Of a DNA stretch of 64,000 nt, positions 1-64,000 are shown one piece after another. The notes under the pieces are model-generated. The model was not told the origin of the DNA. It saw only the letters and a list, made by a program, of their open reading frames with translations, and made no database searches. Every line of letters starts with the position of its first letter. Positions within the stretch are counted from its first letter, which is position 1. Source of the DNA: an uncultured archaeon. Lineage in GTDB: Archaea; Thermoproteota; Nitrososphaeria; Nitrososphaerales; Gagatemarchaeaceae. The stretch is from positions 928,001 through 992,000 of the forward strand of contig CAWFOU010000001.1 in the NCBI GenBank assembly GCA_963817525.1. The letters run 5' to 3'. The position numbers and the translations under genes were made by a program.

Positions 1-243
1 TGTGCTCGGCCATGAAGTACCCCTTGCCGCAGCGGGGGCATTCCTTCTTCAGCCGCTCCGCGGTCTCGCCGCTCACCTTGTAGAGCTTCCAGACCTGGAC
101 GTTGGCGCGGGGCTTGCGCTCCTTTCGTACCTTGCGTACCTTTGGGGCCTCCACTGCTTCGGCTCCCGGAGGGGCCGGCGTGGCAGCCGCGGGCGCTGGC
201 GCAGGCGCGCTGCGGGCGGAGGAGCCTTTGCTTTTTGGGACAT
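1..243 (-). CDS. rps27ae: 30S ribosomal protein S27ae (3' end runs off the window)
   Basis: Manual translation from ATG at 243: MSQKSKG...VWKLYKVSGETAERLKKECPRCGKGYFMAEH; TAATG overlap with the rps24e stop; not in the ORF track. Confidence 0.92.
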
Positions 244-605
244 TACTTCTTCTTGCCTGCCGTTGCCTGTTGCTTAGCCTGAGCCGCAGCCTGCTGGGCC
301 TTCTTCCTTGCCTCCTTGGCGGCCTTCCTCTCGTCCTTGGTCATCAGCCTCTCGGCCAGATAGCCCGGGGAGACCGCCTTGAGGGAGGCCTCGGTGTCGT
401 ACACCCTGAAGGTGCCGACGAGGTCCTGGGAGCCTGACCCCGAGGCGAGCTTGATGAGCGACACCCTGTTCTCCTCGACCTTCATGGACTGGGCGACCTC
501 CTTCACCGCGTCCCTCCTGCTAAGGGCCCCCGCCTTCAAGGGGAAGAGCACCTCGACGTCGGTGCGCCCGAGGAGTTTCGAGTCCTTCTTCTCAACAATC
601 TGCAA
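243..605 (-). CDS. rps24e: 30S ribosomal protein S24e
   Basis: MQIVEKKDSKLLGRTDV N-terminus; canonical position between DUF359 and S27ae. Confidence 0.88.
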   Translation of the reverse strand: MQIVEKKDSKLLGRTDVEVLFPLKAGALSRRDAVKEVAQSMKVEENRVSLIKLASGSGSQDLVGTFRVYDTEASLKAVSPGYLAERLMTKDERKAAKEARKKAQQAAAQAKQQATAGKKK

Positions 606-676
606 TCTTGCGTTCGAACACCCCGCGAGGCGGGGTGATTAAAGGCATTTCGGCCTGTCCGGCGAAAGTCAGGGGG

Positions 677-1217
677 TCAGGCCGACATCTGCTTCAAGAT
701 GGCGCGGGCGCTCGCCTTTGACCTTGCGTCGACCTTCACGGCGACCACGCCCTGGAGGGGCTGGCCGTAGAAGACGACGGCCCCCAGCGGGGCGTCTATC
801 ACCGCCGGGATGGTGAGGAGGTCCTCCTCTCCGTCGATCAGAACCATCACGGGCTTCTCCCCGGCGAAGGCCCTCTTCATCGCGCCGAGGGCGGCCTTTG
901 TTATGCGCCCGGCCGGGTTCTTCGCCCTGATGGTAGGGCCGTGGGCGATGTGGGGAATCTCGCGGGGGGTCCTGCGCTCCACTCCGTCGACCACGAAGAC
1001 ATCGGGGGACCGCCCGGTGGTCTCCTGGATGGTCTCGGTCACCCTGTCCCCGACCGTGACCACGAACTGGCGAGCGCACGACGAGGGCGAGGAACTCCTC
1101 TCCCCGGACCTCGGCGGCGGGGAAGAGCCTGCCCAGGGGCTTCTTGAGCTTCCTTCTGAGGGATGGTGTGAGCACCCTGTCGCCCGCGGGAGGCCTAGGC
1201 GAGGCTCTCGCCTTCAA
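677..1217 (-). CDS. GTP-dependent dephospho-CoA kinase (DUF359), frameshift near 1068
   Basis: LRRKLKKPLGRL in one frame, VTVGD...IDGEEDLL...YGQP in another; conserved spt4-DUF359-rps24e order. Confidence 0.85.
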
Positions 1218-1221
1218 GGGC

Positions 1222-1410
1222 CTAGCTTACCTTGAGAGCGTATCGACCGGGTACGGTGATGTTGAGCGTCTGCGCGACGTTGGAGTGCTGCACGTCCAGC
1301 ACGATGATGAGCCCTGACCACTCGCTGCTGAGCTCGTTGGAGTGGTCGTTGGGGCATACCTTGTCGTGGGTGAGCATGTGGCACTTCCTGCACGCCTGCT
1401 CTCTCGCCAT
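1222..1410 (-). CDS. spt4: Transcription elongation factor Spt4 (RpoE'')
   Basis: ACRKC...CP...SSEWSGLIIV...PGRYALKV. Confidence 0.93.
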   Translation of the reverse strand: MAREQACRKCHMLTHDKVCPNDHSNELSSEWSGLIIVLDVQHSNVAQTLNITVPGRYALKVS

Positions 1411-1440
1411 GCTACTGTCACTCTCTCCTCTGGTCTCGCG

Positions 1441-2022
1441 CTAGGCCGCTCTTGCGGCCGCCTTCGCCTGCTTCTGGACCTTGTTGACCTCTTCCTCCAC
1501 CCACTCGAGGGCGCCGAGGAAGGGCTGGCGACAGGTCACGCCTATCTTGCCCATCGATATGCCGTGGCCGAGGCTCACCGCGGTGATCCTCACTCGTACC
1601 TTGCTCCCGACCTTGAGGGTCCGCTTGCTCTGGGAGGCGGTGATCACGCCCGACTTTACGTCGCTCGTGAGGTAGTCGTCCATGATCTGGCTCAGGTGCA
1701 GGAGGGCGTCCGTCGGGCCTATCCTGACGAAGGCCCCAAAGTCCGTGATCTCGACTATCTCTCCCTCCACTATCTCCTGCTTGAGCGGGAAGAACGAAAG
1801 GACCTGGAACCTCACCTTGTGGTAGGTGGCGCCGTCGCCGGGGATTATCTTCCCTATCTTGTCTACCTTCACGTTGTTGACGAGGACGAGGTACCCGTTC
1901 TCGGGGCTGATGGTGCTCTCGTACTTTTGCTTGAGCAGGTCGAGCGCCACGTTCTCGAGGTTGTTTCCGAATTTGTCGGGGGGGACCCTGACCACGTCTT
2001 CAAGTTCGACTAGTTGAAACAT
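1441..2022 (-). CDS. rpoE: RNA polymerase subunit Rpo7 (RpoE')
   Basis: DVVRVPP, IIPGDGATY, S1 domain FGAFVRIGPTDALLHLSQIMDD. Confidence 0.95.
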   Translation of the reverse strand: MFQLVELEDVVRVPPDKFGNNLENVALDLLKQKYESTISPENGYLVLVNNVKVDKIGKIIPGDGATYHKVRFQVLSFFPLKQEIVEGEIVEITDFGAFVRIGPTDALLHLSQIMDDYLTSDVKSGVITASQSKRTLKVGSKVRVRITAVSLGHGISMGKIGVTCRQPFLGALEWVEEEVNKVQKQAKAAARAA

Positions 2023-2135
2023 GATATACCCTAGGTAGAGTTTCGGCCTTTTCCAACCCTAGAAAAAGATTTCGATGTCTGTCGGATTTCAGTTCGCAAA
2101 GGGCAGAGCGAAGTGCGTTTCCACCCTGCAAACGC

Positions 2136-2558
2136 TCAGGCGTAGACCCGTCCGCCCCGGAGGGTGATAACCGTCTGCACCCGGGAGGCGCGCAGCCTCT
2201 CCGCCAGCTCGGAGTCGATGGTCGCGACCGCGGCCCCCTCGCGAAGGGCGTAGGAGATTATCTCGTCGTCGGGCTTGCCCTTGCCGTCGGGCTCCAGGGC
2301 GAAGGCCCCCTCGTCGAGCAGCTTGAGCGCGAGGGCGGCGAACTTGCCCGTCTTGTCCCTCTTGGCTGCGAGCCGGGCGAGCTCGTCGCGCACCGACGCG
2401 AGGATTACTGGGGTGAAGCCGCCCAGCTTCTCGGCGATGTCCCCGCTCCAGGGGGTGGGGTGCTCCATCACGGCGACGAGGAAGCTGCTGTCGAAAGCCA
2501 CGGGCCGCTTCTTTCGGGCGGTTTGGGCGCGGGCCTTAGCGGACGAGGCCTGAGCCAA
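2136..2558 (-). CDS. PIN-domain protein (Fcf1/Utp24-like)
   Basis: FDSSFL, DDEII and VATIDSEL PIN motifs; typical location downstream of eIF2g; start uncertain. Confidence 0.8.
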   Translation of the reverse strand: MAQASSAKARAQTARKKRPVAFDSSFLVAVMEHPTPWSGDIAEKLGGFTPVILASVRDELARLAAKRDKTGKFAALALKLLDEGAFALEPDGKGKPDDEIISYALREGAAVATIDSELAERLRASRVQTVITLRGGRVYA

Positions 2559-3806
2559 TCAGGCGCCACCTCTCGGCGATCCTCCTGCTAATCGCGACGC
2601 GGCCCCCGTCCTCGGCGACGACGGGCTTCTTCAGGTCGAGCTCCGCCACCGTGTCTCGGGCGGAGGTGACCGTCCCCAGCGTGGAGGCGGTCCCGACGTT
2701 GAGCCTGAGCGTCTCGGTCGCCTTCACCTTGTCCACCCTGATGAGCGCGGACGACCCGACGGCCTGGTCGAAGAGCTGGAGGTCGACGGTGATGTGCGTC
2801 CTCACGGGCGGCAGGCTGCCGGGCTTGCCCACGAGATTGCCCACGAGGACGTCGCCCTTTGTGAGGCGAGGGTCGAGGGCGGTCCCAAGGGCGATGAGGC
2901 CTCCGGGGCCTACCTTCTGCGTCATGCCCGCCCCCGTCCCGAGGCTCGCGACCTGGGTGGCGATCGGCGTGAACTTGCCGCTCCTCTCCTCGAGGAGGCC
3001 CGGCGATATCTCGATCTCGTCCCCGACGCTGATCTCCCCGCGCACGAGGCTCCCCCCGAGGACTCCCCCGACGAGGGCCTTTACGTCCGCGCCTGGCCTG
3101 TTGACGTCGAAGCTCCTCAGGATGTACATCTGGGAGGCGGCGGTGAGGTCGTGCTTGGGGGTCGGGATGTTCTCCTCTATGGCCTCTATCAGCGCGTCGA
3201 TGTTGATCCTGTTCTGGGCGGAGACCGGGATGACGGGGGCGTCGGCGCCCACCGTGTTGGCGAGGAACTGCTTGATCGCCTCGTAGTTCTTCTTCGCCCC
3301 CTCGGAGTCCACCCTGTCTATCTTGTTCTGGACCACGACCATCTTCTTCATCCCCAGCATCTGCAGCGCGAGCATGTGCTCCCTGGTCTGTGGCATGGGG
3401 ACGGGCTCGTTGGCGGTGATGACCAGGATGACCCCGTCCATCAGCGCGGCCCCCGCGAGCATGTTGGTCATCAGGCTCTCGTGGCCGGGGCAATCCACGA
3501 AGCTCACCGCACGGAGGAAGTTGGTGGGCTTGCCGCATATTGGGCAGACGGGCGAGGTGGAGTACGCCTCAGGAGGGGGCGTCTCGGGGCACTTGTAAAA
3601 GGCCGCGTCCGCGTACCCGACCTTGATGGTGATCCCCCGCTTAAGCTCCTCGCTGTGGGCGCTCGCCCAGACCCCGGTTATTGCTTGCACGATGGAGGTC
3701 TTCCCACTATCTACGTGACCTGAGTGCCGATGTTGCACTCGGGCTGCTTGGGAATCAGCCGCTGGACCTCTGCGGGCGGCGCGGTCGTGGACTGCTGTTG
3801 GGACAT
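2536..3806 (-). CDS. eif2g: Translation initiation factor aIF2 gamma, frameshift near 3724
   Basis: GHVDSGKT, EELKRGITIKVGYA, DCPGHE, QNKID, WRLIG; the N-terminal QPECNIGT lies in a shifted frame starting at ATG 3806. Confidence 0.93.
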
Positions 3807-3866
3807 TAGGAACGGATTTGCTGACGGCGAGGCTGCGTGTATTTAAGATGTTGAGGTGGACTGAGC

Positions 3867-4208
3867 CTACTGGACCTTCACGGCGTTGAGCTGGTAGACC
3901 TCGTCGTTGATCAGGCCGCCGCGCACTAGCTTCCTCCTCTTCTCCCCCTCCACGGCATTGCGGAAGCCTACGCCCTCGGTCAAGAGGACGTACCTCTTCC
4001 CTCCACCGAGGATGTCGGCGCGCATGGGGAAGCCCGCCTTGTCACTCCCGCCGGTGATCTTGACCTTGTAGTTCTGCCCGACCGGGGTGAGGTCGACGGT
4101 GTCGCCCAGCCGCCTACCCATGAAGAGCAGGGCGGTCGCGTCCTTGGCCTCGAGGACCTCGGACTTGCCGGTCTTGGCGTCGCTTACTACGATTTTGAAC
4201 GCGGGCAA
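3867..4208 (-). CDS. rps6e: 30S ribosomal protein S6e
   Basis: KITGGSDKAGFPMR, GEKRRKLVRG. Confidence 0.95.
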   Translation of the reverse strand: MPAFKIVVSDAKTGKSEVLEAKDATALLFMGRRLGDTVDLTPVGQNYKVKITGGSDKAGFPMRADILGGGKRYVLLTEGVGFRNAVEGEKRRKLVRGGLINDEVYQLNAVKVQ

Positions 4209-4325
4209 CTTTCAACCACTCCCCTTGGGCTCGGTTATTAAGCAGATTGACATTCTGCTTTTCGAGCCGAGACACAGGGTTCGTAGGCGCTTAAATATCA
4301 CGCGAAGGATTGAGGTCTCGTCGAC

Positions 4326-4598
4326 ATGGCCGAGAAGATTCCTGGATGGATAGAGCGGATTCTACTTCCCCAATTGGGTGACATCAAGGGGGAAATCAAG
4401 GCAGTAAACGGCAGGGTCGACCGGCTGACAGGCAAGCTCGAAGCGCTGGAGGGGAGGATGGAGGGAGAGTTCGCCGCAGTTCATTCAGAGATTAGGCGCG
4501 TCGACGAGAAGGTCGGGAACTTCGAAAAAATGCTCAAGCTGGCCGACAGGATGACGGTGGTCGAGAGCAGGGTCTCTACCCTGGAATCGCTCAAGTGA
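4326..4598 (+). CDS. Small coiled-coil hypothetical protein
   Basis: 90 aa with heptad pattern; TTAAATA TATA-like box upstream. Confidence 0.65.
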   Translation: MAEKIPGWIERILLPQLGDIKGEIKAVNGRVDRLTGKLEALEGRMEGEFAAVHSEIRRVDEKVGNFEKMLKLADRMTVVESRVSTLESLK

Positions 4599-4605
4599 GC
4601 CGCGA

Positions 4606-7600
4606 CTAAAAGCCGTAGAGCATGTCCTTCGCGGAGCGGATGGCGACTATCTCTTCGAGGGCCTGCAGGTCGTCCGGGGAGAGGGTGGACGCGTACTTGC
4701 CCTTTAGGATCTTCGCGTCGTGGCTCGTGGGGATCGAGTAGAGGTCCTCGTCCTCCTTGATCGTCCTGCCGAGGGTGGGGCCCTTCACCGAGATGGCCAC
4801 CTGCATACCCTTCCCGGCCTCCGCGATGTTCTTGCCGTTCTCCTGGATCTGCTCGACCACTCCCACCTCCTCCCCCTTCTGGTTCATCAGCCGCACCTTG
4901 GGGCGTAGCCGCCCCGCGAGGACCTCGACCCCGAAGACCGCGGGGTCGTTCCTCCTGAAGAAGTTCCCCTTCAGGGCCTTCACCTTGGCGGGCATCGTCA
5001 CGCTCTGGAGCGCGGTCCTCTCGTCCTCCTCCTTCTCCTTCGCGGCCCACTGGACGTATCCCTCGACCGCGTCGTAGATGACCTCGGAAGTGATTATCTG
5101 GACGCGCTCCGCGCTCTCCTTCGCCTCGGGGAGGACCTTGACGTCGAACCCGATTATCGCGCCCAGGTATGGGTCGCGCTCGGCGACCGCCTCGGCCTCG
5201 ATTATCTCCGCCTTGGAGATGTCCCCGATGTCCGCTAGGCGGACGGGGATGGCCCGCTCCTCGAGCATCTTGAGGAGCGCCTCCAGGCCCCCGATGCTCC
5301 CCGCCTTGACGACGACCCCGACGCTGTCGCTCTTCCGCCTCAGGGTGCTCAGGTCCTTCTCGAGGTCTGTCTTCAGCGTCGCGAACTCGGCCTCGTCCCG
5401 GAAGGTCATGACCGCGGTCCCCGGGATGACCCCCTCGAGGTCGGGGCTGACCAGCTTGACTCCGGCGGCGGCGTAGACCTCTTCCACGGCGGTGAACTTG
5501 TCCCTCGGGTCGCGCATCTCGTCGAGGGGCTTGGGCATGAAGAGTGCCTTGACCTTGGTCTGCGCGGCCCCGTCGCGCTTCACTATCACTATCTTGTCGC
5601 CCACGTGGAGGGTCCCGTCGGTGAGGATGATGTTCGCGGTCTGCCCCATCCCGACCTCCTCCTGGAGCTCGAGGACTATGCCCTTCGACCTCCCCGAGAC
5701 GTCGGCCGCGCCCTGGGCGAGCTTGGTGGTCAGGAACTGCTGGGCGAGCCCGATGAGGACGGCGAGGAGCTCGGGGATGCCCACGCCGTACCTCGCTGAG
5801 ACGGGGACTATCGAGACCTGCTTGCGAAAGTCCTTGATGCGATAGAAGGCCTCCGCCTGGAAGCCAGCCCTGGAGAGCCCGCCGACGACGTTGTAGAGGC
5901 GCTCCTCGAGCTCGTCGTTCCACTCAGGGGGCTGCAGCTTGAGAGCGGCGGACAGCGCGATGCTCCCCTTGCCCGTCACGGTGTCCTTTCGCCAGCCCCT
6001 TATCATGTCCACCTTGTTGAGGGCGACCAGGAAGGGGACGTGCCTCTCCTTGAGTATCTCGATGCTCTCCATCGTCTGGTTCTCGAGGCCCTTCAGGACG
6101 TCGACCAGGAGGATGGCGATGTCAGCGGCAGAGCCGCCGCGCATCCTCAGGTTGGAGAAGACCTCGTGCCCCGGCGTGTCGATGACGAGCAGGCCCGGGA
6201 TCTTCAGCGAGCCCCCCGTTTTCGAGAGAAGGGGGCCGCATATCGCCTCGAGTGTCTCCATCGGGAAGAAGCTGGCGCCGATCTCCTGGGTGATCCCGCC
6301 CGCCTCGCGGGCCTGGACCCCCGTCCCTCTTATTTTGTCGAGAAGAGATGTGTTGTGGATTATCAGGCTGTTGCCAAGGAAGTTGTGATAGTCGTCGACC
6401 GTGAAGTCGTAGACGTCGCATGCCCCTTCGATCACCTGCAAGCCCGAGACTTGGACGCTGGCGTAGTTGTTGATGGTCTCGACGAGAGCCTTGCTGTCGT
6501 AGCCGGGGAGCGCTTGGGGGAGGTGCCTTACGACGTCCCGGCTTATCTTCGAGCGCGTCTGAAAGGTGCTGATCTGGAAGTGCTCGTCCCAGTTGACCCT
6601 CTGACCTTCCCTGATCTTCCTTAGGAACTCACCGGGTATGGGGGTGATGTCGAAGACCCGGTTCGTCTCGGATGTCTGCGTCTTGATCTTTGCTGCCAGC
6701 ATCTTCTCTTTTTCCCCAAAGCCGATCTGGTCGACGAAAGCCCTGACGTTGTCCCTCCCGCTGATGAATACCTCTCTGCTATGGCCGCCCTTCCCGAAAT
6801 AGGCCAGGCAGCCGAACCTCGCGAGCAGCATCGGCAGTTGCCTCATCAGCTCCGCGCCCTCGCACCCGACCCCGATGTTCCTCCCTTCCTGGACGAAACC
6901 TTCCGCGTCGAAGAATCCGCGGAGGAACTTTGCGACGACGGGATCCGGCATCATCGAGATGGTGTCCGGGACGTGGATTGACCTGCTCTTGTCAGCCGTC
7001 GGATAGTCGAAGACCTCCACGAGGAACCGGTGAAGCGACTTGCCACCCTTGTGGCTCACGATGAAGCTCGTCCGGCGCCATGCCTTGCTCGCTCCCACGC
7101 CAAAGGGCAGTTCGAGGTTGATGAGGAAAAGGTCCATCAAGTAAGTGGACGTGTTGGCAAGGTACCCAGATTCCGCGACGCCGTCCCCGAAAAGCAGGCC
7201 GACGAGATACGCTAGGGCCTCGAATCCCTTCTCGTCCTTTGGCACCGCTATCCACGGTGATCGGTGGGAGGCGCGTCTCTTTCGAGAGGCGAACTTCACG
7301 CCTTCGACTTGGTCGTAGGCGTCGGCCAGGGAGATCCCCACCTCCTTGACCGCGTTCCGAAACACGCTCGCTCTGAAGTATCCTTGCTCGAGGTGAAAGA
7401 TGAACTGGGAGTCCCCGAGGTCCTTCCCAACCCTTTGCCTTCGTCCGTTCGAGAAGGCGACCAGCTTGGCTACGAGAGGTTGGGAGGCTCTGACCAGGAA
7501 ATCGTCGGAGAGTCTGGCCAGGATCCTCGACTTGACGGCCTCTAGCCCGTTTGAGGTGACGTTGACCCTCGCGGGGATCACAAGGTGGTCGCCTAGCGAC

Positions 7601-7989
7601 AGACGCTGGGCTTCTACATAGGAGAGCTCCCCGTTGGCAGACATGGCGAGGAACTTGTGCTCGGGGGTGCACCTGACGGCGTAGCCTGCTTTGGTCGTGA
7701 CCTCGATAAGCCGGTCGGCCCTGAGCTTCCAGACGTGCGACGCTCGTTTGGCTATGACCCTACCTTCCGGCGAGGTCGATAGTAGTTCCAAACCCTTCGC
7801 TTCGAAGGAGACGCCGTCTGGTCTTTCGATAGGTTGGCCTGACTTGAATTCCTGGAAGAGCGCGTCCGCCCTGGCCACCCTACCGTCCGCAAGTTGGATG
7901 AGAGTGTCAGCGCTGACGCACTTGCCGGCATCCGTGTGCCCCAGCACGACTACGACTGGTTGTCGGAGTTTTTGTTCTGACTGGGACAT
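4606..7989 (-). CDS. infB: Translation initiation factor aIF5B (IF2), intein-containing
   Basis: LRQPVVVVLGHTDAGK|intein|TSLLDKIRGT, EAGGITQEIGA, IDTPGHE, NKVD. Confidence 0.96.
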   Translation of the reverse strand: MSQSEQKLRQPVVVVLGHTDAGKCVSADTLIQLADGRVARADALFQEFKSGQPIERPDGVSFEAKGLELLSTSPEGRVIAKRASHVWKLRADRLIEVTTKAGYAVRCTPEHKFLAMSANGELSYVEAQRLSLGDHLVIPARVNVTSNGLEAVKSRILARLSDDFLVRASQPLVAKLVAFSNGRRQRVGKDLGDSQFIFHLEQGYFRASVFRNAVKEVGISLADAYDQVEGVKFASRKRRASHRSPWIAVPKDEKGFEALAYLVGLLFGDGVAESGYLANTSTYLMDLFLINLELPFGVGASKAWRRTSFIVSHKGGKSLHRFLVEVFDYPTADKSRSIHVPDTISMMPDPVVAKFLRGFFDAEGFVQEGRNIGVGCEGAELMRQLPMLLARFGCLAYFGKGGHSREVFISGRDNVRAFVDQIGFGEKEKMLAAKIKTQTSETNRVFDITPIPGEFLRKIREGQRVNWDEHFQISTFQTRSKISRDVVRHLPQALPGYDSKALVETINNYASVQVSGLQVIEGACDVYDFTVDDYHNFLGNSLIIHNTSLLDKIRGTGVQAREAGGITQEIGASFFPMETLEAICGPLLSKTGGSLKIPGLLVIDTPGHEVFSNLRMRGGSAADIAILLVDVLKGLENQTMESIEILKERHVPFLVALNKVDMIRGWRKDTVTGKGSIALSAALKLQPPEWNDELEERLYNVVGGLSRAGFQAEAFYRIKDFRKQVSIVPVSARYGVGIPELLAVLIGLAQQFLTTKLAQGAADVSGRSKGIVLELQEEVGMGQTANIILTDGTLHVGDKIVIVKRDGAAQTKVKALFMPKPLDEMRDPRDKFTAVEEVYAAAGVKLVSPDLEGVIPGTAVMTFRDEAEFATLKTDLEKDLSTLRRKSDSVGVVVKAGSIGGLEALLKMLEERAIPVRLADIGDISKAEIIEAEAVAERDPYLGAIIGFDVKVLPEAKESAERVQIITSEVIYDAVEGYVQWAAKEKEEDERTALQSVTMPAKVKALKGNFFRRNDPAVFGVEVLAGRLRPKVRLMNQKGEEVGVVEQIQENGKNIAEAGKGMQVAISVKGPTLGRTIKEDEDLYSIPTSHDAKILKGKYASTLSPDDLQALEEIVAIRSAKDMLYGF
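6352..7920 (-). mobile_element. Intein (523 aa) with LAGLIDADG homing endonuclease in the aIF5B P-loop
   Basis: Starts CVSADT, block B TPEHKF, ends VYDFTV...HNFLGNSLIIHN followed by T; LVGLLFGDG and FLRGFFDAEG motifs. Confidence 0.95.
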
Positions 7990-8040
7990 ACGAAATCAGC
8001 ATTCGGGGGCCGGGGCCAGCCACCCCTAATTATCCCTTGC

Positions 8041-8499
8041 CTAGGCGCCGGGCACGGTGAACAGGGCCGATGTGGGGAGGGAGATCGCCACGCCTGAGAA
8101 GGCGACCGCGAAGAAGGTGGCATTGTATGTGCCAGCGGCGAGCCCGAACTCTACCAGCTGGGCGGCGACTATTGCCCCGGGCGCGATGGTCGCGGTGGCC
8201 TCTGAGAAGTAGACCATCTGGCTGGAGTTGTTTCGAAGCACCATGAACACTATCCCAGTCACGCCGACGGTCAGGTGGTTGCTGTAGGACACCGTGTCGG
8301 CCGTGCCGAGCGGTCCGACGCCGGGCGCCGGCGCCCCGACCATCGTCCAGACCGTCGTCCCACCCACGAAGGTGTCCGCCGAAGCGGCCGCGGCTGAGCT
8401 CAGTACGAGTAGCGCCGCGATGGCGAGGCCCGCCGTGAGGGAGGAGTTCACGTAGGTCGGAGAGGGGCGGAGCGTTTTATCTCTTGCGAAAGAGCGCAC
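8041..8499 (-). CDS. Secreted/membrane-anchored hypothetical protein
   Basis: Hydrophobic signal (AGLAIAALLVLSSAAAASA) followed by a beta-rich domain; start uncertain. Confidence 0.6.
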   Translation of the reverse strand: MRSFARDKTLRPSPTYVNSSLTAGLAIAALLVLSSAAAASADTFVGGTTVWTMVGAPAPGVGPLGTADTVSYSNHLTVGVTGIVFMVLRNNSSQMVYFSEATATIAPGAIVAAQLVEFGLAAGTYNATFFAVAFSGVAISLPTSALFTVPGA

Positions 8500-8566
8500 C
8501 GGGGCGGAGCTCCCGCTCGGTGTTGAAAAATAAAGGAGGAGAGCGAAAGGCTCGTAGCCTTTGCTC

Positions 8567-9622
8567 TTAGTTCTTGGCGCCGAACTTCAGAGGACCTAAC
8601 GAGAAGCCGTACTCTTGCTGCTGTGCGAGGAAGGTGCTCTCCACGCCGGTGAGCATGACCATGCACTTTACGCGGCCTTCGAGGGTTGGGTCCACGCGAG
8701 CGCCCCAGACGATCCTGACTCTTGGAGGTAGCGACTTGGTTACAAGTTCGCCTGCCTTGGTGACCTCCTCCAGCGTCACGTCCGAGCCGCCTGTCACGTG
8801 GACGAGTACCCCTTGAGACTTGGTCACGTCCCTGATGTCGAGCAGCTGACCTTCGATGGCTTGCCTGATTGCGACCTCTACCCTGTCGGAGCCCTTTGCC
8901 TCGCCGACACCGATGGCCGCCAGACCCTTGCGCTCACATATGGCGCGGAGGTCTGCGTAGTCGATGTTGATGAGGGAGGCTGTGGTGATGGTCTCGGTGA
9001 TGCCCTTCACGAACTGGCCTACCAGCTCGTTGGCAACTCCCAGCGCCTGCTGTAGTGGCAGGTCGCCTGCGACCTTGGACAGCTTGGTGTTGTCGATGGC
9101 CACGACGGTGTCACAGTACTGGCGGAGAACCTTCAGTGCGTTCTTCGCGTTGTCGTACCTGAACCTCTCTACAGAGAACGGCAGAGTCACGACGCCTATC
9201 ACTAGGCGGCCCTGCTTCTGCAGCTCCTTGGAGAGCACTTCTATCGCGCCCGTGCCGGTGCCTCCTCCGAGGCCTGCGCACAGGAAGATGATGTTGCTGT
9301 TTTGTGTTTCCTTCTGGAAGTCCTCAAGCGACTCCCTTGTCGCTGCCGCACCGCGCTGTGGGTACCCTCCGGCACCCTGGCCGTGCGTGAGCTTCTCACC
9401 GATTAGGATCCTGCGATCCGCCTTGGTGATGCTGAGGTGTGCTGCGTCTGTGTTGGCGGCAATGAGCTTACCGCCGGCGATGCCTCGTTCCTTGATCCAC
9501 GAGACAATGTTGCTTCCGGCTCCGCCGACACCTATGACGGTGACGTTTGGCTTTGCCATCCGCATCACTGCTGCGATCTTTTCGGCTTCTATGAAGTCCA
9601 TTCCTTCGTTGCTTACTTCCAT
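8567..9622 (-). CDS. ftsZ: Cell division GTPase FtsZ
   Basis: VIGVGGAGSN, ANTD, GLGGGTGTG tubulin signature, INIDYADL T7 loop. Confidence 0.96.
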   Translation of the reverse strand: MEVSNEGMDFIEAEKIAAVMRMAKPNVTVIGVGGAGSNIVSWIKERGIAGGKLIAANTDAAHLSITKADRRILIGEKLTHGQGAGGYPQRGAAATRESLEDFQKETQNSNIIFLCAGLGGGTGTGAIEVLSKELQKQGRLVIGVVTLPFSVERFRYDNAKNALKVLRQYCDTVVAIDNTKLSKVAGDLPLQQALGVANELVGQFVKGITETITTASLINIDYADLRAICERKGLAAIGVGEAKGSDRVEVAIRQAIEGQLLDIRDVTKSQGVLVHVTGGSDVTLEEVTKAGELVTKSLPPRVRIVWGARVDPTLEGRVKCMVMLTGVESTFLAQQQEYGFSLGPLKFGAKN

Positions 9623-9778
9623 CTTGACACTGCTATAGAAGAATTTTCTACATAACGCTTATGAATTCTGATAAGTTAACATCCGCCGAACACTAACCTA
9701 ACGCGGCATTCAGACACTTTTGTTAAAATAATTTGCTCAAGCTTATTAATGCCAAGCGAGTCCTTATCTTAACGTGTC

Positions 9779-10360
9779 TTGACGTCCGCCGAGCCGGCCG
9801 CGCAGCCCATAACCATCATAGAGCTCATGTCGGGCTGGGCCAGGGACAACGGAGTCATACTCAGGAGCAGGATACCCGCAGAGAAGAAGGTCCTGGCCGC
9901 GATAATGTGCGCATCGGGCTACACCTATCGTGACACGTCGAAGATACTCGGCGGGATCTCCCATGTCGCGGTGCACGACGCCCACAAGAACTTGATGGCG
10001 GCCCTGCCTCCTCTGCAAAAGAAGAGGAGGGAGGTGAACATAGAGGAGAACGTGGTCGACCTCAACGCCGAGACGAAGGCGGTGATTTGGCTGGCGAGGG
10101 ACGAAGACAGCGGGGAGATACTGTCCTTCCGCTGCTCCACGACCAGGTCTCCCATGGACCAGAAGAAGTTCATCGACTCCGTTCTCTCGGTGTGCACCGA
10201 AAGGCCCCTCCTCAAGGTGGAAAGGGGTTCGAGCTATCCGAATTCTCTGAGGCAGCTGGACCTATATTTCCAGATAGTGCCGACGGGCACCCCCATCAGG
10301 AAGAGGATAACGAGCTTCTTCCTAGGCGCTTCTGAGCCCGAGCCCAAAACGAAGAGCTAG
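9779..10360 (+). CDS. IS6-family transposase-like protein with HTH; DDE residues apparently substituted
   Basis: GYTYRDTSKILGGISHVAVH (HTH), IWLARDEDSGEIL...STTRS, VERGSSY, all resembling archaeal IS6 transposases by eye. Confidence 0.65.
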   Translation: MTSAEPAAQPITIIELMSGWARDNGVILRSRIPAEKKVLAAIMCASGYTYRDTSKILGGISHVAVHDAHKNLMAALPPLQKKRREVNIEENVVDLNAETKAVIWLARDEDSGEILSFRCSTTRSPMDQKKFIDSVLSVCTERPLLKVERGSSYPNSLRQLDLYFQIVPTGTPIRKRITSFFLGASEPEPKTKS

Positions 10361-10453
10361 AGAGGCCGTTAGGCCAACGAACTTTCGGGTGGGAGGGGCT
10401 CTAGGCCCTTTTGCGCTTCGGCCTCGGCCGGAGCGCGATGGACCTGAAGAGTA

Positions 10454-10819
10454 TCAAGCGGGAGGACATGCCCTCTCCAACACCATGCCTATCGCTCTGG
10501 TCCTTGCGGTCGCCATCTCCCCCTCCGTGCCGCACCTCGAGTAGCAGTCTGAGGCCCTCTGCACGAAGAAGAGCGCCTGCGAGACCTTGCGAGGCACGGG
10601 GGACGCGTCGCCCGCGAGGGTGAGCTGACCCGCCGTCTCGTACCAGAAGCCCGCCTCGGCGTTCTCGCCGACCTTCTCGAGGTCGCCCGCTATCCATTCG
10701 CAGACGCTGTCCCACTCGGAGGAGGCCTCGATGTCGTCGAGGACGCTCATCAATGATCTTACCGCACTACGATAGTCCCCCGTCTGCTCCAGCGCGAGGG
10801 CTCGCGATACTTGACCCAT
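10454..10819 (-). CDS. Helical-repeat (TPR/SNAP-like) hypothetical protein
   Basis: 121 aa with A..Y..A helical repeat pattern; codon usage like the host. Confidence 0.55.
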   Translation of the reverse strand: MGQVSRALALEQTGDYRSAVRSLMSVLDDIEASSEWDSVCEWIAGDLEKVGENAEAGFWYETAGQLTLAGDASPVPRKVSQALFFVQRASDCYSRCGTEGEMATARTRAIGMVLERACPPA

Positions 10820-10917
10820 GTGCGAGGGACAAGTGCCGCGGCGCGTCTAAGATTCCGCGCCTCAACTATATTCGAGTAAGCGGTTAGGAAATTGTGATGG
10901 TAAGCGAGCTTTTTCGG

Positions 10918-11337
10918 CTAGGAGAAGTAGGCGTTGCACTCCCTGTCGAAGGACTCTCTCGAGTCGGAGGCATGGATCGCGTTGTCCGTCAGGCCTATCG
11001 CGAGGTCTCCCCTTATCGTGCCCGGGGCGCTCTCCCAGCTCTTGGTGGCGCCGACCATCCTCCTCACGGTCGCGACGGCGTCCCTGCCCTGGATGACCGC
11101 GCCGACGGTCAGCCCCCCGGAGAAGGAGGCGACCAGCTCCCCGAAGAAGGGGCGCTCCTTGTGGACGCTGTAGAACTCCTCTGCCTTGGCCTTTGTCATG
11201 GTCTGCGCTTTCAGCTGGAGGATCTTCATCCCCCTCTTCTCGAACCTGCCGAGTATCTCGCCGACGAGCCCGCGGGCGACCGCGTCGGGCTTTACGACGA
11301 TGAGCGTCTTCTCGTTGGGGTCTGGCTGCGACGACAT
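10918..11337 (-). CDS. ndk: Nucleoside diphosphate kinase
   Basis: EKTLIVVKPDAV, PGTIRGD, NAIHASDS. Confidence 0.97.
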   Translation of the reverse strand: MSSQPDPNEKTLIVVKPDAVARGLVGEILGRFEKRGMKILQLKAQTMTKAKAEEFYSVHKERPFFGELVASFSGGLTVGAVIQGRDAVATVRRMVGATKSWESAPGTIRGDLAIGLTDNAIHASDSRESFDRECNAYFS

Positions 11338-11347
11338 GTCGATCTCC

Positions 11348-11533
11348 CTATCTGCTGAGCTTGTTTCTGCGCGCCCACTTTAGCTTGCGGGGGTCCCTCT
11401 TCAGCTTGAGGTCGTTCGTCTTGCACTTGTTCGAGCAGAAGCTCTTGGAGGTCCCGTCGTTCATCACGAGGAGGATGCCCGTCCCCAGGTGGACGTCCTT
11501 CCCGCAGAAATGGCAGCGCTTGGGGGTATACAA
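11348..11533 (-). CDS. rpl24e: 50S ribosomal protein L24e
   Basis: CHFCG...GTG...FCSNKC...RDPRKLKW. Confidence 0.95.
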   Translation of the reverse strand: MYTPKRCHFCGKDVHLGTGILLVMNDGTSKSFCSNKCKTNDLKLKRDPRKLKWARRNKLSR

Positions 11534-11661
11534 TTCAAACTGTCACCGAGTCTTCCTAGATTGAGAATCGAGGCCTAGAGCGGTCTCCATATAAATATAG
11601 AGAGTAATGAAAGCGCGAGAAACCGGGTGGGTGCCTAAATAGTCTCTCGAACGAATAAGCT

Positions 11662-12927
11662 GTGGCAGCCACAGACGACGTCGAGGACAAGGTGGCAGAC
11701 CACCTTGTCAAGAACGGCGACGACCTCCATTTCACTAGGTGGTTCTGGAAAGGGTGCGAACCCCTTCCAAGAGATGTGGCGGCCTATTCCAAATTCGCCG
11801 GGTTGGTTTCAGACTATTCGAAAGGAATCAAAATAGTCCCGGAGGGCATGGGGGTGGGATTGGGTTCGTCCGTATCGTGGGCCACTCAGACTACCATGCC
11901 CAAGCTTGGACACTATCTTACCGCCTTCATCAAGCTGGGAACTCCGGGGGAGGGAATGGTCTGGCTGACCATGGAGTGTACCCACGGTCAAGCTATTCCC
12001 GTGGGCCCTTTCCTTCAGGTCCCAAGCGAGGTTCGGTCTTGGAGAGATATTGAGCAGGCTTTGGCCCAAATCGGGTCTCCGGCAGACCACAATCCGCGAT
12101 TCAGCAAGGCGTATCTTTTTGGGTTTCTCGTGGGGATAATCATTGGCGACGCTCACAAGCCGAAACAAGGTCACAGCCATAGGCACATCAATGTCACACT
12201 AAGCAAAAGGTACGAGACGAATCTCTCAATCGGAGACTTCGCGACTTATTGCGCCAATCAACTTGGACTGCGGATGGAGAGAAAGCCGGATCTGCCAAAG
12301 CCAGAGGACAAGCCCTACGGATTCTATGTTTGGGCCTCCCAGTCCTCGCCTTTTGTCGACTGGATTTTCAATGTGGTCCTTGGCTTGGAAGATGGTCAAC
12401 ACACGACCTACGACGCTGTTCGGATGGACTGGGCATTTGAAGCGCCCCTCGACTTCCGACTAGGCATCATACACGGAATCGCCGAATCAGACGGCTCCGT
12501 GAGCGTGGCGAGTCAGACGGTCGAGTTCTGGGTGATTCCTGACTGGGACTTCATGATCAAGCTGCTCGCCACCTTTGGACTCAAGGGGTTTCGAAACAGA
12601 GAAGCCGTCTCGTTGGTAAAGACGCAGGCAACAGATTCCTTCAGGGTTCCGGTCTTCGCGGCGCATCTTCGGACGACCAGGTACGCCCTCCTGGAGCTTA
12701 TGGCGACGACGAGAAAGCTTGACAAGAAGGAAAGAATTCCCTCTGACGTTCGACAAGAGATAGTTCGACTCGCCGCGGAGGGTTGGTCGATTCCGAAGAT
12801 CATTGTTGAAATCGCTAGAACGCGGAAGCTACTAGTGTCCTTCGAGGCAGGACAGCGCTGGGCGAGGAAAAGCGGTAAGTATCAGCCTAAATCTAGGCAG
12901 CCTTCAAAAGAGGAAAATATTACGTAA
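11662..12927 (+). CDS. Free-standing double-motif LAGLIDADG endonuclease-like protein with C-terminal HTH
   Basis: FLVGIIIGDAH and IIHGIAESDGSV motifs; C-terminal IVRLAAEGWSIPKI...QRW; lower GC; antisense within an r-protein operon. Confidence 0.75.
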   Translation: MAATDDVEDKVADHLVKNGDDLHFTRWFWKGCEPLPRDVAAYSKFAGLVSDYSKGIKIVPEGMGVGLGSSVSWATQTTMPKLGHYLTAFIKLGTPGEGMVWLTMECTHGQAIPVGPFLQVPSEVRSWRDIEQALAQIGSPADHNPRFSKAYLFGFLVGIIIGDAHKPKQGHSHRHINVTLSKRYETNLSIGDFATYCANQLGLRMERKPDLPKPEDKPYGFYVWASQSSPFVDWIFNVVLGLEDGQHTTYDAVRMDWAFEAPLDFRLGIIHGIAESDGSVSVASQTVEFWVIPDWDFMIKLLATFGLKGFRNREAVSLVKTQATDSFRVPVFAAHLRTTRYALLELMATTRKLDKKERIPSDVRQEIVRLAAEGWSIPKIIVEIARTRKLLVSFEAGQRWARKSGKYQPKSRQPSKEENIT

Positions 12928-12948
12928 AATCAGACACGAAATTGTAAA

Positions 12949-13176
12949 TCACCTGATTTTTCTTGCCTCGCGTTCAGTATCTCGCAACAATAGTATGTCC
13001 GCGAGCCTGATGGGCCCCTTTACGTTCCTGGTGAGGATGCGGCCCTTCTCCTTCCCCTCTAGTATCTTTACCCTGACCTGGGTGATCTCGCCCGCCACCC
13101 CGGTGCGCCCGACTATCTGGACAACCTCCGCTGGGGTGATCGACTCTGCGCTCTGTTTGCTGCTGCCGCTGCTCAA
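12949..13176 (-). CDS. rps28e: 30S ribosomal protein S28e
   Basis: [19 protein letters not shown]...RNVKGP...EREARK. Confidence 0.97.
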
Positions 13177-13182
13177 CTATCG

Positions 13183-13584
13183 TTACGCCTTTGCTGTGGC
13201 TGCCTGTGGGGCGCCCCTGATCCTGGACAGCTCCTGGGTGACTTGGTCGAGGATGGCCTGCCCCTCCCCCGCCTCGGTCACTGCCGCCGCGGCGGTCGAG
13301 ACGTCGATGCCTATCGCGGGGCCGATCTGGTCCTTTGAGGAGACGAACACGTAGGGTATCTTCCTTTCATCGCATATTATCGGCAGGTGCGCCACGACCT
13401 CCGGGGGCTGGACGTCCTCGGCGATTATCACGAGCTTGGCTAACCCCCGCTCCACCGCCTTGGTGGTCTCGTTGGTACCCTTCCTGACCTTTCCGGTCCT
13501 AGACGCCTGTCTGAGGACTTCGTAGGCTGCTTCGGAGACCTCTTTCGGGGTCTCGAACTTTACAAAATAGGGTTTCGGGGTCAT
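13183..13584 (-). CDS. rpl7ae: 50S ribosomal protein L7Ae
   Basis: KGTNETTKAVERG, IAEDVQPPEVVAHLP. Confidence 0.97.
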   Translation of the reverse strand: MTPKPYFVKFETPKEVSEAAYEVLRQASRTGKVRKGTNETTKAVERGLAKLVIIAEDVQPPEVVAHLPIICDERKIPYVFVSSKDQIGPAIGIDVSTAAAAVTEAGEGQAILDQVTQELSRIRGAPQAATAKA

Positions 13585-13650
13585 ATTTCAAAATCTCCCA
13601 GCCCTGCCCTTTTCGTCGGATACTTAAGCCTTGATAGGTCGCGCGGAGCG

Positions 13651-15408
13651 TCAGGGGTGCGCGAGGATGCAGCGCCCGGGGCCGTCCACCCTCACGAACC
13701 CGTAGCGCGGGAACTGGACGATGTCCCCCTGCCCGAGGTTGGAGAAGGCGGCCTCCGCGTACCCCTTCCTGACCTTCAGGCTGTCGGGGTTCGGAGTCTC
13801 GTCGTCGAGGAAGAGCTCGGAGGGCTCGAGGACCTTGACGTCCATCTTGGAGACGTCGTCCACGACCCACTGGACCTTGCGGAGCTCCAGGAGCCGCTCG
13901 TCTCCGACGAACTCGGCCTGGGACTCCTTGCCCCTCTTGGTTAGCCTCACGTTGTATAGGTCCATGAGCCTGAAGACGTCGCCAGCCTTCATCGCGGCGA
14001 CGTCCGCGCGCGGCACCCAGAGGGTCGGGTTGGCGGGCACGTGGACCTCCTTCTTTCCCAGGCTCTCGTAGGTGGGGTGCATGGGCAGGACCAGGTCCCT
14101 GGAGGGACCGGCCTTCACCTTCAGCTGGATGGGGTCGGGGACGAAGAAGATCCTGATGGAGATGGGGTCGAGTATCTTCCTGTTGACCGCGAAGAGGAGG
14201 CTCCAGTCGAAGGTGTGCTCGGTCTTGCCGTACCCGACCTGGGCGGTGAACTGGCGGATGGCCTCGGGGACGATCCCCCGGCGCTTCACGCCCTCTATCG
14301 TCGGCATCCGGGGATCGTCCCAGCCTGTGACGACCTTCTTCTCGACGAGGGGCCGGAGGAGCCTCTTCGAGACGGGGGTGCCCTTGAAGTTGAAGCGCGA
14401 GAACTGCTCGACCACGACGTCGGGGAAGCCGAGGAGCTCCCTGATCTTGTCCTGGAGGGAGACGTGGAACTCGGAGCTCCTGAGGACGTGGGTGACGCCG
14501 CAGAGCTTGTCCTCGACCACGACCTCAAAGTCGTAGACGGGCCAGACGACGTACTTGGTACCCACCTGCGGGTGGGAGGCGGTGATGACCCTCAGGATGT
14601 TCGGGTCCCTCAGGGAGTGGTCGAGGTCCTCCATGTCGCCCTTGAGCCTGATGACCCACTCGCCCTCCTTGTACTTGCGCCCTAGCATCCCGTCCCAGAC
14701 GGCGACGTTGGCCTCCACGGTGCGCCCCCTGTGCTCGCATCCCTTGCCCTCGAACCTCAGCTTCTTGACGAGGTCGGCGGGGCACGAGCAGGCGTAGGCC
14801 GCCCCCATCTCGATGAGCCTCCTCGCGTGGTAGTAGAGGACCTCCATGTCGGAGGAGACGCTCTTCTCGTGGTCCCATCTGATCCCAACCCAGGTGTACC
14901 CGTCCCTGAAGGACTGGTAGTACTCCTCCTTCACCTTCCTGGGGTTGGTGTCCTCGAACCTGAGCCAGAGCTCTCCCGCGTACATGTCCCTGTACGCGGC
15001 GTTGATCACCCCCGCCATCGCGTGCCCGATGGTCATGTACCCGGACGGCTCGGGCGGGAGCCTGAGGACGACCTTCCCCTTCACCGCGTTGGGGAGAGGG
15101 GGGAACTGGCTCGCGTGGGCCTTCTCCTCGGCCTTCTGCGTCGCCCTCTTCTGGTCCCGGGCGGCCAGCGCGTCCGGGTAGCTCTCTTCGAGGAGCTTCT
15201 GCTGCTCTTCGGGGGAGAGGGAGTTCACGCGCTTGACCACATCCGCGGCCGCGGCGGCGACCTCCTTCGGCATCGACCTCAGGTCGGGCGACTCGCCCAT
15301 GCTCTTGCCCACCACCGCCCCCCGGTCGGCCACCCCCGCGTGGGAGACCGCGTTCAGGAGGGCGTTCCTCTCCATCGCCTTGAGCTGCTCTGGGGTGAGT
15401 GATGTCAT
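13651..15408 (-). CDS. gltX: Glutamate--tRNA ligase
   Basis: RLPPEPSGYMTIGH, RFEDTNP, WDDPRMPT, QFPRYGFVRVD; start placed at ATG 15408. Confidence 0.95.
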   Translation of the reverse strand: MTSLTPEQLKAMERNALLNAVSHAGVADRGAVVGKSMGESPDLRSMPKEVAAAAADVVKRVNSLSPEEQQKLLEESYPDALAARDQKRATQKAEEKAHASQFPPLPNAVKGKVVLRLPPEPSGYMTIGHAMAGVINAAYRDMYAGELWLRFEDTNPRKVKEEYYQSFRDGYTWVGIRWDHEKSVSSDMEVLYYHARRLIEMGAAYACSCPADLVKKLRFEGKGCEHRGRTVEANVAVWDGMLGRKYKEGEWVIRLKGDMEDLDHSLRDPNILRVITASHPQVGTKYVVWPVYDFEVVVEDKLCGVTHVLRSSEFHVSLQDKIRELLGFPDVVVEQFSRFNFKGTPVSKRLLRPLVEKKVVTGWDDPRMPTIEGVKRRGIVPEAIRQFTAQVGYGKTEHTFDWSLLFAVNRKILDPISIRIFFVPDPIQLKVKAGPSRDLVLPMHPTYESLGKKEVHVPANPTLWVPRADVAAMKAGDVFRLMDLYNVRLTKRGKESQAEFVGDERLLELRKVQWVVDDVSKMDVKVLEPSELFLDDETPNPDSLKVRKGYAEAAFSNLGQGDIVQFPRYGFVRVDGPGRCILAHP

Positions 15409-15467
15409 GGTGCTCGAGGCCTTCGCGCCACGGTCGCATTGGTCGTCATATATCGTTGCGGAGGGCG

Positions 15468-16517
15468 CTACCAGTCGCGCTCGACGGCGAACTTGGCGAC
15501 GGCGTCGAGGCAGTCGACGGCCTCCTTCGCCTCTGCCCCCTCCTCCCAGTTCGCCTCCCTGAGCATGGCCCTGGCCTCGTTGACGAGGCGAGAGGACATC
15601 CTCCGGGCGTAGTCTATCGTGCCGTATTTCTCGATGAGGTCCATGACCTGCGAGGCCTCCTTCTTGCGCCGCTCGCGAGGGAGCTTGAAGACGGAGGCCA
15701 CCCTCGCCCTCTCGGCGTCGGAGCAGAGCGAGAGGAGCCTGATCAGCATGAGCGTCCGCTTGCCCTCGAGCAGGTCGTCCCCGATCTCCTTGCCGTACTT
15801 GGACTGGTCTCCCGAGAGGTTCAGGATGTCGTCGTGGATCTGGAAACCGACCCCGAGCTTCTTCCCCGCCTCCACCATCAGCTTGAGCGAGGCGTTGTCG
15901 GCGCCGCCTATCACCCCGCCGAGGCGCAACGGGCCGATGACCGTGTACCAGGAGGTCTTGTGAGTGCACATGGTGAAGTAGTCCTCTTCCGTGAGGTCCC
16001 ACCTTCCCCCGACCACCCAGCCCAGCTCGATGTGCTGCCCCTCGGTGGTCTTGCTCACCATCGTGTAGAACTCCTCCATCACCCTGATGGTCTTCTCGTC
16101 GCTCAGCCTCTCCTGGTTCCTCAGGAGGGCTCCCCACATCAGGGCGTGGAGGGCGTCGCCCGCGTTGAGGGCGAGGCGCCAGTCGTACTTTTTGTGGAGG
16201 GCGGGGGAGCCCCTCCTCATCTCGGAGCCGTCCTCGATGTCGTCGTGGATGAGGATCCAGTGCTGGAAGATCTCTATGCATGCGGCGGTGGTCAGGACCT
16301 GCTCCTCCTTCCCCCCGAAGGCCTTACACGCGCTGACGCACATGAGCGCCCTCATCCCCTTGGCCGGCCTCGCGGGGTAGTCGCGCAGCATCTTGTAGAG
16401 GAGGTCGATCTCCCTGATCGGGCTGCGCTTGGGTAAAAAGTCCTCGAGGATGAGCTTGTCCACGGCCGACTTTACTCTCACCATCTCTGTGAGCATCTTG
16501 TCGGTCTGCATGGTCAT
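15468..16517 (-). CDS. idsA: Polyprenyl (geranylgeranyl) diphosphate synthase
   Basis: LIHDDIED (FARM), RRG, FQIHDD (SARM), GDDLLEGK. Confidence 0.9.
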   Translation of the reverse strand: MTMQTDKMLTEMVRVKSAVDKLILEDFLPKRSPIREIDLLYKMLRDYPARPAKGMRALMCVSACKAFGGKEEQVLTTAACIEIFQHWILIHDDIEDGSEMRRGSPALHKKYDWRLALNAGDALHALMWGALLRNQERLSDEKTIRVMEEFYTMVSKTTEGQHIELGWVVGGRWDLTEEDYFTMCTHKTSWYTVIGPLRLGGVIGGADNASLKLMVEAGKKLGVGFQIHDDILNLSGDQSKYGKEIGDDLLEGKRTLMLIRLLSLCSDAERARVASVFKLPRERRKKEASQVMDLIEKYGTIDYARRMSSRLVNEARAMLREANWEEGAEAKEAVDCLDAVAKFAVERDW

Positions 16518-16597
16518 GGCCGGGTCACGCATCCGCTCCCCCAGCCCCATGGCGCCCGAGAGAGAAAAGGGTGGCGGCGGTGCTGAAGGAGAGTTCC

Positions 16598-17350
16598 CTA
16601 TCCGCTGGAGACACCGTGGGGGACCTTGACCGTGGTGCCTTTGAACCGGACGCCACTTAAGGCTTTGAGGAATTCCGCCGGCCGCAGGCCCGAGACGAGG
16701 CGCACCTCGGTCCCCGAGGAGGCCATCCTCATCGCCTCGGTCAGCTTGAGGGAGATCCCCCCGGTGGCGTCCGTCCGGGCGGGGAGGAGCTTCGCCTCGC
16801 TCAGCTCGCCGAGCGACTCGATGACGGCCTCCTTCTCGTCGAGGACGCCGTCGACGTCCATCGCCATCACGCAGCGCGCGGCCCCGAGCATCTCGGCCAG
16901 CTCGACGCATATTGTGTCCCCAGAGAGTATCCTGAACCCCTTGCCGTCGTGGACGACGTCCCCGAAGGTGACGGGGGTGGCCCCGCCCGAGAGGAGGCGC
17001 TCAAGGAACGACGGCCCTCCCTCCTTGTCGAGTAGGGTGAAGGGAGAGAAGGGGTAGGGGTGCATCCCCGCCGTGGAGAGCGACGCGCAGACCTTCGCGT
17101 CGAGGGCGAACATCGCGTCCCGAGTCTCGCTCACCCCGGCAGGGGAGGCGGAGGTCTTGCGCGAGGAGAGCCCGTACTTCCTCGCCACTGTGTGCCCGAA
17201 CGAACCGCCGCCGTGGACGACCACGATTGGGAGCCCCGAGGCTACCATCGCCCTTCCGAGCCCCCTGACCGCCTTCTCGCGGTATGAGAACGCGACCTTC
17301 TTGTCCGTGACAACGGAGCCTCCGAGCTTCACGACGGTCACCGGTTTCAT
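16598..17350 (-). CDS. Isopentenyl phosphate kinase
   Basis: VVKLGGSVVTDK, VHGGGSFGH, SGD, DATGGI; lies between mvk and the GGPP synthase. Confidence 0.9.
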   Translation of the reverse strand: MKPVTVVKLGGSVVTDKKVAFSYREKAVRGLGRAMVASGLPIVVVHGGGSFGHTVARKYGLSSRKTSASPAGVSETRDAMFALDAKVCASLSTAGMHPYPFSPFTLLDKEGGPSFLERLLSGGATPVTFGDVVHDGKGFRILSGDTICVELAEMLGAARCVMAMDVDGVLDEKEAVIESLGELSEAKLLPARTDATGGISLKLTEAMRMASSGTEVRLVSGLRPAEFLKALSGVRFKGTTVKVPHGVSSG

Positions 17351-18276
17351 TCTGTCCACGCCCTCGCCCCGGAGGTCGGGATCCTGGTGAAGAACGCGTC
17401 GTACCCCCGAGCCGCGAGCTCCTTCGCCACGGCGGTCGCGTCCTCCTCACGCGGGGGCGGGACGGCCAGGACGCTGCCCCCGCCTCCGGCGCCGGTCAGC
17501 TTCGCCCCGAGGCACCCCTTGCTGAGGCACAGGTCGACCAGCTGGTCGAGCCTCTTGTTCGAGGCGCCGGCGCGGGCGAGGACTGCGTGGGCGTAGGTCA
17601 TGAGCCGGCCCAGGGTGACGGCGTCCCCCTCCACGAGTGCGTCGGCGCAAAGGCGCGAGACGAGCGTGGCGCTCTCGCACAGGCTCTCGAAGAGCGACGG
17701 ATAGGTCTCCTTCATCCCCGTGACCCTCGTGATCAGGCGTCCCGTGTTCCTCCTCCTCCCCGAGAAGGCGACGAGGAGCGTGACCGGGGCGGGGAGCTCC
17801 ACCCTGCGTGGCTCCTCTCCCCTCTTGAACAGGATCACCCCTCCGAGGGCTGAGGCGGCTGCGTCGATGCCGGAAGGGTTGCCGTGGACGAGCCTCTCTC
17901 CGGCCTCGCCGGCCTTGGCGAGGGCGGCCCCCTCGAGGCCCCAGCCCTCCAGCGCGCTGACCGCCCCGACCACCGCGACCATCGTGGCGGCGGAGGAGCC
18001 CAGGCCTGCGCCCCCGGGGAGCTCGGAGGCTATGGAGATGGAGACCCGCGGCCGGGCATTTTTCGACTTGTAGAGCGTGTCGACGACCCTCCTCGCGGGC
18101 TTGAGCGCTTCGGGGTCTCGGAGGTCGGACACTATCGCGAGGCGGTCGCTCCTGGTGGCCTCGACCCTTACCTTCCTGTCGATGGCCGCCGCGAGCGCGG
18201 TCGCCCCGTGGACGACAAAGTGCTCCCCCGAGATTATGACCTTCCCTGGGGCTTCGGCGACTCCCTTCAGGGGCAT
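17347..18276 (-). CDS. mvk: Mevalonate kinase
   Basis: APGKVIISGEHFVVHG, LPGGAGLGSSAA, HGNPSGID, KLTGAGGGG. Confidence 0.95.
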   Translation of the reverse strand: MPLKGVAEAPGKVIISGEHFVVHGATALAAAIDRKVRVEATRSDRLAIVSDLRDPEALKPARRVVDTLYKSKNARPRVSISIASELPGGAGLGSSAATMVAVVGAVSALEGWGLEGAALAKAGEAGERLVHGNPSGIDAAASALGGVILFKRGEEPRRVELPAPVTLLVAFSGRRRNTGRLITRVTGMKETYPSLFESLCESATLVSRLCADALVEGDAVTLGRLMTYAHAVLARAGASNKRLDQLVDLCLSKGCLGAKLTGAGGGGSVLAVPPPREEDATAVAKELAARGYDAFFTRIPTSGARAWTE

Positions 18277-18322
18277 GCGGCCTCCTTTCCGGCGCCCGAA
18301 GTTAAGGATGACTGGGTGGTCC

Positions 18323-19030
18323 TCAGAACCGGTCGTGGCGCCTGGGGCGCTCGTCTTCCTCTTCTTCCATGTCGGCCTCTGTGACCTTGGTCTCAAAGTC
18401 GTCGATGGTGTACTTTAGCTGCTGGTCCCCCGTGAGTAGCGAGGAATGGGTTAGGACGGACCTCGCGAGGAGGTAGAATATCGTGGCTAGCGAGCGCCTG
18501 CCGCGGTTGTTCCCGGGTATGACGAGGTCGATGTCGTCCGTGATGTTGTCCGTGTCGCAGACCGCGATGACGGGCGTCCCCATGTTGGCCGCCTCCACTA
18601 TCGCCTGGGTGTCGGAAGCGGGGTCGGCGACGACTATCAGCTCGACGTCCAGGTGCCCGGGGAAGAGCGGGTTGGTGAGCGTCCCGGGCATGAACCTGCC
18701 GACGACCGGGATGGCCTTTGTGACCTCGCAGAACTTCTCCACCGGGACCTTCCCATAGTCGCGGCTGGTGTAGACCACGACGTTCTGGGGGCCGACGAAG
18801 GAGATGAACTTGCCAGCGACGTCTATCCTCTGGAGCGTCTTCGAGTAATCTAGAAGGTGGAGCCCGTCCGGCCTTGGTCGGGTGGTGAACTGCTCCATGT
18901 TCTTCGTCCTGACCTGGGTCCCGATCCTGATACCCGTCGCGAGCAGCGCCTTCTCTGAGAGCTGGGGCACGATGAATTTTTCGTCAGACCCTGCGTCGTC
19001 CCCTTCTTCGGAGGACATCATGTTAGCCAC
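18323..19030 (-). CDS. rps2: 30S ribosomal protein S2
   Basis: LATGIRIGT, GRFMPGTLTNP, DLVIPGNNRG. Confidence 0.96.
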   Translation of the reverse strand: MANMMSSEEGDDAGSDEKFIVPQLSEKALLATGIRIGTQVRTKNMEQFTTRPRPDGLHLLDYSKTLQRIDVAGKFISFVGPQNVVVYTSRDYGKVPVEKFCEVTKAIPVVGRFMPGTLTNPLFPGHLDVELIVVADPASDTQAIVEAANMGTPVIAVCDTDNITDDIDLVIPGNNRGRRSLATIFYLLARSVLTHSSLLTGDQQLKYTIDDFETKVTEADMEEEEDERPRRHDRF

Positions 19031-19089
19031 TTCGCTGTCAAGCCGAGCCTTTCGCCATCTCAGGGAACCTCATTTAAGGGTTGCAGGCG

Positions 19090-20355
19090 CTAGGGACGAA
19101 GGGAGGCCATCTTGGCTCCCGTCCCGAGCTCCTCCCCGATCCTCAGGAGCTCGTTGAGCTTCGCAGTCCTCTCGCCCCCGACCACGCCGCACTTTATCAT
19201 CCCGCAGCCAAACCCCACAGCGAAGTGCGCCAGGTGCCCGCCCTCGTTGTCCCCCGAGCGGTGGGAGGCGGCAACAACTTGGCCCGTGTCCTTGGCGAGC
19301 TCGGCGAAGCTCTGGGCCTCCGAGAGTGTCCCGATCTGGTTGACCTTCATGATGACCGCGTTGGTGCTCTTTTTCGAGATGCCCGTCCTGAGCCTCCCTA
19401 CGTCCGTGGTGTAGAGGTCGTCGCCGACCACCAGGGTCCTGTTTAGCGAGGCGTGGAGCTCGGCGTAGCCCTGGAAGTCGTCCTCGTAGAGCGGGTCCTC
19501 CAGGTAGAGCAGGTCGTACCTGTCGCAGAGCTCGGAGACGAAGACCTTCTGCTCCTCGCGCGAGAGCGTCTTCTTCGTCGTCCTGTAGTAGTAGGCCTTC
19601 TTCTTAGGGTCGTAGAGGCTGTCGGCAGCGACATCCACGCCAACCCGGATCTCCGCGCCCGTCTCGTCCCGGACCGCGGCGGCCACGTCCGAGACCACGC
19701 CTATCGCCTCGACGTCGGTCAGGCCTGGGGACCAGCCGCCCTCGTCTCCCTTGCCCACCGGGTAGTCTAGCCTCTTCGAGAGGACCTTTCCGACGCCCTT
19801 GTGGACCTTGAAGTTCAGCTCGATGGCCTGGCGGATGCTCTTCGCCCCCACGGGGACGACGAGTATCTCCTGGAACGCCGGGGAGAGGTCGCTGGCGTGC
19901 TTGCCCCCGCCGATGGTGTTCCCGAGGGGGTAGGGCATGCGCCCGGACTCTGGGTCTATCACCCTGCAGAGCGGGACGCCTTGGACCCTGGCCTCGGCCT
20001 CGGCGGCCGCGACGCTCACAGCGTAGGCGGTGGAGCCGCCGATCTTCGAGTAGTTGTTGGTCCCGTCGATGGCCCTGAGGGCCTGGGTTATCGCCTCGGC
20101 GTCGGAGGCCTCGAGCCCGACGATCTTCGAGGCGTGCTTCTTGTTGAACTGGGACGCGGTCTTGTCCGGGTCGTCGTCGACGAAGGGGACGGCCTCGTTT
20201 GTCCCCCGGCTGGCGCCGGAGGGCGAGAGCGCCCTTCCCAGCATGCCGTCGACTATGACGTCGGCCTCGATCCCAGGGTCACCTCGGCCGTTGAAGCAGA
20301 CCCTGACCTTCACTCGCTCTATCTTCAAGGACGCTTGTGTCACGCTCGCCCGCAA
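19090..20355 (-). CDS. eno: Enolase
   Basis: PSGASRG, GDEGG, LEDP, VGDDL, KVNQIGT, SHRSG, ERTAKLNELLRI. Confidence 0.95.
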   Translation of the reverse strand: MRASVTQASLKIERVKVRVCFNGRGDPGIEADVIVDGMLGRALSPSGASRGTNEAVPFVDDDPDKTASQFNKKHASKIVGLEASDAEAITQALRAIDGTNNYSKIGGSTAYAVSVAAAEAEARVQGVPLCRVIDPESGRMPYPLGNTIGGGKHASDLSPAFQEILVVPVGAKSIRQAIELNFKVHKGVGKVLSKRLDYPVGKGDEGGWSPGLTDVEAIGVVSDVAAAVRDETGAEIRVGVDVAADSLYDPKKKAYYYRTTKKTLSREEQKVFVSELCDRYDLLYLEDPLYEDDFQGYAELHASLNRTLVVGDDLYTTDVGRLRTGISKKSTNAVIMKVNQIGTLSEAQSFAELAKDTGQVVAASHRSGDNEGGHLAHFAVGFGCGMIKCGVVGGERTAKLNELLRIGEELGTGAKMASLRP

Positions 20356-20357
20356 GC

Positions 20358-20570
20358 TCAGGTCGGCGGGTTCTTTTGGGCGTAGTACGGCAGCACCTGG
20401 TCGATCAGGTCTACCGAGGATATCAGCATCCTCCTGCAGCAGTACCTCTTGATCTTCAGGTCGTCGAGGACCTTGCCCGGGTCTTCCCCGGCCTTGACCC
20501 TGCTCTCAAAGTCCACGAACTTGTCCCCTATCATCTTGCCGCAGGTAAAGCACCGGATTGGGATCATCAT
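20358..20570 (-). CDS. rpoN: RNA polymerase subunit Rpo10 (RpoN)
   Basis: [10 protein letters not shown]...RYCCRRM. Confidence 0.97.
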
Positions 20571-20580
20571 TGTTATCGAA

Positions 20581-21003
20581 TCACCTGTATGATTTCTGGC
20601 GTCTTCTTCTTGCTCCTGGGCCGCCGAACTTCTTGGGCTCGGTCTGCCTCGGATCGCCCGCTAGGAGGTATTTATTGTAGGAGGCCATCCTTTCCTTCAG
20701 GCTCGCGCCCTTCACCTGATCGATGAATGCGCGGGCTATCGCCATCGCCGCCGCGTCCGCCTGGCTCATGAACCCCCCTCCCGCCACGCTGACGTCCACG
20801 TCGTACTTCTCCCTGAGCTCGCCCACTATGACCACAGGGGCCATCATGTGGAGGCGCGCGACCTCGGGCGTCCAGACCTCGAGGGGAACGCCGTTGACCC
20901 TGATCCTGCCCTTGCCGACCGTCAGCGCTGCGGTGGCCCTAGAGGTCTTCCTCGCTCCCGGGTAGAGCTTGGGCCTGTTCGCGGGCCTTGTCTGTGTGAC
21001 CAA
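20581..21003 (-). CDS. rps9: 30S ribosomal protein S9
   Basis: [25 protein letters not shown]. Confidence 0.97.
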
Positions 21004-21010
21004 TTTTATC

Positions 21011-21520
21011 TCAACCGTTCCATCCGATGTTGTGCGCGAGCTCCGCGATGGTCGTGTACATCGGGAGCGGCCTCGTGGCCAGGGCCACGTCTATCTTCGT
21101 GAGTTTCACGCCCGTGTACTTTTCGGGGACGCCCATGAAGAACCTTACCCTCTTCAGGCCTAGTGTGCCCTTTGCCTTTGTCTTCGGGACCATCCCGCGG
21201 ACCATCCTCCACATGATGTTGTCCGGCCTCCTCGGGTGCAGGGGGCCATACATGGGGTTGACCTTGCTCCCGAGCTCGAGCCTCTGCTTCCACTGCTCGA
21301 TCACGGCGTCCCTCTTCCCCGAGAGCACCGCCTTCTCCGCGTTGAGCACGACCACCCTCCTTCCCCTGAGTATCTCCGAGGCCACCACGGAGCAAAGCCT
21401 GCCAGCGATGTGCCCCGACGCGTCGACGTAGAGCACGCCGTCCGCGGTGGGTTTCGGGCCCTTCGCCTCTGCCACCGTCGGAGGGGCAGCGACCGTAGCC
21501 GTCTTGGCCTTACTTGACAA
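21011..21520 (-). CDS. rpl13: 50S ribosomal protein L13
   Basis: VDASGHIAGRL, NAEKAVLSG, RMVRGMVP. Confidence 0.95.
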   Translation of the reverse strand: MSSKAKTATVAAPPTVAEAKGPKPTADGVLYVDASGHIAGRLCSVVASEILRGRRVVVLNAEKAVLSGKRDAVIEQWKQRLELGSKVNPMYGPLHPRRPDNIMWRMVRGMVPKTKAKGTLGLKRVRFFMGVPEKYTGVKLTKIDVALATRPLPMYTTIAELAHNIGWNG

Positions 21521-21872
21521 GGGCCACTCCGCTCCCTTCGGGGTACTTGTCGACGAACTCTTCTACATTGTAGGTCTTCCCGCCGGCGCCCTCTATCTTC
21601 GCCCTCGCTGAGGCGGAGAAGGAAAAGGCGCCCACGTCGAGCTTCTTCTCGAGGTTGCCGGTGCCGAGGACCTTCCCTGGGACGAAGACCGCCGAGACGC
21701 CTATCCTTGAGAGGCGGGCCACATTGACCTCTGGCCAGGTGACCGTCCCCGAGGAGAGGTATCTCGCGGCGTCCCCCCATATCCCGGACTTGTCGCCGCG
21801 GGCCTTCCTCTCGAGTAGGACGATGCTGCTCCTCAGGAGCTTGTTCGCCTTGGTCAGCTTGAGCGCGGTCAT
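21510..21872 (-). CDS. rpl18e: 50S ribosomal protein L18e
   Basis: EVNVARL, VPGKVLGTG, FSASARAKIEGAGG; ATG at 21872. Confidence 0.93.
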   Translation of the reverse strand: MTALKLTKANKLLRSSIVLLERKARGDKSGIWGDAARYLSSGTVTWPEVNVARLSRIGVSAVFVPGKVLGTGNLEKKLDVGAFSFSASARAKIEGAGGKTYNVEEFVDKYPEGSGVALVK

Positions 21873-22516
21873 TGTGCTGCCTTCTCCTCGACTTCCTTCT
21901 GGAGCTCCTTTAGCTTCTCTTCGAGCTTCTCGATCGACCTGGTGACTATCTCCTTCGCGGGCATCGTCCCGCTCGTCTCCACCTTCAGGATGAACGTCCC
22001 CTCGCCCTTGCCTTCCGTGAGCACCGACGCGGTCGCGGGCTGCCACTTTGCGTGCTCCTTGCCCCTGCCTAGCCTGGCGTAGGCCTCGAGCTTGACAGAC
22101 TGGCCGACCGCGAGCTTGACTATCGGGATGTTGGGACTGACAGGGCTGATGTCCCTGTCCTCGGAGACCAGGTCGCCGGAGACCACGGTGCGCGGCTTGT
22201 CCTTCGCGGTCGCGTCGAGCACCAGGAGGACGCGGCACTTTTGGCACCCGAGCGGGCTGCCGCAGTCGCACTTTTCTGGGAGGACGTACCTCTCCAGGTC
22301 GGTCTTCAGCGGTATCATGCCCAGCCTGTGGGCGAGAATCTCGTCGTAGAGGACAGAGGAGTTCTCGAGTATCACGATGTCGTCGATCGCCATGGAGGGG
22401 ACCTCCGAGATGCAGAAGCGCCTCACGGCATTAGCGTAGCTACGGTCGACGCCCTCCAGCTGCAGGGCGATCGTGTCCTCGGTCTCTTGAAGGACCTTTA
22501 CCTTAGGCGCTACCAA
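21869..22516 (-). CDS. rpoD: RNA polymerase subunit Rpo3 (RpoD)
   Basis: ANAVRR...EVPSMAID, ENSSVLYDEILAHRLGMIP, GRGKEHAKW. Confidence 0.96.
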   Translation of the reverse strand: MVAPKVKVLQETEDTIALQLEGVDRSYANAVRRFCISEVPSMAIDDIVILENSSVLYDEILAHRLGMIPLKTDLERYVLPEKCDCGSPLGCQKCRVLLVLDATAKDKPRTVVSGDLVSEDRDISPVSPNIPIVKLAVGQSVKLEAYARLGRGKEHAKWQPATASVLTEGKGEGTFILKVETSGTMPAKEIVTRSIEKLEEKLKELQKEVEEKAAQ

Positions 22517-22707
22517 ATCTGGATATCACTCACCGTGGGAACAGAGATTTTACGATGCAATTCCTGGGGTTTAAAAGCCTTAGCCGGTCTTCTTTGGCTT
22601 GTCTTCCGCCAAACGGTGATTTGCGAGCGCGTCCCGCGTCGGGCGATGTGGTGCTGGGTGTTTGGTTTTGAAGCGCCACGTGAAGCTTCACGAAATTATC
22701 AAGTCAC

Positions 22708-24079
22708 TGGCCTTTCGCAATCTAGCCCTTGAGATTTCATTGGGGCTTAAGTATCAAACGGACGTATTGCGTTCGAATCGGCAGTTTGAATGAGCCCTTC
22801 GCGGCGAAGAATCGAGAGATATCGATGGCAAGACGGGAGACCATCGGAAGGCATCGGGAGATGTCTTGTAAGACGTACGAGTTGAAACTAGACAAATCTC
22901 ATCTCTCGAACGAGAATCTTCATGCGCTCCACCGCCTTTTCTTGGAGGCCAAATGGTTCTACAACGCCATGCTGACCTCCCCGGGAGGGCCTAACGCATT
23001 CGATTACAAGCAGAAGGACGTAGTCGTACTCAACAAGAAACGAGGACCAGAAGTTCGTCGAATCGCGACATTGACCTCCCACATGCGTCAGTCTATCATC
23101 GATAGGGCGAAGCAAGCCATCAGGGGGCTCGCCGTTCAGAAGAAGAGGCACAGAGTTGGGGCGCTCAGGTTTACCAGCCAAATCTCATCAATACCTCTGA
23201 AGCAATATGGTCGAACATACGACATCAGGGGAGAAAGGGTGAAGATTCAAGGCATTAAACAGCCTCTTAGGGTAAGAGGGACTGATCAAATCCCTGAAGA
23301 CGCGGAGTTTACGTCCGCAGACCTGATCTTCCGGAGCGGAGACTACTTCCTCCATGTCACGGCGTACGAGAATCCCAAGACTGAGACTTCAACGAAGACG
23401 CCAAAGAAACGGGCAGTAGGCATAGATGCCGGAATCAGAAACCAACTCACCCTCTCTAACGGAGTTATCGTCAACTCGGATATTGACCTCCCCGCTCGAC
23501 GCATCGGGCGCCTCCAAAGGGAGCTGTCACGACGGGGGTTGAAACGAGGGAAGAATTGGTCGAAGACCAAACTCAAGCTAGACTTGACATACAATAAGAC
23601 GACAAATCGTCGCCGCGACGTAAGGCACAAGATTGTGAGCTGTCTCACGTCAAACTATGACGCTATAGCTACCCAACGCGACAATGCCAATTGGTGGCAG
23701 AAAATGTGGGGACGCCGGATAGCTTCCTCAGCGATTGGTGGGATAACAAGAGACCTGAGGGCAAAGCCTCACTTTCCCGTCGCGATCGAGAGGTTTGTTC
23801 CTACGACGAAACAATGTTGCGAATGTGGAAAGATTCGCTCGGTAGGTCTGGACGAGCGGACCTACAGCTGCGACACGTGCGGGCTGGTCATAGACCGCGA
23901 TCTCAATGCAGCCACGAACATGTGGCTAAGGATACCTGCGGAGCGCAGGGAATCTACGCCTGCAAACACGAAGGCCGCTACGGAGGAGATGATCGGATAT
24001 CTCAACAATATCCCATTTACTTCCGCAAGCCGTGTGGAGGAAGCAGGAAGCCACCAGTTCAAAACTGGTGGTAGCTCAC
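22708..24079 (+). mobile_element. IS1341-like solo tnpB element (left boundary uncertain)
   Basis: Right-end hairpin CCACCAGTT-CAA-AACTGGTGG (24051-24071) followed by TAGCTCAC; imperfect hairpin near 22724-22747 as a possible left end. Confidence 0.65.
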
Positions 24080-24168
24080 GCTCTGCGGCCCCTTCTTCCG
24101 CCCTTCTTTCGCGTGGTGTCGTGGGGGATCGGTGTCGCGTCCTCGATCCTACCGATCCTGAACCCTGA
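22786..24168 (+). CDS. tnpB: TnpB-like RNA-guided endonuclease (IS200/IS605 family, no tnpA)
   Basis: VGIDAG (RuvC-I), [10 protein letters not shown]...YSCDTCG Zn finger, [10 protein letters not shown] (RuvC-III); start uncertain. Confidence 0.9.
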
Positions 24169-24624
24169 CCTCGCGATGGCCCTGATGGCCGCCTGGGCGC
24201 CGGGCCCGGGTGTCCTTGGGCCCGTCCCGCCGACCGCCCTGACCTTGATGTGGACCGCGGTGATCCCCTTGCCCTTCGCTACGTCGGAGGCCGCGGATGC
24301 AGAGCGCATGGCCGCGTAGGGCGAGGCCTCGAACCTGTCCGCCTTTACGTGCCTCCCTCCCGAGGAGAAGGATATGGTCTCGGCCCCGGTGAGGTCGGTG
24401 ATGTGGACTATCGTGTTGTTGTAGCTGCTGTAGATGTGGACCACAGCCCACTTTTCCTTGAGGGACTCGTCCTCTTCGAGAGAAGGCGTTATCTGCCCGG
24501 TGGTGACCCTGACGGAGGCCTCCTCGTCCTCTGCTAGGTCCTCTGTGGTGGGTGCCTCCGCCTCCACTTCGTCTTCATCCTCCTTCTCGATGTCTTTCTG
24601 GAGCTCTTCTTCGGGGATTCCCAT
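24076..24624 (-). CDS. rps11: 30S ribosomal protein S11
   Basis: [40 protein letters not shown]. Confidence 0.97.
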
Positions 24625-24640
24625 TCTCTAAAGCACTATC

Positions 24641-25216
24641 CTATGCGGCCGCTGCCGCTACGGGTGCGGGCTGCTCTACCGGGGCTGGCGCAACAGCGGG
24701 TGCAGCCGCGGGTGCTGCCGGCGCTGGGGGCTTTGGAGTGCCTATCCCTCCGGTGACCTGGAGCAGGCCCTCCTCCTCCGCGGTGACCTGGTACCCGGGG
24801 ATGTCCACCGTCCTCTTGCCTATCTTGATGTGGCCGTGGACGATGAGCTGCCTCGCCTGCAGGGGCGAGACCGCGGCTCCCTTCTTGTAAATCAGGGTCT
24901 GGAGCCTCCTCCCGAGGAAGTCCTCCACGCTGAGGTTCAGGACGTCGTCGAGGATGACCCCCTCCGCCACGAGGCCCCGCCTGCTGAGGCTGTCGAGTAG
25001 CTTCTTCCCGTCCTTGGCCCGGACGTCCGCCGAGGCGGCGAGCAGGTGCCTCGCCTGCTTCCTCACGTTGCTGAGCTCTCCCTGGGTCTTCCAAAGCTCC
25101 CTCTTGTTCCTCAGGCCATAGGTCCCGACGAGGTAGAGCTCCTGCGCGAGCTGCTCGCTCCTCCACGGGTTCTTCGGCCGAGAGAACGACTTGCGAGGCT
25201 TCTTTGGGTCTCCCAT
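24641..25216 (-). CDS. rps4: 30S ribosomal protein S4
   Basis: MGDPKK, YGLRNKRELW, RRLQT, ARQLIVHGHI. Confidence 0.96.
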   Translation of the reverse strand: MGDPKKPRKSFSRPKNPWRSEQLAQELYLVGTYGLRNKRELWKTQGELSNVRKQARHLLAASADVRAKDGKKLLDSLSRRGLVAEGVILDDVLNLSVEDFLGRRLQTLIYKKGAAVSPLQARQLIVHGHIKIGKRTVDIPGYQVTAEEEGLLQVTGGIGTPKPPAPAAPAAAPAVAPAPVEQPAPVAAAAA

Positions 25217-25230
25217 CTAATATCACTAGG

Positions 25231-25731
25231 CTACTTCTTCTCTTCGGCGGGCTTTGCCGCGGCGGCAGCCTGCAGCGTCGCCTTCCTCACGCCGACCGTC
25301 TTCCCCTTCCTCCCCGTGGTGCGGGTGCGCTGCCCCCTTACCTTGAGCCCCAGTCCGTGCCTGACGCCCCTCCAGCTCTGGACGTTCCTCTCCCTCTCGA
25401 CGTCCGCCTTGACCGCGAGGTCGAGGTCGGAGCCTACGAGCTGCTTTGTCTCTCCGGACTCTGGGTCCCTCTTCCTGTTGAAGGCCCACTGTGGGACGTT
25501 GAGCGAGGAGGTGTCTGCGAGCACCCTCTCGATGTCCTTGACCTGCGAGTCTGATAATTGTCCGAACCTCATCTTGGGGTCTATCCCGGCGCCGCTGACG
25601 ACGGCCTGGGCGAAGTTATAGCCCACCCCCTTCAGGTCAGCGAGGGCAGCCACCGCCTTCTTCCGCCCGTCCAGGTCCTTCCCCTTCAATCTGACTAGGT
25701 ACCTGAACTCGGAGGCCTGCGGGGACGACAA
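25231..25731 (-). CDS. rps13: 30S ribosomal protein S13
   Basis: KGVG, WRGVRHGLGLKVRGQRTRTTGR. Confidence 0.97.
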   Translation of the reverse strand: MSSPQASEFRYLVRLKGKDLDGRKKAVAALADLKGVGYNFAQAVVSGAGIDPKMRFGQLSDSQVKDIERVLADTSSLNVPQWAFNRKRDPESGETKQLVGSDLDLAVKADVERERNVQSWRGVRHGLGLKVRGQRTRTTGRKGKTVGVRKATLQAAAAAKPAEEKK

Positions 25732-25794
25732 ATGATTGATTTTAGCCCCTAGGCGTCACATTATAAGAATTGCCGTGCCGGCTGCCAGAGTGGC

Positions 25795-25983
25795 CTAGGG
25801 CTCTTCCTTATTGATGAGTCCGAGGCCGATGGTCCCCGTCCCGGTAACCACGCCGACCATGCAGCCCAGCGTCTGGCCATTGGCCGCGAGCGTCCCTCCG
25901 ACCACCACGAGCGCCAGGCCGATGATTATCGGTAGGACGCTCCAGATTCCGAGCCCTGCTATTCTCAAATCGGTTATGCCCAC
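25795..25983 (-). CDS. Small two-TM membrane protein
   Basis: 62 aa with two hydrophobic segments; TTAAAAA box upstream. Confidence 0.5.
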   Translation of the reverse strand: MGITDLRIAGLGIWSVLPIIIGLALVVVGGTLAANGQTLGCMVGVVTGTGTIGLGLINKEEP

Positions 25984-26038
25984 CGTCGGGAGGGTCTAGG
26001 CTCTTTTTAACCATCTCTGCAGGCCCGGAGAAAAGGCG

Positions 26039-26986
26039 CTACAGGATCTCGACGCTGTCCACCTTGCCGTCGCCGTCGAGGTCCAGGCCGTGCAGGACCA
26101 CAGCAAAGTCCGCGCCCTCCGTGTAGCCCGCGAGGACCTGCTCCGCCATGTTGGTGAGGCCTATCACCGCGGCCTTCGTCGCGGCCCCGGAGAGCCCCGC
26201 TGCGACCACGCACACCTTCGACGGGTCCCAAGGGTTCTTCACCTTGGCGACGACGGAGTCGAACTCGGAGAGGTACTTCCTCCCGGAGGCGTCGACGATG
26301 GCCCCGAAGAAGCCCTCCTCGGAGAAGCGGACGGGCATGTGCGCGTTGAGCTCCGCGGAGATAACGTTGGTCCGAGGCCCGCCCACCACGAGGAGGTTCG
26401 CGCCGTGGAGCTTCTCGGTCTTGAGGTCGACGTCGAGCTTCACAGGGAAGGTGCGCGGGAGGGACACGAACTGCCCGAGGGCGAACCCCAGCTGTATCGC
26501 GTAGTGCCCGTCCCTCCCCTGGGTGCGGTTAGGGCCGTGCGCCTCCGGAGAGCCCACGACTATCCACCCGTCGAGCTGGCCGTCATCGGTGATGAACTCC
26601 TTGAGGAAACGCCCCAGCCTCCCCGACCTGGAGAGGCTCGCGGGAGGGCCGAACTCCTCGCCCTTGACGTCGAACTCGATGGCGTAGCCGTCGGATGCGA
26701 GGGCGTAGAGCTGGGCCTTGCCTCCCCTCACGGACCTCTGGGAGACGCGCTTCACCAGCCCAGCCTCCTCGAGCGTCTTCATGTGGTAGTATACAGCCTG
26801 GTGGTAGAGCCTGAGCTCGCGGGCTATGCTCGATGGGTAGTTCGGGCCCTTTGCCAGGAGGCGGAGAATCTTGTGGCCGAGGCCCGAGGCCGCGGGGAAG
26901 AAGCCAGAAGGGTCGGTGTCGGCGAGGACCCTCTTCGCCCTGCCGTCGCGCTGCTGGGGGTCGACGAGGACCTTCTCCTTGCGCAT
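26039..26986 (-). CDS. ArsR-type wHTH regulator fused to a C-terminal alpha/beta domain
   Basis: ILRLLAKGPNYPSSIAREL...VYYHMKTLEEAGLV; NLLVVGGPRTN; terminal DLDGDGKVD. Confidence 0.75.
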   Translation of the reverse strand: MRKEKVLVDPQQRDGRAKRVLADTDPSGFFPAASGLGHKILRLLAKGPNYPSSIARELRLYHQAVYYHMKTLEEAGLVKRVSQRSVRGGKAQLYALASDGYAIEFDVKGEEFGPPASLSRSGRLGRFLKEFITDDGQLDGWIVVGSPEAHGPNRTQGRDGHYAIQLGFALGQFVSLPRTFPVKLDVDLKTEKLHGANLLVVGGPRTNVISAELNAHMPVRFSEEGFFGAIVDASGRKYLSEFDSVVAKVKNPWDPSKVCVVAAGLSGAATKAAVIGLTNMAEQVLAGYTEGADFAVVLHGLDLDGDGKVDSVEIL

Positions 26987-27147
26987 GCCTGTTCTCTGGG
27001 GCGACTATTATTAAAGAAATATGCATGGTGGGCCCTGAAAATGGCAACGGCCAGCCTTGCCGTTTGCACAACGGGTTTTGCATACTCGCCCGAGGGAATG
27101 GAGGCTGCTTATTACGGGTCGGCGCCTCGCACCTGGTTTAGCAGAAC

Positions 27148-28934
27148 ATGTGCGGAATCATAGCGGCGGTCTCCTCGGAGGAGGAGGTGGCGCCGATCTT
27201 GCTCGATGGGCTGAAGCGCGAGGAGTACAGAGGGCTACGACTCCGCGGGAGTGGCGCTCCTGAACGGCAAGGGCGTCATCACGGTGAGGAAGGACGTGGG
27301 GAGGGTCAGCGAGCTGGAGCAGAGATACCACTTCTCCCGTCTCCACGGCAAGGTGGGGATCGCCCACACGCGGTGGGCGACGCACGGGGGCGTCTCCCAG
27401 AAGAACGCGCACCCCCAGCTCTCATGCGAGGGGGAGGTCGCCATAGTGCACAACGGGATAATCGAGAACTACTTGGAGCTCAGGCGCAAGCTCCAGGCGA
27501 GGGCGCACCGTTTCGTGAGCGAGACGGACAGCGAGGTGATCGCCCACCTGATAGAGGAGGGGTACGCGAAGGAGAATGACCCTGTCAAGGCCACCCTCGA
27601 CGCGACCAGGGTCATGAAGGGGCAGTACGCCTTCGTGGCCCTCTTCAAAGACAGGCCGGACCTCCTCGTGGGAGCGAGGTACGACGCGCCTCTGGTGGTG
27701 GGGATGGGCGAAAGGACCAAGTTCCTCGCTAGCGACGTGCTGGCGTTTCTGCCCCACACCGACAGGGCGGTCTTCCTCGACAACAAGGAGGTGGTCGAGC
27801 TCACCGCCGAGGGCCTGCGCGTCCTCAACCTGAGGGGGAAGGAGGTGGCCCCGAAGGACAGGGAGGAGACCAAGGTCGCCTGGGAGCTGGGGAGCCTCTC
27901 CAAGGCCAACTACGCGCACTACACGCTGAAGGAGATACACGAGCAGCCGAGCACGGTCCAGAGCGCCATCGCCCAGGACCCGGAGAAGGTCAGGGCGGTC
28001 GCGGAGAGGCTGATGGGGGCCAAGTCGGTGGTGCTTACCGCGGCGGGCTCCTCGTACCACGCGGCGCTCCTCATGCGCATCAGGCTCGCGGTCGAGGCGA
28101 AGATGAGGTGCGAGGTGATACTATCTGGGGACTTTGAGAGGGAGCTGCCCTTCATAGACCAGGACACCGTCGTCGTCGCACTGAGCCAGAGCGGGGAGAC
28201 GGCCGACGTGCTCGAGGCGGTGAAGATGGCGAGGAGGAACAAGGTGGGGGCAGTTGTCTCCCTCGTCAACGCGGCGGGTTCCTCGCTCGCGCGGCAGAGC
28301 GACCAGACGCTCCTCCTGAACTGCGGCCCGGAGGTGGGGGTGGCGGCCACTAAGAGCTTCACCGGGCAGGTGATGCTCGGGAACCTGATAATCGACCAGA
28401 TGACCGGAAAGGACACCATCGGGAACCCCGCGAGGCTCGGCACGCTTGTCGAGCACGCGCTGGAGACCGAGCCCCTCATGAAGAGCATCGCCCACGAGTA
28501 CAGCAGCCGGCCGGACTATTACTTCATCGCGAGGGGCGGCCACTACCCAGTCGCGCAGGAGGGGGCCCTTGAAGCTCAAGGAGCTCTCGTACATACACGC
28601 CGAGGGGATGCCCGCGAGCGAGCTCAAGCACGGGACCCTCGCCCTTATCGAGAAGGGGACGCCCGTGGTCGTGATCGCCCCGAACGGCCCGGGCTACAAC
28701 GACACGATATCGAACGCCCAGGAGCTCGCGGCGAGGGGCGCCGAGATAATCGGGATCGCCCAGAAGCCCCACCCCGTCTTCAAGCACACCATCAAGATAC
28801 CAGCCTCGAACGGGACGATAGCCCCGGTGATTGAGGTTGTGCCCCTCCAGCTCCTCGCGTACTTCATGGCGACGGAGAAGAAGAACGACCCCGACCACCC
28901 GAGGAACCTGGCAAAGTCCGTCACCGTCAAGTGA
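27148..28934 (+). CDS. glmS: Glutamine--fructose-6-phosphate transaminase, two frameshifts (~27233 and ~28568)
   Basis: MCGI, EYRG/YDSAG, AHTRWATHG, HNGIIENY, SQSGETAD, LKLKELSYIHAEG, PRNLAKSVTV. Confidence 0.93.
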
Positions 28935-28965
28935 GGTTAAATCCCGACCGTTGGATAGCAAGGTC

Positions 28966-30018
28966 GTGGTAGAGAAATCGGCGGAGAGGGCTGCCAGGGA
29001 CAGCAAGGCGAAGAGATACCTGAGATACCCGGAGAAGGCGATAGAGGTGGGGCCCAAGAGCGTGTCGCAGCTCCTGGACGCGATGAGCGAGACCGGCTTC
29101 CAGGGCAAGAGGCTCGGGGAGGCGGCGAGGATCTGGTCGGAGATGACCCAGGCGAAGGGCCTAACGATATTCATGGGCTACGCGGGCTCGATGAGCACGA
29201 CGGGCCAGTGGAAGATCGTGAGGTGGCTCATAGAGAACAGGTACATCGACGTCCTCGTGAGCACGGGCGCGAACGTCTCGGAGGACATCTTCGAGGCGAT
29301 GGGGCACAAGTACTACCAGGGGACCTGGATGGCGAACGACGAGGACCTGCTCGACGCCAAGATAGACAGGTTCTACGACATCTACGCGGACGAGTACGAC
29401 TACCGCGAGCTGGAGAGCCTCATCAAGGAGTTCGCCGCGACCCTCGACCCCAAGAGGCCATACTCGACGAGGGAGTTCCTGAACAGGTTCGGCGAGTACC
29501 AGTGGAACAAGGGCATCAAGAGCATCACAGCGACGGCGTGGAAGCACAACGTCCCCATCTACTCGCCAGGCCTCATCGACAGCGGGTACGGGGTGGCGCT
29601 GAGCCTCCTGAAGCGCGAGGGCAAGCTCATCAGGCTGGACCAGACTCAGGACATGGAGGAGCTCGGCCAGATAGCGGAGAGGACGAAGAAGACGGGTGTG
29701 GTCTACATAGGGGGCGGTGTGCCCAAGGACACCATCCAGCTCGCGACGATAATCAAGTCCCTCGCCGAGGGAGGCGAGGACGAGACACCGCACGACTATG
29801 CGATCCAGATCACCACCGACTCGCCGCAGTGGGGAGGGCTCTCCGGATGCACCCTGGAGGAGGCCATCAGCTGGGGGAAGATCGCGGCCGACTCGAAGAG
29901 GAGCGTGGTCTACTGCGACGCGACGCTGGCCCTCCCGCTCATCGCTCACGCCATGAACGAGAAGGTGAGGAAGAGGGCGGACCCTCCCGACCTAAAGTGG
30001 GTCTTCAAGAACAAGTGA
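28966..30018 (+). CDS. dys: Deoxyhypusine synthase
   Basis: TGFQG, STGAN, GGGVPK, GGLSGCTLEEAISWGK, CDATLALP; start uncertain. Confidence 0.9.
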   Translation: MVEKSAERAARDSKAKRYLRYPEKAIEVGPKSVSQLLDAMSETGFQGKRLGEAARIWSEMTQAKGLTIFMGYAGSMSTTGQWKIVRWLIENRYIDVLVSTGANVSEDIFEAMGHKYYQGTWMANDEDLLDAKIDRFYDIYADEYDYRELESLIKEFAATLDPKRPYSTREFLNRFGEYQWNKGIKSITATAWKHNVPIYSPGLIDSGYGVALSLLKREGKLIRLDQTQDMEELGQIAERTKKTGVVYIGGGVPKDTIQLATIIKSLAEGGEDETPHDYAIQITTDSPQWGGLSGCTLEEAISWGKIAADSKRSVVYCDATLALPLIAHAMNEKVRKRADPPDLKWVFKNK

Positions 30019-30031
30019 GCGCGGGCCACCG

Positions 30032-31684
30032 CTAGTAGCTCCCGAGCACGAGGCTGCCGTAGCCCGTGGAGTTCCTGATCAGCGCGAGGTAGCTCGTGGA
30101 GTTCAGGACGAGGAAGGATGGCTGGACCATTTGGGTCTCGAGGGGCTTTGAGCTCGAGAGGGAGTAGAAGGTGTCAGGTGAAAAGTCGATGCTCTTCTCC
30201 AGGTTCATCGAGGGGCCGTAGACGTTCACCTGGCTGCTAGAGACCGCGAAGAGGGAGCCGTCATCCCAGAGTAGGGTGGAGGCGGGGATGTCGACGTTGT
30301 AGAAGGTGCCAGACCCCGCTCCCGAGGAGCTCAGTACCTCTACCTCGTCGGAGGAGGGGATTGCGAGGAATAGGTTTGACCCGTCGGTCGCCACGCTCGT
30401 GTAGCCGCTCGAGTCGAGCGTCCCGCTCCTCAGGACCGCGCCGCTGGACGAGGAGAGGACGACGAGGAAGGGGTTGGCGCCGTAGTACGGACCACCGTAA
30501 TAGGTGGGCTGTGTCCAGTAGGTCTGCGAGAATATGGAGGCAACGATGCCAGAGCCCGCCGTGGACGCGACGAGCTCGTTGGGGTACTCGTCGCAGGTGT
30601 TCAGGTAGACCGTGTCGAACCAGGCCTGCTGGACTCCCTGCGCGGTGGTCGAGTACGCGTAGATGGTGACGGAGTTGCCGTGGGGGTTGGTGCATCCGAA
30701 CCCGCCCGGGTTGGTCCCGGCCTCGTAGAGATAAAAGTCGCTCGCGTCGGAGGTCTCGAGGTTGTAGGTGTCCGCGGCTATCGTCGTCGGGGACGGCCCG
30801 CTCGAGGACATCAACCAGCCGTCGTAGTAGGCGTAGAGAGCGTCGGTCCCCTTCTGCACCGGCTGCGAGCCGACTGGGTAGGGGGGCTGGCCGTTGTTCG
30901 GGAACTGGACCTCCACCGTGGTGTACAGCCTCAGAAGCCTCATGGTGTAAGACGTGCCCGGAGTCCCGGCCGAGCTGACCCTGAACAGGGTGGAGGTGAA
31001 CTGGTCGCCGTAGTATCCGTCCGAGATGTACGCGCTCCCGTCGGAGAGCGGGAGGACTGCCGTTATCTCCCCCTCCCCCGCGTCGAACGACCAGAGCTGG
31101 GCACCCGTCCCGGTGGAGAAGGCGAAGGCGGACGGCCCCTCGGCCATGAAGAAGTGGGCGGGGTCGCTCGGGTTCTGGTAGAGCTGCGCGTCCACGTCGG
31201 GCCCGCCCACCGCGGCCTCCAGCGTCTTCCAGTCGCCGCCGGGGGGCAAGGACCCCGAGGGGGAGGTCGCGAAGACGTTCCCGAGGCTCGTCACCACGGC
31301 GACTGAGGTAGGTAAGGAGGTCCCGGAGCCCGCCTCGACGACCAAGGAGGCCCCCACGGCGAGCGAGTCCTGCAACGGGAGCTCCTTGGAAACGGTGGAG
31401 TTCTGGAGCAGGAGGAACGAGAGGTCAGAGGGTATCAGGCCGTCGTTGGTGATCGTGACGTTCCCCCCGCGTGACATCCCGACCTGGAGCCGCTCGAGGG
31501 AACGCAGTTGGGCCACTTGACCGGCTTGCTGGCTCGCCGCGTCGGCGCTCTGTCCGGAGGAGAGGGCGCTGGAGATCGACTGGAGGCTGGCTATCACCAG
31601 GAGATAGATCATGATGAAGCCGTAGACGGAGCTGAGCCCAGCCCTGCCCCTCCTCGAGGTCCGGCGCGGACGCTTGACCTTCAC
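30032..31684 (-). CDS. Surface protein with class III (pilin-like) signal peptide and beta-propeller-like region
   Basis: RRGRAG|LSSVYGFIMIYLLV; S/T/G/Y-rich; TGAQLWSF PQQ-like repeat. Confidence 0.65.
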   Translation of the reverse strand: MKVKRPRRTSRRGRAGLSSVYGFIMIYLLVIASLQSISSALSSGQSADAASQQAGQVAQLRSLERLQVGMSRGGNVTITNDGLIPSDLSFLLLQNSTVSKELPLQDSLAVGASLVVEAGSGTSLPTSVAVVTSLGNVFATSPSGSLPPGGDWKTLEAAVGGPDVDAQLYQNPSDPAHFFMAEGPSAFAFSTGTGAQLWSFDAGEGEITAVLPLSDGSAYISDGYYGDQFTSTLFRVSSAGTPGTSYTMRLLRLYTTVEVQFPNNGQPPYPVGSQPVQKGTDALYAYYDGWLMSSSGPSPTTIAADTYNLETSDASDFYLYEAGTNPGGFGCTNPHGNSVTIYAYSTTAQGVQQAWFDTVYLNTCDEYPNELVASTAGSGIVASIFSQTYWTQPTYYGGPYYGANPFLVVLSSSSGAVLRSGTLDSSGYTSVATDGSNLFLAIPSSDEVEVLSSSGAGSGTFYNVDIPASTLLWDDGSLFAVSSSQVNVYGPSMNLEKSIDFSPDTFYSLSSSKPLETQMVQPSFLVLNSTSYLALIRNSTGYGSLVLGSY

Positions 31685-31772
31685 GGTGATTGAGTGGGGC
31701 GCGCTATTTAGCCGGCCACGTCGGCCGCTCCGCCAAAGGATTTATCCCGGCCCGCGGCGGGCCGGGCAAGAG

Positions 31773-32219
31773 ATGCACTACGACGGCTCCTTCGTGGTAC
31801 CAGTCACGAAGCAGAAGGTCTACGACTTTGTGATGGACCCGGCAAAGATCACGTCGATTTTCCCCGACGTCCAGGACCTCAAGGTGATCGACGAGAGCAA
31901 CTTCACGCTCAAAGCCAAGGTGGGCATCTCCTTCATCAGGGGGATGATGGACGTGAAGATGACAATCGTGGAGCGCACCCCGCCGAGCTTCGCGCGGATG
32001 AAGGCCAAGGGGAACGGGATCAGCAGCTCGGTGGAACTGGACAACACCTTCAACATCGAGGACGCGCCCGGAGGCTCGGGCACGTTGGTGAAGTGGGCCG
32101 CCGACGCGAAGATAGCGGGCCTCATGGCAAGCGTCGGCTCGAGGCTCATAGACGCGGCCGCGCAGAAATACGTCGGCGAGATAATCGGGTCCTTGAAAGA
32201 GAAGCTCTCTTCTTCCTAG
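31773..32219 (+). CDS. coxG: CoxG / SRPBCC family protein
   Basis: VYDFVMDP...IFP, IAGLMASVGSRLIDAAA. Confidence 0.85.
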   Translation: MHYDGSFVVPVTKQKVYDFVMDPAKITSIFPDVQDLKVIDESNFTLKAKVGISFIRGMMDVKMTIVERTPPSFARMKAKGNGISSSVELDNTFNIEDAPGGSGTLVKWAADAKIAGLMASVGSRLIDAAAQKYVGEIIGSLKEKLSSS

Positions 32220-34585
32220 CTGCTCTCGTCCATCAGGCCCCTTAGGTAGCTCGGCGAGGCCGGCATCCTGTCCACCACCACGTGGAGGCTCGACAGGGCG
32301 TCCTCGACCGCGTTGATCACTGCCGGCGTGGCGGCGATCGCCCCGGCCTCCCCGATGCCCTTCACCCCCAGCAGGTTGGAGTCGGTCGGCGTCTCGGTCG
32401 TGCCCCAGACTATGGTCGGGAGCATGTCGGCCGAGGGTATGAGGTAGTCGGCGAGGGTCGTTGACAGCGGCTGCCCGTCCTCGTCGGTGACCACGTCCTC
32501 GATGAGCGCCTGCCCTATCCCCTGTACGACGCCCCCGTGGACCTGGCCTTCGACCACGAGGGGGTTCAGTATCTTGCCGCAGTCGTCGGCAGCGAAGTAC
32601 TTTAGGATCTTTGCCGCGCCTGACTCCCTGTCTACCTCCACCAGGACGATGTGGTTCCCGAAGGGGTAGGCGTTGCTCTTTGGGGCGTAGGCGGTGTGCG
32701 CGAACAGGGTCGGCTCCATCCCTGGGGGGAGCTCCCCGGTGTCGTAGGCGAGGGCCGCCACCTCTGAGAACTTCAGTCTCCTGGAGGGCTGCTCCTCCAG
32801 ATAGACGTAGCCCTTGCTGAAGACGGTCTTCGCCGAAGGCCTCGCACCGAGCTTGCGAGCCGCCACGACCGACATCTTCTCCCTTAGCTTCCTCGCGCAT
32901 AGCAACGCCGCGCTCCCGGAGAGGGCCGCCGACCTGCTCCCCGCCGTGAGGGTCCCCCACGGCAGCGCCGCCGTGTCCCCGTCGCGGACGGTGACGTCCT
33001 CCATCGGGACGCCGAGCTCGTCGGCGACGACCTGCGAGAAGGTGGTCGCGTGGCCTTGGCCGTGGGAGTGCCCCCCGAGGCTCAGGAGGAGGCGCCCCTC
33101 CTCGCTCACGGAGAGGGAGGCCGTCTGGGGCCAAGTCGGGCCGAACGAGCAGACCTCGACCCACGTCGCGATGCCGATGCCCACGAGCCTGCCGTCCTCC
33201 CTCGCGCGCCTCCGCTCCGCGAGGAGGGCCGAGTAGTCCGCGAGCTCCAAGGCCTTCTTGAGGTTCGAGTGGTAGTCCCCCGAGTCGTAGACGTAGCCGC
33301 CCGCCGTCTTGAACGGAAAGCGCTCCTTCTTGATGTAGTTGAGCTGCCTGACCTTGATGGGGTCCAGCCTCAGCCTCGCCGACGCGATGCTCACGGCCCT
33401 CTCTATGAGGTACGTGGCCTCCGGCCGCCCCGCACCTCGGTACGCCCCCAGGGGGACCTTGTTGGTCATCACCACTTCGGCTGAGGCCTCGTAGTTCGGG
33501 ACGTCGTAGACGCCCGTGCCCATCTTCAGGGTCAGTTCGGCCTGCGAGCTTTCAGCCCCGTATGCGCCGGAGTCGACGATTAGCCTGACCTTGAGCCCCC
33601 GTATGCGACCGTCCCGGGACATCGCGAGGTCCACGAACTGCACCTGCCCCCGCCCGTGCTTCATGGTGAGGAGGTTCTCCCGCCGGCTCTCGACCCACTT
33701 CACCGGCCTGCGGAGGGTGCGCGCGGCGAAGCAGACGGCAATGTCCTCGGGGAAGATACCGATCTTGCCCCCGAACGCGCCCCCGACGTCGGGCGCGACG
33801 ACCCTCACGTCCTCGGGGTTCATCGAGAGGAGCTTCGCGAGCTCGTCCCTGGCGCCGTGTGGGTCCTGCGTAGAGAGGTGGACCATGAGGCCTCCTGCCT
33901 CGTCGAACCTGGCCACGACGCCCCTGGGCTCCATCGGCGTGGGGCTTAGGCGCTGGTTGTAGAGCTTCACCTTCACCACCTCGTCGGCGCGCGCGAACGC
34001 CTTCTCTGGGTCTCCGGCGGCGAACGACATCTTGGCGCCCACGTTGCTTTTCAGGCCCTCGTGCACCCTTGGCGAGCCCTGCTTGAGCGCCTCCTCAGGG
34101 TCGATGACGGCGGGGAGCGCGTCGTACTCGACGGAGACCAGCTCCGCACCGTCCTCGGCGGCGTAGGCGTCCTCAGCGAGGACCACGGCCACGGGTTCGC
34201 CGACGAAGCTCGTTGTCTCCAGCGCGAGCGCCCTCTGGACGACGCTGGGGGCGCTGCTGCGCGACCCCTCCGCCAATTCGCCCTCCCCTCCCCCTCCCGC
34301 GAGCGGCTTGACTTTGCCCTCGAGGTCCGCCGCGGTGTAGACGGCGACCACCCCTGGCGAGGCCGCCGCTTCCGAGGCCTCGACCTTCACGACCCTCGCG
34401 TGGGGGTGGGGGCTCCTAACGAAAGCGGCGTGCAGGGTCCCGGCGAGGCGCACGTCGTCCAGGTAGTTCGCAGTGCCGGTGAGGAACTTCCTGTCCTCGA
34501 CCCTCCTGATGGGCTGCCCTACGAGGAGGCGAGGCTTCGTGATGACGCGGGTCGCCGCGCGCTGGCCCCGTGGCCGCTTTGACAC
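32216..34585 (-). CDS. Xanthine dehydrogenase family Mo-binding large subunit (CoxL form II-like)
   Basis: RVEDRKFLTG, VRSPHPHA, DVGGAFGGK, AYRGAGRPE, GQVHGG, KGIGEAG. Confidence 0.9.
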   Translation of the reverse strand: MSKRPRGQRAATRVITKPRLLVGQPIRRVEDRKFLTGTANYLDDVRLAGTLHAAFVRSPHPHARVVKVEASEAAASPGVVAVYTAADLEGKVKPLAGGGGEGELAEGSRSSAPSVVQRALALETTSFVGEPVAVVLAEDAYAAEDGAELVSVEYDALPAVIDPEEALKQGSPRVHEGLKSNVGAKMSFAAGDPEKAFARADEVVKVKLYNQRLSPTPMEPRGVVARFDEAGGLMVHLSTQDPHGARDELAKLLSMNPEDVRVVAPDVGGAFGGKIGIFPEDIAVCFAARTLRRPVKWVESRRENLLTMKHGRGQVQFVDLAMSRDGRIRGLKVRLIVDSGAYGAESSQAELTLKMGTGVYDVPNYEASAEVVMTNKVPLGAYRGAGRPEATYLIERAVSIASARLRLDPIKVRQLNYIKKERFPFKTAGGYVYDSGDYHSNLKKALELADYSALLAERRRAREDGRLVGIGIATWVEVCSFGPTWPQTASLSVSEEGRLLLSLGGHSHGQGHATTFSQVVADELGVPMEDVTVRDGDTAALPWGTLTAGSRSAALSGSAALLCARKLREKMSVVAARKLGARPSAKTVFSKGYVYLEEQPSRRLKFSEVAALAYDTGELPPGMEPTLFAHTAYAPKSNAYPFGNHIVLVEVDRESGAAKILKYFAADDCGKILNPLVVEGQVHGGVVQGIGQALIEDVVTDEDGQPLSTTLADYLIPSADMLPTIVWGTTETPTDSNLLGVKGIGEAGAIAATPAVINAVEDALSSLHVVVDRMPASPSYLRGLMDESS

Positions 34586-34633
34586 GAGGGGACGAGGTCT
34601 AGGGACGGTTAAGAAAGTTTGCCCGGGAGGAGG

Positions 34634-35866
34634 CTAGCGCGCCGCCCGCTGGTGGGTCGCGGTCCTCTGCTCGCCCATCGACACTATGCTGACGCTCACC
34701 TTCATCTCCTCCTCGAGGTACTCCACGAACTTCTCCATAGGCCTGTGGAGCCGAGCGGTGGTGAGCTCCGCGCCGTAGAGCGGGGGCAGGTCGAGGTAGA
34801 CGGGCTTGACCCGGTCGAGCTCCGGGAGCGCCCTGGAGAACTGGTCGGTCTCGGTCCCGTCCACGTCGTAGTGGGTGCACACCTTGAACTCCTTCAGCTT
34901 GGTCAGGATGTCGAGCTTGGTGAGGGCGAGGGTAGAGACGCCGTTCATCTTCACCGCGTACTTTAGGGCGACGAGGTCGAGCCAGCCCACCCTCCTCGGC
35001 CTCCCGGTGGTGGCGCCGTACTCCCTCCCCGTCTCCCTGATGAGCATCTCGACCTTGCCGTGGATCTCCGTGGGGAACGGCCCTTCACCTACGCGGGTCG
35101 CGTACGCCTTGGCGACCCCCATCACGTCGCCGAGCGAGGTGGCGGGGATCCCGAGGCTGGCGGGGACGTAGCTCGCCAGTGTGTGGGTGCCCGTGACGTA
35201 GGGGTAGGTCCCGTGTATGAGGTCCAGGAGGACTCCCTGCGCGCCCTCGAAGAGGACCGCGTGGCCCGCCTCGTTCGTCTCCATTATCTCCTCGCCCACG
35301 TCACCGACGAGCCCTCTGAGGGAGGCCCTTGCGGACTCGGTCCATCCCTCCAGGGGCGGGAGCTTCTTCATGAACGTCTTGTAGAACGCAAGCGCGGAGC
35401 TCAGGTCGAAGGTGCCCCTCTCGAGGTCCCCCGCCCTGGGCGTGAGGCGTAGCGCTCTCATCGCGTACGACGGGCCGATGCCCCTCTTGGTCGTGCCGAT
35501 CGCCTTCTTCCCCCTCAGCTCCTCGATGAACGCGTCCATCTCCTTCTCGAGGGGGGTGACGATCGTGCACCTCCCGTCGACGGCGAGGTCGGCCTTGTGC
35601 CCCTCCCGCTTTATCATCTCCACCTCCTCCTTGAGGGTCTGCGGGTCGACGGCCACCCCGGGCCCGATGAGGAGCCGCTTGCCCTTGAGGAGTCCCGAGG
35701 GGAGGAGGTGGAAGACGTAGGACTTCTTTCCAATCACTATGGTGTGCCCGGCGTTGCTCCCGCCGTTGTAGCGGACGACGGAGTGGAACTTGTCAGCGTA
35801 GTAGTCTACTATCTTCCCCTTGCCTTCGTCCCCCCACTGGAGGCCCACGATGCAAAGGTTCCGCAA
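34634..35866 (-). CDS. purA: Adenylosuccinate synthetase
   Basis: GLQWGDEGKGK, GGSNAGHT, EGAQG, GATTGRPRRVGWLD. Confidence 0.97.
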   Translation of the reverse strand: MRNLCIVGLQWGDEGKGKIVDYYADKFHSVVRYNGGSNAGHTIVIGKKSYVFHLLPSGLLKGKRLLIGPGVAVDPQTLKEEVEMIKREGHKADLAVDGRCTIVTPLEKEMDAFIEELRGKKAIGTTKRGIGPSYAMRALRLTPRAGDLERGTFDLSSALAFYKTFMKKLPPLEGWTESARASLRGLVGDVGEEIMETNEAGHAVLFEGAQGVLLDLIHGTYPYVTGTHTLASYVPASLGIPATSLGDVMGVAKAYATRVGEGPFPTEIHGKVEMLIRETGREYGATTGRPRRVGWLDLVALKYAVKMNGVSTLALTKLDILTKLKEFKVCTHYDVDGTETDQFSRALPELDRVKPVYLDLPPLYGAELTTARLHRPMEKFVEYLEEEMKVSVSIVSMGEQRTATHQRAAR

Positions 35867-36109
35867 ACCGCGCCATCTTCGCCGAGGCGCATTTAACTCT
35901 ATTCGAGCAAAAGTGATTGGCGCCGGCAACGCGCGCCAGTTGAATAAGCGAGGCGCCTTCCCCAATCTTGGCCTGATACAGACTGATTCCCAACCTTGGT
36001 GTTGCTCATATCCGCCCCTTTGAAAAAAAGAGACTTAGACGAAGCGGGCAAAGCAAAGAGGGAAACAATAAAGCGGAAAGCCATCTTCTTCAGAATCAGG
36101 AGAGCCGAT

Positions 36110-36739
36110 ATGCGGAGTGTAGGAGGGAAGCGTCGAGGCAGAGATGGCTTACTCGTCACTCTGGGCGCGGCCCTTGCGCTCATCATCTTGCTGGTCCTGC
36201 AGTCGGTCATCGGCATCGGTCTTCCCAGCACGAGAACCGTGACCCTGACTGTCACGACTTCGGATGCCTACACAGTGCAGGTCGCCAACGCATACGCAGC
36301 TCACGTTGCGGAGATGAGCGGCAGAGACATCAGCGCATTAGCAGGCGGTTACGAGGGCAACGCGACAATAGAGTGGGTTGGGAACGCGGGGGGGCTCAGA
36401 GGGAACTACAGCGGGGCGCAAAATATCAAAATCCTGTGGGGCGGCACCATAGGCAAGTTCAAGAATTTCTCGGTGTCGAGTGAACATGAATCCATAGGAG
36501 TCAGCAAGGGCGATGTCTACGTGGTCAATTCTACGCTTGACTTTCAAGGGTGGGAATACTGCGGCATCTCATTCAACCCGGCACTGGTGGGCAACGCGAA
36601 CGGGTCTGTAATCGCTCAGGACGTCTACGAGCAAGTCTCCAACAGCTCTTCATCATCATGGCTCATCACGAGAGAGACGTGGAACTTCACCCAAGTAAAC
36701 GAACCGACGTACGGTTGCATTCCTTTTCCCTCCCCCTAG
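36110..36739 (+). CDS. Membrane-anchored extracellular protein, possibly NTF2/SnoaL-like
   Basis: N-terminal TM, T-rich linker, ...WLITRETWNF; lower GC. Confidence 0.55.
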   Translation: MRSVGGKRRGRDGLLVTLGAALALIILLVLQSVIGIGLPSTRTVTLTVTTSDAYTVQVANAYAAHVAEMSGRDISALAGGYEGNATIEWVGNAGGLRGNYSGAQNIKILWGGTIGKFKNFSVSSEHESIGVSKGDVYVVNSTLDFQGWEYCGISFNPALVGNANGSVIAQDVYEQVSNSSSSSWLITRETWNFTQVNEPTYGCIPFPSP

Positions 36740-36971
36740 CTACCTCCCTGCCCTCTCCGTCGAGAACCATGCGAGGCCTCCTAACGAACACGAATAAACC
36801 TGAAAGCCGACGTGGCCGCCGGGACGAAGCAGAGAGGGGTTAATCCAGTGAGAAAACCGGTGCAAAATTCAATATGGTTGGACCTGGTGGATATCCTCCC
36901 CTGACAACGGCGAGATTTTGAAGGCGGACATGGCTATATTCCCTTCCCTGCGGCGCCAGCGATAGGGGAGA

Positions 36972-37028
36972 GGCGCCGGCGACGAGATTTGAACTCGCAA
37001 GCCCTTTCGAGCGGCAGCTTTCCAGGCT
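36972..37028 (+). repeat. att site (copy of the tRNA-Ser 3' part)
   Basis: GGCGCCGGCGACGAGATTTGAACTCGCAAGCCCTTTCGAGCGGCAGCTTTCCAGGCT, identical to 48017-48073. Confidence 0.95.
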
Positions 37029-37924
37029 CTGTTAGCCCAGTTGGAGACCCCATCGACTGGGCGGCCTTCAAACAGTGGCTAGACGCTCAATACTCACCCA
37101 AACACGCGAGGCAAGTCTTCTCCCGCGCCGTCACCTACCACGAGGCCGCCACGGATGCAGCGAAGGCGGCTCAGCTGAAGGCGCTGTCCAAAGACAAGAG
37201 GCGGCTGATCATGGAAGGCTTAGCGGCTTATGCCAAGTTCAGCGGCACCTACGAGATATGGCAGAGCGTACGAAGGCAAGCCGGCTTGAAGTGGGGGCAG
37301 AGCGACCCTCTGAAGGTCATAAACGCCCTCGTAAGCGGAGAGGCGACCCACGCTCTCGAATGGCTGAACGAGGTAGCGGCAAGATTGCCCGTTCCCTATC
37401 GCGTCGTGCTGGTATTCGCCGCGCTAACCGGTCTAAGACCCACCGAGGCAGCGAACTCCTGCGCCCTAATCTATGAGCTATCCTCAAAGGGACAGCTAGC
37501 GGACTACTATGACGCAGACCTCAAGATGCTCCAGCACTTCAAGTACCCTAAGGTCTTCTTGCGCCGCACGAAGAACGCATACATCACCTTCGTCGGCCCG
37601 CGACTGATTGAGGCAGTGGCATCGATGGAGCCTGTCGCATTTAGCACGGTGTCAAAGGCGATTAGGTCGCATCTTGGCATGCAGGTGCAGGCGAAGAACT
37701 TGCGCAAGCATTATGCGACGTTTCTACGCAAGTACCTGGAGCAAGAGATGATAGATTTGGTACAAGGACGCGTGGGCTCGAGCGTCTTCGCCAAGCACTA
37801 CTATAGGCCCCTGATTATGGAGTTACGTGACCGGGTCCTTACCGCACTCAAGCCGCTGGAAGACGACCTAGTGCCGCTTCTGGCGATAGAACCTTCAAGA
37901 ATTGAAGGAAGCATTCAACCCTAG
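36989..37924 (+). CDS. int: SSV1-type tyrosine integrase, C-terminal fragment (intC)
   Basis: TGLRPTE, RTKNA, KNLRK, QGR and KHYY catalytic motifs; frame begins inside the att repeat. Confidence 0.9.
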   Translation: MNSQALSSGSFPGSVSPVGDPIDWAAFKQWLDAQYSPKHARQVFSRAVTYHEAATDAAKAAQLKALSKDKRRLIMEGLAAYAKFSGTYEIWQSVRRQAGLKWGQSDPLKVINALVSGEATHALEWLNEVAARLPVPYRVVLVFAALTGLRPTEAANSCALIYELSSKGQLADYYDADLKMLQHFKYPKVFLRRTKNAYITFVGPRLIEAVASMEPVAFSTVSKAIRSHLGMQVQAKNLRKHYATFLRKYLEQEMIDLVQGRVGSSVFAKHYYRPLIMELRDRVLTALKPLEDDLVPLLAIEPSRIEGSIQP

Positions 37925-37970
37925 CACCGAGAACAGGGCTTCTCTCGGTAAGTGTTGCTCACGAGGGCTG

Positions 37971-38618
37971 TTAGGAATGCAGCTGAAGCCTGCTTTCAAG
38001 TTCTTGAAGTGCCGCGTGCATCGCCTCAGTGGCGGTAGGGCCGCTTGCACGGAAGGAGCCGATATCATGTGGACCACAATTTACTCCTACTACGTAGATG
38101 TGCCCTTGGCTTCGTTCCTCAGCTTCCAACCATTCTTCATGATTTGAATAGTTGTTCAACTCAATGGAAATGTCATCGTCCTCAAGAACCGTGACGTATC
38201 CTCCGGGCTGGACTTCACTCTCTTTTGCATAAGCTAACATCCTCCTCCTGATCTTGTTAAGCCACATCGTTTCTATGTCATCCTTGATTTTTTGCGCTGC
38301 GGCTTCAGCAGTGAAGTCAGGTGGTGCAAGTTCCCAAACTCGCTCGCGTACAGGCACAGAGTACTTCTTCCCAGACGTCCCTGTCCATTTTATGTCATCA
38401 CCTCTCAGCAAGCTGCCAATGACAAGGCCTCTTTTCTCCAGACTATGCAATGAACGAAGCAATGTCTGCCTAGCATCCAAACCATAGTCATAGCTACCAC
38501 GACGCCGCCTTACCTTCTCGGCGAGGACAGCTTCTGCAATCTCTTGCGTTGTGGATAGTGGCACGGCTCGAAGGTAACCCAAAACAGCGTTCTGCTGTTT
38601 GCTAAGCCCTCGGCTCAT
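37971..38618 (-). CDS. Winged-helix hypothetical protein
   Basis: LSKQQNAVLGYL...STTQEIAEAV...RSLHSLEKRGLV. Confidence 0.6.
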   Translation of the reverse strand: MSRGLSKQQNAVLGYLRAVPLSTTQEIAEAVLAEKVRRRRGSYDYGLDARQTLLRSLHSLEKRGLVIGSLLRGDDIKWTGTSGKKYSVPVRERVWELAPPDFTAEAAAQKIKDDIETMWLNKIRRRMLAYAKESEVQPGGYVTVLEDDDISIELNNYSNHEEWLEAEERSQGHIYVVGVNCGPHDIGSFRASGPTATEAMHAALQELESRLQLHS

Positions 38619-38672
38619 AGTAGCATCTCCAGGTATTGCTGCTGAGCAACACTTACTCGTCCGGCACGTCCT

Positions 38673-39413
38673 CTACGAGCTGATGAGTTCATCTTCGAGC
38701 CTTCTGAGAGCTTGGGTGGCTGCTTCCCGTGCGCTCGAACCACCTACCATGATGGTGGTTGACCTCAGCACGCCGGGAATCTCGCTTCCGATCCAAACAA
38801 CGTATCTGAATCCCTTTGTCTGCTCGCTCAAATCCGGCAATAGTTCGCCGTTTGGCAACTTTCCTATTTGGAGGGTGAGAATGCGGCCCTCATAGATGGT
38901 AACTTGCTGACCTGGCGCAAGCGGACGTCCTTCTGCAAGACTCAGACATTGTTGCCTGACGTCTTCGAAGAGCCTTCGTTCAAGACTACTTTTCCTAACC
39001 TGAGCCTTGTGGGAAGGTTCCTCGGTCGCCGGCTTTTGAGGAGACTCATCAGAATGACCTCGCTTTCCAATTTGACCGTCGGGCCTTGGTGTTTCGCTTA
39101 AGCTGCTGTCATCCGCAAGAGCTGACTTTTTGGGTGACCAGCGGTGCCTTGCAGTTCTGAAGGGAGGTTTTGGAGAGGTCCTCTTTACAACGTGTTCTCC
39201 TCTGCCCTGGTCTCGAGTGTATCGCGCCCAAGTATCTCTGCTTGCCTGCTTGGCATTTCTTCGAGACCTGTGGAACTTTGCCTCGAGCCCCCGTATTTCT
39301 TCCTCAGTGAGGTCTGAGGTCCTGGCGTTCCTAGATTGGAAGATTTTCGCAATCGTCCAACTCATCCTTCCGACCATGAACTTGTATTTGCCTGGCCCTA
39401 TGATTTCATACAT
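38673..39413 (-). CDS. Hypothetical protein (basic, partly disordered)
   Basis: 246-aa ORF in a co-oriented gene run; no recognisable motif. Confidence 0.5.
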   Translation of the reverse strand: MYEIIGPGKYKFMVGRMSWTIAKIFQSRNARTSDLTEEEIRGLEAKFHRSRRNAKQASRDTWARYTRDQGRGEHVVKRTSPKPPFRTARHRWSPKKSALADDSSLSETPRPDGQIGKRGHSDESPQKPATEEPSHKAQVRKSSLERRLFEDVRQQCLSLAEGRPLAPGQQVTIYEGRILTLQIGKLPNGELLPDLSEQTKGFRYVVWIGSEIPGVLRSTTIMVGGSSAREAATQALRRLEDELISS

Positions 39414-39480
39414 TTGTCATCAATAGTATATTTCGGCCAGGATGATACGCTAGATTTCGCCTTATTCTGAGGCTCGAAGC

Positions 39481-40131
39481 CTATTCCAAGCCTCTAGCTC
39501 GCTTCTTGCGGAGAAATTCTCCGAGTGCGAGGATCAAGTGTTCAAACCGCCGCATTAACTCCAGTACCTCACCTGGTTGCAGAGATATTTCTTCATCCAG
39601 GACCTTGGCCGCTCCATCTTTCTCAACTATCACAATTCGTCCTGCGGGGGCTTGCCATAGGCTGCTAGGCGTTTGTTTCCATTTGAGAAAGAACCTAAAG
39701 GACAGCGCCTTGTCCTTCTTGATGGCGTCATGTTTTATTTCCTCAGAGTATAGAATTGCAAGCAGGACCTTGACATTCAACCTAACACGGCTTAAGACAA
39801 AGCTCCGCTCGAGGTCAACGCTGCCGGTTACGAGGACATCGCTCTTTAGCAACTCCTCGTAGAAAATTGGCACCCTTATGTTGTAGAGCCTGTGACTTTT
39901 TCCCACATTTACTCTGACGGAATACCTCAGGGTGCTCCGAGATGTGGCCTTCTTGAGCGTCTTGGGTGTATCGATAGGAAAATTGATGTCGTCGGTATTT
40001 CTCGAGAGCGGGATATCTTCCAGAACTCTACCACAATTCTCGCACACTAACTCCGCTTCGTCAGGGGATGAAGCGAAATCATAAGCGAAGATGCTTCCAT
40101 GCCCACAATCAGGACAGATACGATCTTTCAT
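39481..40131 (-). CDS. TFIIB-type Zn-ribbon protein
   Basis: CPDCG...YD...ELVCENCGRVLED. Confidence 0.65.
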   Translation of the reverse strand: MKDRICPDCGHGSIFAYDFASSPDEAELVCENCGRVLEDIPLSRNTDDINFPIDTPKTLKKATSRSTLRYSVRVNVGKSHRLYNIRVPIFYEELLKSDVLVTGSVDLERSFVLSRVRLNVKVLLAILYSEEIKHDAIKKDKALSFRFFLKWKQTPSSLWQAPAGRIVIVEKDGAAKVLDEEISLQPGEVLELMRRFEHLILALGEFLRKKRARGLE

Positions 40132-40203
40132 TTGGATGCCTACGCCGAGAATCCCCCAATCGCAAGAGCCAAATCTGAAACAATCGAGAAGACGCGCGGG
40201 TGG

Positions 40204-41175
40204 CTAGGCCACCTGCATAGCCAGCCTCTCCTGTCGGAGATACTTCAGATACGGTAGCGACACAACCTCGCATCTCCCATCCCGTATCCTAATGAGGTCA
40301 ATTGCAGCCAGCTCTTCGTCATCAGTGCCTTCCTTCCAATGAGGTATCCAATTCTTGTCGTTCTCCACAAACTCGATTGTCTGCTGGGCGAAACCAACCT
40401 TGGAGAAGACAAACACATTCGCCTCAGCTGGGTTCAGACCCTGCAGGATGTCGGTCAACCTTTGATGGATGTCTTTGACTTCGGTCAGCGTCATCGGGTC
40501 TGGCCCCTCGTGCATAATTGCGATATACACAAGCTCCAATTTGCTCCCGAGGGCCCCATCTTGCAACTTGTCCCATATGGTGTCCCAAGGCACTCCAACA
40601 TACACGCTTGCTCGGATTGTAGATTTTTTCCCTTTGACATCGACATTCAATTGCAATAGTTGGGGCGACTCTTCGAGTATCGAATCCAAGTTGGAGTCCG
40701 CTTTGCGGAGTATCGTTGCAATCTGCTCCGAGTCTGTTTTTCCGGAGTCTAACCTCTCAGCTTGGAAGACAGTCTCCTCGTGCGACTCTATGAGCTCCAT
40801 CATGTGGAAGTCCAAATGCGATACATCGTCCCTGCTTCTTCGAATTCTGATGTAGGTGTAGGAAAACACTCCAAGCAGGAAGAGCATGGCCACGGTGACC
40901 TCAACATCAAAAGCAGAGCTTCGGTAGAATGAAGCAACGTAACCCCAGTACACGACATAGAGAGCGAGAAGTAGGGCGATCGCGCCGATTGTTACCGTCT
41001 TGAGCCTCGCGAGGAGCCATTGTAAATCGCGTGATATTGACATGTAGTCGCCAGTTAGAGTTTCGATGAAATCGATGGTGGCGGCAGCCTGTGAAGCCGC
41101 GGCGTCCTTGTCCTTATCGCTGGTACTAGTATTACTCAACCGATCAACAACTGAATTGATGCGTATAATAGACAA
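40204..41175 (-). CDS. Two-TM membrane protein with putative restriction-endonuclease-like C-terminal domain
   Basis: Two hydrophobic helices; VFVFSKVGFAQQTIEFV resembles the end of Mrr-type domains. Confidence 0.5.
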   Translation of the reverse strand: MSIIRINSVVDRLSNTSTSDKDKDAAASQAAATIDFIETLTGDYMSISRDLQWLLARLKTVTIGAIALLLALYVVYWGYVASFYRSSAFDVEVTVAMLFLLGVFSYTYIRIRRSRDDVSHLDFHMMELIESHEETVFQAERLDSGKTDSEQIATILRKADSNLDSILEESPQLLQLNVDVKGKKSTIRASVYVGVPWDTIWDKLQDGALGSKLELVYIAIMHEGPDPMTLTEVKDIHQRLTDILQGLNPAEANVFVFSKVGFAQQTIEFVENDKNWIPHWKEGTDDEELAAIDLIRIRDGRCEVVSLPYLKYLRQERLAMQVA

Positions 41176-41187
41176 CAGACAACAAAG

Positions 41188-41634
41188 TTACCCTTCTTTT
41201 CGCTCTCCGGTTCGGCGCATTAAGACCCTGGAAGCGCTTTCAGCGTATCGGAGAAATGCCTGTCCAAGCTTCTGATATCCGTCCTCTCCCACATCGGTAA
41301 TTTTGTACCGCTTTCTGCCTTGGTCGTCATCGAAGCTCTCGAGCCAACCCATCCCAAGAAGGACTTCTAGCTGCTTCTGGAAGAGGTTTGTCCGAGGATT
41401 GGAACCCTTCGAATCCGCCGTTACTGCGTCTGTCAAGGCGCCCCTGGTGTCGGCACTCCAATTCTGTTCGGGGGAGTACAGGTTGGTGCGTATGTAGTGG
41501 GCAGTCGGCCAAAGGGTCTGGCCTGTGGCGATGCGACTCTTGTATCTACACAGAAACTCTGCAATCTTAAATTGGATAACATAGCCGGGCCTGTTTGGTC
41601 TAGACCGCATTGGCTGCCGTTTCAGGCTCGGCAA
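41188..41634 (-). CDS. Winged-helix hypothetical protein
   Basis: LEVLLGMGWLE...RYKITDVGE wing motif. Confidence 0.55.
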   Translation of the reverse strand: MPSLKRQPMRSRPNRPGYVIQFKIAEFLCRYKSRIATGQTLWPTAHYIRTNLYSPEQNWSADTRGALTDAVTADSKGSNPRTNLFQKQLEVLLGMGWLESFDDDQGRKRYKITDVGEDGYQKLGQAFLRYAESASRVLMRRTGERKEG

Positions 41635-41673
41635 TGGTCTCCAGTCCTGTGATTGGCAGAATACCGCCGGTGA

Positions 41674-42999
41674 TTGACAACAAAGTTACCGGCCCCTAGC
41701 AACGAGGTTCCTCCTGCCAATAAAAGCTCACCAGGGTTTCTCTCGTTCATGCAACGCCAAGAGCAAGCAAGGCAACCGACGCCTACAAAAGTGCCGATGA
41801 CTACTGGCGGCACAAAAGTCGGGAACAGTAGCGCGAAAGGAAGGGCACCCCCCTCGAATCCGGCCTCGGAGATTTCTTGTCCGATATGCGGATCTGAGGT
41901 CACCAAAGCCATGTTGCCCGACGGCCTCGACGACGACGCACTAGTCCTCCTCCACGACCACGTCCATGCAGGAAACCTCGTTCCAATGTTGGAGCTGGCC
42001 GACATCGTTTCCAGACACCTCGACCCGTCCAAAATCGGACCTGAGATTCAAATCAAGGACTACCTCGCGAAACTGTCACAAGCTGCAAGGACCGTCCTCG
42101 AGAAGCAAGTCGAATTCTTCCAAAGCACGACCAGGGAGGAGAAGGAAGACAAAGCAGCCATGCTGGAAAAAGCCCTCAAGGAGCAGCGAGACCTCGTAAA
42201 GCAATACGAGGATGAGATGAAGGGAATCCAAGAACAACAGCTCCGACAAGTCGAATCATTCAACGAGGCCATCGCTGACATCAGGGAGAAGCTAGTCGGC
42301 ACAGGGATCGGCAAAGTGACGGAGGTCGTGACCATCAAAGAGCTGAAGTCAGCCTTCCCGCAAGACACGTTCACCAACTCCAAAGCCTCACGAGGCATGG
42401 CCGACATTGTCGCCACCGTAAGGGAGGACGGATCGGATTCGGGCAAGGTCGTGATCAGCGTGAAGAACGAAGCACGCTGGGGGGAAGAGTTCATCGACCA
42501 GCTGAGGCGGAATCTCCAGGACGAGGGTGCGAAGTGGGGCATCCTTGTGACACGGGTATTCCCGGCTGACGCGCTCAATGACAAGATGACCCTTTCCCAA
42601 GAGGGGTTCTTCCTGGTCAAGCCCGAATATGCCCCAATAGCTTACCAAGCCATGAGACAGGCGGCAATACAGTGGCACGCAGCCCAACGATGGGTCAGCG
42701 ACAGAGAAGAGCAACTCCAACTGAACGAGAAGATCACGGAGGTAATCCGGCAATGGATCCGTGGAGACAACTTCAGCCAAATCATCAGGTCGATAGACAA
42801 CGCCGTCAACGAAAGTCGTCAGACCGATGAGCTTCTCGTCCAGTTCTACAGATACGCAGAGCGCAAGGTCGCAGAAATGAGGAAAGTTCAAACTGCGCTC
42901 CGAGAATCGCTGATCAAAGGAAGCGACCTCCTGGGAGAACTGAAGCAAGGACTCGAGTCTGCCCAAGTGAGCAGAACCGTTTCCACGAGGGACAAGTGA
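41674..42999 (+). CDS. Coiled-coil / DUF2130-like PD-(D/E)XK-fold protein
   Basis: Coiled coils flank ADIVATV...VVISVKN...W...FIDQL...GILVT; start uncertain. Confidence 0.65.
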   Translation: MTTKLPAPSNEVPPANKSSPGFLSFMQRQEQARQPTPTKVPMTTGGTKVGNSSAKGRAPPSNPASEISCPICGSEVTKAMLPDGLDDDALVLLHDHVHAGNLVPMLELADIVSRHLDPSKIGPEIQIKDYLAKLSQAARTVLEKQVEFFQSTTREEKEDKAAMLEKALKEQRDLVKQYEDEMKGIQEQQLRQVESFNEAIADIREKLVGTGIGKVTEVVTIKELKSAFPQDTFTNSKASRGMADIVATVREDGSDSGKVVISVKNEARWGEEFIDQLRRNLQDEGAKWGILVTRVFPADALNDKMTLSQEGFFLVKPEYAPIAYQAMRQAAIQWHAAQRWVSDREEQLQLNEKITEVIRQWIRGDNFSQIIRSIDNAVNESRQTDELLVQFYRYAERKVAEMRKVQTALRESLIKGSDLLGELKQGLESAQVSRTVSTRDK

Positions 43000-43056
43000 G
43001 ACAAGGGGGCAGGAGCATCCTTCTCCTGCCCTTCTCTCATTTCTCGGACCGAATAG

Positions 43057-44091
43057 TCAAGTTGAATCATGTAGTCGAGGCCTTGCCTCAGTTGACTTCA
43101 AGAAAGATTCGCCCCCATTTGTGAGGACGTATGAAACTCGTGTTCCATCCTGTACCCTATGGACAAGTCCTAACTCGTCCAGTCTGCCAATCACGCCAGC
43201 GCGAGTCGGGGCAAGCATGGAATCTTGAAGGCTCGGAAGAAATTTCTTCAATGTTTTATCAACAGCGTCTGGAGTATCCTTTCCGTCCGTTATCCCCTCA
43301 ATTATTAGACGGGAAAGCTCCCATTCACGCGGAAGGGTCTTTTTCACGCAACTCATGTAGAACTGTGCTTCTTCCTCAGATAGCGTACCTTCGGCCTTTT
43401 CCCACTCACCATCGAGTACAGGGTTTCTCAACTTGGCGAAGTTGAAACCATCTCTAGTTAGAGACGCTTCAGGATGTCCATTCTTCCTCTCGAGAAGGAC
43501 GAATCTCAATGCTACAGGGAACCCGCCTATGCGTCCCTTGTTGCTCATGGTGCCCACGAACATATTTTTGAATCGTTCTAGAGCTTTGTCTCCTCGTCGG
43601 ACTGGTAGTCCGGTCGCGAATCTTTCACCACGACTGAGCTTCCGGTTCTTGTCTGCCACGAGAAGGTGCTTACCGATGGTTCTTGCCCGCAGCGCTGATT
43701 CCTCACGAAGGACCTTCAAATCAATCGATTTGCTATCGTTCGACAGGAGAAGTTGAGACAGTGCACGCAAGGTAATTTTAACTGGAAAAATCCGATTGTA
43801 GAGGCCCCAAATTATTTCATCGGGGTCAGCTTTCTGAATCGATTGCGCTAGCGCAGGTTCTTCGGTTGGCGCTTTAAGTGAAAGCGGACCGCTGATATCC
43901 GCGGTTCGCGGTACGTCGTCCAATTGATTTCTGGAACCCGCATCCGTACTCTCTTGAGGGGCAAGTTCGAGCTCGATTTGGTTTTGTATTGCGACCGTTA
44001 TGAATTGAGCAACCGAAGAATATCGATGCTCTCGAAGCAGCTCCTGAATTTTCTCCCAGACTTCTGGATCTAAATCAATAATGTGTCGCAT
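43057..44091 (-). CDS. Protein with RHH-like N-terminus and wHTH C-terminus
   Basis: IIDLDPEVWEKIQELL...YSSVAQFITVAI; GRLDELGLV...YVLTNGG. Confidence 0.65.
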   Translation of the reverse strand: MRHIIDLDPEVWEKIQELLREHRYSSVAQFITVAIQNQIELELAPQESTDAGSRNQLDDVPRTADISGPLSLKAPTEEPALAQSIQKADPDEIIWGLYNRIFPVKITLRALSQLLLSNDSKSIDLKVLREESALRARTIGKHLLVADKNRKLSRGERFATGLPVRRGDKALERFKNMFVGTMSNKGRIGGFPVALRFVLLERKNGHPEASLTRDGFNFAKLRNPVLDGEWEKAEGTLSEEEAQFYMSCVKKTLPREWELSRLIIEGITDGKDTPDAVDKTLKKFLPSLQDSMLAPTRAGVIGRLDELGLVHRVQDGTRVSYVLTNGGESFLKSTEARPRLHDST

Positions 44092-44324
44092 GCTGCACCG
44101 TGGTGGTACAGTAAAACCTTATTAAGAGTTTACCCACTCTATCTGGCGTTAGGCGTGGTCAAGCTTAGATTAAGGGGGACTAAATGTGACCAAATGAGCA
44201 GTAAATACACTCGAGCTTGCACTCGAGAGTCTGACAATCCTCTTCGTCGACGTGAAGAAAGCACCGAGGGGAAGTGGCTAGTCCAATCGTTAATACACGG
44301 CGATGACCAACAACGACACGGGGC

Positions 44325-44930
44325 ATGAAGGGTGGAATAACGAATCGCGATATCTGCCTCTACGCCCTAATCAACGTGGGAGGAGACGTCGGCTATGTCG
44401 CGACGGAAGACGTTGCCGTAAAAGCCTTCGAGATCTATCCACAGCGCTTTGGCCTCATTCGCCACCCAAAATATCCCGACGTGGATTCGGTGCGAGTTAC
44501 TCTGACGGACCTTCGAAAGGAGAAATATGGATCTCTTGTAGAAGGTAACAAGAAAAGAGGTTGGCGCGTTAGTTCCAGCGGAACTAGTTTGATTGCCGAA
44601 AATCGCATTATAGTCCAGAAGGCACTCAAGGATAAGTTACCGGAAGAGCGCAGAATCTCGAGTGGAGTCCGCTTAACAAGCGAAAAGGTGCGGTCGACAA
44701 GGTTAAGCCGCATCCTGAGGTCTGAGGCGTTTGCGAAGTGGAAGAAAGGAGTAGAGCCATCAGTCTATGATTTCTATGATGTGATGAGAGTTGACGACTA
44801 CACTCCGGAAAGCACCTATCGGGAGCACCTTAAGGCGCTGACCGATGTAGTTCCCGACAACGCCGAAGTCAGGAAGTTCCTGTCAGAAATTGACCGGATG
44901 TATGGGGAGAGCTACCGCCATCATGGCTGA
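44325..44930 (+). CDS. HTH-like hypothetical protein coupled to the ATPase
   Basis: TEDVAVKAFEIYPQRF...VRVTLTDL...GWRVSSSG; stop overlaps the ATPase start. Confidence 0.7.
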   Translation: MKGGITNRDICLYALINVGGDVGYVATEDVAVKAFEIYPQRFGLIRHPKYPDVDSVRVTLTDLRKEKYGSLVEGNKKRGWRVSSSGTSLIAENRIIVQKALKDKLPEERRISSGVRLTSEKVRSTRLSRILRSEAFAKWKKGVEPSVYDFYDVMRVDDYTPESTYREHLKALTDVVPDNAEVRKFLSEIDRMYGESYRHHG

Positions 44931-46656
44931 GCATGAGCTTTACGCTCGTAGTGACGTAGGCCGGGACATACTCCAAAATTCTACATATTTCTCCAGCGTC
45001 CCAAAGGCGTTGAACGAATACGTATGGAACTCGATTGATTATTGCAAGATGAACAAGAGCGTCGAAGTAAAAGTAGCAAAACATGCTGGCAAGATTAAGA
45101 TTCGCAAAAAGGGGACTCGCAAGTACAATGGCATAGTGGTCGAGGAGATAAGAAATGGAGGAGGCATGTCTCGAGAAGACCTTGTGAGATTCTTTACAAT
45201 GCACGGAGAGACTCTCGCACGCAAGGAGGGAAGGCACGTAAGAGGGCGGTTCGGAACGGGAAAGGCCGCAGCATTTGGAATTGGTAACGTACTCATTATT
45301 GACACCGTCAAGAACGGAAAAAGGAACGTGGTTAGACTTGGGAAGGATCAACTGACCCCAGGACTTGACAGGGTTCCGATTGAGCCGCTCTTGACCGAAG
45401 CCCAAGTGGATCTCCCTGATGGGACAACGGTGATAATCGACAAGCTGATTGTCAAACGAGTTAAGGTCGAATCGGTCAAGAAGTTCTTGACGAGGTCATT
45501 AGGAATGCAACTGCGAACGCACGACGTCATAGTCGAAGGCGAGAAGCTCGAATACTCTCAACCTGAGTATGACAAGGAATGGTCTTTCAACTGCCCATTA
45601 GCTCTGAAGGAGGAATTGGGCGAAGTTGCATTGAAGCTTCGACTATCAAAGAGAGAGTTAGAACAAGAGGAGGGTGGTGTGGCAATACTCTCCTCCGGAT
45701 ACCCTATGGAGTTCTATGATTCTACAAAGATGGGTTCGTGGTCGTCCAGGCTTTTCGGAGAGGTAGACGTGCCGCTGCTGGATTCCGACGATGAAATTCC
45801 CACCTTCGATAATACTAGGAGCAAGCTGAACAGGGACAACCAGAGAGTGACTCACCTGCTTCGGTGGATTGACGAAAAAGTGGCTGAAGCAGTGACCGAT
45901 TTAGAAGCGGAAGCAAGAGCCAAAATAACCAAGGCAGAAACTCAAAAACTCGAGGTAATCGCCAATGAGCTCGCCGATTTGCTTAACGATGATTTCTCAG
46001 ATATCATCACCGAACTTGAATCCAAGCCGCTGATTGGAGGAACCGGGCAGCTCGAGTCCGGAATCGAAGAAAGAAAAGAAGGAATCATTACTCTCATCAA
46101 AGACAATATGGGAGAAACAAGAGTCACCTTGGATGGTGACGGGAACGTAATCGTACTAGACGCGCCCGACGGAGATGGTCCTGGAAAAAAGACACCCCGG
46201 GTGCCTCATGAGCCTCACAATCCGCATGAACCCCCCGAACCCAAAACACCCGAGGAACTCCATCGAGGAAACCTATCCGAAGTTGGTGACTCGGCACGAG
46301 AGACGGATACCGCCGGTGAGAAACGAAAACACAGAGGCGGGTTCAAGATAGACTATGTGCATGAAGGGCCTGATGCTTTTCGAGCCAGATGGGTGAGAGA
46401 GGAGATGACAATTAAGCTGAACATGGATTATCCTGAGCTTAGTATCTTCAATGACATAGAGGACGCCCGCTTCAAGGCTCTATCTGGTGAGCTTGCGATC
46501 GCCGAATACGCAATTGCCGCGGTTAACTTGGAAGTGGAGAACGGTTACGTCGACGTCAGCAACACAGCAAGTGATGCGCTAATCGAATATCGAAGAATCA
46601 TTACGAGACTCGGAAAAAAGATCGCCCCGCTAATGCAGCGCTGGTTCAATTCCTGA
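44923..46656 (+). CDS. GHKL (MORC/MutL-like) ATPase
   Basis: ALNEYVWNSID, NGGGMS, GRFGTGK, GTTVII motifs; S5-like segment RLFGEVDVP. Confidence 0.85.
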   Translation: MAEHELYARSDVGRDILQNSTYFSSVPKALNEYVWNSIDYCKMNKSVEVKVAKHAGKIKIRKKGTRKYNGIVVEEIRNGGGMSREDLVRFFTMHGETLARKEGRHVRGRFGTGKAAAFGIGNVLIIDTVKNGKRNVVRLGKDQLTPGLDRVPIEPLLTEAQVDLPDGTTVIIDKLIVKRVKVESVKKFLTRSLGMQLRTHDVIVEGEKLEYSQPEYDKEWSFNCPLALKEELGEVALKLRLSKRELEQEEGGVAILSSGYPMEFYDSTKMGSWSSRLFGEVDVPLLDSDDEIPTFDNTRSKLNRDNQRVTHLLRWIDEKVAEAVTDLEAEARAKITKAETQKLEVIANELADLLNDDFSDIITELESKPLIGGTGQLESGIEERKEGIITLIKDNMGETRVTLDGDGNVIVLDAPDGDGPGKKTPRVPHEPHNPHEPPEPKTPEELHRGNLSEVGDSARETDTAGEKRKHRGGFKIDYVHEGPDAFRARWVREEMTIKLNMDYPELSIFNDIEDARFKALSGELAIAEYAIAAVNLEVENGYVDVSNTASDALIEYRRIITRLGKKIAPLMQRWFNS

Positions 46657-46697
46657 GCAAGGCGAGTTAATTAGGGAAGTCTAATTCAAATTTCGAC

Positions 46698-46856
46698 ATG
46701 GGTGGATTGGGCGAGTGCCCCTGTTGCAAGCAGTGGAAGGAGCTCACTGAGCATCATGTCAAGGAAGCAGGCAACCAAAAAGTGATGATCTGTTTAGATT
46801 GTCACCAAAGGATAGAAGAGTATCTCAAGATACTCGTCAAGCTGCGAAGCAAATAA
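46698..46856 (+). CDS. 52-aa HNH-like Zn-finger microprotein (below the ORF-track cut-off)
   Basis: MGGLGECPCCKQWKELTEHHVKEAGNQKVMICLDCHQRIEEYLKILVKLRSK. Confidence 0.65.
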   Translation: MGGLGECPCCKQWKELTEHHVKEAGNQKVMICLDCHQRIEEYLKILVKLRSK

Positions 46857-46933
46857 CACGCGCAACGCGTGGTTCCCTGACAGCCCTCCTGAGCAACACT
46901 TACGCTAACGACCGGAAGTGCAACGAAACGCAC

Positions 46934-47455
46934 TCACTGCATTGGTACGACGATGATCTGCCAGTTGGCGTTGGCGGAGAGTACTGCCACATAGTAGTTT
47001 TGGCCTGGCGTTAGGCCATATCCGAAGCTGCTTGATTGCCCGGTCTGTGCGTTGACATCGCCTTGTGCCACGTAGACCTGGCTGCCCACCGGATAGACAT
47101 ACCAGCTAACCCCGCTGTAAGAGACCGCACTGCTCGAGACGTTCATGCTCACTTTGATGGTTGAAGTGGTCGCCGTAAATGGCGGGCTGTTGGCGTTGCC
47201 TGAGCCGTTGTAATTTACTAGTGCCGTCCCCGCACTCAGACTGGTGACGGTAGACACAACAGAAGTTGTCTTCGTTACAGTGACGGTCGAAGCTTGGGCG
47301 GCAGTACTCGCCTGAGAGCCTTGGCTGCCCACCGTCTGGGTAACCGTTCTTGTCGCCGTCTGACCTGAACTGCCGCCGCTTGTCGCTGCGGCGCCTATGC
47401 CAGCCCCAATTATGAGAGCTACGATCGCCACCCCAATTGCTACAAACGTCTTCAT
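46934..47455 (-). CDS. Membrane-anchored S/T-rich surface protein
   Basis: N-terminal TM, T/S-rich stalk, beta-rich C-domain ending ANWQIIV. Confidence 0.7.
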   Translation of the reverse strand: MKTFVAIGVAIVALIIGAGIGAAATSGGSSGQTATRTVTQTVGSQGSQASTAAQASTVTVTKTTSVVSTVTSLSAGTALVNYNGSGNANSPPFTATTSTIKVSMNVSSSAVSYSGVSWYVYPVGSQVYVAQGDVNAQTGQSSSFGYGLTPGQNYYVAVLSANANWQIIVVPMQ

Positions 47456-47572
47456 TGCGGATTGCTATCGAGGCACGATATTTAGCCATTGGTATTTATG
47501 CAGGATTAGTGCATGATGTATTCGTGATTAGGGTAATATCAGTAAGGTATGCACATGAGCTTGTCAGCGTTC

Positions 47573-47728
47573 ATGGTCAAGTGATACAGGAACGTGAGCA
47601 TACCTGAAGAGCTGTATCTTGAACTGGAGAAGCTCGTGAAGTCAAACAAAGCTGGGTATGTCAGCGTGTCCGATGCGGTCAAAGACTGTGTTAGAGAGCT
47701 TCTGAGGAAGCACAAAATGCTGCCCTAA
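47573..47728 (+). pseudogene. CopG/RHH protein with in-frame TGA at codon 4
   Basis: MVK*YRNVSIPEELYLELEKLVKSNKAGYVSVSDAVKDCVRELL. Confidence 0.65.
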
Positions 47729-47781
47729 GCAAGCACAAAGCAACGGGGAACGAATATAATCAACCATCGGGCACAAAGTGC

Positions 47782-48168
47782 ATGTCCGACTGGCGAACTG
47801 TCGGGGTAAGGCTCAAGGAGGAAGACGTTGCGCAGCTGAACCAACGTCTCAAACAGCTTGGTTATGGCTCTCTAAACGAGTTTGTGGGCGGGATCACGAA
47901 AGGGGTTGTAACCAACAAGCAGATTGTGGATGAGCTGGCTGAGGCAGTGGCAGACAGGATTGTTAACAAATTGTTAAACAGTCCGTTGGGCAAAGAGCCC
48001 AATCTGGGTGAGGAGTGGCGCCGGCGACGAGATTTGAACTCGCAAGCCCTTTCGAGCGGCAGCTTTCCAGGCTGCTGGGTTACCAGGTTACCCATACGCC
48101 GGCCCGGCCGTGTCGCCAGTGATTTTACCGTATATCGACTTTGCGTATCCGTCGAACAAGGGCTTTAA
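47782..48168 (+). CDS. int: Integrase N-terminal fragment (intN) with RHH-like start
   Basis: Reads WRRRRDLNSQALSSGSFPG through the att repeat in the same frame as intC. Confidence 0.85.
   Translation: MSDWRTVGVRLKEEDVAQLNQRLKQLGYGSLNEFVGGITKGVVTNKQIVDELAEAVADRIVNKLLNSPLGKEPNLGEEWRRRRDLNSQALSSGSFPGCWVTRLPIRRPGRVASDFTVYRLCVSVEQGL
48016..48103 (-). tRNA. tRNA-Ser(GGA)
   Basis: GCCGGCG acceptor stem, anticodon arm GCAGC-CTGGAAA-GCTGC, long variable arm, GTTCAAATC T-loop, encoded CCA. Confidence 0.95.
48017..48073 (+). repeat. att site within the intact tRNA-Ser
   Basis: Identical to 36972-37028. Confidence 0.95.
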
Positions 48169-48191
48169 CCCGCGAATCCCAAGAGTTCGCA

Positions 48192-49019
48192 TTGGGCAAG
48201 ATAATCGACGCCCACACCCACTGCTCGGGCAGGAGGAGGGACGACAGGCTCAGGCCATACGCGAAGCTCAACGGGCTGCGCTATGACCTCGAGGAGCTCC
48301 TGGGAAAGATGGAGGAGAACGGCGTCGTCCGGGCGCTGCTGCTGAGCCCACCCATGAGCGGGGGCGCGCCCCTCCCTAACGAGGAGGTCTTGAGGCTCTG
48401 CGAGAGAAGCGGCGAGAGGCTCCTCCCCGTCTTCACGGTGGAGCCCGAGAAGGGCGCTGTTAGGGAAGCGCTGAGGCTGGCGGAGGCGCGCCGTGGGTTG
48501 GTGAAGGGGTTCAAGGTCTGGCTCGGGTATAGGCGGGTCTTCGCCCGGGATCCCGTCTTCTCCCCGCTCTACGACTACGCTGAGGAGAACAAGCTCCCGG
48601 TGCTCTTCCACACGGGCGACACGGCCACAAGCACGGGGAGCCTTGCCCACGCCCACCCGCTCACCCTAGACGAGGTCGCGAACGAGAGGGAGGGCCTGAG
48701 AATCGTGGTCTGCCACATGGGCAACCCGTGGATCCTCGACACCGCGGAGCTGCTCTACAAGCACCCCAACGTCTTCGCGGACATCTCGGGGCTCGTCGTG
48801 GGGGGTGCGGCGTACACGGAGGACTACGTCACGATGCTCGCCCAGAGGATAAGCGAGGCCGTCTACTACGCGGGAGGGGCGGAGAAGGTGATGTTCGGGA
48901 CCGACTATCCGGTCCAGACGTTCGACAAGGGCCTCTCGCTGGTCTCCAAGCTCAAGGTGACCCATGCGGACAAGGAGAAGATGCTGTGGCGCAACGCCTC
49001 GAGGCTGTTCTCGATATGA
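48192..49019 (+). CDS. Amidohydrolase family protein
   Basis: IIDAHTH, PVLFHTG, CHMG, DISG, MFGTDYP, NASRLF. Confidence 0.9.
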   Translation: MGKIIDAHTHCSGRRRDDRLRPYAKLNGLRYDLEELLGKMEENGVVRALLLSPPMSGGAPLPNEEVLRLCERSGERLLPVFTVEPEKGAVREALRLAEARRGLVKGFKVWLGYRRVFARDPVFSPLYDYAEENKLPVLFHTGDTATSTGSLAHAHPLTLDEVANEREGLRIVVCHMGNPWILDTAELLYKHPNVFADISGLVVGGAAYTEDYVTMLAQRISEAVYYAGGAEKVMFGTDYPVQTFDKGLSLVSKLKVTHADKEKMLWRNASRLFSI

Positions 49020-49531
49020 CGCCGGCGAAAGTCGAGATCATCGAAGTCCCGAAGGGCGAGAGGGAGCGGCTGCTCCCGATACTCGAGGAGAGCTTCGAGG
49101 GGCTGTACCTCTGGCATGCGAGGCGCACCTTGCACGGCATCGGGGTGGTCAGGGAGGCGCGCACAGCCGAGGGCGAGGACGCAGGGCTCATAATGATCAA
49201 GGAGCTGGGCGAGGGGGCGGGGTACGTCTACTATGTCGCCGTCCCACCTCGCTTCAGGAGGCGGGGGATAGGCGGGAGGCTCCTTGACGACGCGCTCTCC
49301 CTCTTCGCCGAGAAGGGGGTGCGGGACGTCTACGCCAGCGTCGAGGAGGAAAACGTGGATTCGAAGAAGCTCTTCGGCTCGAGGGGGTTCGAGAGGGTCG
49401 AGGGCTCGAAGATGGCGGCGAAGTACGGGAGGATAAAGTCGCTCCTCATGTACCGCGAGATGACCGTCGTCCCCGGAGAGGTCCTCATGGGGAAGAGCCT
49501 CGAAGCGGGCGCGAAGCCCGGCTCGGGCTAG
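49016..49531 (+). CDS. GNAT acetyltransferase
   Basis: VAVPPRFRRRGIGGRLL, N..SKKLF...GF; ATGA overlap with the upstream gene. Confidence 0.85.
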   Translation: MTPAKVEIIEVPKGERERLLPILEESFEGLYLWHARRTLHGIGVVREARTAEGEDAGLIMIKELGEGAGYVYYVAVPPRFRRRGIGGRLLDDALSLFAEKGVRDVYASVEEENVDSKKLFGSRGFERVEGSKMAAKYGRIKSLLMYREMTVVPGEVLMGKSLEAGAKPGSG

Positions 49532-49532
49532 G

Positions 49533-50582
49533 TCAAGCGCCTTTTGCGCCCGGCGAGGGCTCGGCGGCGCGTCCTTCCTGTTCGGGTTTGTCCTGCTTTT
49601 TCCACATCTTCGGGTACGTCCCCTGGTCCATGATCACGCGCCTGACGGGGAAGGCTATCCCCTTGGGCTGCGCCTGGACCTCCTCGGTAGTCATTGAGGC
49701 CTCCGCGATCCCGATCAGCTCGCCCTTCGCGGTCAGGAGCACGACGGTCTCCCTCTTCGTGATGCCCTTCGAGAGCGAGATCACGCCCGGGATGGCGAGC
49801 ATCGCGCCGTGGCAGACGGCGTCGACCGCCGAGTCCTTCACGACCACTTGACGGATGCCGTCCAGGCAGGACTCGATGGGCCACACCACCCTGCGCAGCT
49901 CCGACTCGTCCCCCGAGTCCTTCCACTTTTGCATCGCGATGTCGAGCGCGTGGAGGGTGACTATGCCCTTGCCCTCGTCGAGCGGGCCGACCTTGGTCCT
50001 CCGGAGCTCTACCATGGTCGCCCCCACGGCCAAGACCTCCCCGATGTCGTAGAAGAGCTTCCGGATGTAGGTGCCCGCCTGGCACACGCACCTGAGAAGG
50101 AAGAGGTTCCCCCTCTGCTCGAGAACCTCGAGCTCGTAGATCCGCCTCGTGCGGGTCTCCCTCTTGACCGAAGAGCGCTGGGGAGGCCTCTGGTAGATCT
50201 CGTCGGTGAACTCCGCTATGACCCGGTCGACCTCCGCCCGCGGGACCGAGGAGTGGATGCGCATTATCCCGACGTACTCCTTGGGGAAGATGAGGAGCAG
50301 CCCGAGCGCCTTGGTAGCCCTCCCCAGGCCGATGGGGAGCATCCCCGAGACGCCGGGGTCGAGGGTGCCGCTGTGCCCCGCCTTGTCTATGCCGGTGAGG
50401 CGCCTGACCCAGGAGACCTCCTCGTGGCTCGTCGGGCCGGTGGTCTTGTCGAGGGGTATCAGGCCGTAGTTGAGCAGCTCCTTGATCGGGCGCTTCGAGG
50501 GCTCCCAGCCGTACTTGGGGTCGGTGGGCTCCTCGCTGATGGTGACCATATCATCGGTCGCGGCCCCGGTCGGGATCGTCAA
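49533..50582 (-). CDS. truB: H/ACA pseudouridine synthase Cbf5
   Basis: LDKTTGPTSHE, GHSGTLDP, QRPP, AGTYIRKL, PUA domain; start at 50582 or 50549. Confidence 0.95.
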   Translation of the reverse strand: MTIPTGAATDDMVTISEEPTDPKYGWEPSKRPIKELLNYGLIPLDKTTGPTSHEEVSWVRRLTGIDKAGHSGTLDPGVSGMLPIGLGRATKALGLLLIFPKEYVGIMRIHSSVPRAEVDRVIAEFTDEIYQRPPQRSSVKRETRTRRIYELEVLEQRGNLFLLRCVCQAGTYIRKLFYDIGEVLAVGATMVELRRTKVGPLDEGKGIVTLHALDIAMQKWKDSGDESELRRVVWPIESCLDGIRQVVVKDSAVDAVCHGAMLAIPGVISLSKGITKRETVVLLTAKGELIGIAEASMTTEEVQAQPKGIAFPVRRVIMDQGTYPKMWKKQDKPEQEGRAAEPSPGAKGA

Positions 50583-51193
50583 GCCGGACGTCTTCTGCCG
50601 CCCTTCTTGCTGCCTGTGGGCTTCCCGGCCTTGGCCTTGGTCTCCCCGGGGAGCTGCTCGAGGACGGAGGCCGCCACCTTGTCCGCGGGGACCCCGTCCG
50701 TCCCCGCCACTATCGCGAACGGAGACAGGTCCTTCCCGAAACGTATCCCGTATAGCTTCTTGTAGAGCTCGTAGTTCTCGCTGTCCCTGGCGTCTATCAC
50801 CTTCGCGCACTCTTCGGGAGAGGAGGAGTCTCGCTTCGCCATGCGTTCGGCCCTGCTCCTCTTCGTCCCCGAGAGCCAGACCTTGATGCCGTCCTTCGCG
50901 AGCCAGGGGAGGGTGTAGCTCGTCATCACGACGTCGCCCTCGCGGGCTCTCGCGAGGAGGCGCCTGTCCACCTCCTTGTCGAACTCTGGGTCGCCCGCGC
51001 GCTCTTTCATGAACTTCATCCCCTCTTCGGTGTCCCACCAGTCGTCTCCCACCGCGTTGTAGCCCTCCTCCAGGGCGATCTCCTTGAGGACGTCCCCGCC
51101 TCCGATGAGCTTGAGGTTGAGCTTGGAGGCGATTATCTTCGCGACCGTGGTCTTCCCTACCGCCGGCATCCCGCAGAGGATTATGGCCTTCAT
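50579..51193 (-). CDS. cmk: Cytidylate kinase
   Basis: ICGMPAVGKTT-type P-loop, DKEVD, RAERMAKRD, YKKLYGI. Confidence 0.88.
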   Translation of the reverse strand: MKAIILCGMPAVGKTTVAKIIASKLNLKLIGGGDVLKEIALEEGYNAVGDDWWDTEEGMKFMKERAGDPEFDKEVDRRLLARAREGDVVMTSYTLPWLAKDGIKVWLSGTKRSRAERMAKRDSSSPEECAKVIDARDSENYELYKKLYGIRFGKDLSPFAIVAGTDGVPADKVAASVLEQLPGETKAKAGKPTGSKKGGRRRPA

Positions 51194-51678
51194 GACATCG
51201 TCTGGGACGTGCCCAGCAGCTTGGTCATCAGCGTTGAGAATGAGAGGGACGAGAGGAAGTACCACCAGATGAGCACCATGCTCCCGTTTGCTGCCACGAT
51301 GAACGGGATCGGTATGGGGGAGTAGGCGACCACTCCAGAGACGCAGATGCTGGGGAACTTGCAGCCGCTCACAAAGTCACCCATGAAGTAGTAGACCGCG
51401 ATGAAGGGGAGCCATGTGACGAGCACGACCTTGAACCGTCCGGAGGAGGCCTTGAGCCTCATCTGGTCCATCTGAGGCTTTTTCTTCTTGAGCTTGTCCT
51501 GCTTCTCCTTGTCCTTGCTGGCGACGGCCTCCTTCAGCTCCTTGTCGAACGCGGCGACCTCCGCCCTCATTCTCCGCTCGCGCTTGAGGTCGACTAGGAG
51601 CCTGGTGGCGACGTTCGACATGAAGCCCAGGAAGATTGCCGTACAGGTGATGATTACCGTCGACTCGGGTATGGCAAG
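51190..51678 (-). CDS. DUF106 (EMC3/TMCO1-like) membrane protein
   Basis: TM, coiled coil, TMs with WYFLSS...KLLG; canonical position after adk; no clear start codon. Confidence 0.8.
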   Translation of the reverse strand, partial: LAIPESTVIITCTAIFLGFMSNVATRLLVDLKRERRMRAEVAAFDKELKEAVASKDKEKQDKLKKKKPQMDQMRLKASSGRFKVVLVTWLPFIAVYYFMGDFVSGCKFPSICVSGVVAYSPIPIPFIVAANGSMVLIWWYFLSSLSFSTLMTKLLGTSQTMS

Positions 51679-51680
51679 GG

Positions 51681-52253
51681 TCAGGCCTTCGCACCCCTCA
51701 CCAGCTCGGCTATCTGCTCGGCGGCCTTGTCGGAGGCCCCCTCGTCGTTGTGCACGAACGCCATCGGCGCCCCGCTCACCAGCGAGGCAGCCGTAAGGAA
51801 GCTCCTGGCCAGCTCGAGCTCCTCGGTGATCTGCTCCTCGGTGACCTCGTCCCTGTACCTCGTGGTGTCGTTCTTGCGGCGAGCGAGTATCTGCTTCGCC
51901 GAGGTCTCGACGAGGAGGAGGTGCGTCGGCTTCATGGGTCGGATAACGCGGAGCGGGAGCCCCGGCCAAAAGCCCTCAGGGGTGCGGATGAAGAGGTGCG
52001 TGTCGATGAACACGACCTTCCCCTTGCCCCTGCTGATCCGAGCCGCCGCGGCCTCCTGGAGCTTCTCCTGCTTCTTCACAGGGAGCTTGCGCATCTCGTC
52101 GCGGTGCTTGACCCACTTGAGCCTGAGCGCCTCGTCGAACATCGCTGTGCCGAAGACCTGGACGGCGGACCCCGCGACGGCCGCGTGCGCCTTGGCCACG
52201 ACCGTGCTCTTCCCCACTCCGGGGACTCCTACTATCACTATCCTGAGACCCAT
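51681..52253 (-). CDS. adkA: Archaeal adenylate kinase
   Basis: GVPGVGKST, HRDEMRKL, IDTH, GFWPGLP. Confidence 0.95.
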   Translation of the reverse strand: MGLRIVIVGVPGVGKSTVVAKAHAAVAGSAVQVFGTAMFDEALRLKWVKHRDEMRKLPVKKQEKLQEAAAARISRGKGKVVFIDTHLFIRTPEGFWPGLPLRVIRPMKPTHLLLVETSAKQILARRKNDTTRYRDEVTEEQITEELELARSFLTAASLVSGAPMAFVHNDEGASDKAAEQIAELVRGAKA

Positions 52254-52271
52254 GGCAATCCCAACGCTAGG

Positions 52272-53690
52272 CTAAGCCTGGCCCAGGACTCCGGCGAGTC
52301 TGGGCGAGAACTCCTCGAGCTGCTCCTTGACGAGCATCTGGTAGTATTGCAGCACGATGTCGACGCCGAGGAGGAGGCCCACGCCGGTGTCGAAGACGCC
52401 GAAGATGTCGCCGACGGCGGCCACGCCCCCGATTATCAGGCCCCCGATGACGGTGATCGGCGGGATGTACCTGTTGAGGACCTGCTCGATGGAGAGCCCC
52501 GCCCTCCTGAACCCGGGCACCTGGACGTCGGCGTTCATGAGGTTCTTGGCCACGGTCCGGGAAGAGAGCCCTCCTATCTCGACCCAGATCCTGGCGAACA
52601 TCACGGCGAGGGTCATGAGGAAGGCCGTGTAGATTATGGCGTGTAGCGGGTCGGCGACGGTCGCCTGCACGTCCTGCGGTGGCGTGATGTAGTAGACCAG
52701 GCCCGAAGTCGGGTCGTAGCTCGTGTTGTAGACCACCAGGTACTTCATCCAACCAGGGGGATGAGTCCCGACGTAGTTCGAGAGTATACGGGTGAAGAAC
52801 GATACGTTCGCGGTGAGCGCCGAGACGAGGATGACTGGGATGTTCGAGACGTAGAGGAGCTTGATCGGGTAGACGCCCTGGAAGCCCCTGTACTTTACGG
52901 AGGTGATCGGCACCTCCACCCTTATCCCCTCCACGTAGGTGATGAACAGGATAACGGCGGCGGTCATCACGAACGTGAACATGCTCGGAAAGGCGTTCGC
53001 CCTCAGGAAGACCGAGGCCACCCCACCGCCCCCTGGGAAGAGCGACGCGACTAGCGCGGGTACGAAGCCGTAGATGACCGCAGGGGCCCCCTGCGTGGCC
53101 GATACCGGGTAGGGAGAGAGCGTGTCCCACCACAGCGTCTGTGCGACGCCGCCCAAGATGAAGAGCGAGATCCCGCTCCCGATGCCCCAGCCTTTCTGGA
53201 TCATCTCGTCGAGGAGGAGGATTATCACGCTCGCTCCGAAGAGCTGGAAGAATATCACGACGGCCTGGGAGCTCCCCAGCGTGCCGAGCGCGCCGCCAAG
53301 GATGTAGGCGCTGCACTCGACTATGATCACTACGAAGGTGAGCAGCTTCGTCGCGGTCCCGAAGAGGGCCCTGTCCTCGGTGGCCCCGAGGTCGAGCTTG
53401 AGTATGTCGCTGCCCTGGAGGAGCTGGAGTATGAGGCCCGCCGTCACAATGGGGCCTATGCCTAGCTCGGTGAGGGTACCCTGCGAGGAGGCGAAGATCA
53501 GCCTGAGGTAAGCGAACTGGTCGGCCTCGTTGCCAAAGTGGAAGAGGGGGGTGATCCCCATTATCATGTAGAGGATGAGGGCGCCGCCGGTCCAGATGAA
53601 CTTCTCAGAAAGGGCGGGCTTCTTGACTGGCTTAGGTATCTCTGGGAGGACTGTCGCAACGCTCTTGACAAAGTTGCGTAATGAGACCAA
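52272..53690 (-). CDS. secY: Preprotein translocase SecY
   Basis: ELGIGPIVTAG, GIGSGISLFI, YPIKLLYVSNIP, VPGFRR. Confidence 0.97.
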   Translation of the reverse strand: MVSLRNFVKSVATVLPEIPKPVKKPALSEKFIWTGGALILYMIMGITPLFHFGNEADQFAYLRLIFASSQGTLTELGIGPIVTAGLILQLLQGSDILKLDLGATEDRALFGTATKLLTFVVIIVECSAYILGGALGTLGSSQAVVIFFQLFGASVIILLLDEMIQKGWGIGSGISLFILGGVAQTLWWDTLSPYPVSATQGAPAVIYGFVPALVASLFPGGGGVASVFLRANAFPSMFTFVMTAAVILFITYVEGIRVEVPITSVKYRGFQGVYPIKLLYVSNIPVILVSALTANVSFFTRILSNYVGTHPPGWMKYLVVYNTSYDPTSGLVYYITPPQDVQATVADPLHAIIYTAFLMTLAVMFARIWVEIGGLSSRTVAKNLMNADVQVPGFRRAGLSIEQVLNRYIPPITVIGGLIIGGVAAVGDIFGVFDTGVGLLLGVDIVLQYYQMLVKEQLEEFSPRLAGVLGQA

Positions 53691-53711
53691 GGCTAGTTGT
53701 GAACTCCGCTC

Positions 53712-54128
53712 TCACTCTGTAAGTATCTTGCCACCTGCTTCCTCGAGCTTCTGCTTCGCCCTCTCGGTATATGAAGAGACCTTTACGTTGTAAGCGCGGG
53801 TCACGTTTCCCGCTCCGAGGAGCTTCTCGACGCCCCTCGCGACGAGGTCGATGGAGACAGGCCCTCCCTTGCTCGCGCCGTCCTCTGCGAAGGAGCCCAG
53901 CTCGCCGACGTTCGCCCACTTTGAGACCTTGTGCCAGCTCGGCGGCTTGAACGGGTCGCGCCCAAAGTGGTCGGGGTCGTTGATTATCAGCCAGGACCAC
54001 TTGTGCTTGTGGAGCCCCGCGTTGCCGTGGCCTCCCTGCTTCCCGGAGTGCCTGTGCTGGCCTATCTGCCCGTAGCCGTGCGTGCGTGAGCCGCGCTGCT
54101 TGCGTACCTTTCGGAGCCTGGTAGGCAC
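53712..54128 (-). CDS. rpl15: 50S ribosomal protein L15
   Basis: RGSRTHGYG...GGHGNAG, KLLGAG, KLEEAGG. Confidence 0.96.
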   Translation of the reverse strand: MPTRLRKVRKQRGSRTHGYGQIGQHRHSGKQGGHGNAGLHKHKWSWLIINDPDHFGRDPFKPPSWHKVSKWANVGELGSFAEDGASKGGPVSIDLVARGVEKLLGAGNVTRAYNVKVSSYTERAKQKLEEAGGKILTE

Positions 54129-54129
54129 C

Positions 54130-54600
54130 TCAGATCATCCTCCTCACGATCTCGGGGAGCTTCGGGTTCTCCCCTAGGATCCCGCCCTCCCTGAACTGCC
54201 TGCGCGACGAGCGCTTGAAGCCTCCCCTCGGCGGCGAGAGCCCGAAGAAGGGCTTGAGCCCCTTCACCGCCGAGAGCGTGCTGGAGGTCTCCCCCTTGAT
54301 TATGGCCTGCGCCAAGTCCGCGTAGGTCTTGTAGCCCATGGCTTTCAACTGTTCCTCGTCCAGCGTCTTCGAGCTGCTCACCCTCCCCCTCGACTGCAGG
54401 AGCGAGGTGAGTAGTTCGGCGTCGAGCGGTGCCCAGGCCACATAGTCCTTGCAGAGGTGGACCTCGCCCTTCGAGATGGGATCGTCGCCCACGACCGCGG
54501 CAGCGAAGCGCTTCCCTATCCCGAGCTGTATGAGCGTCTCCCTCGTCCCGCGTGGGACGTTTATCAGACCGTGAAGGTTGACGACGAGAAGTTTACCCAA
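54130..54600 (-). CDS. rpl30: 50S ribosomal protein L30
   Basis: KDYVAW, LSPPRGGFK; position between rps5 and rpl15. Confidence 0.92.
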   Translation of the reverse strand: MGKLLVVNLHGLINVPRGTRETLIQLGIGKRFAAAVVGDDPISKGEVHLCKDYVAWAPLDAELLTSLLQSRGRVSSSKTLDEEQLKAMGYKTYADLAQAIIKGETSSTLSAVKGLKPFFGLSPPRGGFKRSSRRQFREGGILGENPKLPEIVRRMI

Positions 54601-54619
54601 ATTTTTTCACCAATCGACC

Positions 54620-55255
54620 CTATACGTTGAGCCCGTGCGACTTGCTAAAGGCGTCGTAGACAGCGTTGGCGAGCGACGAGAGCGTGTTCGTCGAGCCGAA
54701 GGTCCTTACCCAGACGTCCTTCACGCCGGCGAGGGCCAAGAGGTTGGTCAGCGCAGGCCCGGCGACCCTACCGAGGGAGCGCGGACCTGGGAGGAGCTCC
54801 ACCTTGACGCTCCCCGCCTTGCCCGTGATCCTGTAGGGGACGGAATGGGCCGTGCCGCACTTGCACTCCCAGCTGCCGCAGCCGAGCTTGACCGGGATTA
54901 TGTTGAGCAGCGCGTCGTTGGTGGCCTTGTCGATGGCGGACTTCATCTGGGCAGCCTTGCCCTTGCCCACCCCGAACCAGCCGTTCCCGTTCCCGACCGC
55001 GACCACCGCGCCGAAGCGCGTGAGCTCTCCCGCGTCGGTCTGCTTCTGGACGATGCCCACGTAGACGACCTCCGATGAGAGGTCGGGGACGAGCTTCTTC
55101 ACCATCTCTGGCTCCCGTATCTTCCAGCCCTGCTGGAAGATCTCCTCAAGTGAAGTGATCTTGCCCTCCGCTACCATGCTACCGAGCTTCGTGCGCGGTA
55201 CCCATGGGATCTGCTTCTCTTCCTCGCGCCTGCGATAGCCTCTGCCTTGGGACAT
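54620..55255 (-). CDS. rps5: 30S ribosomal protein S5
   Basis: WVPRTKLG, QTDAG, GCGSWEC. Confidence 0.97.
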   Translation of the reverse strand: MSQGRGYRRREEEKQIPWVPRTKLGSMVAEGKITSLEEIFQQGWKIREPEMVKKLVPDLSSEVVYVGIVQKQTDAGELTRFGAVVAVGNGNGWFGVGKGKAAQMKSAIDKATNDALLNIIPVKLGCGSWECKCGTAHSVPYRITGKAGSVKVELLPGPRSLGRVAGPALTNLLALAGVKDVWVRTFGSTNTLSSLANAVYDAFSKSHGLNV

Positions 55256-55261
55256 TTCCTA

Positions 55262-55855
55262 TCACTTTGCTCCTTTCAGGATGGCCTGCTTCAGCGCGCT
55301 GGCGTTCTGGACGTAGTCCTCAGGCTTGAAGCCCGTCTTGATGAGCCCCGAGAAGACCTTCGAGTACTTCTCCTTGTCCTCTGCGAGGAGAGACTTTGCG
55401 TAATCCGCGGTCGTCTTGCCCGTTATCCTGTCCTCTGAGGGGGCGACCTCGTCCGACATGGGGACTTCGACGCCCGCGTCCTTCACGCCCTTCACGAGCG
55501 ATGCGACGCGCGAGCCGTTGACGAAGGCGGCGAGCCCGTTGTAGAGGTAGGCCTTCTCGACCCCCTTCGCCTTGGCCCTCTTTCCCGCCAGAAGCCCGAG
55601 AAGGTAGCAGGCCGGGACCGACTTTGTCGAACCATTCCAGCCGAGCTTCTTGAGGTTCCTCGAGTGCGCGGACGACACCACCTCGTCGCCCACCGCCTTC
55701 GGCTTGATGAACTGGACCGAGACGTTCTTCGACGAGACCCTGACCGCGAGGAGCGGGACGGACGACGTGATTATCTTCTTGCGCGCCCGGTAGTCGGTGA
55801 CGCCCTCCCTTCTGCGCCTGTAGACCGGGACGTACTTTTGCTTCGTGCTTGTCAT
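55262..55855 (-). CDS. rpl18: 50S ribosomal protein L18
   Basis: RRRREGVTDYRAR, ACYLLG. Confidence 0.95.
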   Translation of the reverse strand: MTSTKQKYVPVYRRRREGVTDYRARKKIITSSVPLLAVRVSSKNVSVQFIKPKAVGDEVVSSAHSRNLKKLGWNGSTKSVPACYLLGLLAGKRAKAKGVEKAYLYNGLAAFVNGSRVASLVKGVKDAGVEVPMSDEVAPSEDRITGKTTADYAKSLLAEDKEKYSKVFSGLIKTGFKPEDYVQNASALKQAILKGAK

Positions 55856-55874
55856 TATCTATCGATACCTCTCT

Positions 55875-56306
55875 CTACTTCTTCGACTCCTTAATCATCT
55901 CTAGGAGCCTCTTCACGTCCCTGACCTGGCCGCCCTTTATCTGCCTGTAGAGCTTGTTGTAGTTCTCCTTCGTCAATTCGTTCCTCTCGCGGGCCACGGT
56001 CAGCCTCCACCTGAGCGCCCTCACCTTGTGCACCCACGCCTGCTTCTTGGGGTTGCGGGAGCCCTTCGCCCCCTTGAGAGAGCCCTGGTGCCTTATCTTC
56101 CCCTTGGCATGCCTGGTCCTGTACCTGCCCCTCGACACCCCCTTCTCCGGTGCGACCTTGATCGCGCCCAGCCCGACGAGCCCGCGTATCGTGCTCCTCG
56201 TGATGGCGTCCTGGATGAAGTCCTCCGCCTCCGGGTCGAAGCGTATCCTGTCCTCGCCCACGCCGAGGACGTCGGCCGCCAGCCGCCGCTTACTTCTTAG
56301 ATTCAA
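55875..56306 (-). CDS. rpl19e: 50S ribosomal protein L19e
   Basis: KRRLAADVLGVGEDRI, AITR, GVSRGR. Confidence 0.95.
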   Translation of the reverse strand: MNLRSKRRLAADVLGVGEDRIRFDPEAEDFIQDAITRSTIRGLVGLGAIKVAPEKGVSRGRYRTRHAKGKIRHQGSLKGAKGSRNPKKQAWVHKVRALRWRLTVARERNELTKENYNKLYRQIKGGQVRDVKRLLEMIKESKK

Positions 56307-56730
56307 TGCTCCTCAACCTCGTCGGATTCAGAACGCGCAGGCCGAGCTCCGTCGCCCTCTTCAGGATGGCGACCCGCTTCTTCGCACCCACGCGCCTACC
56401 TATCCTTACGGCGTCACGCTCAGGAATCAGGTCATCGAGCTGCGAAGGGTTGTGCACGAGCACGTCCAGGTGCCCGCTTGGGTGGTAGCCGCGGGCCTTT
56501 ACGGGTCCCCCATAGCCTATCTTTACGCGCTTCGGGTATCCCTTGAACGACTTGCGAATCTTGTTGTCTAGGCCCTTTGGCTTCCTCCACTCCGGGTGGA
56601 TCCTGACGTACCTCCAGCTCTCCGGGCGGAGGAACCTTGGCCGAGCGTCCGCTACGCTCTTCCTGAGCTCTAGGAGCTCGAGGAGCTCCTTCTTCGTCGA
56701 ATCGGCCTTGGTCTGTTTTTTGGTTGCCAT
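56290..56730 (-). CDS. rpl32e: 50S ribosomal protein L32e
   Basis: PRFLR, WRKPKGLDNKIR, RGYHPSG. Confidence 0.96.
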   Translation of the reverse strand: MATKKQTKADSTKKELLELLELRKSVADARPRFLRPESWRYVRIHPEWRKPKGLDNKIRKSFKGYPKRVKIGYGGPVKARGYHPSGHLDVLVHNPSQLDDLIPERDAVRIGRRVGAKKRVAILKRATELGLRVLNPTRLRSIESKK

Positions 56731-56738
56731 TTCTTACA

Positions 56739-57308
56739 TCAGTTCCTCTTCTTCTCGTAGACGTAGACTCCGTCCAAGAATATGCGCTGGTCCTTGCGCT
56801 TTATCCTCGTGGCCTGCTCCACGTTGGCGGCGGTCTGTCCTATCTGCTCGAGAGATGTTCCCTTTATTATGATATCGTCGCCGTCGGTCGTGACCTTGCA
56901 CCCTGCGAGTATCTTCGCCACCCTGGGCGACCTCTCCCCCATGAAGTTCTCCACGAACACCGTGTCGTCCTTGACCTTCACGGTCACTGGGAAGTGGGCG
57001 AAGATCACCTTCATCTTGTACTCGTAGCCCTTAGTGACCCCGTGCACCAGCGCCCTCACTATGGAGGAGACCGTGTTGGCGGAGATCACGTCCTTCTTCT
57101 TTCCCGTGAACGGCTTGATCGTGACCTGGTTCCCCTTTACCTCGATGTCCACGGGAATCCTCTGGAAGACCTTGGTCGCGGTCCCGTTAGGGCCCTTCAT
57201 GGACAGCTCCCTGTCCTTGACGCTCGCGGTCACTCCGGCCGGTAGCTCGACTGTCCTCGAGCCGTCCTCCTTCCTCTGGGCGGCCTTGGCGGCGACGCTA
57301 GTAGACAT
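56739..57308 (-). CDS. rpl6: 50S ribosomal protein L6
   Basis: HFPVTV, NFMGE, GQTAANVEQ, DQRIFLDGVY. Confidence 0.96.
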   Translation of the reverse strand: MSTSVAAKAAQRKEDGSRTVELPAGVTASVKDRELSMKGPNGTATKVFQRIPVDIEVKGNQVTIKPFTGKKKDVISANTVSSIVRALVHGVTKGYEYKMKVIFAHFPVTVKVKDDTVFVENFMGERSPRVAKILAGCKVTTDGDDIIIKGTSLEQIGQTAANVEQATRIKRKDQRIFLDGVYVYEKKRN

Positions 57309-57690
57309 ACCCGAGTAGTCTCCCGCCCAGGTTCTTCTCTTGGGCTTCTGTGTGAGATAGTATCCCCTTCGAGGTAGAGACGACCAGCATCCCGACCCCC
57401 ACCGCCGGCAGGTACCTCGCCTCCCATTTTTGGAACTCCTTGGCCTTGATGGGGAATCGGGGAGACACGGCCCCGCACTTGTTAATCCTCCCGAGCAGCT
57501 GGACCCTGAGCTTGCCCGTCACGCCGTCGTCGATGAACTCGAACTCGCCGATGTACCTCCTCTTCTGGAGGACCCGCATCACCTCGCTCGCTAGTTTGGA
57601 GGCGGGGATGACGATGCACTCCTTCTTGTGCCTCATCTCCGAGTTCTGGAGGGAGATGAAGAGGTTCGCGAGGATGTTGGTTACTGGCAT
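57298..57690 (-). CDS. rps8: 30S ribosomal protein S8
   Basis: YIGEFEFIDDG, GRINKCG, STSKG, GGRLLGYVY. Confidence 0.97.
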   Translation of the reverse strand: MPVTNILANLFISLQNSEMRHKKECIVIPASKLASEVMRVLQKRRYIGEFEFIDDGVTGKLRVQLLGRINKCGAVSPRFPIKAKEFQKWEARYLPAVGVGMLVVSTSKGILSHTEAQEKNLGGRLLGYVY

Positions 57691-57708
57691 GGTTTCTCCA
57701 TCACTCTC

Positions 57709-57870
57709 TCAGTCGTACTTCCTAAACCCGAGCTTCTCAGCGACCTCTCTAAAACACTGCCGACAGAGGAACAGGTCGTAGCTCCTAATCACCGCTCCGT
57801 ACTGCCCGCACCTGCGGCAGTACCTCGTCGACTTGCCGTACTTTCTGACCTTTGGATGGCGCTCCTTCAC
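57709..57870 (-). CDS. rps14: 30S ribosomal protein S14
   Basis: Manual translation: ...[37 protein letters not shown]; not in the ORF track. Confidence 0.95.
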
Positions 57871-58406
57871 TCTATTGTTACCCCGAATTCGCGCTTGAAG
57901 TAGTCCATCGCCTCGTCCTTCGTGACCACGTGGCTCTTGCCGAGGCTCGCGGACTTGCGCAGCCTCCTCGAGACGCGGTATCCCGGGCGCTCAAGCAGGA
58001 CCGAGACGTTCATCCCCCAGATCCCTATCTCCGGGTCGTAGCGTATCCCGGGGATCTCTATGTGCTCCTTCAGTCCGAAGGAGACGCTGCCCCTCTCGTC
58101 GAAGGACGACGAGTTCATCTTCTTCTCCCTCGCGACGAGCAGCCGCGTGATCAGCTCCTTGCACTTTTCCTGCCCCCTGGTGGTCACCACCAAGCCGATG
58201 GGCTCGCCCTTGTGGGTCCCAAAGTCCCTGATGGAGTTCTTCGCCTTGCGCTGGCTGGGCTTTTGGGAGGTTATCTGCTCGAGGACCTTCATCGCCCTCT
58301 CCACCGCCTCGCCCGACTTGCCCACTCCGATGTTTATCACTACCTTTCCGATCGAGATCCGGCGCATGCCTGCGTCGTCCGCCTTGGCCTCTGTCGCTGC
58401 GATCAA
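57867..58406 (-). CDS. rpl5: 50S ribosomal protein L5
   Basis: [31 protein letters not shown]. Confidence 0.96.
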
Positions 58407-59128
58407 CTCTTGACCTGGACCTCCAACACTGGCTTGTCGGCGCCAACCGCGAAGACCAGCCTCTCAGGAAGCTCGGTCTCTCCGCTGGGGAGCGAGAGCT
58501 CCACCATCTTCTCGCGGGTGCTCGTCCCCTTCTTCACGCTGATTATCTTCCCGACCTGCCCAGCTCTCTCGCCAGAGACGACGAGGCCCATGGATCCCTT
58601 CGCGAACTTCACGCTCTCGACCACCGACTGGACCGGGACCCGCATGACCACGCTGTCGCCGAGCGAGGCGGCGAGCTTGTCGTCCAACAGGGAGCGACCG
58701 TCGTGGAACCCGAACTGGATGCGGCCTCCAGAGATCTTCACCTTTGACTTTACGCGGCAGAGCTTGATGCCTGCCTCAGTGGAGACGATCTCCACGGGGA
58801 CGAGCCCGTCGGGGGAGGGCACGAACCTGTACGCCTTGCCCTCCTTCGGGATGCTTACGACGTCGAACAGCCCCACTGGGAATCCCGGGTCCTGCCTTGG
58901 GACTCCGTCAACGAGCACCTGCCTTGCGGTAAGGACCTGGGTGACCTCCTTCTGGGAAGCTACCATCCCGAGGATGTCGCGCAAGACCACGGCTAGCGAG
59001 TACGACTTTTCGACCGAGTGGGAGCCGGGGCTCGGCTTGGTGATGAACCTCGCCTCCTTCCGGGCGATGTCCCAAGAGCGCGGCGCCGAGAGGCGCTTCA
59101 TCTTAGTCCGGCCGCTCTTCTTTCCCAT
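58403..59128 (-). CDS. rps4e: 30S ribosomal protein S4e
   Basis: KRLSAP, PSPGSH, FPVGLFDV, HDGR. Confidence 0.95.
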   Translation of the reverse strand: MGKKSGRTKMKRLSAPRSWDIARKEARFITKPSPGSHSVEKSYSLAVVLRDILGMVASQKEVTQVLTARQVLVDGVPRQDPGFPVGLFDVVSIPKEGKAYRFVPSPDGLVPVEIVSTEAGIKLCRVKSKVKISGGRIQFGFHDGRSLLDDKLAASLGDSVVMRVPVQSVVESVKFAKGSMGLVVSGERAGQVGKIISVKKGTSTREKMVELSLPSGETELPERLVFAVGADKPVLEVQVKS

Positions 59129-59131
59129 GGC

Positions 59132-59446
59132 CTAGCTCTCTGCCTCCTCTGTCGTCTTCTCCTCGACGAGCGCCTTCCTGACCTTGTCCTCCAGGTTGAG
59201 GCTGGTGACTACGACCTTCGACGCGTCGATGGCTACCGCTCCGGTCTTGCCGCCGGCGATCTTCTCGCGGTTTACGCCCTCGATGAAGATCTTCCCTTTC
59301 TGTGGGTCGACGCGCAGTATCTTGCCCTCTATCCCCTTGAACCCCCCCCTGACTATCCTGACCCCGTCGCCCTTCACCGGCCTCACGGTCTTCCTCGCGT
59401 GCTTCTCTCGGAGCTCCTTCGACAAATACGAGCCGAATTTCGTCAT
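59132..59446 (-). CDS. rpl24: 50S ribosomal protein L24 (N-terminally short)
   Basis: LSKELREK, KGDGVRIVRG KOW motif, IDASKV. Confidence 0.9.
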   Translation of the reverse strand: MTKFGSYLSKELREKHARKTVRPVKGDGVRIVRGGFKGIEGKILRVDPQKGKIFIEGVNREKIAGGKTGAVAIDASKVVVTSLNLEDKVRKALVEEKTTEEAES

Positions 59447-59470
59447 TTTCTACTATTCATTCTCCTTCTC

Positions 59471-59905
59471 TCATACCACCACGGAGGCCAGGTTGGCTAT
59501 CCTGGGCCACTTCTCTGCTGCCTCGCTCGCGACGGGCCCCTTGATGTCGGTGCCCTTCATCTCGCCCTCGGGGGTGACCAGCACCGCCGCGTTGTCCTCG
59601 AAGCAGATCCTCTGGCCGCTGACCCTCCGGACGGCGTACTTCTGCCTGATCACGACGGCTCCCCAGACCTGGTTCCTAAGGTCGGGAGGGCCGCGCTTCA
59701 CCGTGCACTGAATGTGGTCCCCGACGGAGGCCGCCGGATACCTCGCGAGCCTGGTCTTCGCCCTGGTGACCATGATGACCTTGAGGGTCTTCGCGCCGGT
59801 GTTGTCGGCGCAGGTTATCACGGCGTTAGTCGGAATCGCCCTGGTGATGTAGGTCTTGAACTCCTCGACTCCCTTTGCCGAGACCGCTCTGGACTTTGTG
59901 GACAA
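59471..59905 (-). CDS. rpl14: 50S ribosomal protein L14
   Basis: CADNTGAK, FEDNAAV, KGTDIKGPVA. Confidence 0.97.
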   Translation of the reverse strand: MSTKSRAVSAKGVEEFKTYITRAIPTNAVITCADNTGAKTLKVIMVTRAKTRLARYPAASVGDHIQCTVKRGPPDLRNQVWGAVVIRQKYAVRRVSGQRICFEDNAAVLVTPEGEMKGTDIKGPVASEAAEKWPRIANLASVVV

Positions 59906-59908
59906 TCT

Positions 59909-60235
59909 CTACATTCCTCCCTTGGTCTGGACGACCACGAACGACACCGTCTTTGCGAGCGGCCTGCACTCGGCGATGATCGCGATGTCTCCCTCCTTCG
60001 CCTCGACGCAGGGCGGAAGGTGGGCGTGGACCTTGCTCCTCCTCCTCTCATACCGGTTGTACTTTGGCACTCGCTGAAGGAGCTCCCTCTGGATTACGAC
60101 GGTCTGCTTGTTCGAGACAGAGACGATCGTCCCCGTCAGCATCTTGCCTCTCACCTTGAGGTGCCCGTGGAACGGGCAGCGGGAGTCCTCGCAGTTGCGC
60201 TTAGGCGGCGCCAGGTCGAGGCCTGCAGAGTTCAT
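59909..60235 (-). CDS. rps17: 30S ribosomal protein S17
   Basis: CPFHG, KYNRYERRRSK, ECRPLAKTVSF. Confidence 0.97.
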   Translation of the reverse strand: MNSAGLDLAPPKRNCEDSRCPFHGHLKVRGKMLTGTIVSVSNKQTVVIQRELLQRVPKYNRYERRRSKVHAHLPPCVEAKEGDIAIIAECRPLAKTVSFVVVQTKGGM

Positions 60236-60501
60236 CTCGAGCGCTCCGCCCCTCGCCTGGCCGTCCCTCTGGTGATAGCGATCCTGTCTTCGAGCCTGCC
60301 CTCTAGGTCGTCGCCAATGACGATCGTCCCGCTCGAGAGCTCAAGCGCGCTGCCCGTCTTTGGAAGGATGACCTTCCTCTTCGCATCGGTCCTGATCGTT
60401 AGAGTGTGCATGGTCTCCAGCACGACCTTTCCCTTGAGCCCGAGGAGCACGGTGTTCTTGGCCGCCGCGACCCTGACGTCCTCTCCTATGATGAAGCTCA
60501 T
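60232..60501 (-). CDS. rnp1: RNase P protein component 1 (Rpp29)
   Basis: IGEDV, GKVVLET, PK, RLEDRI; position between rpl29 and rps17. Confidence 0.88.
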   Translation of the reverse strand: MSFIIGEDVRVAAAKNTVLLGLKGKVVLETMHTLTIRTDAKRKVILPKTGSALELSSGTIVIGDDLEGRLEDRIAITRGTARRGAERSR

Positions 60502-60704
60502 TCTACCACGTCCTTCTCGTTCATGATGGTCAGGAGCCTGGCGATGTCCATCTTCACGCGCCTTATGGAGCCGCTCTTCTTCTGGATGATGCCCCTCTGC
60601 CTCAGGCCGCTCAGCCTCGCGAGCTCGCCGCGGAGCTCGAAGAGCCTGTCCTGAAGCTCCTTAGGCTCCTGCTGTCTCAACGCCTTTGCTTTCATTCTTG
60701 GCAA
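60498..60704 (-). CDS. rpl29: 50S ribosomal protein L29
   Basis: LRGEL...IRRVKMDIARLLT. Confidence 0.92.
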   Translation of the reverse strand: MPRMKAKALRQQEPKELQDRLFELRGELARLSGLRQRGIIQKKSGSIRRVKMDIARLLTIMNEKDVVE

Positions 60705-61608
60705 TTTGTTCCTCTTCCTTTGTGTCCTTCGTCGCTGCCTTCTTCTTGGTGACGCGCTTGCGCGTCGTGGTCGTCGTCTTGGCCGCCTTCTTCGCCTTTG
60801 TCGTCTTCTTCGCCTTGGGCGCCTCTGCTTCCGCCGTCGCGGAGGCTGGTGCTGGGGCTGCCGGCGGTGGGACCTCCACTAGGGTCGCGGCCGGCGCGGA
60901 GACCGCGGCTTCGGCGACGACGACTCGTGGGGCCACTTGAGCGGGCGCGGTTGCTGGCGAGGCTGGAGCTGCCGGCGCGACGGGCGCGGCCTCCTCCGGC
61001 TGCGCCTCGCTGAACTCGATTGGCGGGGGAATGGCGTCCGGAATGGCAATCTTCACCTTGATTCCGAATAAGCCCAGTTTCAGCAGCACGTCAGTGGTCG
61101 CCGACCTGACTATCTCGTCGGCGGTCTCCCCGCTCTTCGGGACGACTCCCATCCTGTACTTTTCCTTGTGAGCCCTGTCGCTCCGCAACTTCCCGGCGAC
61201 GCCGATCTCGCACCCCATCGCCCCTGCCTCCATGATGGTGGTCATGGTCCAGTTGGCGGCCCTCCTGAAGGCCGTGCCCCTGGCGACTATCTGCGCCGTC
61301 CTCTGTGCCATTATCCTGGGATTTAGTTCGGGCCGCTCCACCTCGGAGACGGCTATCTGCGGGTTCGGTAGGTTGAACTTCTGGGCTACCCTCTCGGTCA
61401 ACTCTTTGATGCCCGTGCCCCGCCTGCCTATTGCGAGGCCGGGCCTTGTGACAAAAACTGTGATCCTCGTGCCGACGGGGTTCCTCTGGATGTCGACTCC
61501 CGCGTACCCCGCCTCCTTGAGCTGGGCCTCTAGGTACTCGTCGAGGTCGGCGTAGGTCCTGTGCATCGAAAGCAGGCTCTTGACTGCGCTCTTTTCTACC
61601 TGAGACAT
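60661..61608 (-). CDS. rps3: 30S ribosomal protein S3
   Basis: RPGLAIGRRG KH motif, PELNP, GKL, GIKVKI; long Ala/Pro/Lys tail. Confidence 0.96.
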   Translation of the reverse strand: MSQVEKSAVKSLLSMHRTYADLDEYLEAQLKEAGYAGVDIQRNPVGTRITVFVTRPGLAIGRRGTGIKELTERVAQKFNLPNPQIAVSEVERPELNPRIMAQRTAQIVARGTAFRRAANWTMTTIMEAGAMGCEIGVAGKLRSDRAHKEKYRMGVVPKSGETADEIVRSATTDVLLKLGLFGIKVKIAIPDAIPPPIEFSEAQPEEAAPVAPAAPASPATAPAQVAPRVVVAEAAVSAPAATLVEVPPPAAPAPASATAEAEAPKAKKTTKAKKAAKTTTTTRKRVTKKKAATKDTKEEEQIAKNESKGVETAGA

Positions 61609-61614
61609 AGCTAC

Positions 61615-62079
61615 CTACTGAGCCTCCTTCGCCACGAACTCGACGTGCACCAGCACGTGGAAGTTCGGGCTGCTTCGCCCGTGCGCCCTCGGGACGTAGT
61701 CCTTTATCACACGCCCGGCCTTTGCGGATGCGTGGATGAGGTGCACCTTGTCCGGGTCGAGGCCCTTGAACTCGCAGTTCCCCCTTAGGTTCTGGAGCAC
61801 GCCGAGGATCCTTCCGGCTGCCTTGACGGGATAGGAGCCCGTGGGGAAGCCCACCAGCTCGCTCCTGTGTCCGACCTTCTTCTTGAATCTCCTGAAGGCG
61901 ATCGGCGCCTTCTTGTCCTCTACGGTCTCGGCGAGTTCGATAGCCTTTGTAAGCGTCATCCCCTTCATCGTGTTGCAGATCTCTCGCGCGGCCTTTGGCG
62001 AGATGTTGAGCTCTCTCCCGCTAGCCCTTACGTGAATAGCTGGGTCGTAACCCTCCATTGTATATCCGAAATTGGGCAC
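61615..62079 (-). CDS. rpl22: 50S ribosomal protein L22
   Basis: ISPKAAREIC, YPVKAA, PRAHGR. Confidence 0.95.
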   Translation of the reverse strand: MPNFGYTMEGYDPAIHVRASGRELNISPKAAREICNTMKGMTLTKAIELAETVEDKKAPIAFRRFKKKVGHRSELVGFPTGSYPVKAAGRILGVLQNLRGNCEFKGLDPDKVHLIHASAKAGRVIKDYVPRAHGRSSPNFHVLVHVEFVAKEAQ

Positions 62080-62256
62080 TAGCGACTACCGATTCCCTCC
62101 GACCGGCCTGCGGAGTGGATATAAAGCTAACTCAACGAGGGGGATGTCAGTAGCTATTTCCTAGCGGATGCCATCGACATGAGGGCGAACTTTTCTCGAC
62201 GAGACACCAAAGTTTAACGCCCGTCGGTGGCTTACTTTGGGCAGGAGGAGTGAAAC

Positions 62257-63984
62257 ATGGACCGAACTGGCCACGACGTGGTCGTCATCGGCTCCGGGAT
62301 AGCGGGGCTTCGCGCTGCAATCGAAGCCGCTCGGGTGAGCGACGGAAAAGCCGACGTGGCCGTTGTCACCAAGCTCCAGGCGATGCGCTCGCACTCGGTG
62401 AGCGCTGAGGGTGGGACCGCGGCCGTGCTCTACCCTGAGTTGGGGGACTCTCTCGAGTCGCACGTCTTTGACACTGTGAAGGGCTCCGACTACCTCGGCG
62501 ACCAGGACGCGATAGAGCGCTTCGTGAAGGCGATGCCGGGCGAGATCTACCAGCTCGAGCACTGGGGGATGCCCTGGTCGAGGCGTGAGGATGGGAGGAT
62601 CGCGCAGCGCTGGTTCGGGGGCTACAGCTATCCGAGGGCGACCTTCGCCGAGGACAAGGTCGGGTTCCACGAGATGCAGACGCTCTACGACACCTGCACC
62701 GGGTACGGGGACATCTCGTTCTACCAAGAATGGTTCGCGACGTCGGTCATCGTGGAGCAGGGCGAGTTCAGGGGAGTGACCGCAATTGAGATGAAGAGCG
62801 GCGACCTTGTCTCGATATCGGCGAAGGCCGGGATAATCGCAACGGGTGGGGCCGGGAGGCTCTACAGCTTCGCCACCTACGGGCACAGCTCCACCCCCGA
62901 CGGGATCGCGATGGGATACCGCGCGGGCGTCCCGCTCAAGGACATGGAGTTCGTGCAGTTCCACCCCTCGGGGCTCATACCGTCCGGGATACTCATCACG
63001 GAGGGCGCGCGCGCCGACGGGGGCGTGCTCCTCAACAAGGACGGCGAGAGGTTCATGGGGAAGTACGCACCCGAGAAGCTGGAGCTCGCGTCGCGCGACG
63101 TGGTATCGCGCGCGGTGATGACCGAGATCGAGGAGGGCAGGGGCTTCAAGGACGAGAGGAGCGGATACGACTACGTCGAGCTCGACCTGACGAAGATAGG
63201 GGCGGAGAAGCTGAAGGCGAGGCTCGCGGGGATCAGGGAGATCGCCATGAAGTTCAAGGGGATCGACCCGGTCGAAGAGCCGCTCCCGGTCAGGCCGGTC
63301 TGCCACTACATGATGGGCGGGCTGGGCGTCGACATCGACGGCGCGACAGGGGTCAACGGGTTGTGGGCGGCAGGAGAGGCCGCGTGCGTGAGCATCAACG
63401 GGGCGAACAGGCTCGGGGCGAACTCGACTGCGGAGTGCCTCGTCTGGGGGCGCATAACGGGAGCGGAGGCCGCGAGGTTCGCAATGGGGAGGGGCGTCCC
63501 GTCCGCGCCGAGGGAGGCGGTGCTGAAGGAGGAGGCACGGATCTTCGACGGGATATTCCATGGGCGGGGAGGGACCAATCCATACGACGTGAGGGACTCG
63601 GTCCAGAGCGCGATGGACAAGGGGGCCTTTGTGTACAGGACAGATGGAGGAATCGCGGAGGCGCTGAAGTCGGTGAGGGCGCTCAGGGAGACCGACTATC
63701 TGCACTGCGACGACCACAGCAGGCGCTTCAACACGAACCTCACCAACGTCCTCGAGGTCGAGGCGATGCTGATGGCGGCGGAGGTGATACTAAGTTGCGC
63801 CCTGGCGAGGCGCGAGACGAGGGGCGCCCATGCAAGAAGGGACTACCCGAAGAGGGACGACGTCAACTGGCTCAAGCACAGCCTGGCGTTCCACTCGCCC
63901 GAGGAGACGGAGGGAGGGCACGTCAGGCTTGCGTACTCGCCGGTCAAGATAACGCGCTACCAGCCCGCGGAGCGCCACTACTAG
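62257..63984 (+). CDS. sdhA: Succinate dehydrogenase/fumarate reductase flavoprotein subunit
   Basis: GSGIAG, RSHSVSAEGG (FAD-binding His), QFHPSG, HYMMGG, GANRLGANS, ETRGAH. Confidence 0.95.
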   Translation: MDRTGHDVVVIGSGIAGLRAAIEAARVSDGKADVAVVTKLQAMRSHSVSAEGGTAAVLYPELGDSLESHVFDTVKGSDYLGDQDAIERFVKAMPGEIYQLEHWGMPWSRREDGRIAQRWFGGYSYPRATFAEDKVGFHEMQTLYDTCTGYGDISFYQEWFATSVIVEQGEFRGVTAIEMKSGDLVSISAKAGIIATGGAGRLYSFATYGHSSTPDGIAMGYRAGVPLKDMEFVQFHPSGLIPSGILITEGARADGGVLLNKDGERFMGKYAPEKLELASRDVVSRAVMTEIEEGRGFKDERSGYDYVELDLTKIGAEKLKARLAGIREIAMKFKGIDPVEEPLPVRPVCHYMMGGLGVDIDGATGVNGLWAAGEAACVSINGANRLGANSTAECLVWGRITGAEAARFAMGRGVPSAPREAVLKEEARIFDGIFHGRGGTNPYDVRDSVQSAMDKGAFVYRTDGGIAEALKSVRALRETDYLHCDDHSRRFNTNLTNVLEVEAMLMAAEVILSCALARRETRGAHARRDYPKRDDVNWLKHSLAFHSPEETEGGHVRLAYSPVKITRYQPAERHY

Positions 63985-64000
63985 CTTTATTAGAAAACTC

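Follow-up and report, generated by a model that had tools for sequence, protein, structure and literature searches.

The window, by which we mean the entire 64,000-nucleotide stretch of archaeal DNA analyzed here, carries a canonical ftsZ gene and, divergent from it, a gene descended from an IS6-family transposase. Both belong to a block of four genes:

8041..10819, no strand assigned: four-gene block of orf152 (8041-8499, minus strand), ftsZ, the IS6-derived gene, and orf121 (10454-10819, minus strand)
8567..9622, minus strand: canonical ftsZ, paralogue "a" (from TIGR00065, Pfam domains, and the FtsZ tree)
9623..9778, no strand assigned: divergent spacer common to ftsZ and the IS6-derived gene, with transposon-end-like sites and two TATA-like boxes (from pattern search and alignment)
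9779..10360, plus strand: IS6-derived gene, catalytically dead and C-terminally shortened, 193 aa, TTG start (from the ORF, hhalign, and omega)

The 193-aa reading frame is open throughout, and its TTG start aligns with an ATG in two orthologues (L003 and L087). Its G+C content of 0.58 to 0.60, against 0.607 for the genome, makes its composition host-like. The ftsZ gene scores 319 bits with TIGR00065 (cut-off 295), has Tubulin and FtsZ_C domains, and is 94 to 96% identical in congeners. The two genes stand head-to-head across 156 bp of 37% G+C. All of this agrees with a sequence-only reading of the locus, which had described an uninterrupted 193-aa ORF of host-like codon usage sharing an AT-rich divergent region of about 155 bp with ftsZ. 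Sequence of this kind also occurs in metatranscriptomes, where a 538-nt contig (run X16) is 88% identical to 9788-10325 and run X15 holds a 152-nt contig; being contigs, these matches prove only that such sequence is present in RNA libraries. Across four metatranscriptome runs the spacer at 9640-9767 was uncovered and none of the contigs reached from ftsZ to the gene, which, for contig data, says nothing about transcript ends.

The protein scores low with individual IS6 models (31.8 bits, E = 1.1e-7, with NCBIfam NF033587, cut-off 125; 13.9 bits, E = 0.06, with Pfam DDE_Tnp_IS240, PF13610, cut-off 27), but its likeness to IS6 transposases is real and becomes unambiguous when profile is set against profile. 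An hhalign comparison of 34 family members with 25 genuine IS6 transposases gave a probability of 99.94% and an E value of 3.6e-37 over 171 aligned columns. In a phylogenetic tree, one branch (SH-aLRT 95) separates the 34 family members from 26 IS6 transposases. The following parts of the protein can be recognized:

9815..10003, plus strand: N-terminal four-helix H-HTH DNA-binding domain, residues 13-75 (AlphaFold2 and hhalign)
10031..10285, plus strand: residues 85-169, RNase H-like (DDE-type) fold devoid of the catalytic residues (AlphaFold2 and Foldseek)
10043..10045, plus strand: codon of E89, the position of the first catalytic D (hhalign)
10220..10222, plus strand: codon of E148, the position of the second catalytic D (hhalign)
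10310..10312, plus strand: codon of T178, the position of the catalytic E, in the disordered tail (hhalign and AlphaFold2 model)

The H-HTH domain is modeled with pLDDT above 90 as helices at residues 13-23, 34-45, 50-57, and 62-75, aligns over its whole length with the IS6 N-terminal domain, and has K37, A41, G47, R51, and S61 invariant in the family alignment. The RNase H-like part is modeled as β1-β3, a helix, β4, a helix, and β5, and Foldseek matches it best to DDE transposases and integrases, namely, ISCth4 (6xgx_A, E = 8e-5), Mu, TnsB, and retroviral integrases.

The catalytic machinery of the family, described in PMC7986276 as a DDE triad followed by K/R, is another matter. The hhalign comparison pairs IS6 D82, D141, and E169 with E89, E148, and T178 of the window protein, the same pairing that the sequence-only reading had drawn by eye (IEEN, VERGSSY, and RITSFF); its view that the HTH is kept also holds, given the profile alignment and the four confident helices. 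Nowhere in the family is the triad conserved, the consensus at its positions being D/G/G. Position 89 is E in 8 of 10 g1-type alignment rows and D in the other 2, and it is D in the orthologues of other genera except that of G154 (E). At position 148, 31 of the 33 other rows have G, with D in L101 and P0105. The helix expected to carry the catalytic E is disordered in the AlphaFold2 model, in which the RNase H-like fold is kept; the tail from 171 to 193 has pLDDT below 50, and the protein stops 15 residues past T178. The alignment itself stops at IS6 position 173 of 224. Because the window protein ends at residue 193, the K/R after the E and about 50 further C-terminal residues of IS6 transposases have no counterpart in it.

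The distribution of the gene is that of a host gene. Of 61 genomes examined in a single family of the Nitrososphaerales, soil Nitrososphaerota archaea, 32 carry it, each in one copy; besides this copy, the window genome has a genuine IS6, 33% identical, on a different contig. Its neighborhood is conserved among orthologous loci. The extracted orthologous ORFs are open, the one in G177 with a changed C-terminal tail (stops reported inside some matches arise where the query range extends beyond the point at which a shorter orthologue terminates). The NG86 omega has a median of 0.18 (36 pairs) and is lowest in the HTH (0.10 to 0.16, against 0.18 in the dead RNase H-like part), values that are rough because dS is near saturation (1.1 to 1.4). 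By these values, purifying selection acts on both parts of the protein, the end-binding H-HTH and the dead RNase H-like domain. No inverted-repeat pair flanks the gene, and no target duplication was found. A right end should show as a match to the IS6 repeat core in the final 60 nt of the gene or the next 400 nt, and 25 of 28 orthologous loci have none there. None of 105 database homologues, most of which occur on one contig each, has a Pfam match on record, in contrast to the 120 listed IS6 transposases, most of which carry PF13610. The family is small, since a profile search of 1.84 billion representatives (a library without taxonomy) returned 13 clusters at E ≤ 1e-30.

IS6/IS26 elements are about 700 to 900 bp long, filled by a transposase of 213 to 254 aa, with terminal inverted repeats of 15 to 20 bp at both ends and an 8-bp target duplication. 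With these elements (PF13610 and NF033587; the genuine IS6 on contig C7 of this assembly, G000, and a five-copy IS of G019), the window gene shares its ancestry, its H-HTH and RNase H-like architecture, a repeat core in its upstream sites, and the order left repeat, promoter, gene. It departs from them in protein length and in lacking the triad, the K/R, the 50 or so C-terminal residues, the right end, and the target duplication, and it scores far below both curated cut-offs. The one mark of a functional element that it does retain is the N-terminal H-HTH domain. Its other properties, an immobile single copy at orthologous positions and purifying selection that outlasted catalysis, are those of an exapted transposase. 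The clear ancestry and the acidic residues at two of the three triad positions in the window (E89 and E148) might suggest an unusual IS6 transposase that is still active, but we give this next to no credence: it is already contradicted by the loss of the third residue and the C-terminal helix, by the G at the second position in nearly all other rows, and by a gene that is single-copy, syntenic, and devoid of a right end or target duplication. The gene is very probably a domesticated IS6-family transposase. Exaptation had been proposed from the letters of the sequence, and the single copy, the open ORFs, the conserved neighborhood, the omega values, and the absence of a conserved triad strongly support it.

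The same proposal reported that no terminal inverted repeats could be found, which is right insofar as no pair flanks the gene and wrong for the DNA upstream of it, where sites with the repeat core occur. This core, GTYARSWT, is common to the terminal repeats of three related mobile IS6 elements, the genuine IS6 of this assembly among them; it was built from these three elements only, their repeats being aligned by eye on the cTGTt motif that PMC7986276 describes for the IS6 family. The spacer holds the following elements:

9631..9641, plus strand: site 0, beside the ftsZ start, decayed in the window, TGCTATAGAAG (alignment of nine spacers)
9657..9666, no strand assigned: GCTTATGAAT box between sites 0 and 1, putative ftsZ core promoter, read on the minus strand (conservation)
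9671..9681, minus strand: site 1, TGTTAACTTAT, some 50 nt before ftsZ begins (matches GTYARSWT)
9693..9703, minus strand: site 2, CGTTAGGTTAG, at a conserved position (pattern search)
9720..9731, plus strand: site A, TTGTTAAAATAA, vestige of the left terminal repeat of the former IS (paired with site B)
9741..9750, plus strand: GCTTATTAAT between sites A and B, putative TATA box of the IS6-derived gene from its position (conserved in congeners)
9764..9774, minus strand: site B, TTATCTTAACG on the plus strand, ending 5 nt before the start codon (conserved across genera)

GTYARSWT matches 24 times in the window, and 5 of these matches lie within 9621-9773. The spacer has four, a count reached by none of 2,000 dinucleotide shuffles. 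In eight of nine congeners the pattern occurs two to six times per spacer of 157 to 184 nt, against a shuffle mean of 0.1 to 0.2, and in six of the nine the observed count was reached by none of 2,000 shuffles. Over the whole genome it occurs 0.31 times per kb, and only four clusters of at least three matches within 120 nt exist, the window spacer being one of them.

The individual sites are conserved to various degrees. Site 0 reads GTTA[AG][GT]GTA[AG] in the eight other congeners, a form that agrees at 10 of 11 positions with the inner terminal repeat of G019's IS, the closest mobile one; 4 of the 11 bases are changed in the window copy. The box at 9657..9666, which resembles that at 9741-9750, is the most conserved block of the spacer. 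The position of site 1 is kept in the eight congeners other than L003, in five of them with the strict pattern, and in three congeners site 2 takes the form of a 6-1-6 palindrome, CGTTAAGTTAACG. Among 20 loci from other genera, 18 have YGTTAAGATAA as the counterpart of site A. Site B is kept in the orthologues of all genera, and it agrees in nine bases with the terminal repeat of the assembly's genuine IS6.

Sites A and B form an inverted pair, GTTA[AG]N / 36-50 nt / [CT]T[AG]AC, that lies upstream of the gene in 25 of 29 loci; shuffled sequences gave it in a mean of 0.4 and a maximum of 3 of the 29. Outside the window genus, 18 of 20 loci have the pair at a spacing of 45 to 48 nt, bracketing the gene promoter. 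Most congeners have another such pair, sites 0 and 1, around the putative ftsZ promoter, and it is the ftsZ-side half of this pair that has decayed in the window. There are exceptions: the congeners L003 and L088 have no inverted pair by this pattern, L003 having a single GTYARSWT match, and there is likewise one strict match in G154, the deepest-branching member, where the gene is also next to ftsZ. In the 2.8-Mb window genome the A/B pair is unique even at up to two mismatches per half, and we therefore reject a genome-wide regulon there. In g2, the largest other genus, the strict pair pattern is found in 23 of 31 genomes (14 of 14 of good quality) at one or two places each, against five matches in all for the reversed pattern used as a control. 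In the six g2 genomes with both pairs on one contig, the second pair lies 5 to 13 kb away, and in the four loci examined it adjoins uppP/pgk. One genome (G135) has a pair of the second type and no detectable copy of the gene.

Many transposases repress or tune their own transcription at their ends. On the preferred account, an IS6 element lost its 3′ end, comprising the last 50 or so transposase residues and the right terminal repeat, as well as its catalytic residues, and the remnant has since been passed on vertically as a host gene in a single Nitrososphaerales family. The core of the left terminal repeat is kept as site A, with an inverted copy as site B, the two flanking the gene promoter. 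The protein would bind sites A and B and so repress or tune its own transcription. As expected of an autoregulated factor, its own promoter has an enriched, conserved, and genome-unique pair of sites. We think it fairly probable that the protein binds the repeat-derived sites and regulates itself.

It is also conceivable that the dead transposase protects the genome against incoming IS6 elements, by occupying their ends or by poisoning their transposase, its own sites serving autoregulation only. Truncated transposases encoded by elements, such as Tn5 Inh and IS1 InsA, do inhibit transposition. A role in immunity would fit the agreement of site B, in nine bases, with the terminal repeat of the assembly's genuine IS6. 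This element, whose 14-bp repeats are perfect and whose target duplication is 8 bp long, may not reside in the same cell as window contig C1, because the bin of contig C7 has 8.75% contamination. Immunity would fit, too, the near absence of IS6 copies from genomes of the family, as against several matches, often to broken copies, in other families of the order (G004, 6; G005, 7; G019, 5; G039, 5). However, this comparison across families is confounded by relatedness, and a low IS6 load does not go with the presence of the gene, since at E ≤ 1e-5 this query finds no IS6 in the 29 family genomes that lack it either. The further conserved sites at the ftsZ promoter and at the second syntenic place in g2 would be superfluous for immunity, which we consider unlikely.

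The preferred reading, a dead HTH protein on transposon-end-derived operators, extends to ftsZ. Sites 0 and 1, with site 2, bracket the promoter of ftsZ paralogue "a," and the likeness of this inverted pair to that at the protein's own promoter suggests that the protein may co-regulate the divergent gene. The head-to-head arrangement with paralogue "a" occurs in all nine assessable genomes of the window genus, where it may reflect gene order inherited among kin and not selection for linkage, and in G152 and G154 of two other genera, making 11 genomes in three genera; G152 has a site-1-like sequence about 60 nt upstream of the ftsZ start. Every linked FtsZ falls in clade "a" of the FtsZ tree, and the distance between the two genes is 1.2 kb in G009 and 4.4 kb in G156. 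On the other hand, 15 genomes carry the gene and have no canonical FtsZ that we could find, so ftsZ cannot be its sole or original target. In five genomes, an FtsZ protein search at E ≤ 1e-20 found nothing, and the Pfam family with a looser cut-off found a divergent FtsZ-like protein only. The synteny with ftsZ seen in the window is thus real, in 11 genomes, though not universal. The suggestion of a regulator has gained from the operator-like pairs around both promoters, which, with the single-copy gene, make a DNA-binding regulator the most likely product; binding and an effect on ftsZ are predicted from these pairs. Control of ftsZ is a possibility to which we attach appreciable, if less than even, weight. 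For the reading as a whole (a dead HTH protein that sits on operators derived from transposon ends and regulates itself and probably ftsZ), the balance is moderately favorable.

Other explanations of the linkage were weighed. IS6/IS26 elements move adjacent DNA, and the gene could be the remnant of an IS6 that once mobilized an ftsZ cassette and now persists by linkage or in a role unrelated to ftsZ. Within the genus the four-gene block is indeed either complete or missing altogether: G144 and G184, two congeners lacking canonical FtsZ, have aIF5B immediately next to ndk and an otherwise unchanged gene order. Canonical FtsZ is also patchy in the family, some members having one to three paralogues besides the divergent thaumarchaeal FtsZ-like protein, and the repeat-like sites all face one way, toward ftsZ. 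Yet the borders of the block showed no repeats or inverted repeats, the gene persists in the 15 genomes without canonical ftsZ, and a relic without function is ruled out by the constraint on both domains (omega 0.18 between genera, with dS saturated). A fossil of this kind seems improbable, slightly more so than immunity, and origin as a vehicle would be compatible with a present role as a regulator. Still less probable, in our estimate, is a DNA-anchored factor of a nucleoid-occlusion-like or centromere-like type that binds a few chromosomal sites and contacts FtsZ, the second suggestion of the sequence-only reading. What points to it is the adjacency to ftsZ and the presence in 4 of 10 g2 loci of a CdvA-like gene (PF18822, 76 bits) within two genes of the IS6-derived gene; a CdvA search found the protein in only two of five congeners and not in the window genome. 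The sites, however, stand at promoters, as would suit transcriptional control, and the gene occurs in the 15 genomes that lack canonical FtsZ.

The recruitment of DDE transposases as host DNA-binding proteins is well documented in eukaryotes, where CENP-B and SETMAR are further transposase-derived examples, and in prokaryotes transposase recruitment is known mainly for TnpB-derived, RNA-guided repressors. The lineage considered here is otherwise thought to divide by Cdv proteins. Tn5 Inh, IS1 InsA, and IS911 OrfA resemble the window protein as shortened or inactive transposases that bind element ends and repress the element's promoter, but they are made by a mobile element, whereas the window gene is fixed in the chromosome with no element around it. 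FHY3/FAR1 (PMC6000157) are likewise domesticated DDE transposases that kept the end-binding domain and whose sites come from transposon ends; like CENP-B and SETMAR, they are eukaryotic, of other superfamilies, and much larger than the window protein. Comparable, too, are the TnpB-like nuclease-dead repressors (TldR; bioRxiv 10.1101/2023.11.30.569447), catalytically dead transposon nucleases that prokaryotic hosts have recruited as site-specific transcription factors of a few genes. TldR proteins are of RuvC-type TnpB origin and RNA guided, whereas the window protein is of DDE transposase origin in an archaeal host, and its targeting would rest on its own HTH at repeat-derived DNA sites. Our literature search found no earlier description of this gene and no archaeal case of IS6-derived domestication. 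The locus would thus offer a protein-only case of domestication in archaea in which the dead transposase and the operators descended from its repeats can both be read from sequence, so that it is directly testable with a 193-aa protein and 156 bp of DNA. It also bears on an open question in archaeal cell biology, in that an ftsZ paralogue is gained or lost together with the IS6-derived gene.

A bolder version, which we regard as speculative and rather unlikely, is that the entire IS6 left-end module (protein, operators, and promoter) became a dedicated switch, a duplicated copy of which drives and controls the ftsZ paralogue, itself a cassette that is gained and lost. If true, this would mean that a transposon gave both a regulator and a promoter to an archaeal cell division gene. 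Local alignment of the two spacer halves hints that the left-end module was duplicated in tandem there: the score was not significant in five of the nine congeners, and in the other four it was beaten by 7, 2, 5, and 5 of 500 shuffles.

The IS6-derived gene faces a canonical ftsZ across a spacer of 156 bp with 37 % G+C:

9779..10360, + strand: IS6-derived ORF, uninterrupted, 193 aa
8567..9622, - strand: canonical ftsZ (TIGR00065, 319 bits; Tubulin and FtsZ_C domains), facing the IS6-derived gene

Translation probably begins at the TTG at 9779, to which an ATG aligns in two orthologues (loci L003 and L087). The G+C content of the gene (0.58-0.60) matches that of the genome (0.607).

The protein scores weakly against IS6 models (31.8 bits for NF033587, cut-off 125; 13.9 bits for PF13610, cut-off 27). 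We compared profiles, setting an alignment of 34 family members against one of 25 genuine IS6 transposases gathered with the real IS6 transposase of contig C7 of the same assembly as the query. The match (99.94 %, E = 3.6e-37, 171 columns) makes kinship with IS6 transposases certain. In it, D82, D141, E169, and K176 of IS6 lie opposite E89, E148, T178, and nothing in the window's protein, which ends 15 residues past T178, whereas IS6 transposases extend for about 50 further residues. Across the 34-member alignment the catalytic positions read D (E in most members from g1, the genus of the window's genome), G, and G, and the vestiges differ by member, with DET and IERW kept in genome G152 and DGGPW in G154. 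An AlphaFold2 model (pLDDT 84.4, pTM 0.76) has four N-terminal helices and then a core of b1-b2-b3-helix-b4-helix-b5, with E89 on b1, E148 at the end of b4, and residues 171-193 disordered. Its top Foldseek matches are DDE enzymes, led by the ISCth4 transposase (E = 8e-5) and followed by Mu, TnsB, retroviral integrases, and Mos1. One branch of the tree (SH-aLRT 95) splits the 34 family members from 26 IS6 transposases, with G154 as the deepest member and the five-copy IS of G019 as the nearest mobile relative. These results demonstrate an IS6 ancestry and the loss of both the triad and the C-terminus. Our full-text literature search found no IS6-derived domesticated protein, and the string "domesticat" does not occur in the IS6 review; TldR was the closest prokaryotic parallel that it gave.

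The G019 element, the closest mobile relative, is a 717-bp IS6 (L016, L104-L107). In L016, the copy that we translated, the transposase has an in-frame stop just before the E motif, inside an apparent short duplicated peptide. Whole-element identity of the other four copies is 85-99.7 %, and in three of them the protein match stops at the same residue, so they probably share this stop. Either these are inactive copies mobilised in trans, or translation reads through the stop.

The gene behaves as a single-copy host gene. It occurs in 32 of the 61 genomes of the family, one copy each:

Distribution of the IS6-derived gene by genus
g1 (includes the window's genome): 9/22 genomes
g2: 16/20 genomes
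g65: 3/3 genomes
g5: 2/6 genomes
g66: 1/3 genomes
g68: 1/1 genome

The same 61-genome search did not find it in g3, g4, g67, or g69. Matches in the rest of the order are weaker, multi-copy, and often broken, and are real IS6 copies; this tally takes in one unpublished genome (G108), on which no result rests. A protein database holds 105 homologues, none with a Pfam domain on record, and only 13 clusters at E <= 1e-30 came out when 1.84 billion representatives were searched with a profile. Among nine congeners, the gene has a median NG86 omega of 0.18 over 36 pairs (dN 0.20, dS 1.18), compared with 0.125 for ftsZ. By region it is 0.10 in g1 and 0.16 in g2 for the HTH part, 0.18 in both for the RNase H-like part, and 0.29 and 0.57 for the tail; with dS near saturation all these values are rough, yet they exclude neutral decay. 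The gene is immobile, with purifying selection on both domains. In one congener, G177 (L088), the reading frame is changed at the 3' end, replacing the last ~20 residues and lengthening the ORF to 248 aa, and the disordered tail seems dispensable. A relative's copy was found as contigs in two metatranscriptome libraries, which shows presence in RNA libraries only.

The family has three canonical FtsZ paralogue clades (FtsZ-a, -b, and -c) and a divergent thaumarchaeal type. The window's genome carries all four on contig C1 (window 8567-9622; C1:485042-486088; C1:1149321-1150298; C1:65487-66209), the canonical three being 66-76 % identical to one another. A paper on the Gagatemarchaeaceae does not mention FtsZ. 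FtsZ-a, the paralogue adjoining the gene, is present in 10 of the 22 g1 genomes, head-to-head with the gene in nine; in the tenth, G165, ftsZ is truncated at a contig end. The divergent protein is the only FtsZ in 12/22, all of which lack the IS6-derived gene. In two of these (G144, G184) aIF5B directly adjoins ndk, and the block orf152-ftsZ-gene-orf121 (8041-10819) is therefore absent as a unit. With three canonical paralogues in the window's genome and the divergent type only in 12/22 g1 genomes, canonical FtsZ has a patchy, cassette-like distribution, in a lineage for which Cdv-based division is the usual association, and within g1 the gene is co-present with the ftsZ-a cassette. That the gene is a fossil of cassette transfer mediated by IS6, a reading favoured by this co-presence and disfavoured by the selection on the gene, is unlikely.

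Two genomes of other genera, G152 (g66) and G154 (g68), also have the gene head-to-head with FtsZ-a; elsewhere outside g1 it is convergent at 1.2 kb in G009, 4.4 kb away in G156, and on a different contig from FtsZ in four genomes. Canonical FtsZ was not found in 15 genomes that have the gene, and ftsZ is therefore at most a lineage-specific target. That the protein is a DNA anchor binding FtsZ, a reading favoured by the head-to-head pairs and disfavoured by these 15 genomes, is very improbable. Upstream of the gene in g2 there is usually an AN1-zinc-finger/M50 peptidase gene (7/10 loci; e.g., L033, L037, L041), and 4/10 loci have a CdvA-like gene no more than two genes away. The window's genome has such an M50 gene at C1:487434-488204, 1.3 kb from FtsZ-b. 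Its position there and its place beside the IS6-derived gene in g2 point to an ftsZ-M50 neighbourhood of older date.

Two further features lie near the block. The window's aIF5B/IF2 (4606-7989, - strand, 1127 aa) has a segment, residues ~31-545, without counterpart in the G118, G144, and G184 orthologues, which fits a putative intein insertion private to this genome. Between L24e/ndk and L7Ae, a 421-aa ORF (11662-12927, + strand) has no Pfam hit, 52-61 % identity in congeners, and putative LAGLIDADG-like motifs by eye.

The spacer holds sequences resembling IS6 ends. A cTGTt motif is described for IS6-family terminal repeats (PMC7986276), and three related mobile elements aligned on it have the core GTYARSWT in common:

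Terminal repeat, genuine IS6 of contig C7, window's genome: GATACCGTTAAGAT
Terminal repeat, G019 IS6: GATGTTGTTAGGATA
Terminal repeat, G095 IS6: AGAGCTTGTCAACTTAACTT

The core has 24 matches in the 64-kb window (16.5 expected), five of them in 9621-9773. Spacers of eight of nine congeners have 2-6 matches against 0.1-0.2 in shuffles, the L003 spacer having one only, and in 6/9 the observed count was reached by 0/2000 shuffles. Three sites are conserved in position:

9671-9681: site 1
9693-9703: site 2
9764-9774: site B, ending 5 nt upstream of the start codon

Outside g1, 18/20 loci have an inverted pair upstream of the gene (YGTTAAGATAA and TAWCTTAACR, their starts 45-48 nt apart, with the start codon after the second half). 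The same loose test finds a pair in 25/29 loci overall (shuffles: mean 0.4 loci, maximum 3). At the other end, 25/28 loci have no match to the GTYARSWT core in the gene's last 60 nt and the next 400 nt. The window's version, site A (9720-9731) with site B, is unique in the genome at <=2 mismatches per half and encloses a conserved TATA-like GCTTATTAAT. By these sequence comparisons, conserved, enriched repeat-core sites surround the gene's predicted promoter in nearly all genera.

Site B has nine bases in common with the repeat of the assembly's one genuine IS6 (767 bp, perfect 14-bp terminal repeats, 8-bp target duplication; 33 % identity to the single IS6-derived copy), and this 9-mer occurs eight times in 2.8 Mb, twice at IS ends. 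An anti-IS6 immunity factor, which this likeness favours but which would not call for the further sites at the putative ftsZ promoter (below), is an unlikely identity for the protein.

In 6/9 g1 genomes the loose test finds a second pair, with 44-nt spacing, flanking a conserved GCTTATGAAT box adjoining ftsZ. Its halves are site 1 and site 0 (TGTTAGGGTAG), which agrees at 10/11 bases with the G019 element's inner repeat. In the spacer alignment a site-0-like GTTA[AG][GT]GTA[AG] is kept in all eight other congeners, from which the window's site 0 differs by four changes. G152 has a similar site ~60 nt ahead of its ftsZ start codon. Conserved, enriched repeat-core sites thus also flank the putative ftsZ-a promoter in g1. 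We propose that the protein would bind these sites through its H-HTH domain, that it would autoregulate, and that in g1 it would co-regulate ftsZ-a.

A strict pair pattern occurs in 23/31 g2 genomes (14/14 of good quality), at one or two places each, with five matches in total for the reversed control; six genomes have both pairs on one contig, 5-13 kb apart. The second pair was located as follows:

~1501-1552 of each locus: second pair, g2, in L128, L129, L131, and L133 (G009, G056, G183, G185)

It is conserved and inverted, spans ~52 bp with the same repeat cores, and has an internal YTTGATAYGC-like motif by eye. Its distance from the IS6-derived gene is 5.8-13 kb in G056, G185, and G183; it adjoins uppP in all four loci examined, and is ~90 nt upstream of pgk in G009 and G185; G135 has a second-type pair, and the gene was not detected there. 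The only other dense repeat-core clusters in the window's genome, C7:93212-93305 and C7:1277613-1277709, each have four copies, 15-45 nt apart, of a 10-bp palindrome-like motif (ATGTCAACAT / ATGTTGACAT) and are possibly origin-type or another regulator's sites.

Follow-up and report, generated by a model that had tools for sequence, protein, structure and literature searches.

The insertion between rps28e and rpl24e

There are four conserved genes at this locus, rpl7ae, rps28e, rpl24e and ndk, and they form two halves of an operon (rpl7ae-rps28e and rpl24e-ndk) that are parted by a 421-aa open reading frame (ORF). All positions given here refer to the window, which is the whole 64,000-nt stretch of archaeal DNA that was analysed (Table 1). 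The 421-aa ORF is convergent to rps28e and divergent from rpl24e. In seven of nine genomes from other families, and in four genomes of the same family, rps28e and rpl24e are unsplit and lie only ~10-20 nt apart. Thus, the 421-aa ORF is an insertion, and the claim made earlier from the sequence alone, that a normally contiguous operon is split here, holds up. The base composition of the ORF (GC 0.54, GC3 0.63) is below that of the neighbouring genes (GC 0.58-0.65, GC3 0.75-0.92).

Table 1. Window coordinates of the genes and features at the split operon
Feature	Position	Strand	Basis
ndk	10918-11337	(-)	Pfam NDK, E 1e-44
rpl24e, TTG start	11348-11533	(-)	Pfam Ribosomal_L24e, E 9.7e-16
128-nt divergent control region between rpl24e and the 421-aa ORF; right end of the insert	11534-11661		sequence
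Shine-Dalgarno-like GGTGA; distance to the rpl24e TTG start, 10 nt	11544-11548	(-)	
TATA-like ATATAAATATA; on the minus strand, TTTATAT begins 62 nt before the start of rpl24e	11589-11599		
421-aa LAGLIDADG ORF, GTG start, in-frame stop two codons upstream	11662-12927	(+)	ORF list, AF2 model
N-terminal helical domain, residues 1-95 (helices 2-18, 36-53, 67-74, 81-92)	11662-11946	(+)	AF2 model
First LAGLIDADG motif YLFGFLVGIIIGDAHK, residues 151-166, including D163 and K166	12112-12159	(+)	
Second LAGLIDADG motif LGIIHGIAESDGSV, residues 267-280, including D277	12460-12501	(+)	
C-terminal helix-turn-helix unit, residues 361-404 (helices 361-372, 377-388, 394-404)	12742-12873	(+)	AF2 model
21-nt gap between the convergent stops of the 421-aa ORF and rps28e; left junction of the insert	12928-12948		sequence
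rps28e, 75 aa	12949-13176	(-)	Pfam Ribosomal_S28e, E 7.4e-31
Last 16 codons of rps28e, low GC3	12952-12999	(-)	Fisher
rpl7ae	13183-13584	(-)	Pfam Ribosomal_L7Ae, E 6e-29

A search for direct or inverted repeats flanking the insert (11300-13300) found nothing beyond short chance-level matches, and a scan of the locus for sigma-70 promoters and terminators is uninformative for an archaeon. The IF-2-type GTPase gene, 4 kb away, contains an intein that has a LAGLIDADG_3 domain.

Among the LAGLIDADG enzymes known from archaea, most belong to introns or inteins. One possibility is that an intron or intein carrying an endonuclease or maturase has been overlooked at this locus, and both the proximity of that intein and the presence of the bI3 maturase among the fold matches described below could be taken in its favour. 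However, rps28e and rpl24e are both complete, and the 421-aa ORF between them is read from the other strand. A Pfam search (E<=0.1) found neither an intein domain nor splicing motifs in the ORF, and an Rfam scan of 10800-13700 (E<=1) gave no group I or group II intron or other family, only two chance-level matches. We regard this explanation as highly improbable, in agreement with the sequence-only reading, which had seen no splicing motifs and no interrupted host gene.

Fold and domains of the encoded protein

There is no Pfam family that matches the 421-aa protein at E<=0.1, and NCBIfam and PHROGs are equally without a usable match. A structure was predicted by AlphaFold (AF2; pLDDT 92.5, pTM 0.90), and a Foldseek search against the PDB with this model yielded 49 matches at E<=0.001, and among the matches listed all are LAGLIDADG endonucleases, a LAGLIDADG maturase (bI3) or WhiA. 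I-DmoI, PI-SceI, PI-PfuI, I-Tsp061I and WhiA are matched at E values of 2e-5 to 8e-4, with PI-SceI (1.8e-5) and I-DmoI (9.3e-5; TM 0.67 on the target, rmsd 4.0) in the lead. By model and matches, the protein has the pseudo-symmetric alpha-beta-beta-alpha-beta-beta-alpha double-domain fold of this class. The lower-GC ORF with two LAGLIDADG-like motifs and a C-terminal helix-turn-helix (HTH) recognized by the sequence-only reading is therefore borne out by base composition, by the motifs and by a three-helix unit in the model, and the fold is indeed LAGLIDADG.

The two aspartates D163 and D277 are invariant among all 53 aligned homologues (21-70% identity), and D163, K166 and D277 are all kept in each of the 26 orthologues at the site. 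Among 22 distant homologues scanned, 14 reach the cut-off of Pfam LAGLIDADG_3 over the stretch of the second motif; the 421-aa protein itself lacks such a match, and thus its membership at the level of sequence models is by transitive homology only. When a profile of the family was compared with PDB sequences, the best match was PI-SceI at a non-significant E value of 0.13; its first motif aligns with that of the family, and it is the sole PDB sequence for which both motifs align. Together, the fold and the invariant acidic pair support the assignment of the 421-aa ORF as a free-standing LAGLIDADG enzyme with predicted nuclease activity.

This enzyme is likely to be a monomeric, two-motif LAGLIDADG protein with a helical domain on either side of the core, as modelled. 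Distant homologues carry one to several HTH_23, HTH_28 or HTH_3 matches N-terminal to the core, and the C-terminal HTH coincides with a precomputed HTH_23 match in some orthologues. On the strength of the model and these HTH matches in distant relatives, the N-terminal helical domain probably binds DNA. The family as a whole comprises 305 clusters at 50% identity and displays modular HTH arrays.

The match to WhiA extends over ~305 columns and takes in the C-terminal HTH (8dy9_I, E 2.2e-4; 3hyi, E 5e-4). This raises the possibility that the insertion is old and that its product has been domesticated as a WhiA-like LAGLIDADG-HTH DNA-binding protein, inherited mainly vertically, with a host function such as regulation of the rpl24e-ndk promoter or of the rps28e transcript. 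However, the invariance of the metal-binding aspartates would not be expected of such a protein, and Pfam finds no WhiA match. The distribution of the gene, described below, also bears on this explanation.

Site fidelity, decay and transfer

There are orthologues of the endonuclease gene at the same site in five genera, all within one Nitrososphaerota family, and they are 43-68% identical. In all 24 verified junctions the gene adjoins the rps28e 3' end and is convergent to it. These junctions comprise 14 of 14 alleles with the junction in hand from g1, the genus of the window genome, and 10 of 10 high-scoring matches from four other genera. The endonuclease family was found in 51 of 97 genomes of the same archaeal family and in none of 297 genomes from other families of the class. 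Within g1 the gene was found in 19 of the 22 genomes searched, and within g20 site orthologues are found in four of 55.

Occupancy of the site is therefore patchy rather than uniform among relatives, and several genomes show what lies there when the gene is missing. Precise empty sites, with spacers of 9-16 nt, are found in four genomes (G019, G022, G354 and G336). Two others (G014 and G017) retain only a C-terminal remnant in which the HTH part persists as an open frame of 116-119 aa, in G008 the gene has been replaced by an unrelated ORF, and short scars represent further decay products. Most site orthologues (22/26) are uninterrupted; interrupted copies occur in G002, G011, G005 and G010, where the breaks may be assembly errors, and several of the relatives' genomes are error-prone or incomplete metagenome-assembled genomes. 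Four soil-metagenome contig sets cover 10900-13600 with short, low-depth pieces that are identical across both junctions, and none of these skips the endonuclease gene. Since rare variants drop out of contigs, the contig sets say nothing on empty alleles in the population.

The endonuclease gene is under purifying selection, with dN/dS values of 0.18 (G003-G021) and 0.20 (G001-G011), and in both pairs its dS equals that of the neighbouring or host genes. These are the two closest species pairs, and in them the gene has thus kept pace with host genes in its divergence, which indicates that much of its history is vertical. Synonymous rates do not serve to date the gene: all but these two pairs are saturated, and the endonuclease and host genes reach different, codon-bias-dependent plateaus (pS ~0.8 versus ~0.5), so that no age can be derived. 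The endonuclease tree is mostly genus-wise, with g2, g20 and g86 each monophyletic, and an approximately unbiased (AU) test does not reject monophyly of the clade-A endonucleases (p=0.15). The endonuclease alignment does reject the sister pairing of G013 and G016 that has support 99 in the species tree, itself built on one gene, SecY (dlnL 125, p-AU 1e-4), in a test made post hoc.

One case of transfer between genera stands out. The endonuclease of G345, a member of genus g21, nests among those of g1 (support 98/96), and monophyly of the g1 endonucleases is rejected (AU p=0.0027). The L7Ae and S28e genes that flank it are 92.8% identical to those of the other g21 genome and only 82-87% identical to those of g1. 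By these sequence comparisons, the endonuclease gene of G345 entered the same site from another genus. The same site in five genera, the precise empty sites, the remnants and this transfer together make a homing-like distribution, in line with the intronless homing proposed by the sequence-only reading.

There are also two paralogue lineages, spread over several genera, whose members are convergent behind the genes for EF-1alpha (3 loci) and a radical-SAM protein (6 loci). They lie 7-130 nt from the stop codon of the host gene, except for one at ~470 nt with an ORF between. The EF-1alpha site is occupied in seven of 15 g1 genomes examined. On the far side of some of the EF-1alpha and radical-SAM elements there is an orphan copy of the 3' end of the host gene.

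These data permit a judgement on domestication. A host function could just as well account for long residence under purifying selection, and dN/dS near 0.2, the high occupancy within the genus, the genus-level clades in the endonuclease tree, the HTH part that alone remains open in G014 and G017, and the 128-nt control region common to the endonuclease gene and rpl24e could all be read in that way. However, patchy occupancy, the precisely empty or decayed sites of close relatives and the transfer between genera into the same site accord poorly with a domesticated regulator. Moreover, paralogues behind unrelated genes are more readily expected of a site-seeking element than of one that regulates ribosomal-protein genes. 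We consider domestication unlikely.

A different explanation is that the spacer downstream of rps28e is an insertion hot spot, and that the endonuclease gene is a mere passenger that arrived by illegitimate recombination or within larger islets, with no homing involved. Differing cargo is found between the endonuclease gene and rpl24e in six genomes (G015, G007, G016, G010, G001 and G009), and thus the site accepts DNA by other routes too. The unrelated ORF of G008 points the same way, as do the different fillers at the site in G343, G363 and G385 and a 3.7-kb block with VWA and tubulin-family genes that many g20 genomes carry in this spacer. However, the endonuclease gene is always the immediate neighbour of rps28e and always in the same orientation, whatever lies beyond, and even in g20 it is placed between rps28e and the 3.7-kb block in four of four loci. 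The equal fidelity of the paralogue lineages to two other gene ends, and the conservation of the catalytic pair, would likewise be odd for a passenger. A hot spot without homing is thus quite improbable. At this site G363 has a 237-aa ORF containing 'LAYGDG', and it is unrelated to the endonuclease family (hhalign probability 0.35%, no Pfam match).

Gene ends at the two junctions

The 3' end of rps28e in the window genome shows a real switch towards A/T-ending codons, as had been noticed earlier. GC3 is 7/16 for residues 60-75 and 42/50 for residues 10-59 (Fisher p=0.003). Across alleles, the last 16 codons have GC3 of 182/352 when the site is occupied and 130/192 otherwise, a mosaic haplotype (ATA CTA TTG TTG CGA GAT) is common to both species clades, and dS jumps at the rps28e junction between G003 and G021. 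These weak flank signals are at most suggestive of a recoded, resistant rps28e end brought in with the gene, as the sequence-only reading proposed. That proposal is weakened by the A/T-rich haplotype also being present in the empty allele of G019, by GC-rich ends in occupied G012 and G018, and by the search for an orphan rps28e 3' fragment upstream of rpl24e, which gave one of 21 loci at p<0.05, the level expected by chance.

A second type of change affects the protein product. In 13 of 24 occupied alleles the rps28e stop codon is lost and a hydrophobic tail of 19-23 residues is gained, encoded by the interval next to the endonuclease gene. In the window genome rps28e ends at its normal stop. 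Many of these archaea would accordingly make an S28e with a puzzling, membrane-like tail.

At the opposite junction, the TATA-like sequence that the sequence-only reading placed near 11589 is present, and the 128-nt region also includes a Shine-Dalgarno-like element (Table 1). TTTATA(T/G) occurs at a similar distance upstream of rpl24e in all 27 non-empty alleles and in none of four empty ones. The Shine-Dalgarno is GGTGAT in g1 leaders and GCTGAT, GGTGGT, GGTGTT or GGTAG in most other alleles, and G019, whose site is empty, has it overlapping the stop codon of rps28e (CGG TGA T). The likeness between the rpl24e leader and the rps28e end is accounted for by the GGTGA Shine-Dalgarno. G008, whose endonuclease gene was replaced, matches the window at 80% identity over the 75 nt nearest rpl24e (~11530-11604). 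From its sequence features, this leader would act as the promoter for rpl24e-ndk. The earlier suggestion that the element supplies a promoter to the downstream genes is thus upheld insofar as the leader marks non-empty alleles, but alleles without the endonuclease have it too, and therefore it accompanies operon splitting in general and not the endonuclease alone.

A candidate for intronless homing and its known counterparts

Our preferred explanation, to which we give a probability of roughly 0.6, is that the 421-aa ORF is a free-standing homing endonuclease gene that has its fixed home at the rps28e 3' end, convergent to that gene, and that comes with a TATA and Shine-Dalgarno leader for rpl24e. 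Perhaps the enzyme cuts endonuclease-less alleles at or near the rps28e stop codon or the rps28e-rpl24e junction, whereupon recombinational repair from an occupied allele would copy the cassette in. The insertion would break up or alter the target. The cassette might be tolerated because rps28e stays readable, either with its normal stop, as here, or with a hydrophobic tail, as in many relatives, and because the TATA box and Shine-Dalgarno leader at the far end would keep rpl24e-ndk expressed. The interpretation that accompanied the sequence-only reading is, overall, partly supported. The outcomes that would have counted against it were not seen: the gene is missing from the site in some relatives, and the fold is of the LAGLIDADG class.

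A broader and more tentative proposal, which we hold to be possible but short of an even chance, is that these genes represent undescribed selfish elements of archaeal chromosomes. These would be free-standing LAGLIDADG-plus-HTH homing cassettes of at least three lineages (at rps28e, EF-1alpha and an HMPTM-like radical-SAM gene), convergent at the 3' ends of essential conserved genes. Each would bring a new gene end (the S28e tail, or the duplicated EF-1alpha and radical-SAM ends) together with a promoter and leader for the downstream genes that were cut off, and repeated breaks would make the site a landing pad for cargo.

Archaeal homing endonucleases are known from rRNA and tRNA introns and from inteins. 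Literature searches, thin on subscription journals, brought up no account of an archaeal ribosomal-protein locus with a free-standing LAGLIDADG gene. If the homing explanation is correct, 'intronless homing', a matter of phages and organelles, would be extended to the chromosomes of archaeal cells, and the locus would show how such an element stays harmless, by being convergent to its host gene and by providing a promoter for the severed genes. The splitting of an operon and the birth of a promoter would also be seen here in a natural setting. The family offers several hundred divergent scaffolds of the LAGLIDADG type, in which HTH units are arrayed in a modular way, and these could yield new long-target nucleases.

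Among known systems, the best structural matches to the core are I-DmoI and I-Tsp061I, which are archaeal, intron-encoded and monomeric (TM 0.60-0.67 on the target, rmsd ~4 A, ~200 columns). They share a single-chain core with two motifs, each ending in an acidic residue. However, identity is only 12-14%, and the 421-aa protein is twice as long, with its N-terminal helical domain and C-terminal HTH; its gene does not lie in an intron, and it occupies the 3' end of a protein gene rather than rRNA. The intein-associated PI-SceI and PI-PfuI include the match with the best Foldseek E value and, like the 421-aa protein, add a further region for DNA recognition to the core. In contrast, the 421-aa protein has no Hint or splicing domain, and its gene stands apart from the host gene, on the other strand. 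WhiA, a bacterial regulator of sporulation and cell division with a degenerate LAGLIDADG core followed by an HTH, has lost the catalytic acidic residues. The present family shares that order of domains but is archaeal, confined to one family, patchy and multi-copy, and it keeps the acidic pair.

In fungal mitochondrial rps3 insertions of the I-OnuI/I-LtrI group, the displaced 3' end of the gene is duplicated. These cases resemble the present one in that a ribosomal-protein gene has a LAGLIDADG gene lodged in or next to its end, which alters the coding end, and the orphan EF-1alpha and radical-SAM ends are comparable. Organellar LAGLIDADG ORFs are usually co-oriented and fused in frame, whereas the archaeal gene is convergent and has its own promoter region. 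One report on fungal mitochondria describes some cases of an in-frame fusion between the coding sequence of rps3 and a LAGLIDADG ORF (PMC7902536). The S28e extension is, in contrast, a short hydrophobic tail and not a fusion to the enzyme itself.

A parallel in lifestyle is offered by the free-standing Seg and Mob endonucleases of T4-like phages, which are parked between conserved genes and are thought to spread by cutting the endonuclease-less allele nearby, followed by co-conversion. Those enzymes are of the GIY-YIG or HNH type and act in co-infection. The archaeal element, in contrast, is a LAGLIDADG gene in a cellular chromosome, faithful to one site across five genera, with three paralogous lineages at the 3' ends of different essential genes.

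Locus architecture and the protein family

The endonuclease ORF lies between rps28e and rpl24e (see table), where it is convergent with rps28e (21 nt from stop to stop) and divergent from rpl24e (128 nt from start to start). Its GC content (0.54 vs 0.58-0.65 in its neighbours) and GC3 (0.63 vs 0.75-0.92) together with this layout confirm a lower-GC ORF splitting the ribosomal-protein operon, as proposed in the sequence-only reading. The ORF is also without a match in NCBIfam and PHROGs. That it is free-standing and lacks intein motifs is likewise upheld, given that Pfam found no intein domain in the ORF, that no Rfam family was found at the locus and that the insertion lies between complete operon genes.

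Features of the window and of the paralogue loci L002 and L003 in the same genome (positions in the window unless stated)
Feature	Position	Strand	Remark
IF-2/aIF5B-type GTPase gene	4606-7989	-	P-loop intein (Intein_splicing + LAGLIDADG_3)
193-aa ORF	9779-10360	+	between ftsZ and ndk
ndk	10918-11337	-	clear Pfam match
rpl24e	11348-11533	-	clear Pfam match
ATATAAATATA string	11589-11599		TATA box of the sequence-only reading
421-aa ORF	11662-12927	+	no Pfam match at E<=0.1
rps28e	12949-13176	-	clear Pfam match
rpl7ae	13183-13584	-	clear Pfam match
479-aa ORF	22729-24168	+	OrfB_IS605/TnpB-like
L002 paralogue, 452 aa	C1:193925-197680, locus 1480-2838	-	convergent behind EF-1alpha
Orphan EF-1alpha 3' end, last 24 codons	L002 3458-3529	+	87.5% protein identity, stop lost
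L003 paralogue, 395 aa	C10:9042-12896, locus 1465-2652	-	convergent behind radical-SAM gene

Judging from ORF N-terminal sequences, the IF-2/aIF5B intein is also present in the relatives G009 and G016 and absent from G015, G007, G010 and G001. The 193-aa ORF, which G009 shares, weakly resembles an IS6 transposase: its NCBIfam match (E 1e-7) falls far short of the cut-off.

There are 305 clusters of homologues at 50% identity (phmmer, whole library, E<=0.001). None of the 157 near-length homologues is named beyond 'hypothetical', and the available names indicate Thaumarchaeota/Nitrososphaerales. Among 22 distant or long homologues scanned, 14 reach the Pfam LAGLIDADG_3 cut-off over the stretch aligned to the second motif, and most have HTH_23-type matches N-terminal to the core. 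In a 53-sequence alignment, whose members are 21-70% identical to the query, the only invariant columns are D163, W224, W257 and D277. Each of the two LAGLIDADG helices closes on an acidic residue, D163 in the first and D277 in the second; all 26 orthologues at the rps28e site retain this pair along with K166. An AlphaFold2 model built from this alignment (pLDDT 92.5, pTM 0.90) gives 49 Foldseek matches in the PDB at E<=0.001, including PI-SceI, I-DmoI (TM 0.67 on target, rmsd 4.0 A), PI-PfuI, I-Tsp061I, the bI3 maturase and WhiA. Around the core, the model places an extra N-terminal helical domain (residues 1-95) and a C-terminal three-helix unit (361-404). These matches and the acidic pair invariant in 53/53 sequences settle the predicted fold as LAGLIDADG, and the same pair suggests that the protein is catalytically active.

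Distribution, insertion site and allelic states

The four-gene operon is uninterrupted in seven of nine genomes from other families of the order, and spacers of 96 and 217 nt occur in the remaining two. A class-wide search with the endonuclease family profile found no match in 297 genomes from other families of the class and a match in two of three other genomes of f1, the family of the window's genome. Overall, 51 of 97 f1 genomes have a family match, as do 19 of the 22 genomes searched in g1, the window's genus, where orthologues at the rps28e site are 48-68% identical. The ten strongest matches outside g1, from the genera g2, g20, g21 and g86, all adjoin rps28e convergently. Indeed, this survey places the endonuclease gene at the rps28e 3' end in 24/24 verified junctions. 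Metagenome contigs bear out both junctions, although such contigs cannot reveal rare empty alleles.

In many g20 genomes (14 by spacing), rps28e and rpl24e are ~3.7-4.0 kb apart. The ORF lists of four such loci (L113-L115, L125) show a conserved block of four genes: one for a VWA protein, one for a tubulin/FtsZ-family GTPase (Pfam Tubulin E 4.8e-10 at the one locus checked) and two unknown ones. In the four endonuclease-bearing g20 genomes the endonuclease gene is located between rps28e and this 3.7-kb block, so that what stays next to it throughout is the rps28e 3' end and not rpl24e. Variable cargo of 1-2.5 kb is also observed between the endonuclease start and rpl24e in six genomes (L087-L092; G015, G007, G016, G010, G009 and G001). 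Inspected by eye, this cargo encodes, among others, secreted or membrane proteins, has a phosphoesterase-like gene in G010 and G001, and has ParB-like and winged-helix ORFs in G016. The rps28e-rpl24e site behaves as a small variable islet.

The gene is not present at this site in all relatives. There are four precise empty sites, in G019 and G022 (g1), G354 (g20) and G336 (another genus, g82), wherein only 9-16 nt separate the rps28e stop from the rpl24e start. Six genomes have short spacers (92-213 nt) lacking the endonuclease gene. G008, the nearest relative by SecY phylogeny, has a Thr-rich secreted-type ORF in place of the endonuclease gene. The rpl24e-proximal insert end survives there over ~75 nt (80% identity), a stretch that contains the TATA string. 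Stops or frameshifts, which are possibly assembly errors, occur in 4/26 orthologues (G002, G011, G005, G010). On the SecY tree g1 forms two clades, both with the endonuclease gene; alleles in the empty, remnant or replaced state are dispersed within one of them.

In two genomes that are not sisters, G014 (L021/L026) and G017 (L019/L029), only the C-terminal ~97 residues, carrying the HTH part, remain in open frames of 116-119 aa. Short database proteins (P0171, P0181, P0188, P0200, P0217, P0242) span the same part. These frames may be independent truncations or may encode a stand-alone HTH product.

The two junctions

Of the 24 occupied alleles, 11 (the window's included) retain the normal rps28e stop codon. 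In the other 13, which represent all five genera, the usual stop is absent and S28e is extended by 19-23 very hydrophobic residues (GRAVY 1.9-2.7) that form a predicted membrane-like tail. Tail-bearing loci include L028, L031, L033, L034, L037, L094-L096 and L098-L102, and also L120 and L128. The tail ends less than ~50 nt from the endonuclease stop in 12/13 cases, with G334 the outlier at 180 nt. Tails of different genera are recognisably alike, one is still readable behind the rps28e stop of G339, and two short-spacer alleles without the endonuclease gene (G341, G382) keep it. The tail therefore travels with the cassette, which places the original insertion at the rps28e stop codon itself.

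At the opposite junction, a TTTATA(T/G) box lies ~45-62 nt upstream of the rpl24e start in 27/27 non-empty alleles, whatever the filler, including all six fetched short spacers without the endonuclease gene, vs 0/4 empty alleles. Most non-empty alleles also have a GGTGA-type Shine-Dalgarno sequence ~10 nt upstream of this start; in the empty allele G019 the Shine-Dalgarno sequence overlaps the rps28e stop. Given this distribution, the likeliest role of the box is that of promoter for the rpl24e-ndk unit that has been cut off, and the proposed supply of a promoter to the downstream genes is supported by conservation. Because the box is near-palindromic, it may also serve the endonuclease gene.

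The codon switch near the end of the window's rps28e is real, with GC3 of 42/50 for residues 10-59 vs 7/16 for residues 60-75 (Fisher p=0.003). Pooled over alleles that are phylogenetically non-independent, the final 16 codons show a GC3 of 182/352 in occupied alleles vs 130/192 in the others, and upstream the two groups are equal (848/1100 vs 448/600). An A/T-rich haplotype of codons 61-66 is common to G000 (the window's genome), G015, G020, G007 and G010, which come from both species clades. However, the data do not establish a recoded, resistant rps28e copy, since the empty allele G019 has this haplotype too (with two synonymous third-position changes) and the occupied G012 and G018 have GC-rich ends, as does the empty G022. 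Between G003 and G021 (L014, L016), dS is 0.32-0.49 for endonuclease, rpl24e and ndk vs 1.06 for rps28e and 2.15 for rpl7ae, all on small site counts, a step that suggests a breakpoint of recombination where rps28e meets the endonuclease gene. Together, the GC3, haplotype and dS data agree with recombination tracts whose ends lie within the 3' end of rps28e. No orphan rps28e fragment or flanking repeat was found at this site.

History, paralogues and comparison with known systems

In the two closest species pairs, the endonuclease gene has accumulated as much synonymous change as neighbouring or host genes have (G003-G021: dN/dS 0.18, dS 0.32, ndk dS 0.35; G001-G011: dN/dS 0.20, pS 0.23, SecY pS 0.25), which indicates that it has descended vertically and under purifying selection; the remaining pairs are all saturated and undatable. 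In the g1 endonuclease tree, a split with support 99/96 cuts across the SecY clades; clade-A monophyly is not rejected (AU test, p=0.15). When G013 and G016, which the SecY tree pairs as sisters (support 99), are forced together, the log-likelihood falls by 125 units (p-AU 1e-4, a test chosen post hoc). Once other genera are included, g2, g20 and g86 each form a monophyletic group and G345 (g21) falls within a g1 subclade (98/96), g1 monophyly being rejected (AU test, p=0.0027). The L7Ae+S28e flank of G345 matches that of the other g21 genome at 92.8% identity vs 82-87% for g1 genomes, so its contig is not a misbinned g1 contig. The left junction of G345 shares the string 'TGA ttcctat' with g1 alleles, and it is this genome that points most clearly to a horizontal arrival of the gene at the same site. 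These results come from a one-gene (SecY) species tree, alignments built around tblastn matches to the window protein, AU tests of which two were framed after the data were seen, and mostly MAGs, some with indel errors. The picture of mainly vertical descent, occasional transfer and repeated loss is that expected of a homing cycle, without being proof of one.

Two further copies (35% and 29% identity) in the window's genome probably use the same strategy at other gene ends. EF-1alpha ends at L002 1389(+), with a paralogue 91 nt behind it, and the other paralogue is 127 nt from a radical-SAM gene; in a g20 genome, the full-length orthologue of that gene has an HMPTM zinc ribbon. The EF-1alpha address is occupied in 7/15 g1 genomes examined and is reused, at 7 nt, in G352 and G377, which belong to other genera; the radical-SAM address is reused in five more loci from other genera (L103, L105, L106, L107, L111). 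On the far side of the EF-1alpha paralogue, after a 115-aa acidic ORF, is the orphan EF-1alpha end, a duplication that runs on a few tens of nucleotides beyond the stop. Both EF-1alpha copies are close to relatives' native sequence, so there is no recoding there either. In G338 (L105), a 67-residue broken orphan of the radical-SAM gene end (85% identity) is accompanied by a third, 25-residue copy, and the radical-SAM site of the window's genome has decayed traces of an orphan end.

The initial observation is confirmed. A free-standing LAGLIDADG insertion is firmly supported, and homing is the best-supported mechanism, to which we assign a probability of about 0.6. A literature search of incomplete coverage yielded no description of a LAGLIDADG gene standing free at a ribosomal-protein locus in archaea. 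The protein resembles WhiA in its LAGLIDADG plus HTH layout, but membership was rejected because there is no Pfam signature and the window family retains the catalytic pair; by structure it groups with I-DmoI-type monomers. The element would work like a free-standing homing endonuclease gene, and its closest parallels are the 'intronless homing' of phages and organellar LAGLIDADG ORFs at gene ends, for example the fungal rps3 cases described in PMC7902536.

Follow-up and report, generated by a model that had tools for sequence, protein, structure and literature searches.

A conserved winged-helix/GHL-ATPase gene pair on an archaeal integrative element: a candidate conflict module with a lineage-variable third gene

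A 64,000-nucleotide stretch of DNA from an uncultured archaeon, here called the window, carries a MORC-like ATPase gene, and raises the question of which neighboring genes belong with it and what such a set might do. A sequence-only reading had grouped four open reading frames (ORFs) as a candidate defense module: an RHH-wHTH gene, an HTH gene, the ATPase and a micro-HNH gene. All four ORFs exist where it placed them, and they lie among the following features.

36967-37028: left att repeat, a 62-nt direct repeat 98% identical to 48012-48073
36989-37924 (+): SSV-type (partitioning) integrase, C-terminal part (PF16795, phrog_5127)
41674-42999 (+): 441-aa DUF2130 protein (PF09903) with CxxC, a coiled coil and a PD-(D/E)xK-like region
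43057-44091 (-): 344-aa gene of no known family, divergent from the pair below
44325-44930 (+): 201-aa winged-helix gene, N-terminal wHTH (about residues 1-117) and C-terminal helical bundle
44923-46656 (+): 577-aa GHL (MORC/Hsp90/GyrB-like) ATPase, from the ATG at 44923 (PF13589, Foldseek)
46698-46856 (+): 52-aa CxxC-HH-CxxCH zinc-finger (minimal HNH-like) ORF, from a small-gene family
47782-48168 (+): ORF containing the N-terminal part of the split integrase, entering the att repeat and the tRNA
48012-48073: right att repeat, within the 3' part of tRNA-Ser
48016-48103 (-): tRNA-Ser (gga), the integration target (ARAGORN)

Only two of the four ORFs belong to a conserved unit. The winged-helix gene overlaps the start of the ATPase, as had been seen, by 8 nt (44923-44930, ATGGCTGA); mechanical calling gives the ATPase ORF 588 aa, from TTG 44890, and the ATG at 44923 is consistent with homologue N-termini. 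Of the 137 loci at which an ATPase ORF was called, 114 have a homologue of the 201-aa protein immediately 5' of the ATPase on the same strand. The median gap is -4 nt, 80 of these pairs overlapping, 32 lying no more than 60 nt apart and 2 no more than 300 nt. Among the 23 loci that have no such homologue, 7 have less than 620 nt of upstream DNA. The two genes are near-obligate, overlapping neighbors, and the pair is a conserved, uncharacterized gene unit. PADLOC, Pfam and NCBIfam return no named system for it, in agreement with the sequence-only reading, which had recognized none.

The 201-aa protein has no family in Pfam, NCBIfam, PADLOC or PHROG, and Foldseek gives generic wHTH matches only, none at E<=1e-3. 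Its HTH-like label is borne out by a confident predicted structure (pLDDT 87.8), residues 1-117 of which resemble winged-helix proteins in VIA-align. The top match is F-93 of the fusellovirus SSV1 (Z 10.1, rmsd 3.0, 86 aligned), a likeness at the fold level only, and the Rio2 wH and MarR come next. The idea of an ATPase working with a separate DNA-binding subunit holds at the level of gene pairing, and the two products may also form a physical complex.

The ATPase, with at least 247 homologues, is a GHKL protein as proposed (PF13589, 47.2 bits vs a cut-off of 25, over residues 37-153 only), and it is also without an obvious fused nuclease, no such domain being found by Pfam, PADLOC or NCBIfam. 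In its model (pLDDT 77.2), a Bergerat fold plus transducer takes up about residues 1-300 and is followed by a long helix at 307-367; residues 370-471 form a disordered linker, and the small C-terminal domain, at 472-577, is conserved. The closest structures, for residues ~1-400, are those of eukaryotic MORC2 (the top Foldseek match, 9cdh_A, E 3.6e-12), then TRAP1/Hsp90, MORC3/4 and GyrB (further matches 6xg6_B, E 4.8e-12, 7k7t_B and 4pu9), all at 12-16% sequence identity; a PDB profile search matches the N-terminal ~50-75 residues only (E ~3e-3). The long helix after the transducer is like the MORC coiled coils. Unlike MORC and Hsp90 proteins, the window ATPase has no CW, chromo or client-binding domains, and its C-terminal domain is unrelated by sequence to the MORC/Hsp90/GyrB structures.

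Upstream of the pair there is normally a third gene, whose DNA-binding or nuclease-like product differs between lineages. At 97 bacterial loci it encodes, on the strand of the pair, a ~649-aa protein with RNA_pol_A_CTD and Sigma70_r4 domains, in which no catalytic domain was identified. A 168-aa basic protein takes the position at five loci (L066, L068, L069, L070 and L074) and a HARE-HTH protein at one (L004), and a DUF2130 gene lies directly 5' of the pair in L072, L075 and L076, with a 50-aa DUF2130 remnant in L071. The proteins that stand in for one another at this position are unrelated, with hhalign probabilities of 0.1-0.2 among the 649-aa, DUF2130, 344-aa and 168-aa families, and no recognizable nuclease occurs throughout the versions of the module. 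The DUF2130 protein of the window (PF09903, 60.4 bits vs a cut-off of 26.7) reaches E 0.0018 against Mrr_cat, below the cut-off of that model, is 24% identical to its L072 counterpart over 151 aa, and reads S-V-K at the putative active site where the other three read E-V-K. It is a candidate third component in the window's subclade and may act within the module; the inverted 344-aa gene sits between it and the pair. The DUF2130 gene lies just outside the interval covered by the sequence-only reading and is absent from its gene set, as is the gene for the ~649-aa protein of the bacterial loci.

Several described systems resemble this arrangement in part. Prokaryotic MORC/paraMORC ATPases are predicted components of restriction-modification-type systems (Iyer, Abhiman & Aravind 2008, PMC2292703). 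In the portions of that work drawn on here, they resemble the present family in joining a GHKL and S5-like transducer module to a C-terminal extension that is specific to the lineage, in their patchy, horizontally transferred distribution and in occasional methylase, Vsr and HNH neighbors. Compared by description, the difference lies in the constant partner, here a ~200-aa winged-helix protein that was not found in the MORC neighborhood descriptions in those portions. About 70% of the neighborhoods described there include a superfamily II helicase; a helicase-type neighbor (HsdR, in L089) occurs in only 1 of the 52 loci sampled here (114 flanking proteins, not de-replicated). Tiamat and GHKL-Shedu (VcSduA) are single-gene GHL defense proteins which, in the passages used from bioRxiv 10.64898/2026.09.30.754977 and PMC12137116, share an N-terminal GHL ATPase, a conflict context and a proposed dimeric clamp. 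They differ in having a fused PD-(D/E)xK nuclease (NOV_C/DUF3883 or DUF4263, neither found here), and the module of the window is multi-gene. The bacterial third gene is like the nucleic-acid-binding part of type 2 BREX PglW, in which, according to the section of PMC12839542 used here, an RNAP-alphaCTD-like domain is followed by wHTH modules. The PADLOC PglW model matches the alphaCTD/HTH region of the ~649-aa protein (E 9.2e-8), but the module, unlike type 2 BREX, has no kinase or other BREX genes, and the PglW-like protein is itself missing from the window.

By sequence, the closest annotated families for the N-terminal ~200 residues of the ATPase are GHKL-type restriction enzymes of the BbrUII/HgiDII family: NCBIfam NF050001 gives E 3.2e-13 (49.1 bits vs a cut-off of 550, covering positions 18-220 of the 659-position model only) and PADLOC REase_II PDLC03485 gives E 2.6e-5. 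Mza comprises five genes (MzaA-E), among them Z1-domain and additional ATPase genes, of which none is seen in the operon. PADLOC finds no Mza match at E<=0.1 for the window proteins, and the resemblance in bacterial relatives is to single generic domains only, the 649-aa protein matching MzaA (E 1.8e-4 to 8.1e-4, ~60 HTH residues) and one ATPase matching MzaB (E 5.6e-6, ~100 N-terminal residues).

Genomic context suggests that the pair and its lineage-variable third gene are a conflict module, for defense or element protection, a reading in which we place about as much belief as doubt. An unlikely alternative is a cellular, non-conflict function in DNA or transcription, exerted on the host chromosome or transcription machinery (MORC-like compaction or silencing, or promoter remodeling), of which the archaeal copy would be a transferred version. 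The distribution argues against it. Pattern-scanning one genome per species, 185,579 in all, gives 65 loci, family matches are patchy (Chloroflexota, Poribacteria, Actinomycetes, Bacillota, Vicinamibacterales, Bacteroidales, Spirochaetales and one Bathyarchaeia contig), and no full-length member of the ATPase family was found in 300 further genomes from the class of the host; as a module, the pair is accessory and has spread horizontally. The replacement of the third gene and the location of the window's copy as integrative-element cargo also count against a cellular role, as do the defense- or mobility-type neighbors at ~21 of the 52 sampled loci (a raw count, from Pfam names read by eye). 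These include Eco57I and N6_N4 methylases, HsdR, DndB, SIR2_2, AbiEii, Schlafen-AlbA_2, PIN, HNH_2, STAND NTPases, integrases and transposases; beside close relatives are found a Vsr-Dcm fusion with a second GHKL protein, an Eco57I/TaqI-type methylase, an HNH_5 protein and an SbcCD-like pair. The ~31 of 52 loci set among ordinary housekeeping genes, with synteny kept within lineages, among them Phototrophicaceae and Poribacteria (fumarase with a solute-binding protein, and Metallophos with Peptidase_S49), nevertheless fit a cellular role as well as a conflict role. The RNA-polymerase-type domains of the third gene, and the lack of any universal effector domain, favor it as well.

In the window, an 11-kb integrative element of the SSV type, inserted in tRNA-Ser, carries the pair and DUF2130 as cargo. 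The proposal of a tRNA-integrated element is confirmed by the 62-nt att repeats, spaced 11045 nt apart, and by the tRNA-Ser(gga) that the right repeat enters. The ORF for the C-terminal part of the integrase (PF16795, 32.9 bits vs a cut-off of 27; phrog_5127 integrase, E 2.3e-10) begins within the att repeat, and its start has in common with the ORF at 47782-48168 the repeat-encoded peptide NSQALSSGSFPG. GC content is 0.49-0.56 within the island vs 0.62-0.67 outside. The description of the system as methylase-free holds for the island, with no methyltransferase family among the 14 ORFs scanned, and not for the family, since at least eight relatives have a DNA methylase beside the operon. Lodged inside such an element, among several small RHH/HTH-like genes and no recognizable virion genes, and with F-93 of SSV1 as the nearest fold to its winged-helix domain, the pair might instead serve the element itself, by silencing the element's genes as long as it is integrated, by excluding related elements, or in replication or segregation after excision. 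This appears rather improbable: most relatives lie outside recognizable mobile elements, none of the element's other genes was found at any of the 145 ATPase loci, and the family is found in 0 of 50,697 phage records, not at all by pattern scan of IMG/VR, and among 72,556 plasmids as a single distant partial match.

The window's copy could also be decaying or catalytically silent cargo, a pseudo-enzyme with neither ATP hydrolysis nor DNA cutting, although we regard this as very doubtful. In comparison with L075 and L072, the genes upstream of the pair are rearranged and the 344-aa gene lies inverted; the copy's DUF2130 has S-x-K for E-x-K, and its ATPase has an Arg in place of the canonical G1-box Asp. 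In GHKL enzymes this Asp contacts adenine, and ATP binding by the window ATPase may be altered or lost because of the change. The G1-box position is D in 188, K in 17 and R in 4 of 209 anchored sequences (out of 257, of which 48 have no anchorable motif), and within the close clade all 21 members that could be anchored have Arg or Lys. Since the substitution is clade-wide, the clade shows no variation in its N-box and G2-box residues, and frames are intact, both in the close-clade ATPases (44-70% identical to the window protein) and in all ORFs here, selection is indicated and not decay.

The 52-aa zinc-finger ORF follows the ATPase after the described 41-nt gap (46657-46697), on the same strand. 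Its CxxC-HH-CxxCH pattern is indeed conserved across a family (C7, C10, H19, H20, C32, C35 and H36 each >=90% in 22 sequences), with 29 cluster representatives at E<=1e-3 and matches in 36 of the 300 class genomes (E<=0.01), none of which yielded a full-length member of the ATPase family. The ORF belongs to a genuine gene family, as an independent neighbor of the pair and not a core component. No homologue was found at any of the 145 ATPase loci, and all nine of the best homologue loci lack genes for an ATPase, a winged-helix protein or DUF2130 within +-1.5 kb; its casting as a partner, a tiny nuclease or Zn adaptor, is not supported by these counts, and the canonical HNH Asn is not conserved in the family.

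The divergent 344-aa gene matches nothing in Pfam, NCBIfam, PADLOC or PHROG, and its product is a putative RHH-wHTH protein, called RHH from the look of its N-terminus. Homologues recur near the pair in 3 of 145 loci (L071, L072 and L075, a single subclade), there on the same strand as the pair, and are missing from the other 142. Among the closest relatives by ATPase identity, none was found in L069, the only one with ~4 kb of upstream DNA, or in the ~0.1-1.1 kb upstream of L066, L067, L068, L070 and L074. The central region of the protein appears in ~409-419-aa proteins of 17 of the 300 class genomes, which do not have this ATPase. These counts suggest an occasional neighbor and not a core partner. 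A four-gene system, for all the adjacency of its genes in the window, the conserved zinc-finger motif and the return of the 344-aa gene in one subclade, is the least credible of the readings considered.

Under the conflict-module reading, the functional unit would be a translationally coupled pair, a ~200-aa winged-helix DNA-binding protein and a ~550-aa MORC/Hsp90-like GHL ATPase whose long helix is of coiled-coil type and whose linker is flexible. The small C-terminal domain of the ATPase probably serves dimerization, and the resulting dimeric clamp, gated by nucleotide, would be brought to DNA by the winged-helix subunit. Target sensing, cleavage, or both may fall to the variable upstream protein, and in this archaeal genome the candidate for that third component would be DUF2130.

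All four open reading frames that a sequence-only reading had grouped as a defense module (RHH-wHTH protein, HTH protein, GHKL ATPase and micro-HNH protein) are confirmed, and are listed here with a DUF2130 gene that lies outside the region delimited in that reading:

41674-42999, plus strand: DUF2130 gene, 441 aa
43057-44091, minus strand: 344-aa gene
44325-44930, plus strand: 201-aa winged-helix gene
44923-46656, plus strand: 577-aa GHL/MORC-like ATPase gene
46698-46856, plus strand: 52-aa zinc-finger ORF

The 201-aa gene (stop at 44930) overlaps the ATPase start (ATG at 44923), as had been described; the overlap measures 8 nt, and homologs of the ATPase start at the position of this same ATG. 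Also borne out were the claims that the ATPase has no fused nuclease (no such domain by Pfam, PADLOC or NCBIfam) and that the element lacks a methyltransferase (0 of 14 scanned island ORFs match such a family). It is the winged-helix/ATPase pair that forms the conserved engine; the four-gene grouping was a real and interesting observation, but its borders had been set by adjacency.

The ATPase family takes in 247 of 7,999 scored candidate proteins (E<=0.001), and a length of about 545 aa is usual. Its 145 loci include 65 taken from species genomes by alignment-based scans, mostly of Chloroflexota and Poribacteria (with single records from Actinomycetes, Bacillota, Vicinamibacterales, Bacteroidales and Spirochaetales, plus one Bathyarchaeia contig), and a metagenome sample of 80 contigs kept out of 203 relatives found. 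Eleven metagenome contigs (L066-L076) carry an ATPase 37-65% identical to the window protein and are referred to as its close relatives. Homologs of the 201-aa protein occur at 99 of the 145 loci by single-query search (tblastn) and at 121 by profile. The homolog stands immediately upstream of the ATPase gene and on the same strand at 114 of the 137 loci with a called ATPase ORF, with a median gap of -4 nt: the two genes overlap at 80 loci and lie within 60 nt of each other at 32 and within 300 nt at 2. At 7 of the 23 loci without it, the sequence upstream is shorter than 620 nt. The neighborhood conservation expected for three or four genes thus holds for the pair (114/137) and fails for the 52-aa ORF (0/145) and the 344-aa gene (3/145). 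No fused forms of the 201-aa protein were found among longer proteins, which is weak evidence by the tool's own account, and a predicted complex of the two proteins scored 0.02 against a mark of 0.32, a value that counts neither for nor against binding.

The 52-aa ORF does begin 41 nt downstream of the ATPase gene, and its supposed partnership finds no counterpart at any ATPase locus. All nine of its best homolog loci are without an ATPase, winged-helix or DUF2130 gene within +-1.5 kb. At E<=0.01, a search of 300 other genomes from the host's class finds intact homologs, the best of them 50-70% identical, in 36 (33 of 297 when three weak matches in genomes flagged unpublished are left out). 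No full-length member of the ATPase family is present in these 300 genomes, where the family model is matched over its N-terminal part alone (no further than position 329 of 548), by other GHKL proteins of ~550-820 aa. The ORF is therefore a real gene, but one independent of the pair, an unrelated small neighbor. A library of 1.84 billion proteins yields 29 cluster representatives of its family at E<=1e-3, most of them 50-110 aa long, and C7, C10, H19, H20, C32, C35 and H36 are at least 90% conserved in the family. The conserved Asn of the HNH (His-Me finger) pattern CxxC...HH...N...CxxCH was not found there, no Pfam HNH model matches the ORF at E<=0.1, and the NCBIfam HlpB model reaches E 0.059 (13.8 bits, cut-off 130). 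To judge from these residues the product would be a minimal HNH-like zinc finger, a putative nuclease at most.

The 344-aa gene fares a little better as a partner, having homologs near the pair in L071, L072 and L075 and none at the other 142 of 145 loci. These three homologs lie upstream of the pair on the same strand, not divergently, and the gene is an occasional neighbor of the pair, not a constant partner. No tool result backs the RHH+wHTH label given to its product, and the FokI/AlwI-type rows returned for it by the ESM Atlas (score 0.75-0.77) fall under the lead threshold. Its central region (about residues 85-310) is also present in ~409-419-aa proteins of 17 of the 300 class genomes, which are without this ATPase. 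Independently of the pair, the 344-aa protein may itself serve conflict loci in DNA recognition. The ~409-419-aa relatives (L171-L180, e.g. L174 1108-2337 and L178 2355-3482) recur with a divergent gene of ~185 aa that gives weak PIN-like matches, and the two may form a separate two-gene conflict module. The L178 relative adjoins a GmrSD_C nuclease gene.

The ATPase matches PF13589 (HATPase_c_3) over residues 37-153 with 47.2 bits against a cut-off of 25. Its N-box (ExxxN) residues E32 and N36, the positions of the catalytic Glu and the Mg-binding Asn, are invariant in two 18-sequence alignments, A1 and A2, and a pattern search finds the box in 214 of 257 family sequences; in the G2 box (GxxGxG), which is the ATP lid, residues G108, G111, T112, G113 and K114 are invariant in A1. 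The G1 box (DxGxG) departs from the canonical form: the window protein reads R-N-G-G-G-M, with the glycines retained and the Asp missing (Arg at residue 77). Among 209 anchored sequences (48 of the 257 could not be anchored) this position holds D in 188, K in 17 and R in 4, and the counts in the corresponding hmmalign column are in line with this (D 227, K 18, R 4, gap 8; n=257). All K or R residues belong to the window's close clade (21 sequences); besides the window protein, the change was noted in L066, L068-L070 and P0002-P0021. In GHKL enzymes the G1-box Asp contacts the adenine base, so its replacement by Lys or Arg would mean either that ATP binding is lost or that nucleotide preference has changed. 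Decay of the ATPase is disfavored because all else is conserved in the close clade, and the substitution points to a probable alteration of nucleotide recognition.

In the structural model of the ATPase (pLDDT 77.2) a Bergerat fold is followed by an S5-like transducer; the model matches MORC2 (9cdh_A, E 3.6e-12), TRAP1/Hsp90, MORC3/4 and GyrB, with ~370-450 columns aligned to MORC2, TRAP1, Hsp90 and GyrB N+M fragments at E 1e-10 to 1e-12. A helix of 60 residues follows the transducer and leads into a disordered stretch of about 100 residues; the protein ends in a small beta-beta-beta-alpha-alpha domain (472-577) that has invariant residues and matches no recognized family. With the ATPase profile, matches among PDB sequences were confined to the Bergerat region at the N-terminus of MutL and Hsp90, and the longer ATPases of the family (676-780 aa) show no additional Pfam domain. 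The 201-aa protein is modeled at pLDDT 87.8 as a winged helix followed by a helical bundle. VIA-align, whose coverage is limited to residues 1-117, identifies the winged helix (SSV1 F-93, Z 10.1; Rio2, Z 9.6; MarR-type proteins, Z 8-9), and Foldseek with the same model gave no match at E<=1e-3. The ESM Atlas places both family-less proteins in unnamed "hypothetical protein" clusters.

As had been anticipated, the locus has no full match to a named system: PADLOC v2 yields a weak REase_II match on the N-terminus of the ATPase and nothing for the other window proteins. Those parts of Iyer 2008 (PMC2292703) that treat prokaryotic MORC and paraMORC operons describe helicases, nucleases and methylases, with a superfamily II helicase in about 70% of MORC neighborhoods, whereas the window element has no such helicase and only one of 52 sampled loci (L089) does. 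Tiamat, described in a preprint, is a GHL ATPase with DUF3684 and a C-terminal NOV_C/DUF3883 nuclease; neither domain appears in the window ATPase in a Pfam scan at E<=0.1, and REase_II is its one PADLOC match. The Shedu type with a GHKL N-terminus (VcSduA), as described in PMC12137116, ends in a DUF4263 PD-(D/E)xK domain, which Pfam does not find in the window protein. The MzaA-E gene set of Mza has no PADLOC match among the window proteins at E<=0.1, and bacterial relatives give partial single-domain matches to PglW, MzaA and MzaB. The closest NCBIfam family, BbrUII/HgiDII (NF050001), matches only the N-terminal third of the ATPase, at 49.1 bits against a cut-off of 550. We found no description of the winged-helix/GHKL pair or of this operon in the literature searched, as far as that is represented by main texts; supplementary lists may hold members.

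Clustering of all neighboring ORFs of the ATPase loci revealed that the pair is commonly preceded by a third gene, whose identity varies:

L131 1272-3221: ~649-aa protein, next gene upstream of the winged-helix gene, same strand
L080 312-2252: ~649-aa protein, likewise, as at 95 further loci
L066 192-683: 163-168-aa protein in the third-gene position
L068 489-995: the same
L069 3526-4032: the same
L070 546-1052: the same
L074 3-173: the same

The ~649-aa protein, present at 97 loci, contains RNA_pol_A_CTD (two stretches in L131) and Sigma70_r4 domains, and the PADLOC PglW model matches its alpha-CTD/HTH part. Against PDB, a five-member profile matched only sigma region 4 and alpha-CTD chains, which leaves ~400 C-terminal residues without assignment. 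On its domain content the protein could be an RNA-polymerase mimic. It was not found in the window or in L066-L076 in a comparison using 30 sequences from 50 cluster-3 proteins of 560-720 aa. The 163-168-aa protein, absent from the window, has a strongly basic middle and belongs to no known family. In L072, L075 and L076 the position is held by a DUF2130 protein (PF09903, 36-42 bits, cut-off 26.7). L071 has, between its 347-aa and winged-helix genes, a 50-aa ORF (5669-5821) matching the DUF2130 N-terminus (E 6.5e-5), apparently the remnant of a lost DUF2130 gene. A common origin of the alternative third genes was rejected, hhalign probabilities among the 649-aa, DUF2130, 344-aa, 168-aa and 201-aa families being 0.1-1.3%.

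The window's own DUF2130 gene (PF09903, 60.4 bits, cut-off 26.7) does not adjoin the pair; the 344-aa gene, in inverted orientation, stands between them. The DUF2130 product is only distantly related to the DUF2130 proteins of the three relatives (24% identity over 151 aa, E 3.9e-7). At a putative PD-(D/E)xK site, D244 and K264 are conserved, and Ser takes the place of the E-x-K Glu in the window protein (residues 262-264, S-V-K; E-V-K in the three relatives). An N-terminal CxxC is also present, and a comparison of DUF2130 with PDB sequences gave no significant match. The DUF2130 gene is the likeliest, if weakly linked, nuclease partner in the window's lineage.

The locus lies in an island with a GC content of 0.49-0.56, against 0.62-0.67 in the flanks, whose ends are marked as follows:

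36967-37028 and 48012-48073: att direct repeat of 62 nt, 98% identical, 11,045 nt apart
36989-37924: archaeal-type integrase-domain ORF (PF16795, 32.9 bits, cut-off 27; phrog_5127), starting in the left repeat
47782-48168: ORF with the right repeat within it, running into tRNA-Ser and sharing a 12-residue peptide with the start of the ORF at 36989
48016-48103, minus strand: tRNA-Ser(gga), abutting the island

Since the repeats lie in both integrase ORFs and in tRNA-Ser, the arrangement is the one seen when integration has divided an SSV-type integrase gene, and this partitioned-integrase signature makes the island an 11-kb integrated element. No virion genes are recognizable in it, and PHROGs matches are confined to the integrase, a 44-aa RHH-like ORF and, for the ATPase N-terminus, an unnamed family. 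The RHH-like ORF (47594-47728; phrog_38461, E 3e-5) sits between the integrase N-terminal fragment and a minus-strand gene (46934-47455) whose 173-aa, Ser/Thr-rich product is predicted to be a membrane protein or to be secreted. A 216-aa protein (39481-40131, minus strand) whose N-terminus carries a zinc ribbon of the TFIIB type (PF08271, 33.7 bits, cut-off 29) may be an element-encoded transcription factor.

Genomic context bears on a role in defense. About 21 of 52 loci have a defense- or mobility-type neighbor, in a survey of nearest flanking genes (114 proteins) that used loci not de-replicated, had no background control and was classed by our reading of Pfam names. These neighbors include Eco57I and N6_N4 methylases, HsdR, DndB, SIR2_2, AbiEii, Schlafen-AlbA_2, PIN, HNH_2, STAND NTPases, integrases, transposases, Fic and a phage portal; the remaining ~31 loci lie among housekeeping genes with synteny conserved within lineages. 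Among the close relatives, the neighbor is an SbcCD-like pair in L066, an HNH_5 protein in L069, a Vsr-Dcm fusion with a second GHKL protein in L070, and an Eco57I/TaqI-type methylase in L071. In L070 the Vsr-Dcm fusion (3800-5488, 562 aa) adjoins the pair, and next comes an 882-aa ORF (5041-7689) encoding two GHKL domains, HATPase_c_3 and HATPase_c; this neighborhood looks like a MORC/paraMORC-type R-M locus. The ATPase family was found neither in IMG/VR (pattern scan) nor in 50,697 phage records, and a single partial match (25.8% identity) was seen among 72,556 plasmids.

From this context we infer a defense role for the pair, as a putative conflict module of the known MORC/paraMORC kind. 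A bolder proposal, which we think improbable, is a three-component MORC-like immune system not described before, with the winged-helix adaptor and clamp ATPase as constant engine and the upstream gene as exchangeable sensor or effector. The bacterial sensor, with two alpha-CTD copies and sigma region 4, would then mimic RNA polymerase as a decoy for phage proteins that hijack the host enzyme; archaeal mobile elements would have replaced the sensor with a DUF2130 nuclease; and the Asp to Lys/Arg change in the G1 box of the archaeal-type ATPase would alter its base contact, possibly switching it from ATP to GTP.

GHKL/MORC ATPases connect bacterial conflict systems with eukaryotic gene silencing, and to our knowledge very few prokaryotic members have been examined at the bench. 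Even if the pair has no conflict role it offers a caution, in that two of four genes grouped by adjacency did not belong together. The winged-helix/ATPase pair is compact, well conserved and so far unnamed; with its swappable third gene, it is a handy arrangement in which to study the targeting of a MORC-like clamp and the responses that such a clamp sets off. Two leads stand out as the most intriguing: the RNA-polymerase-like third gene of the bacterial loci, which suggests a testable sensing idea, and the Asp to Lys/Arg change of the archaeal-type clade, where loss of the adenine-contacting residue provides a natural experiment on nucleotide use.
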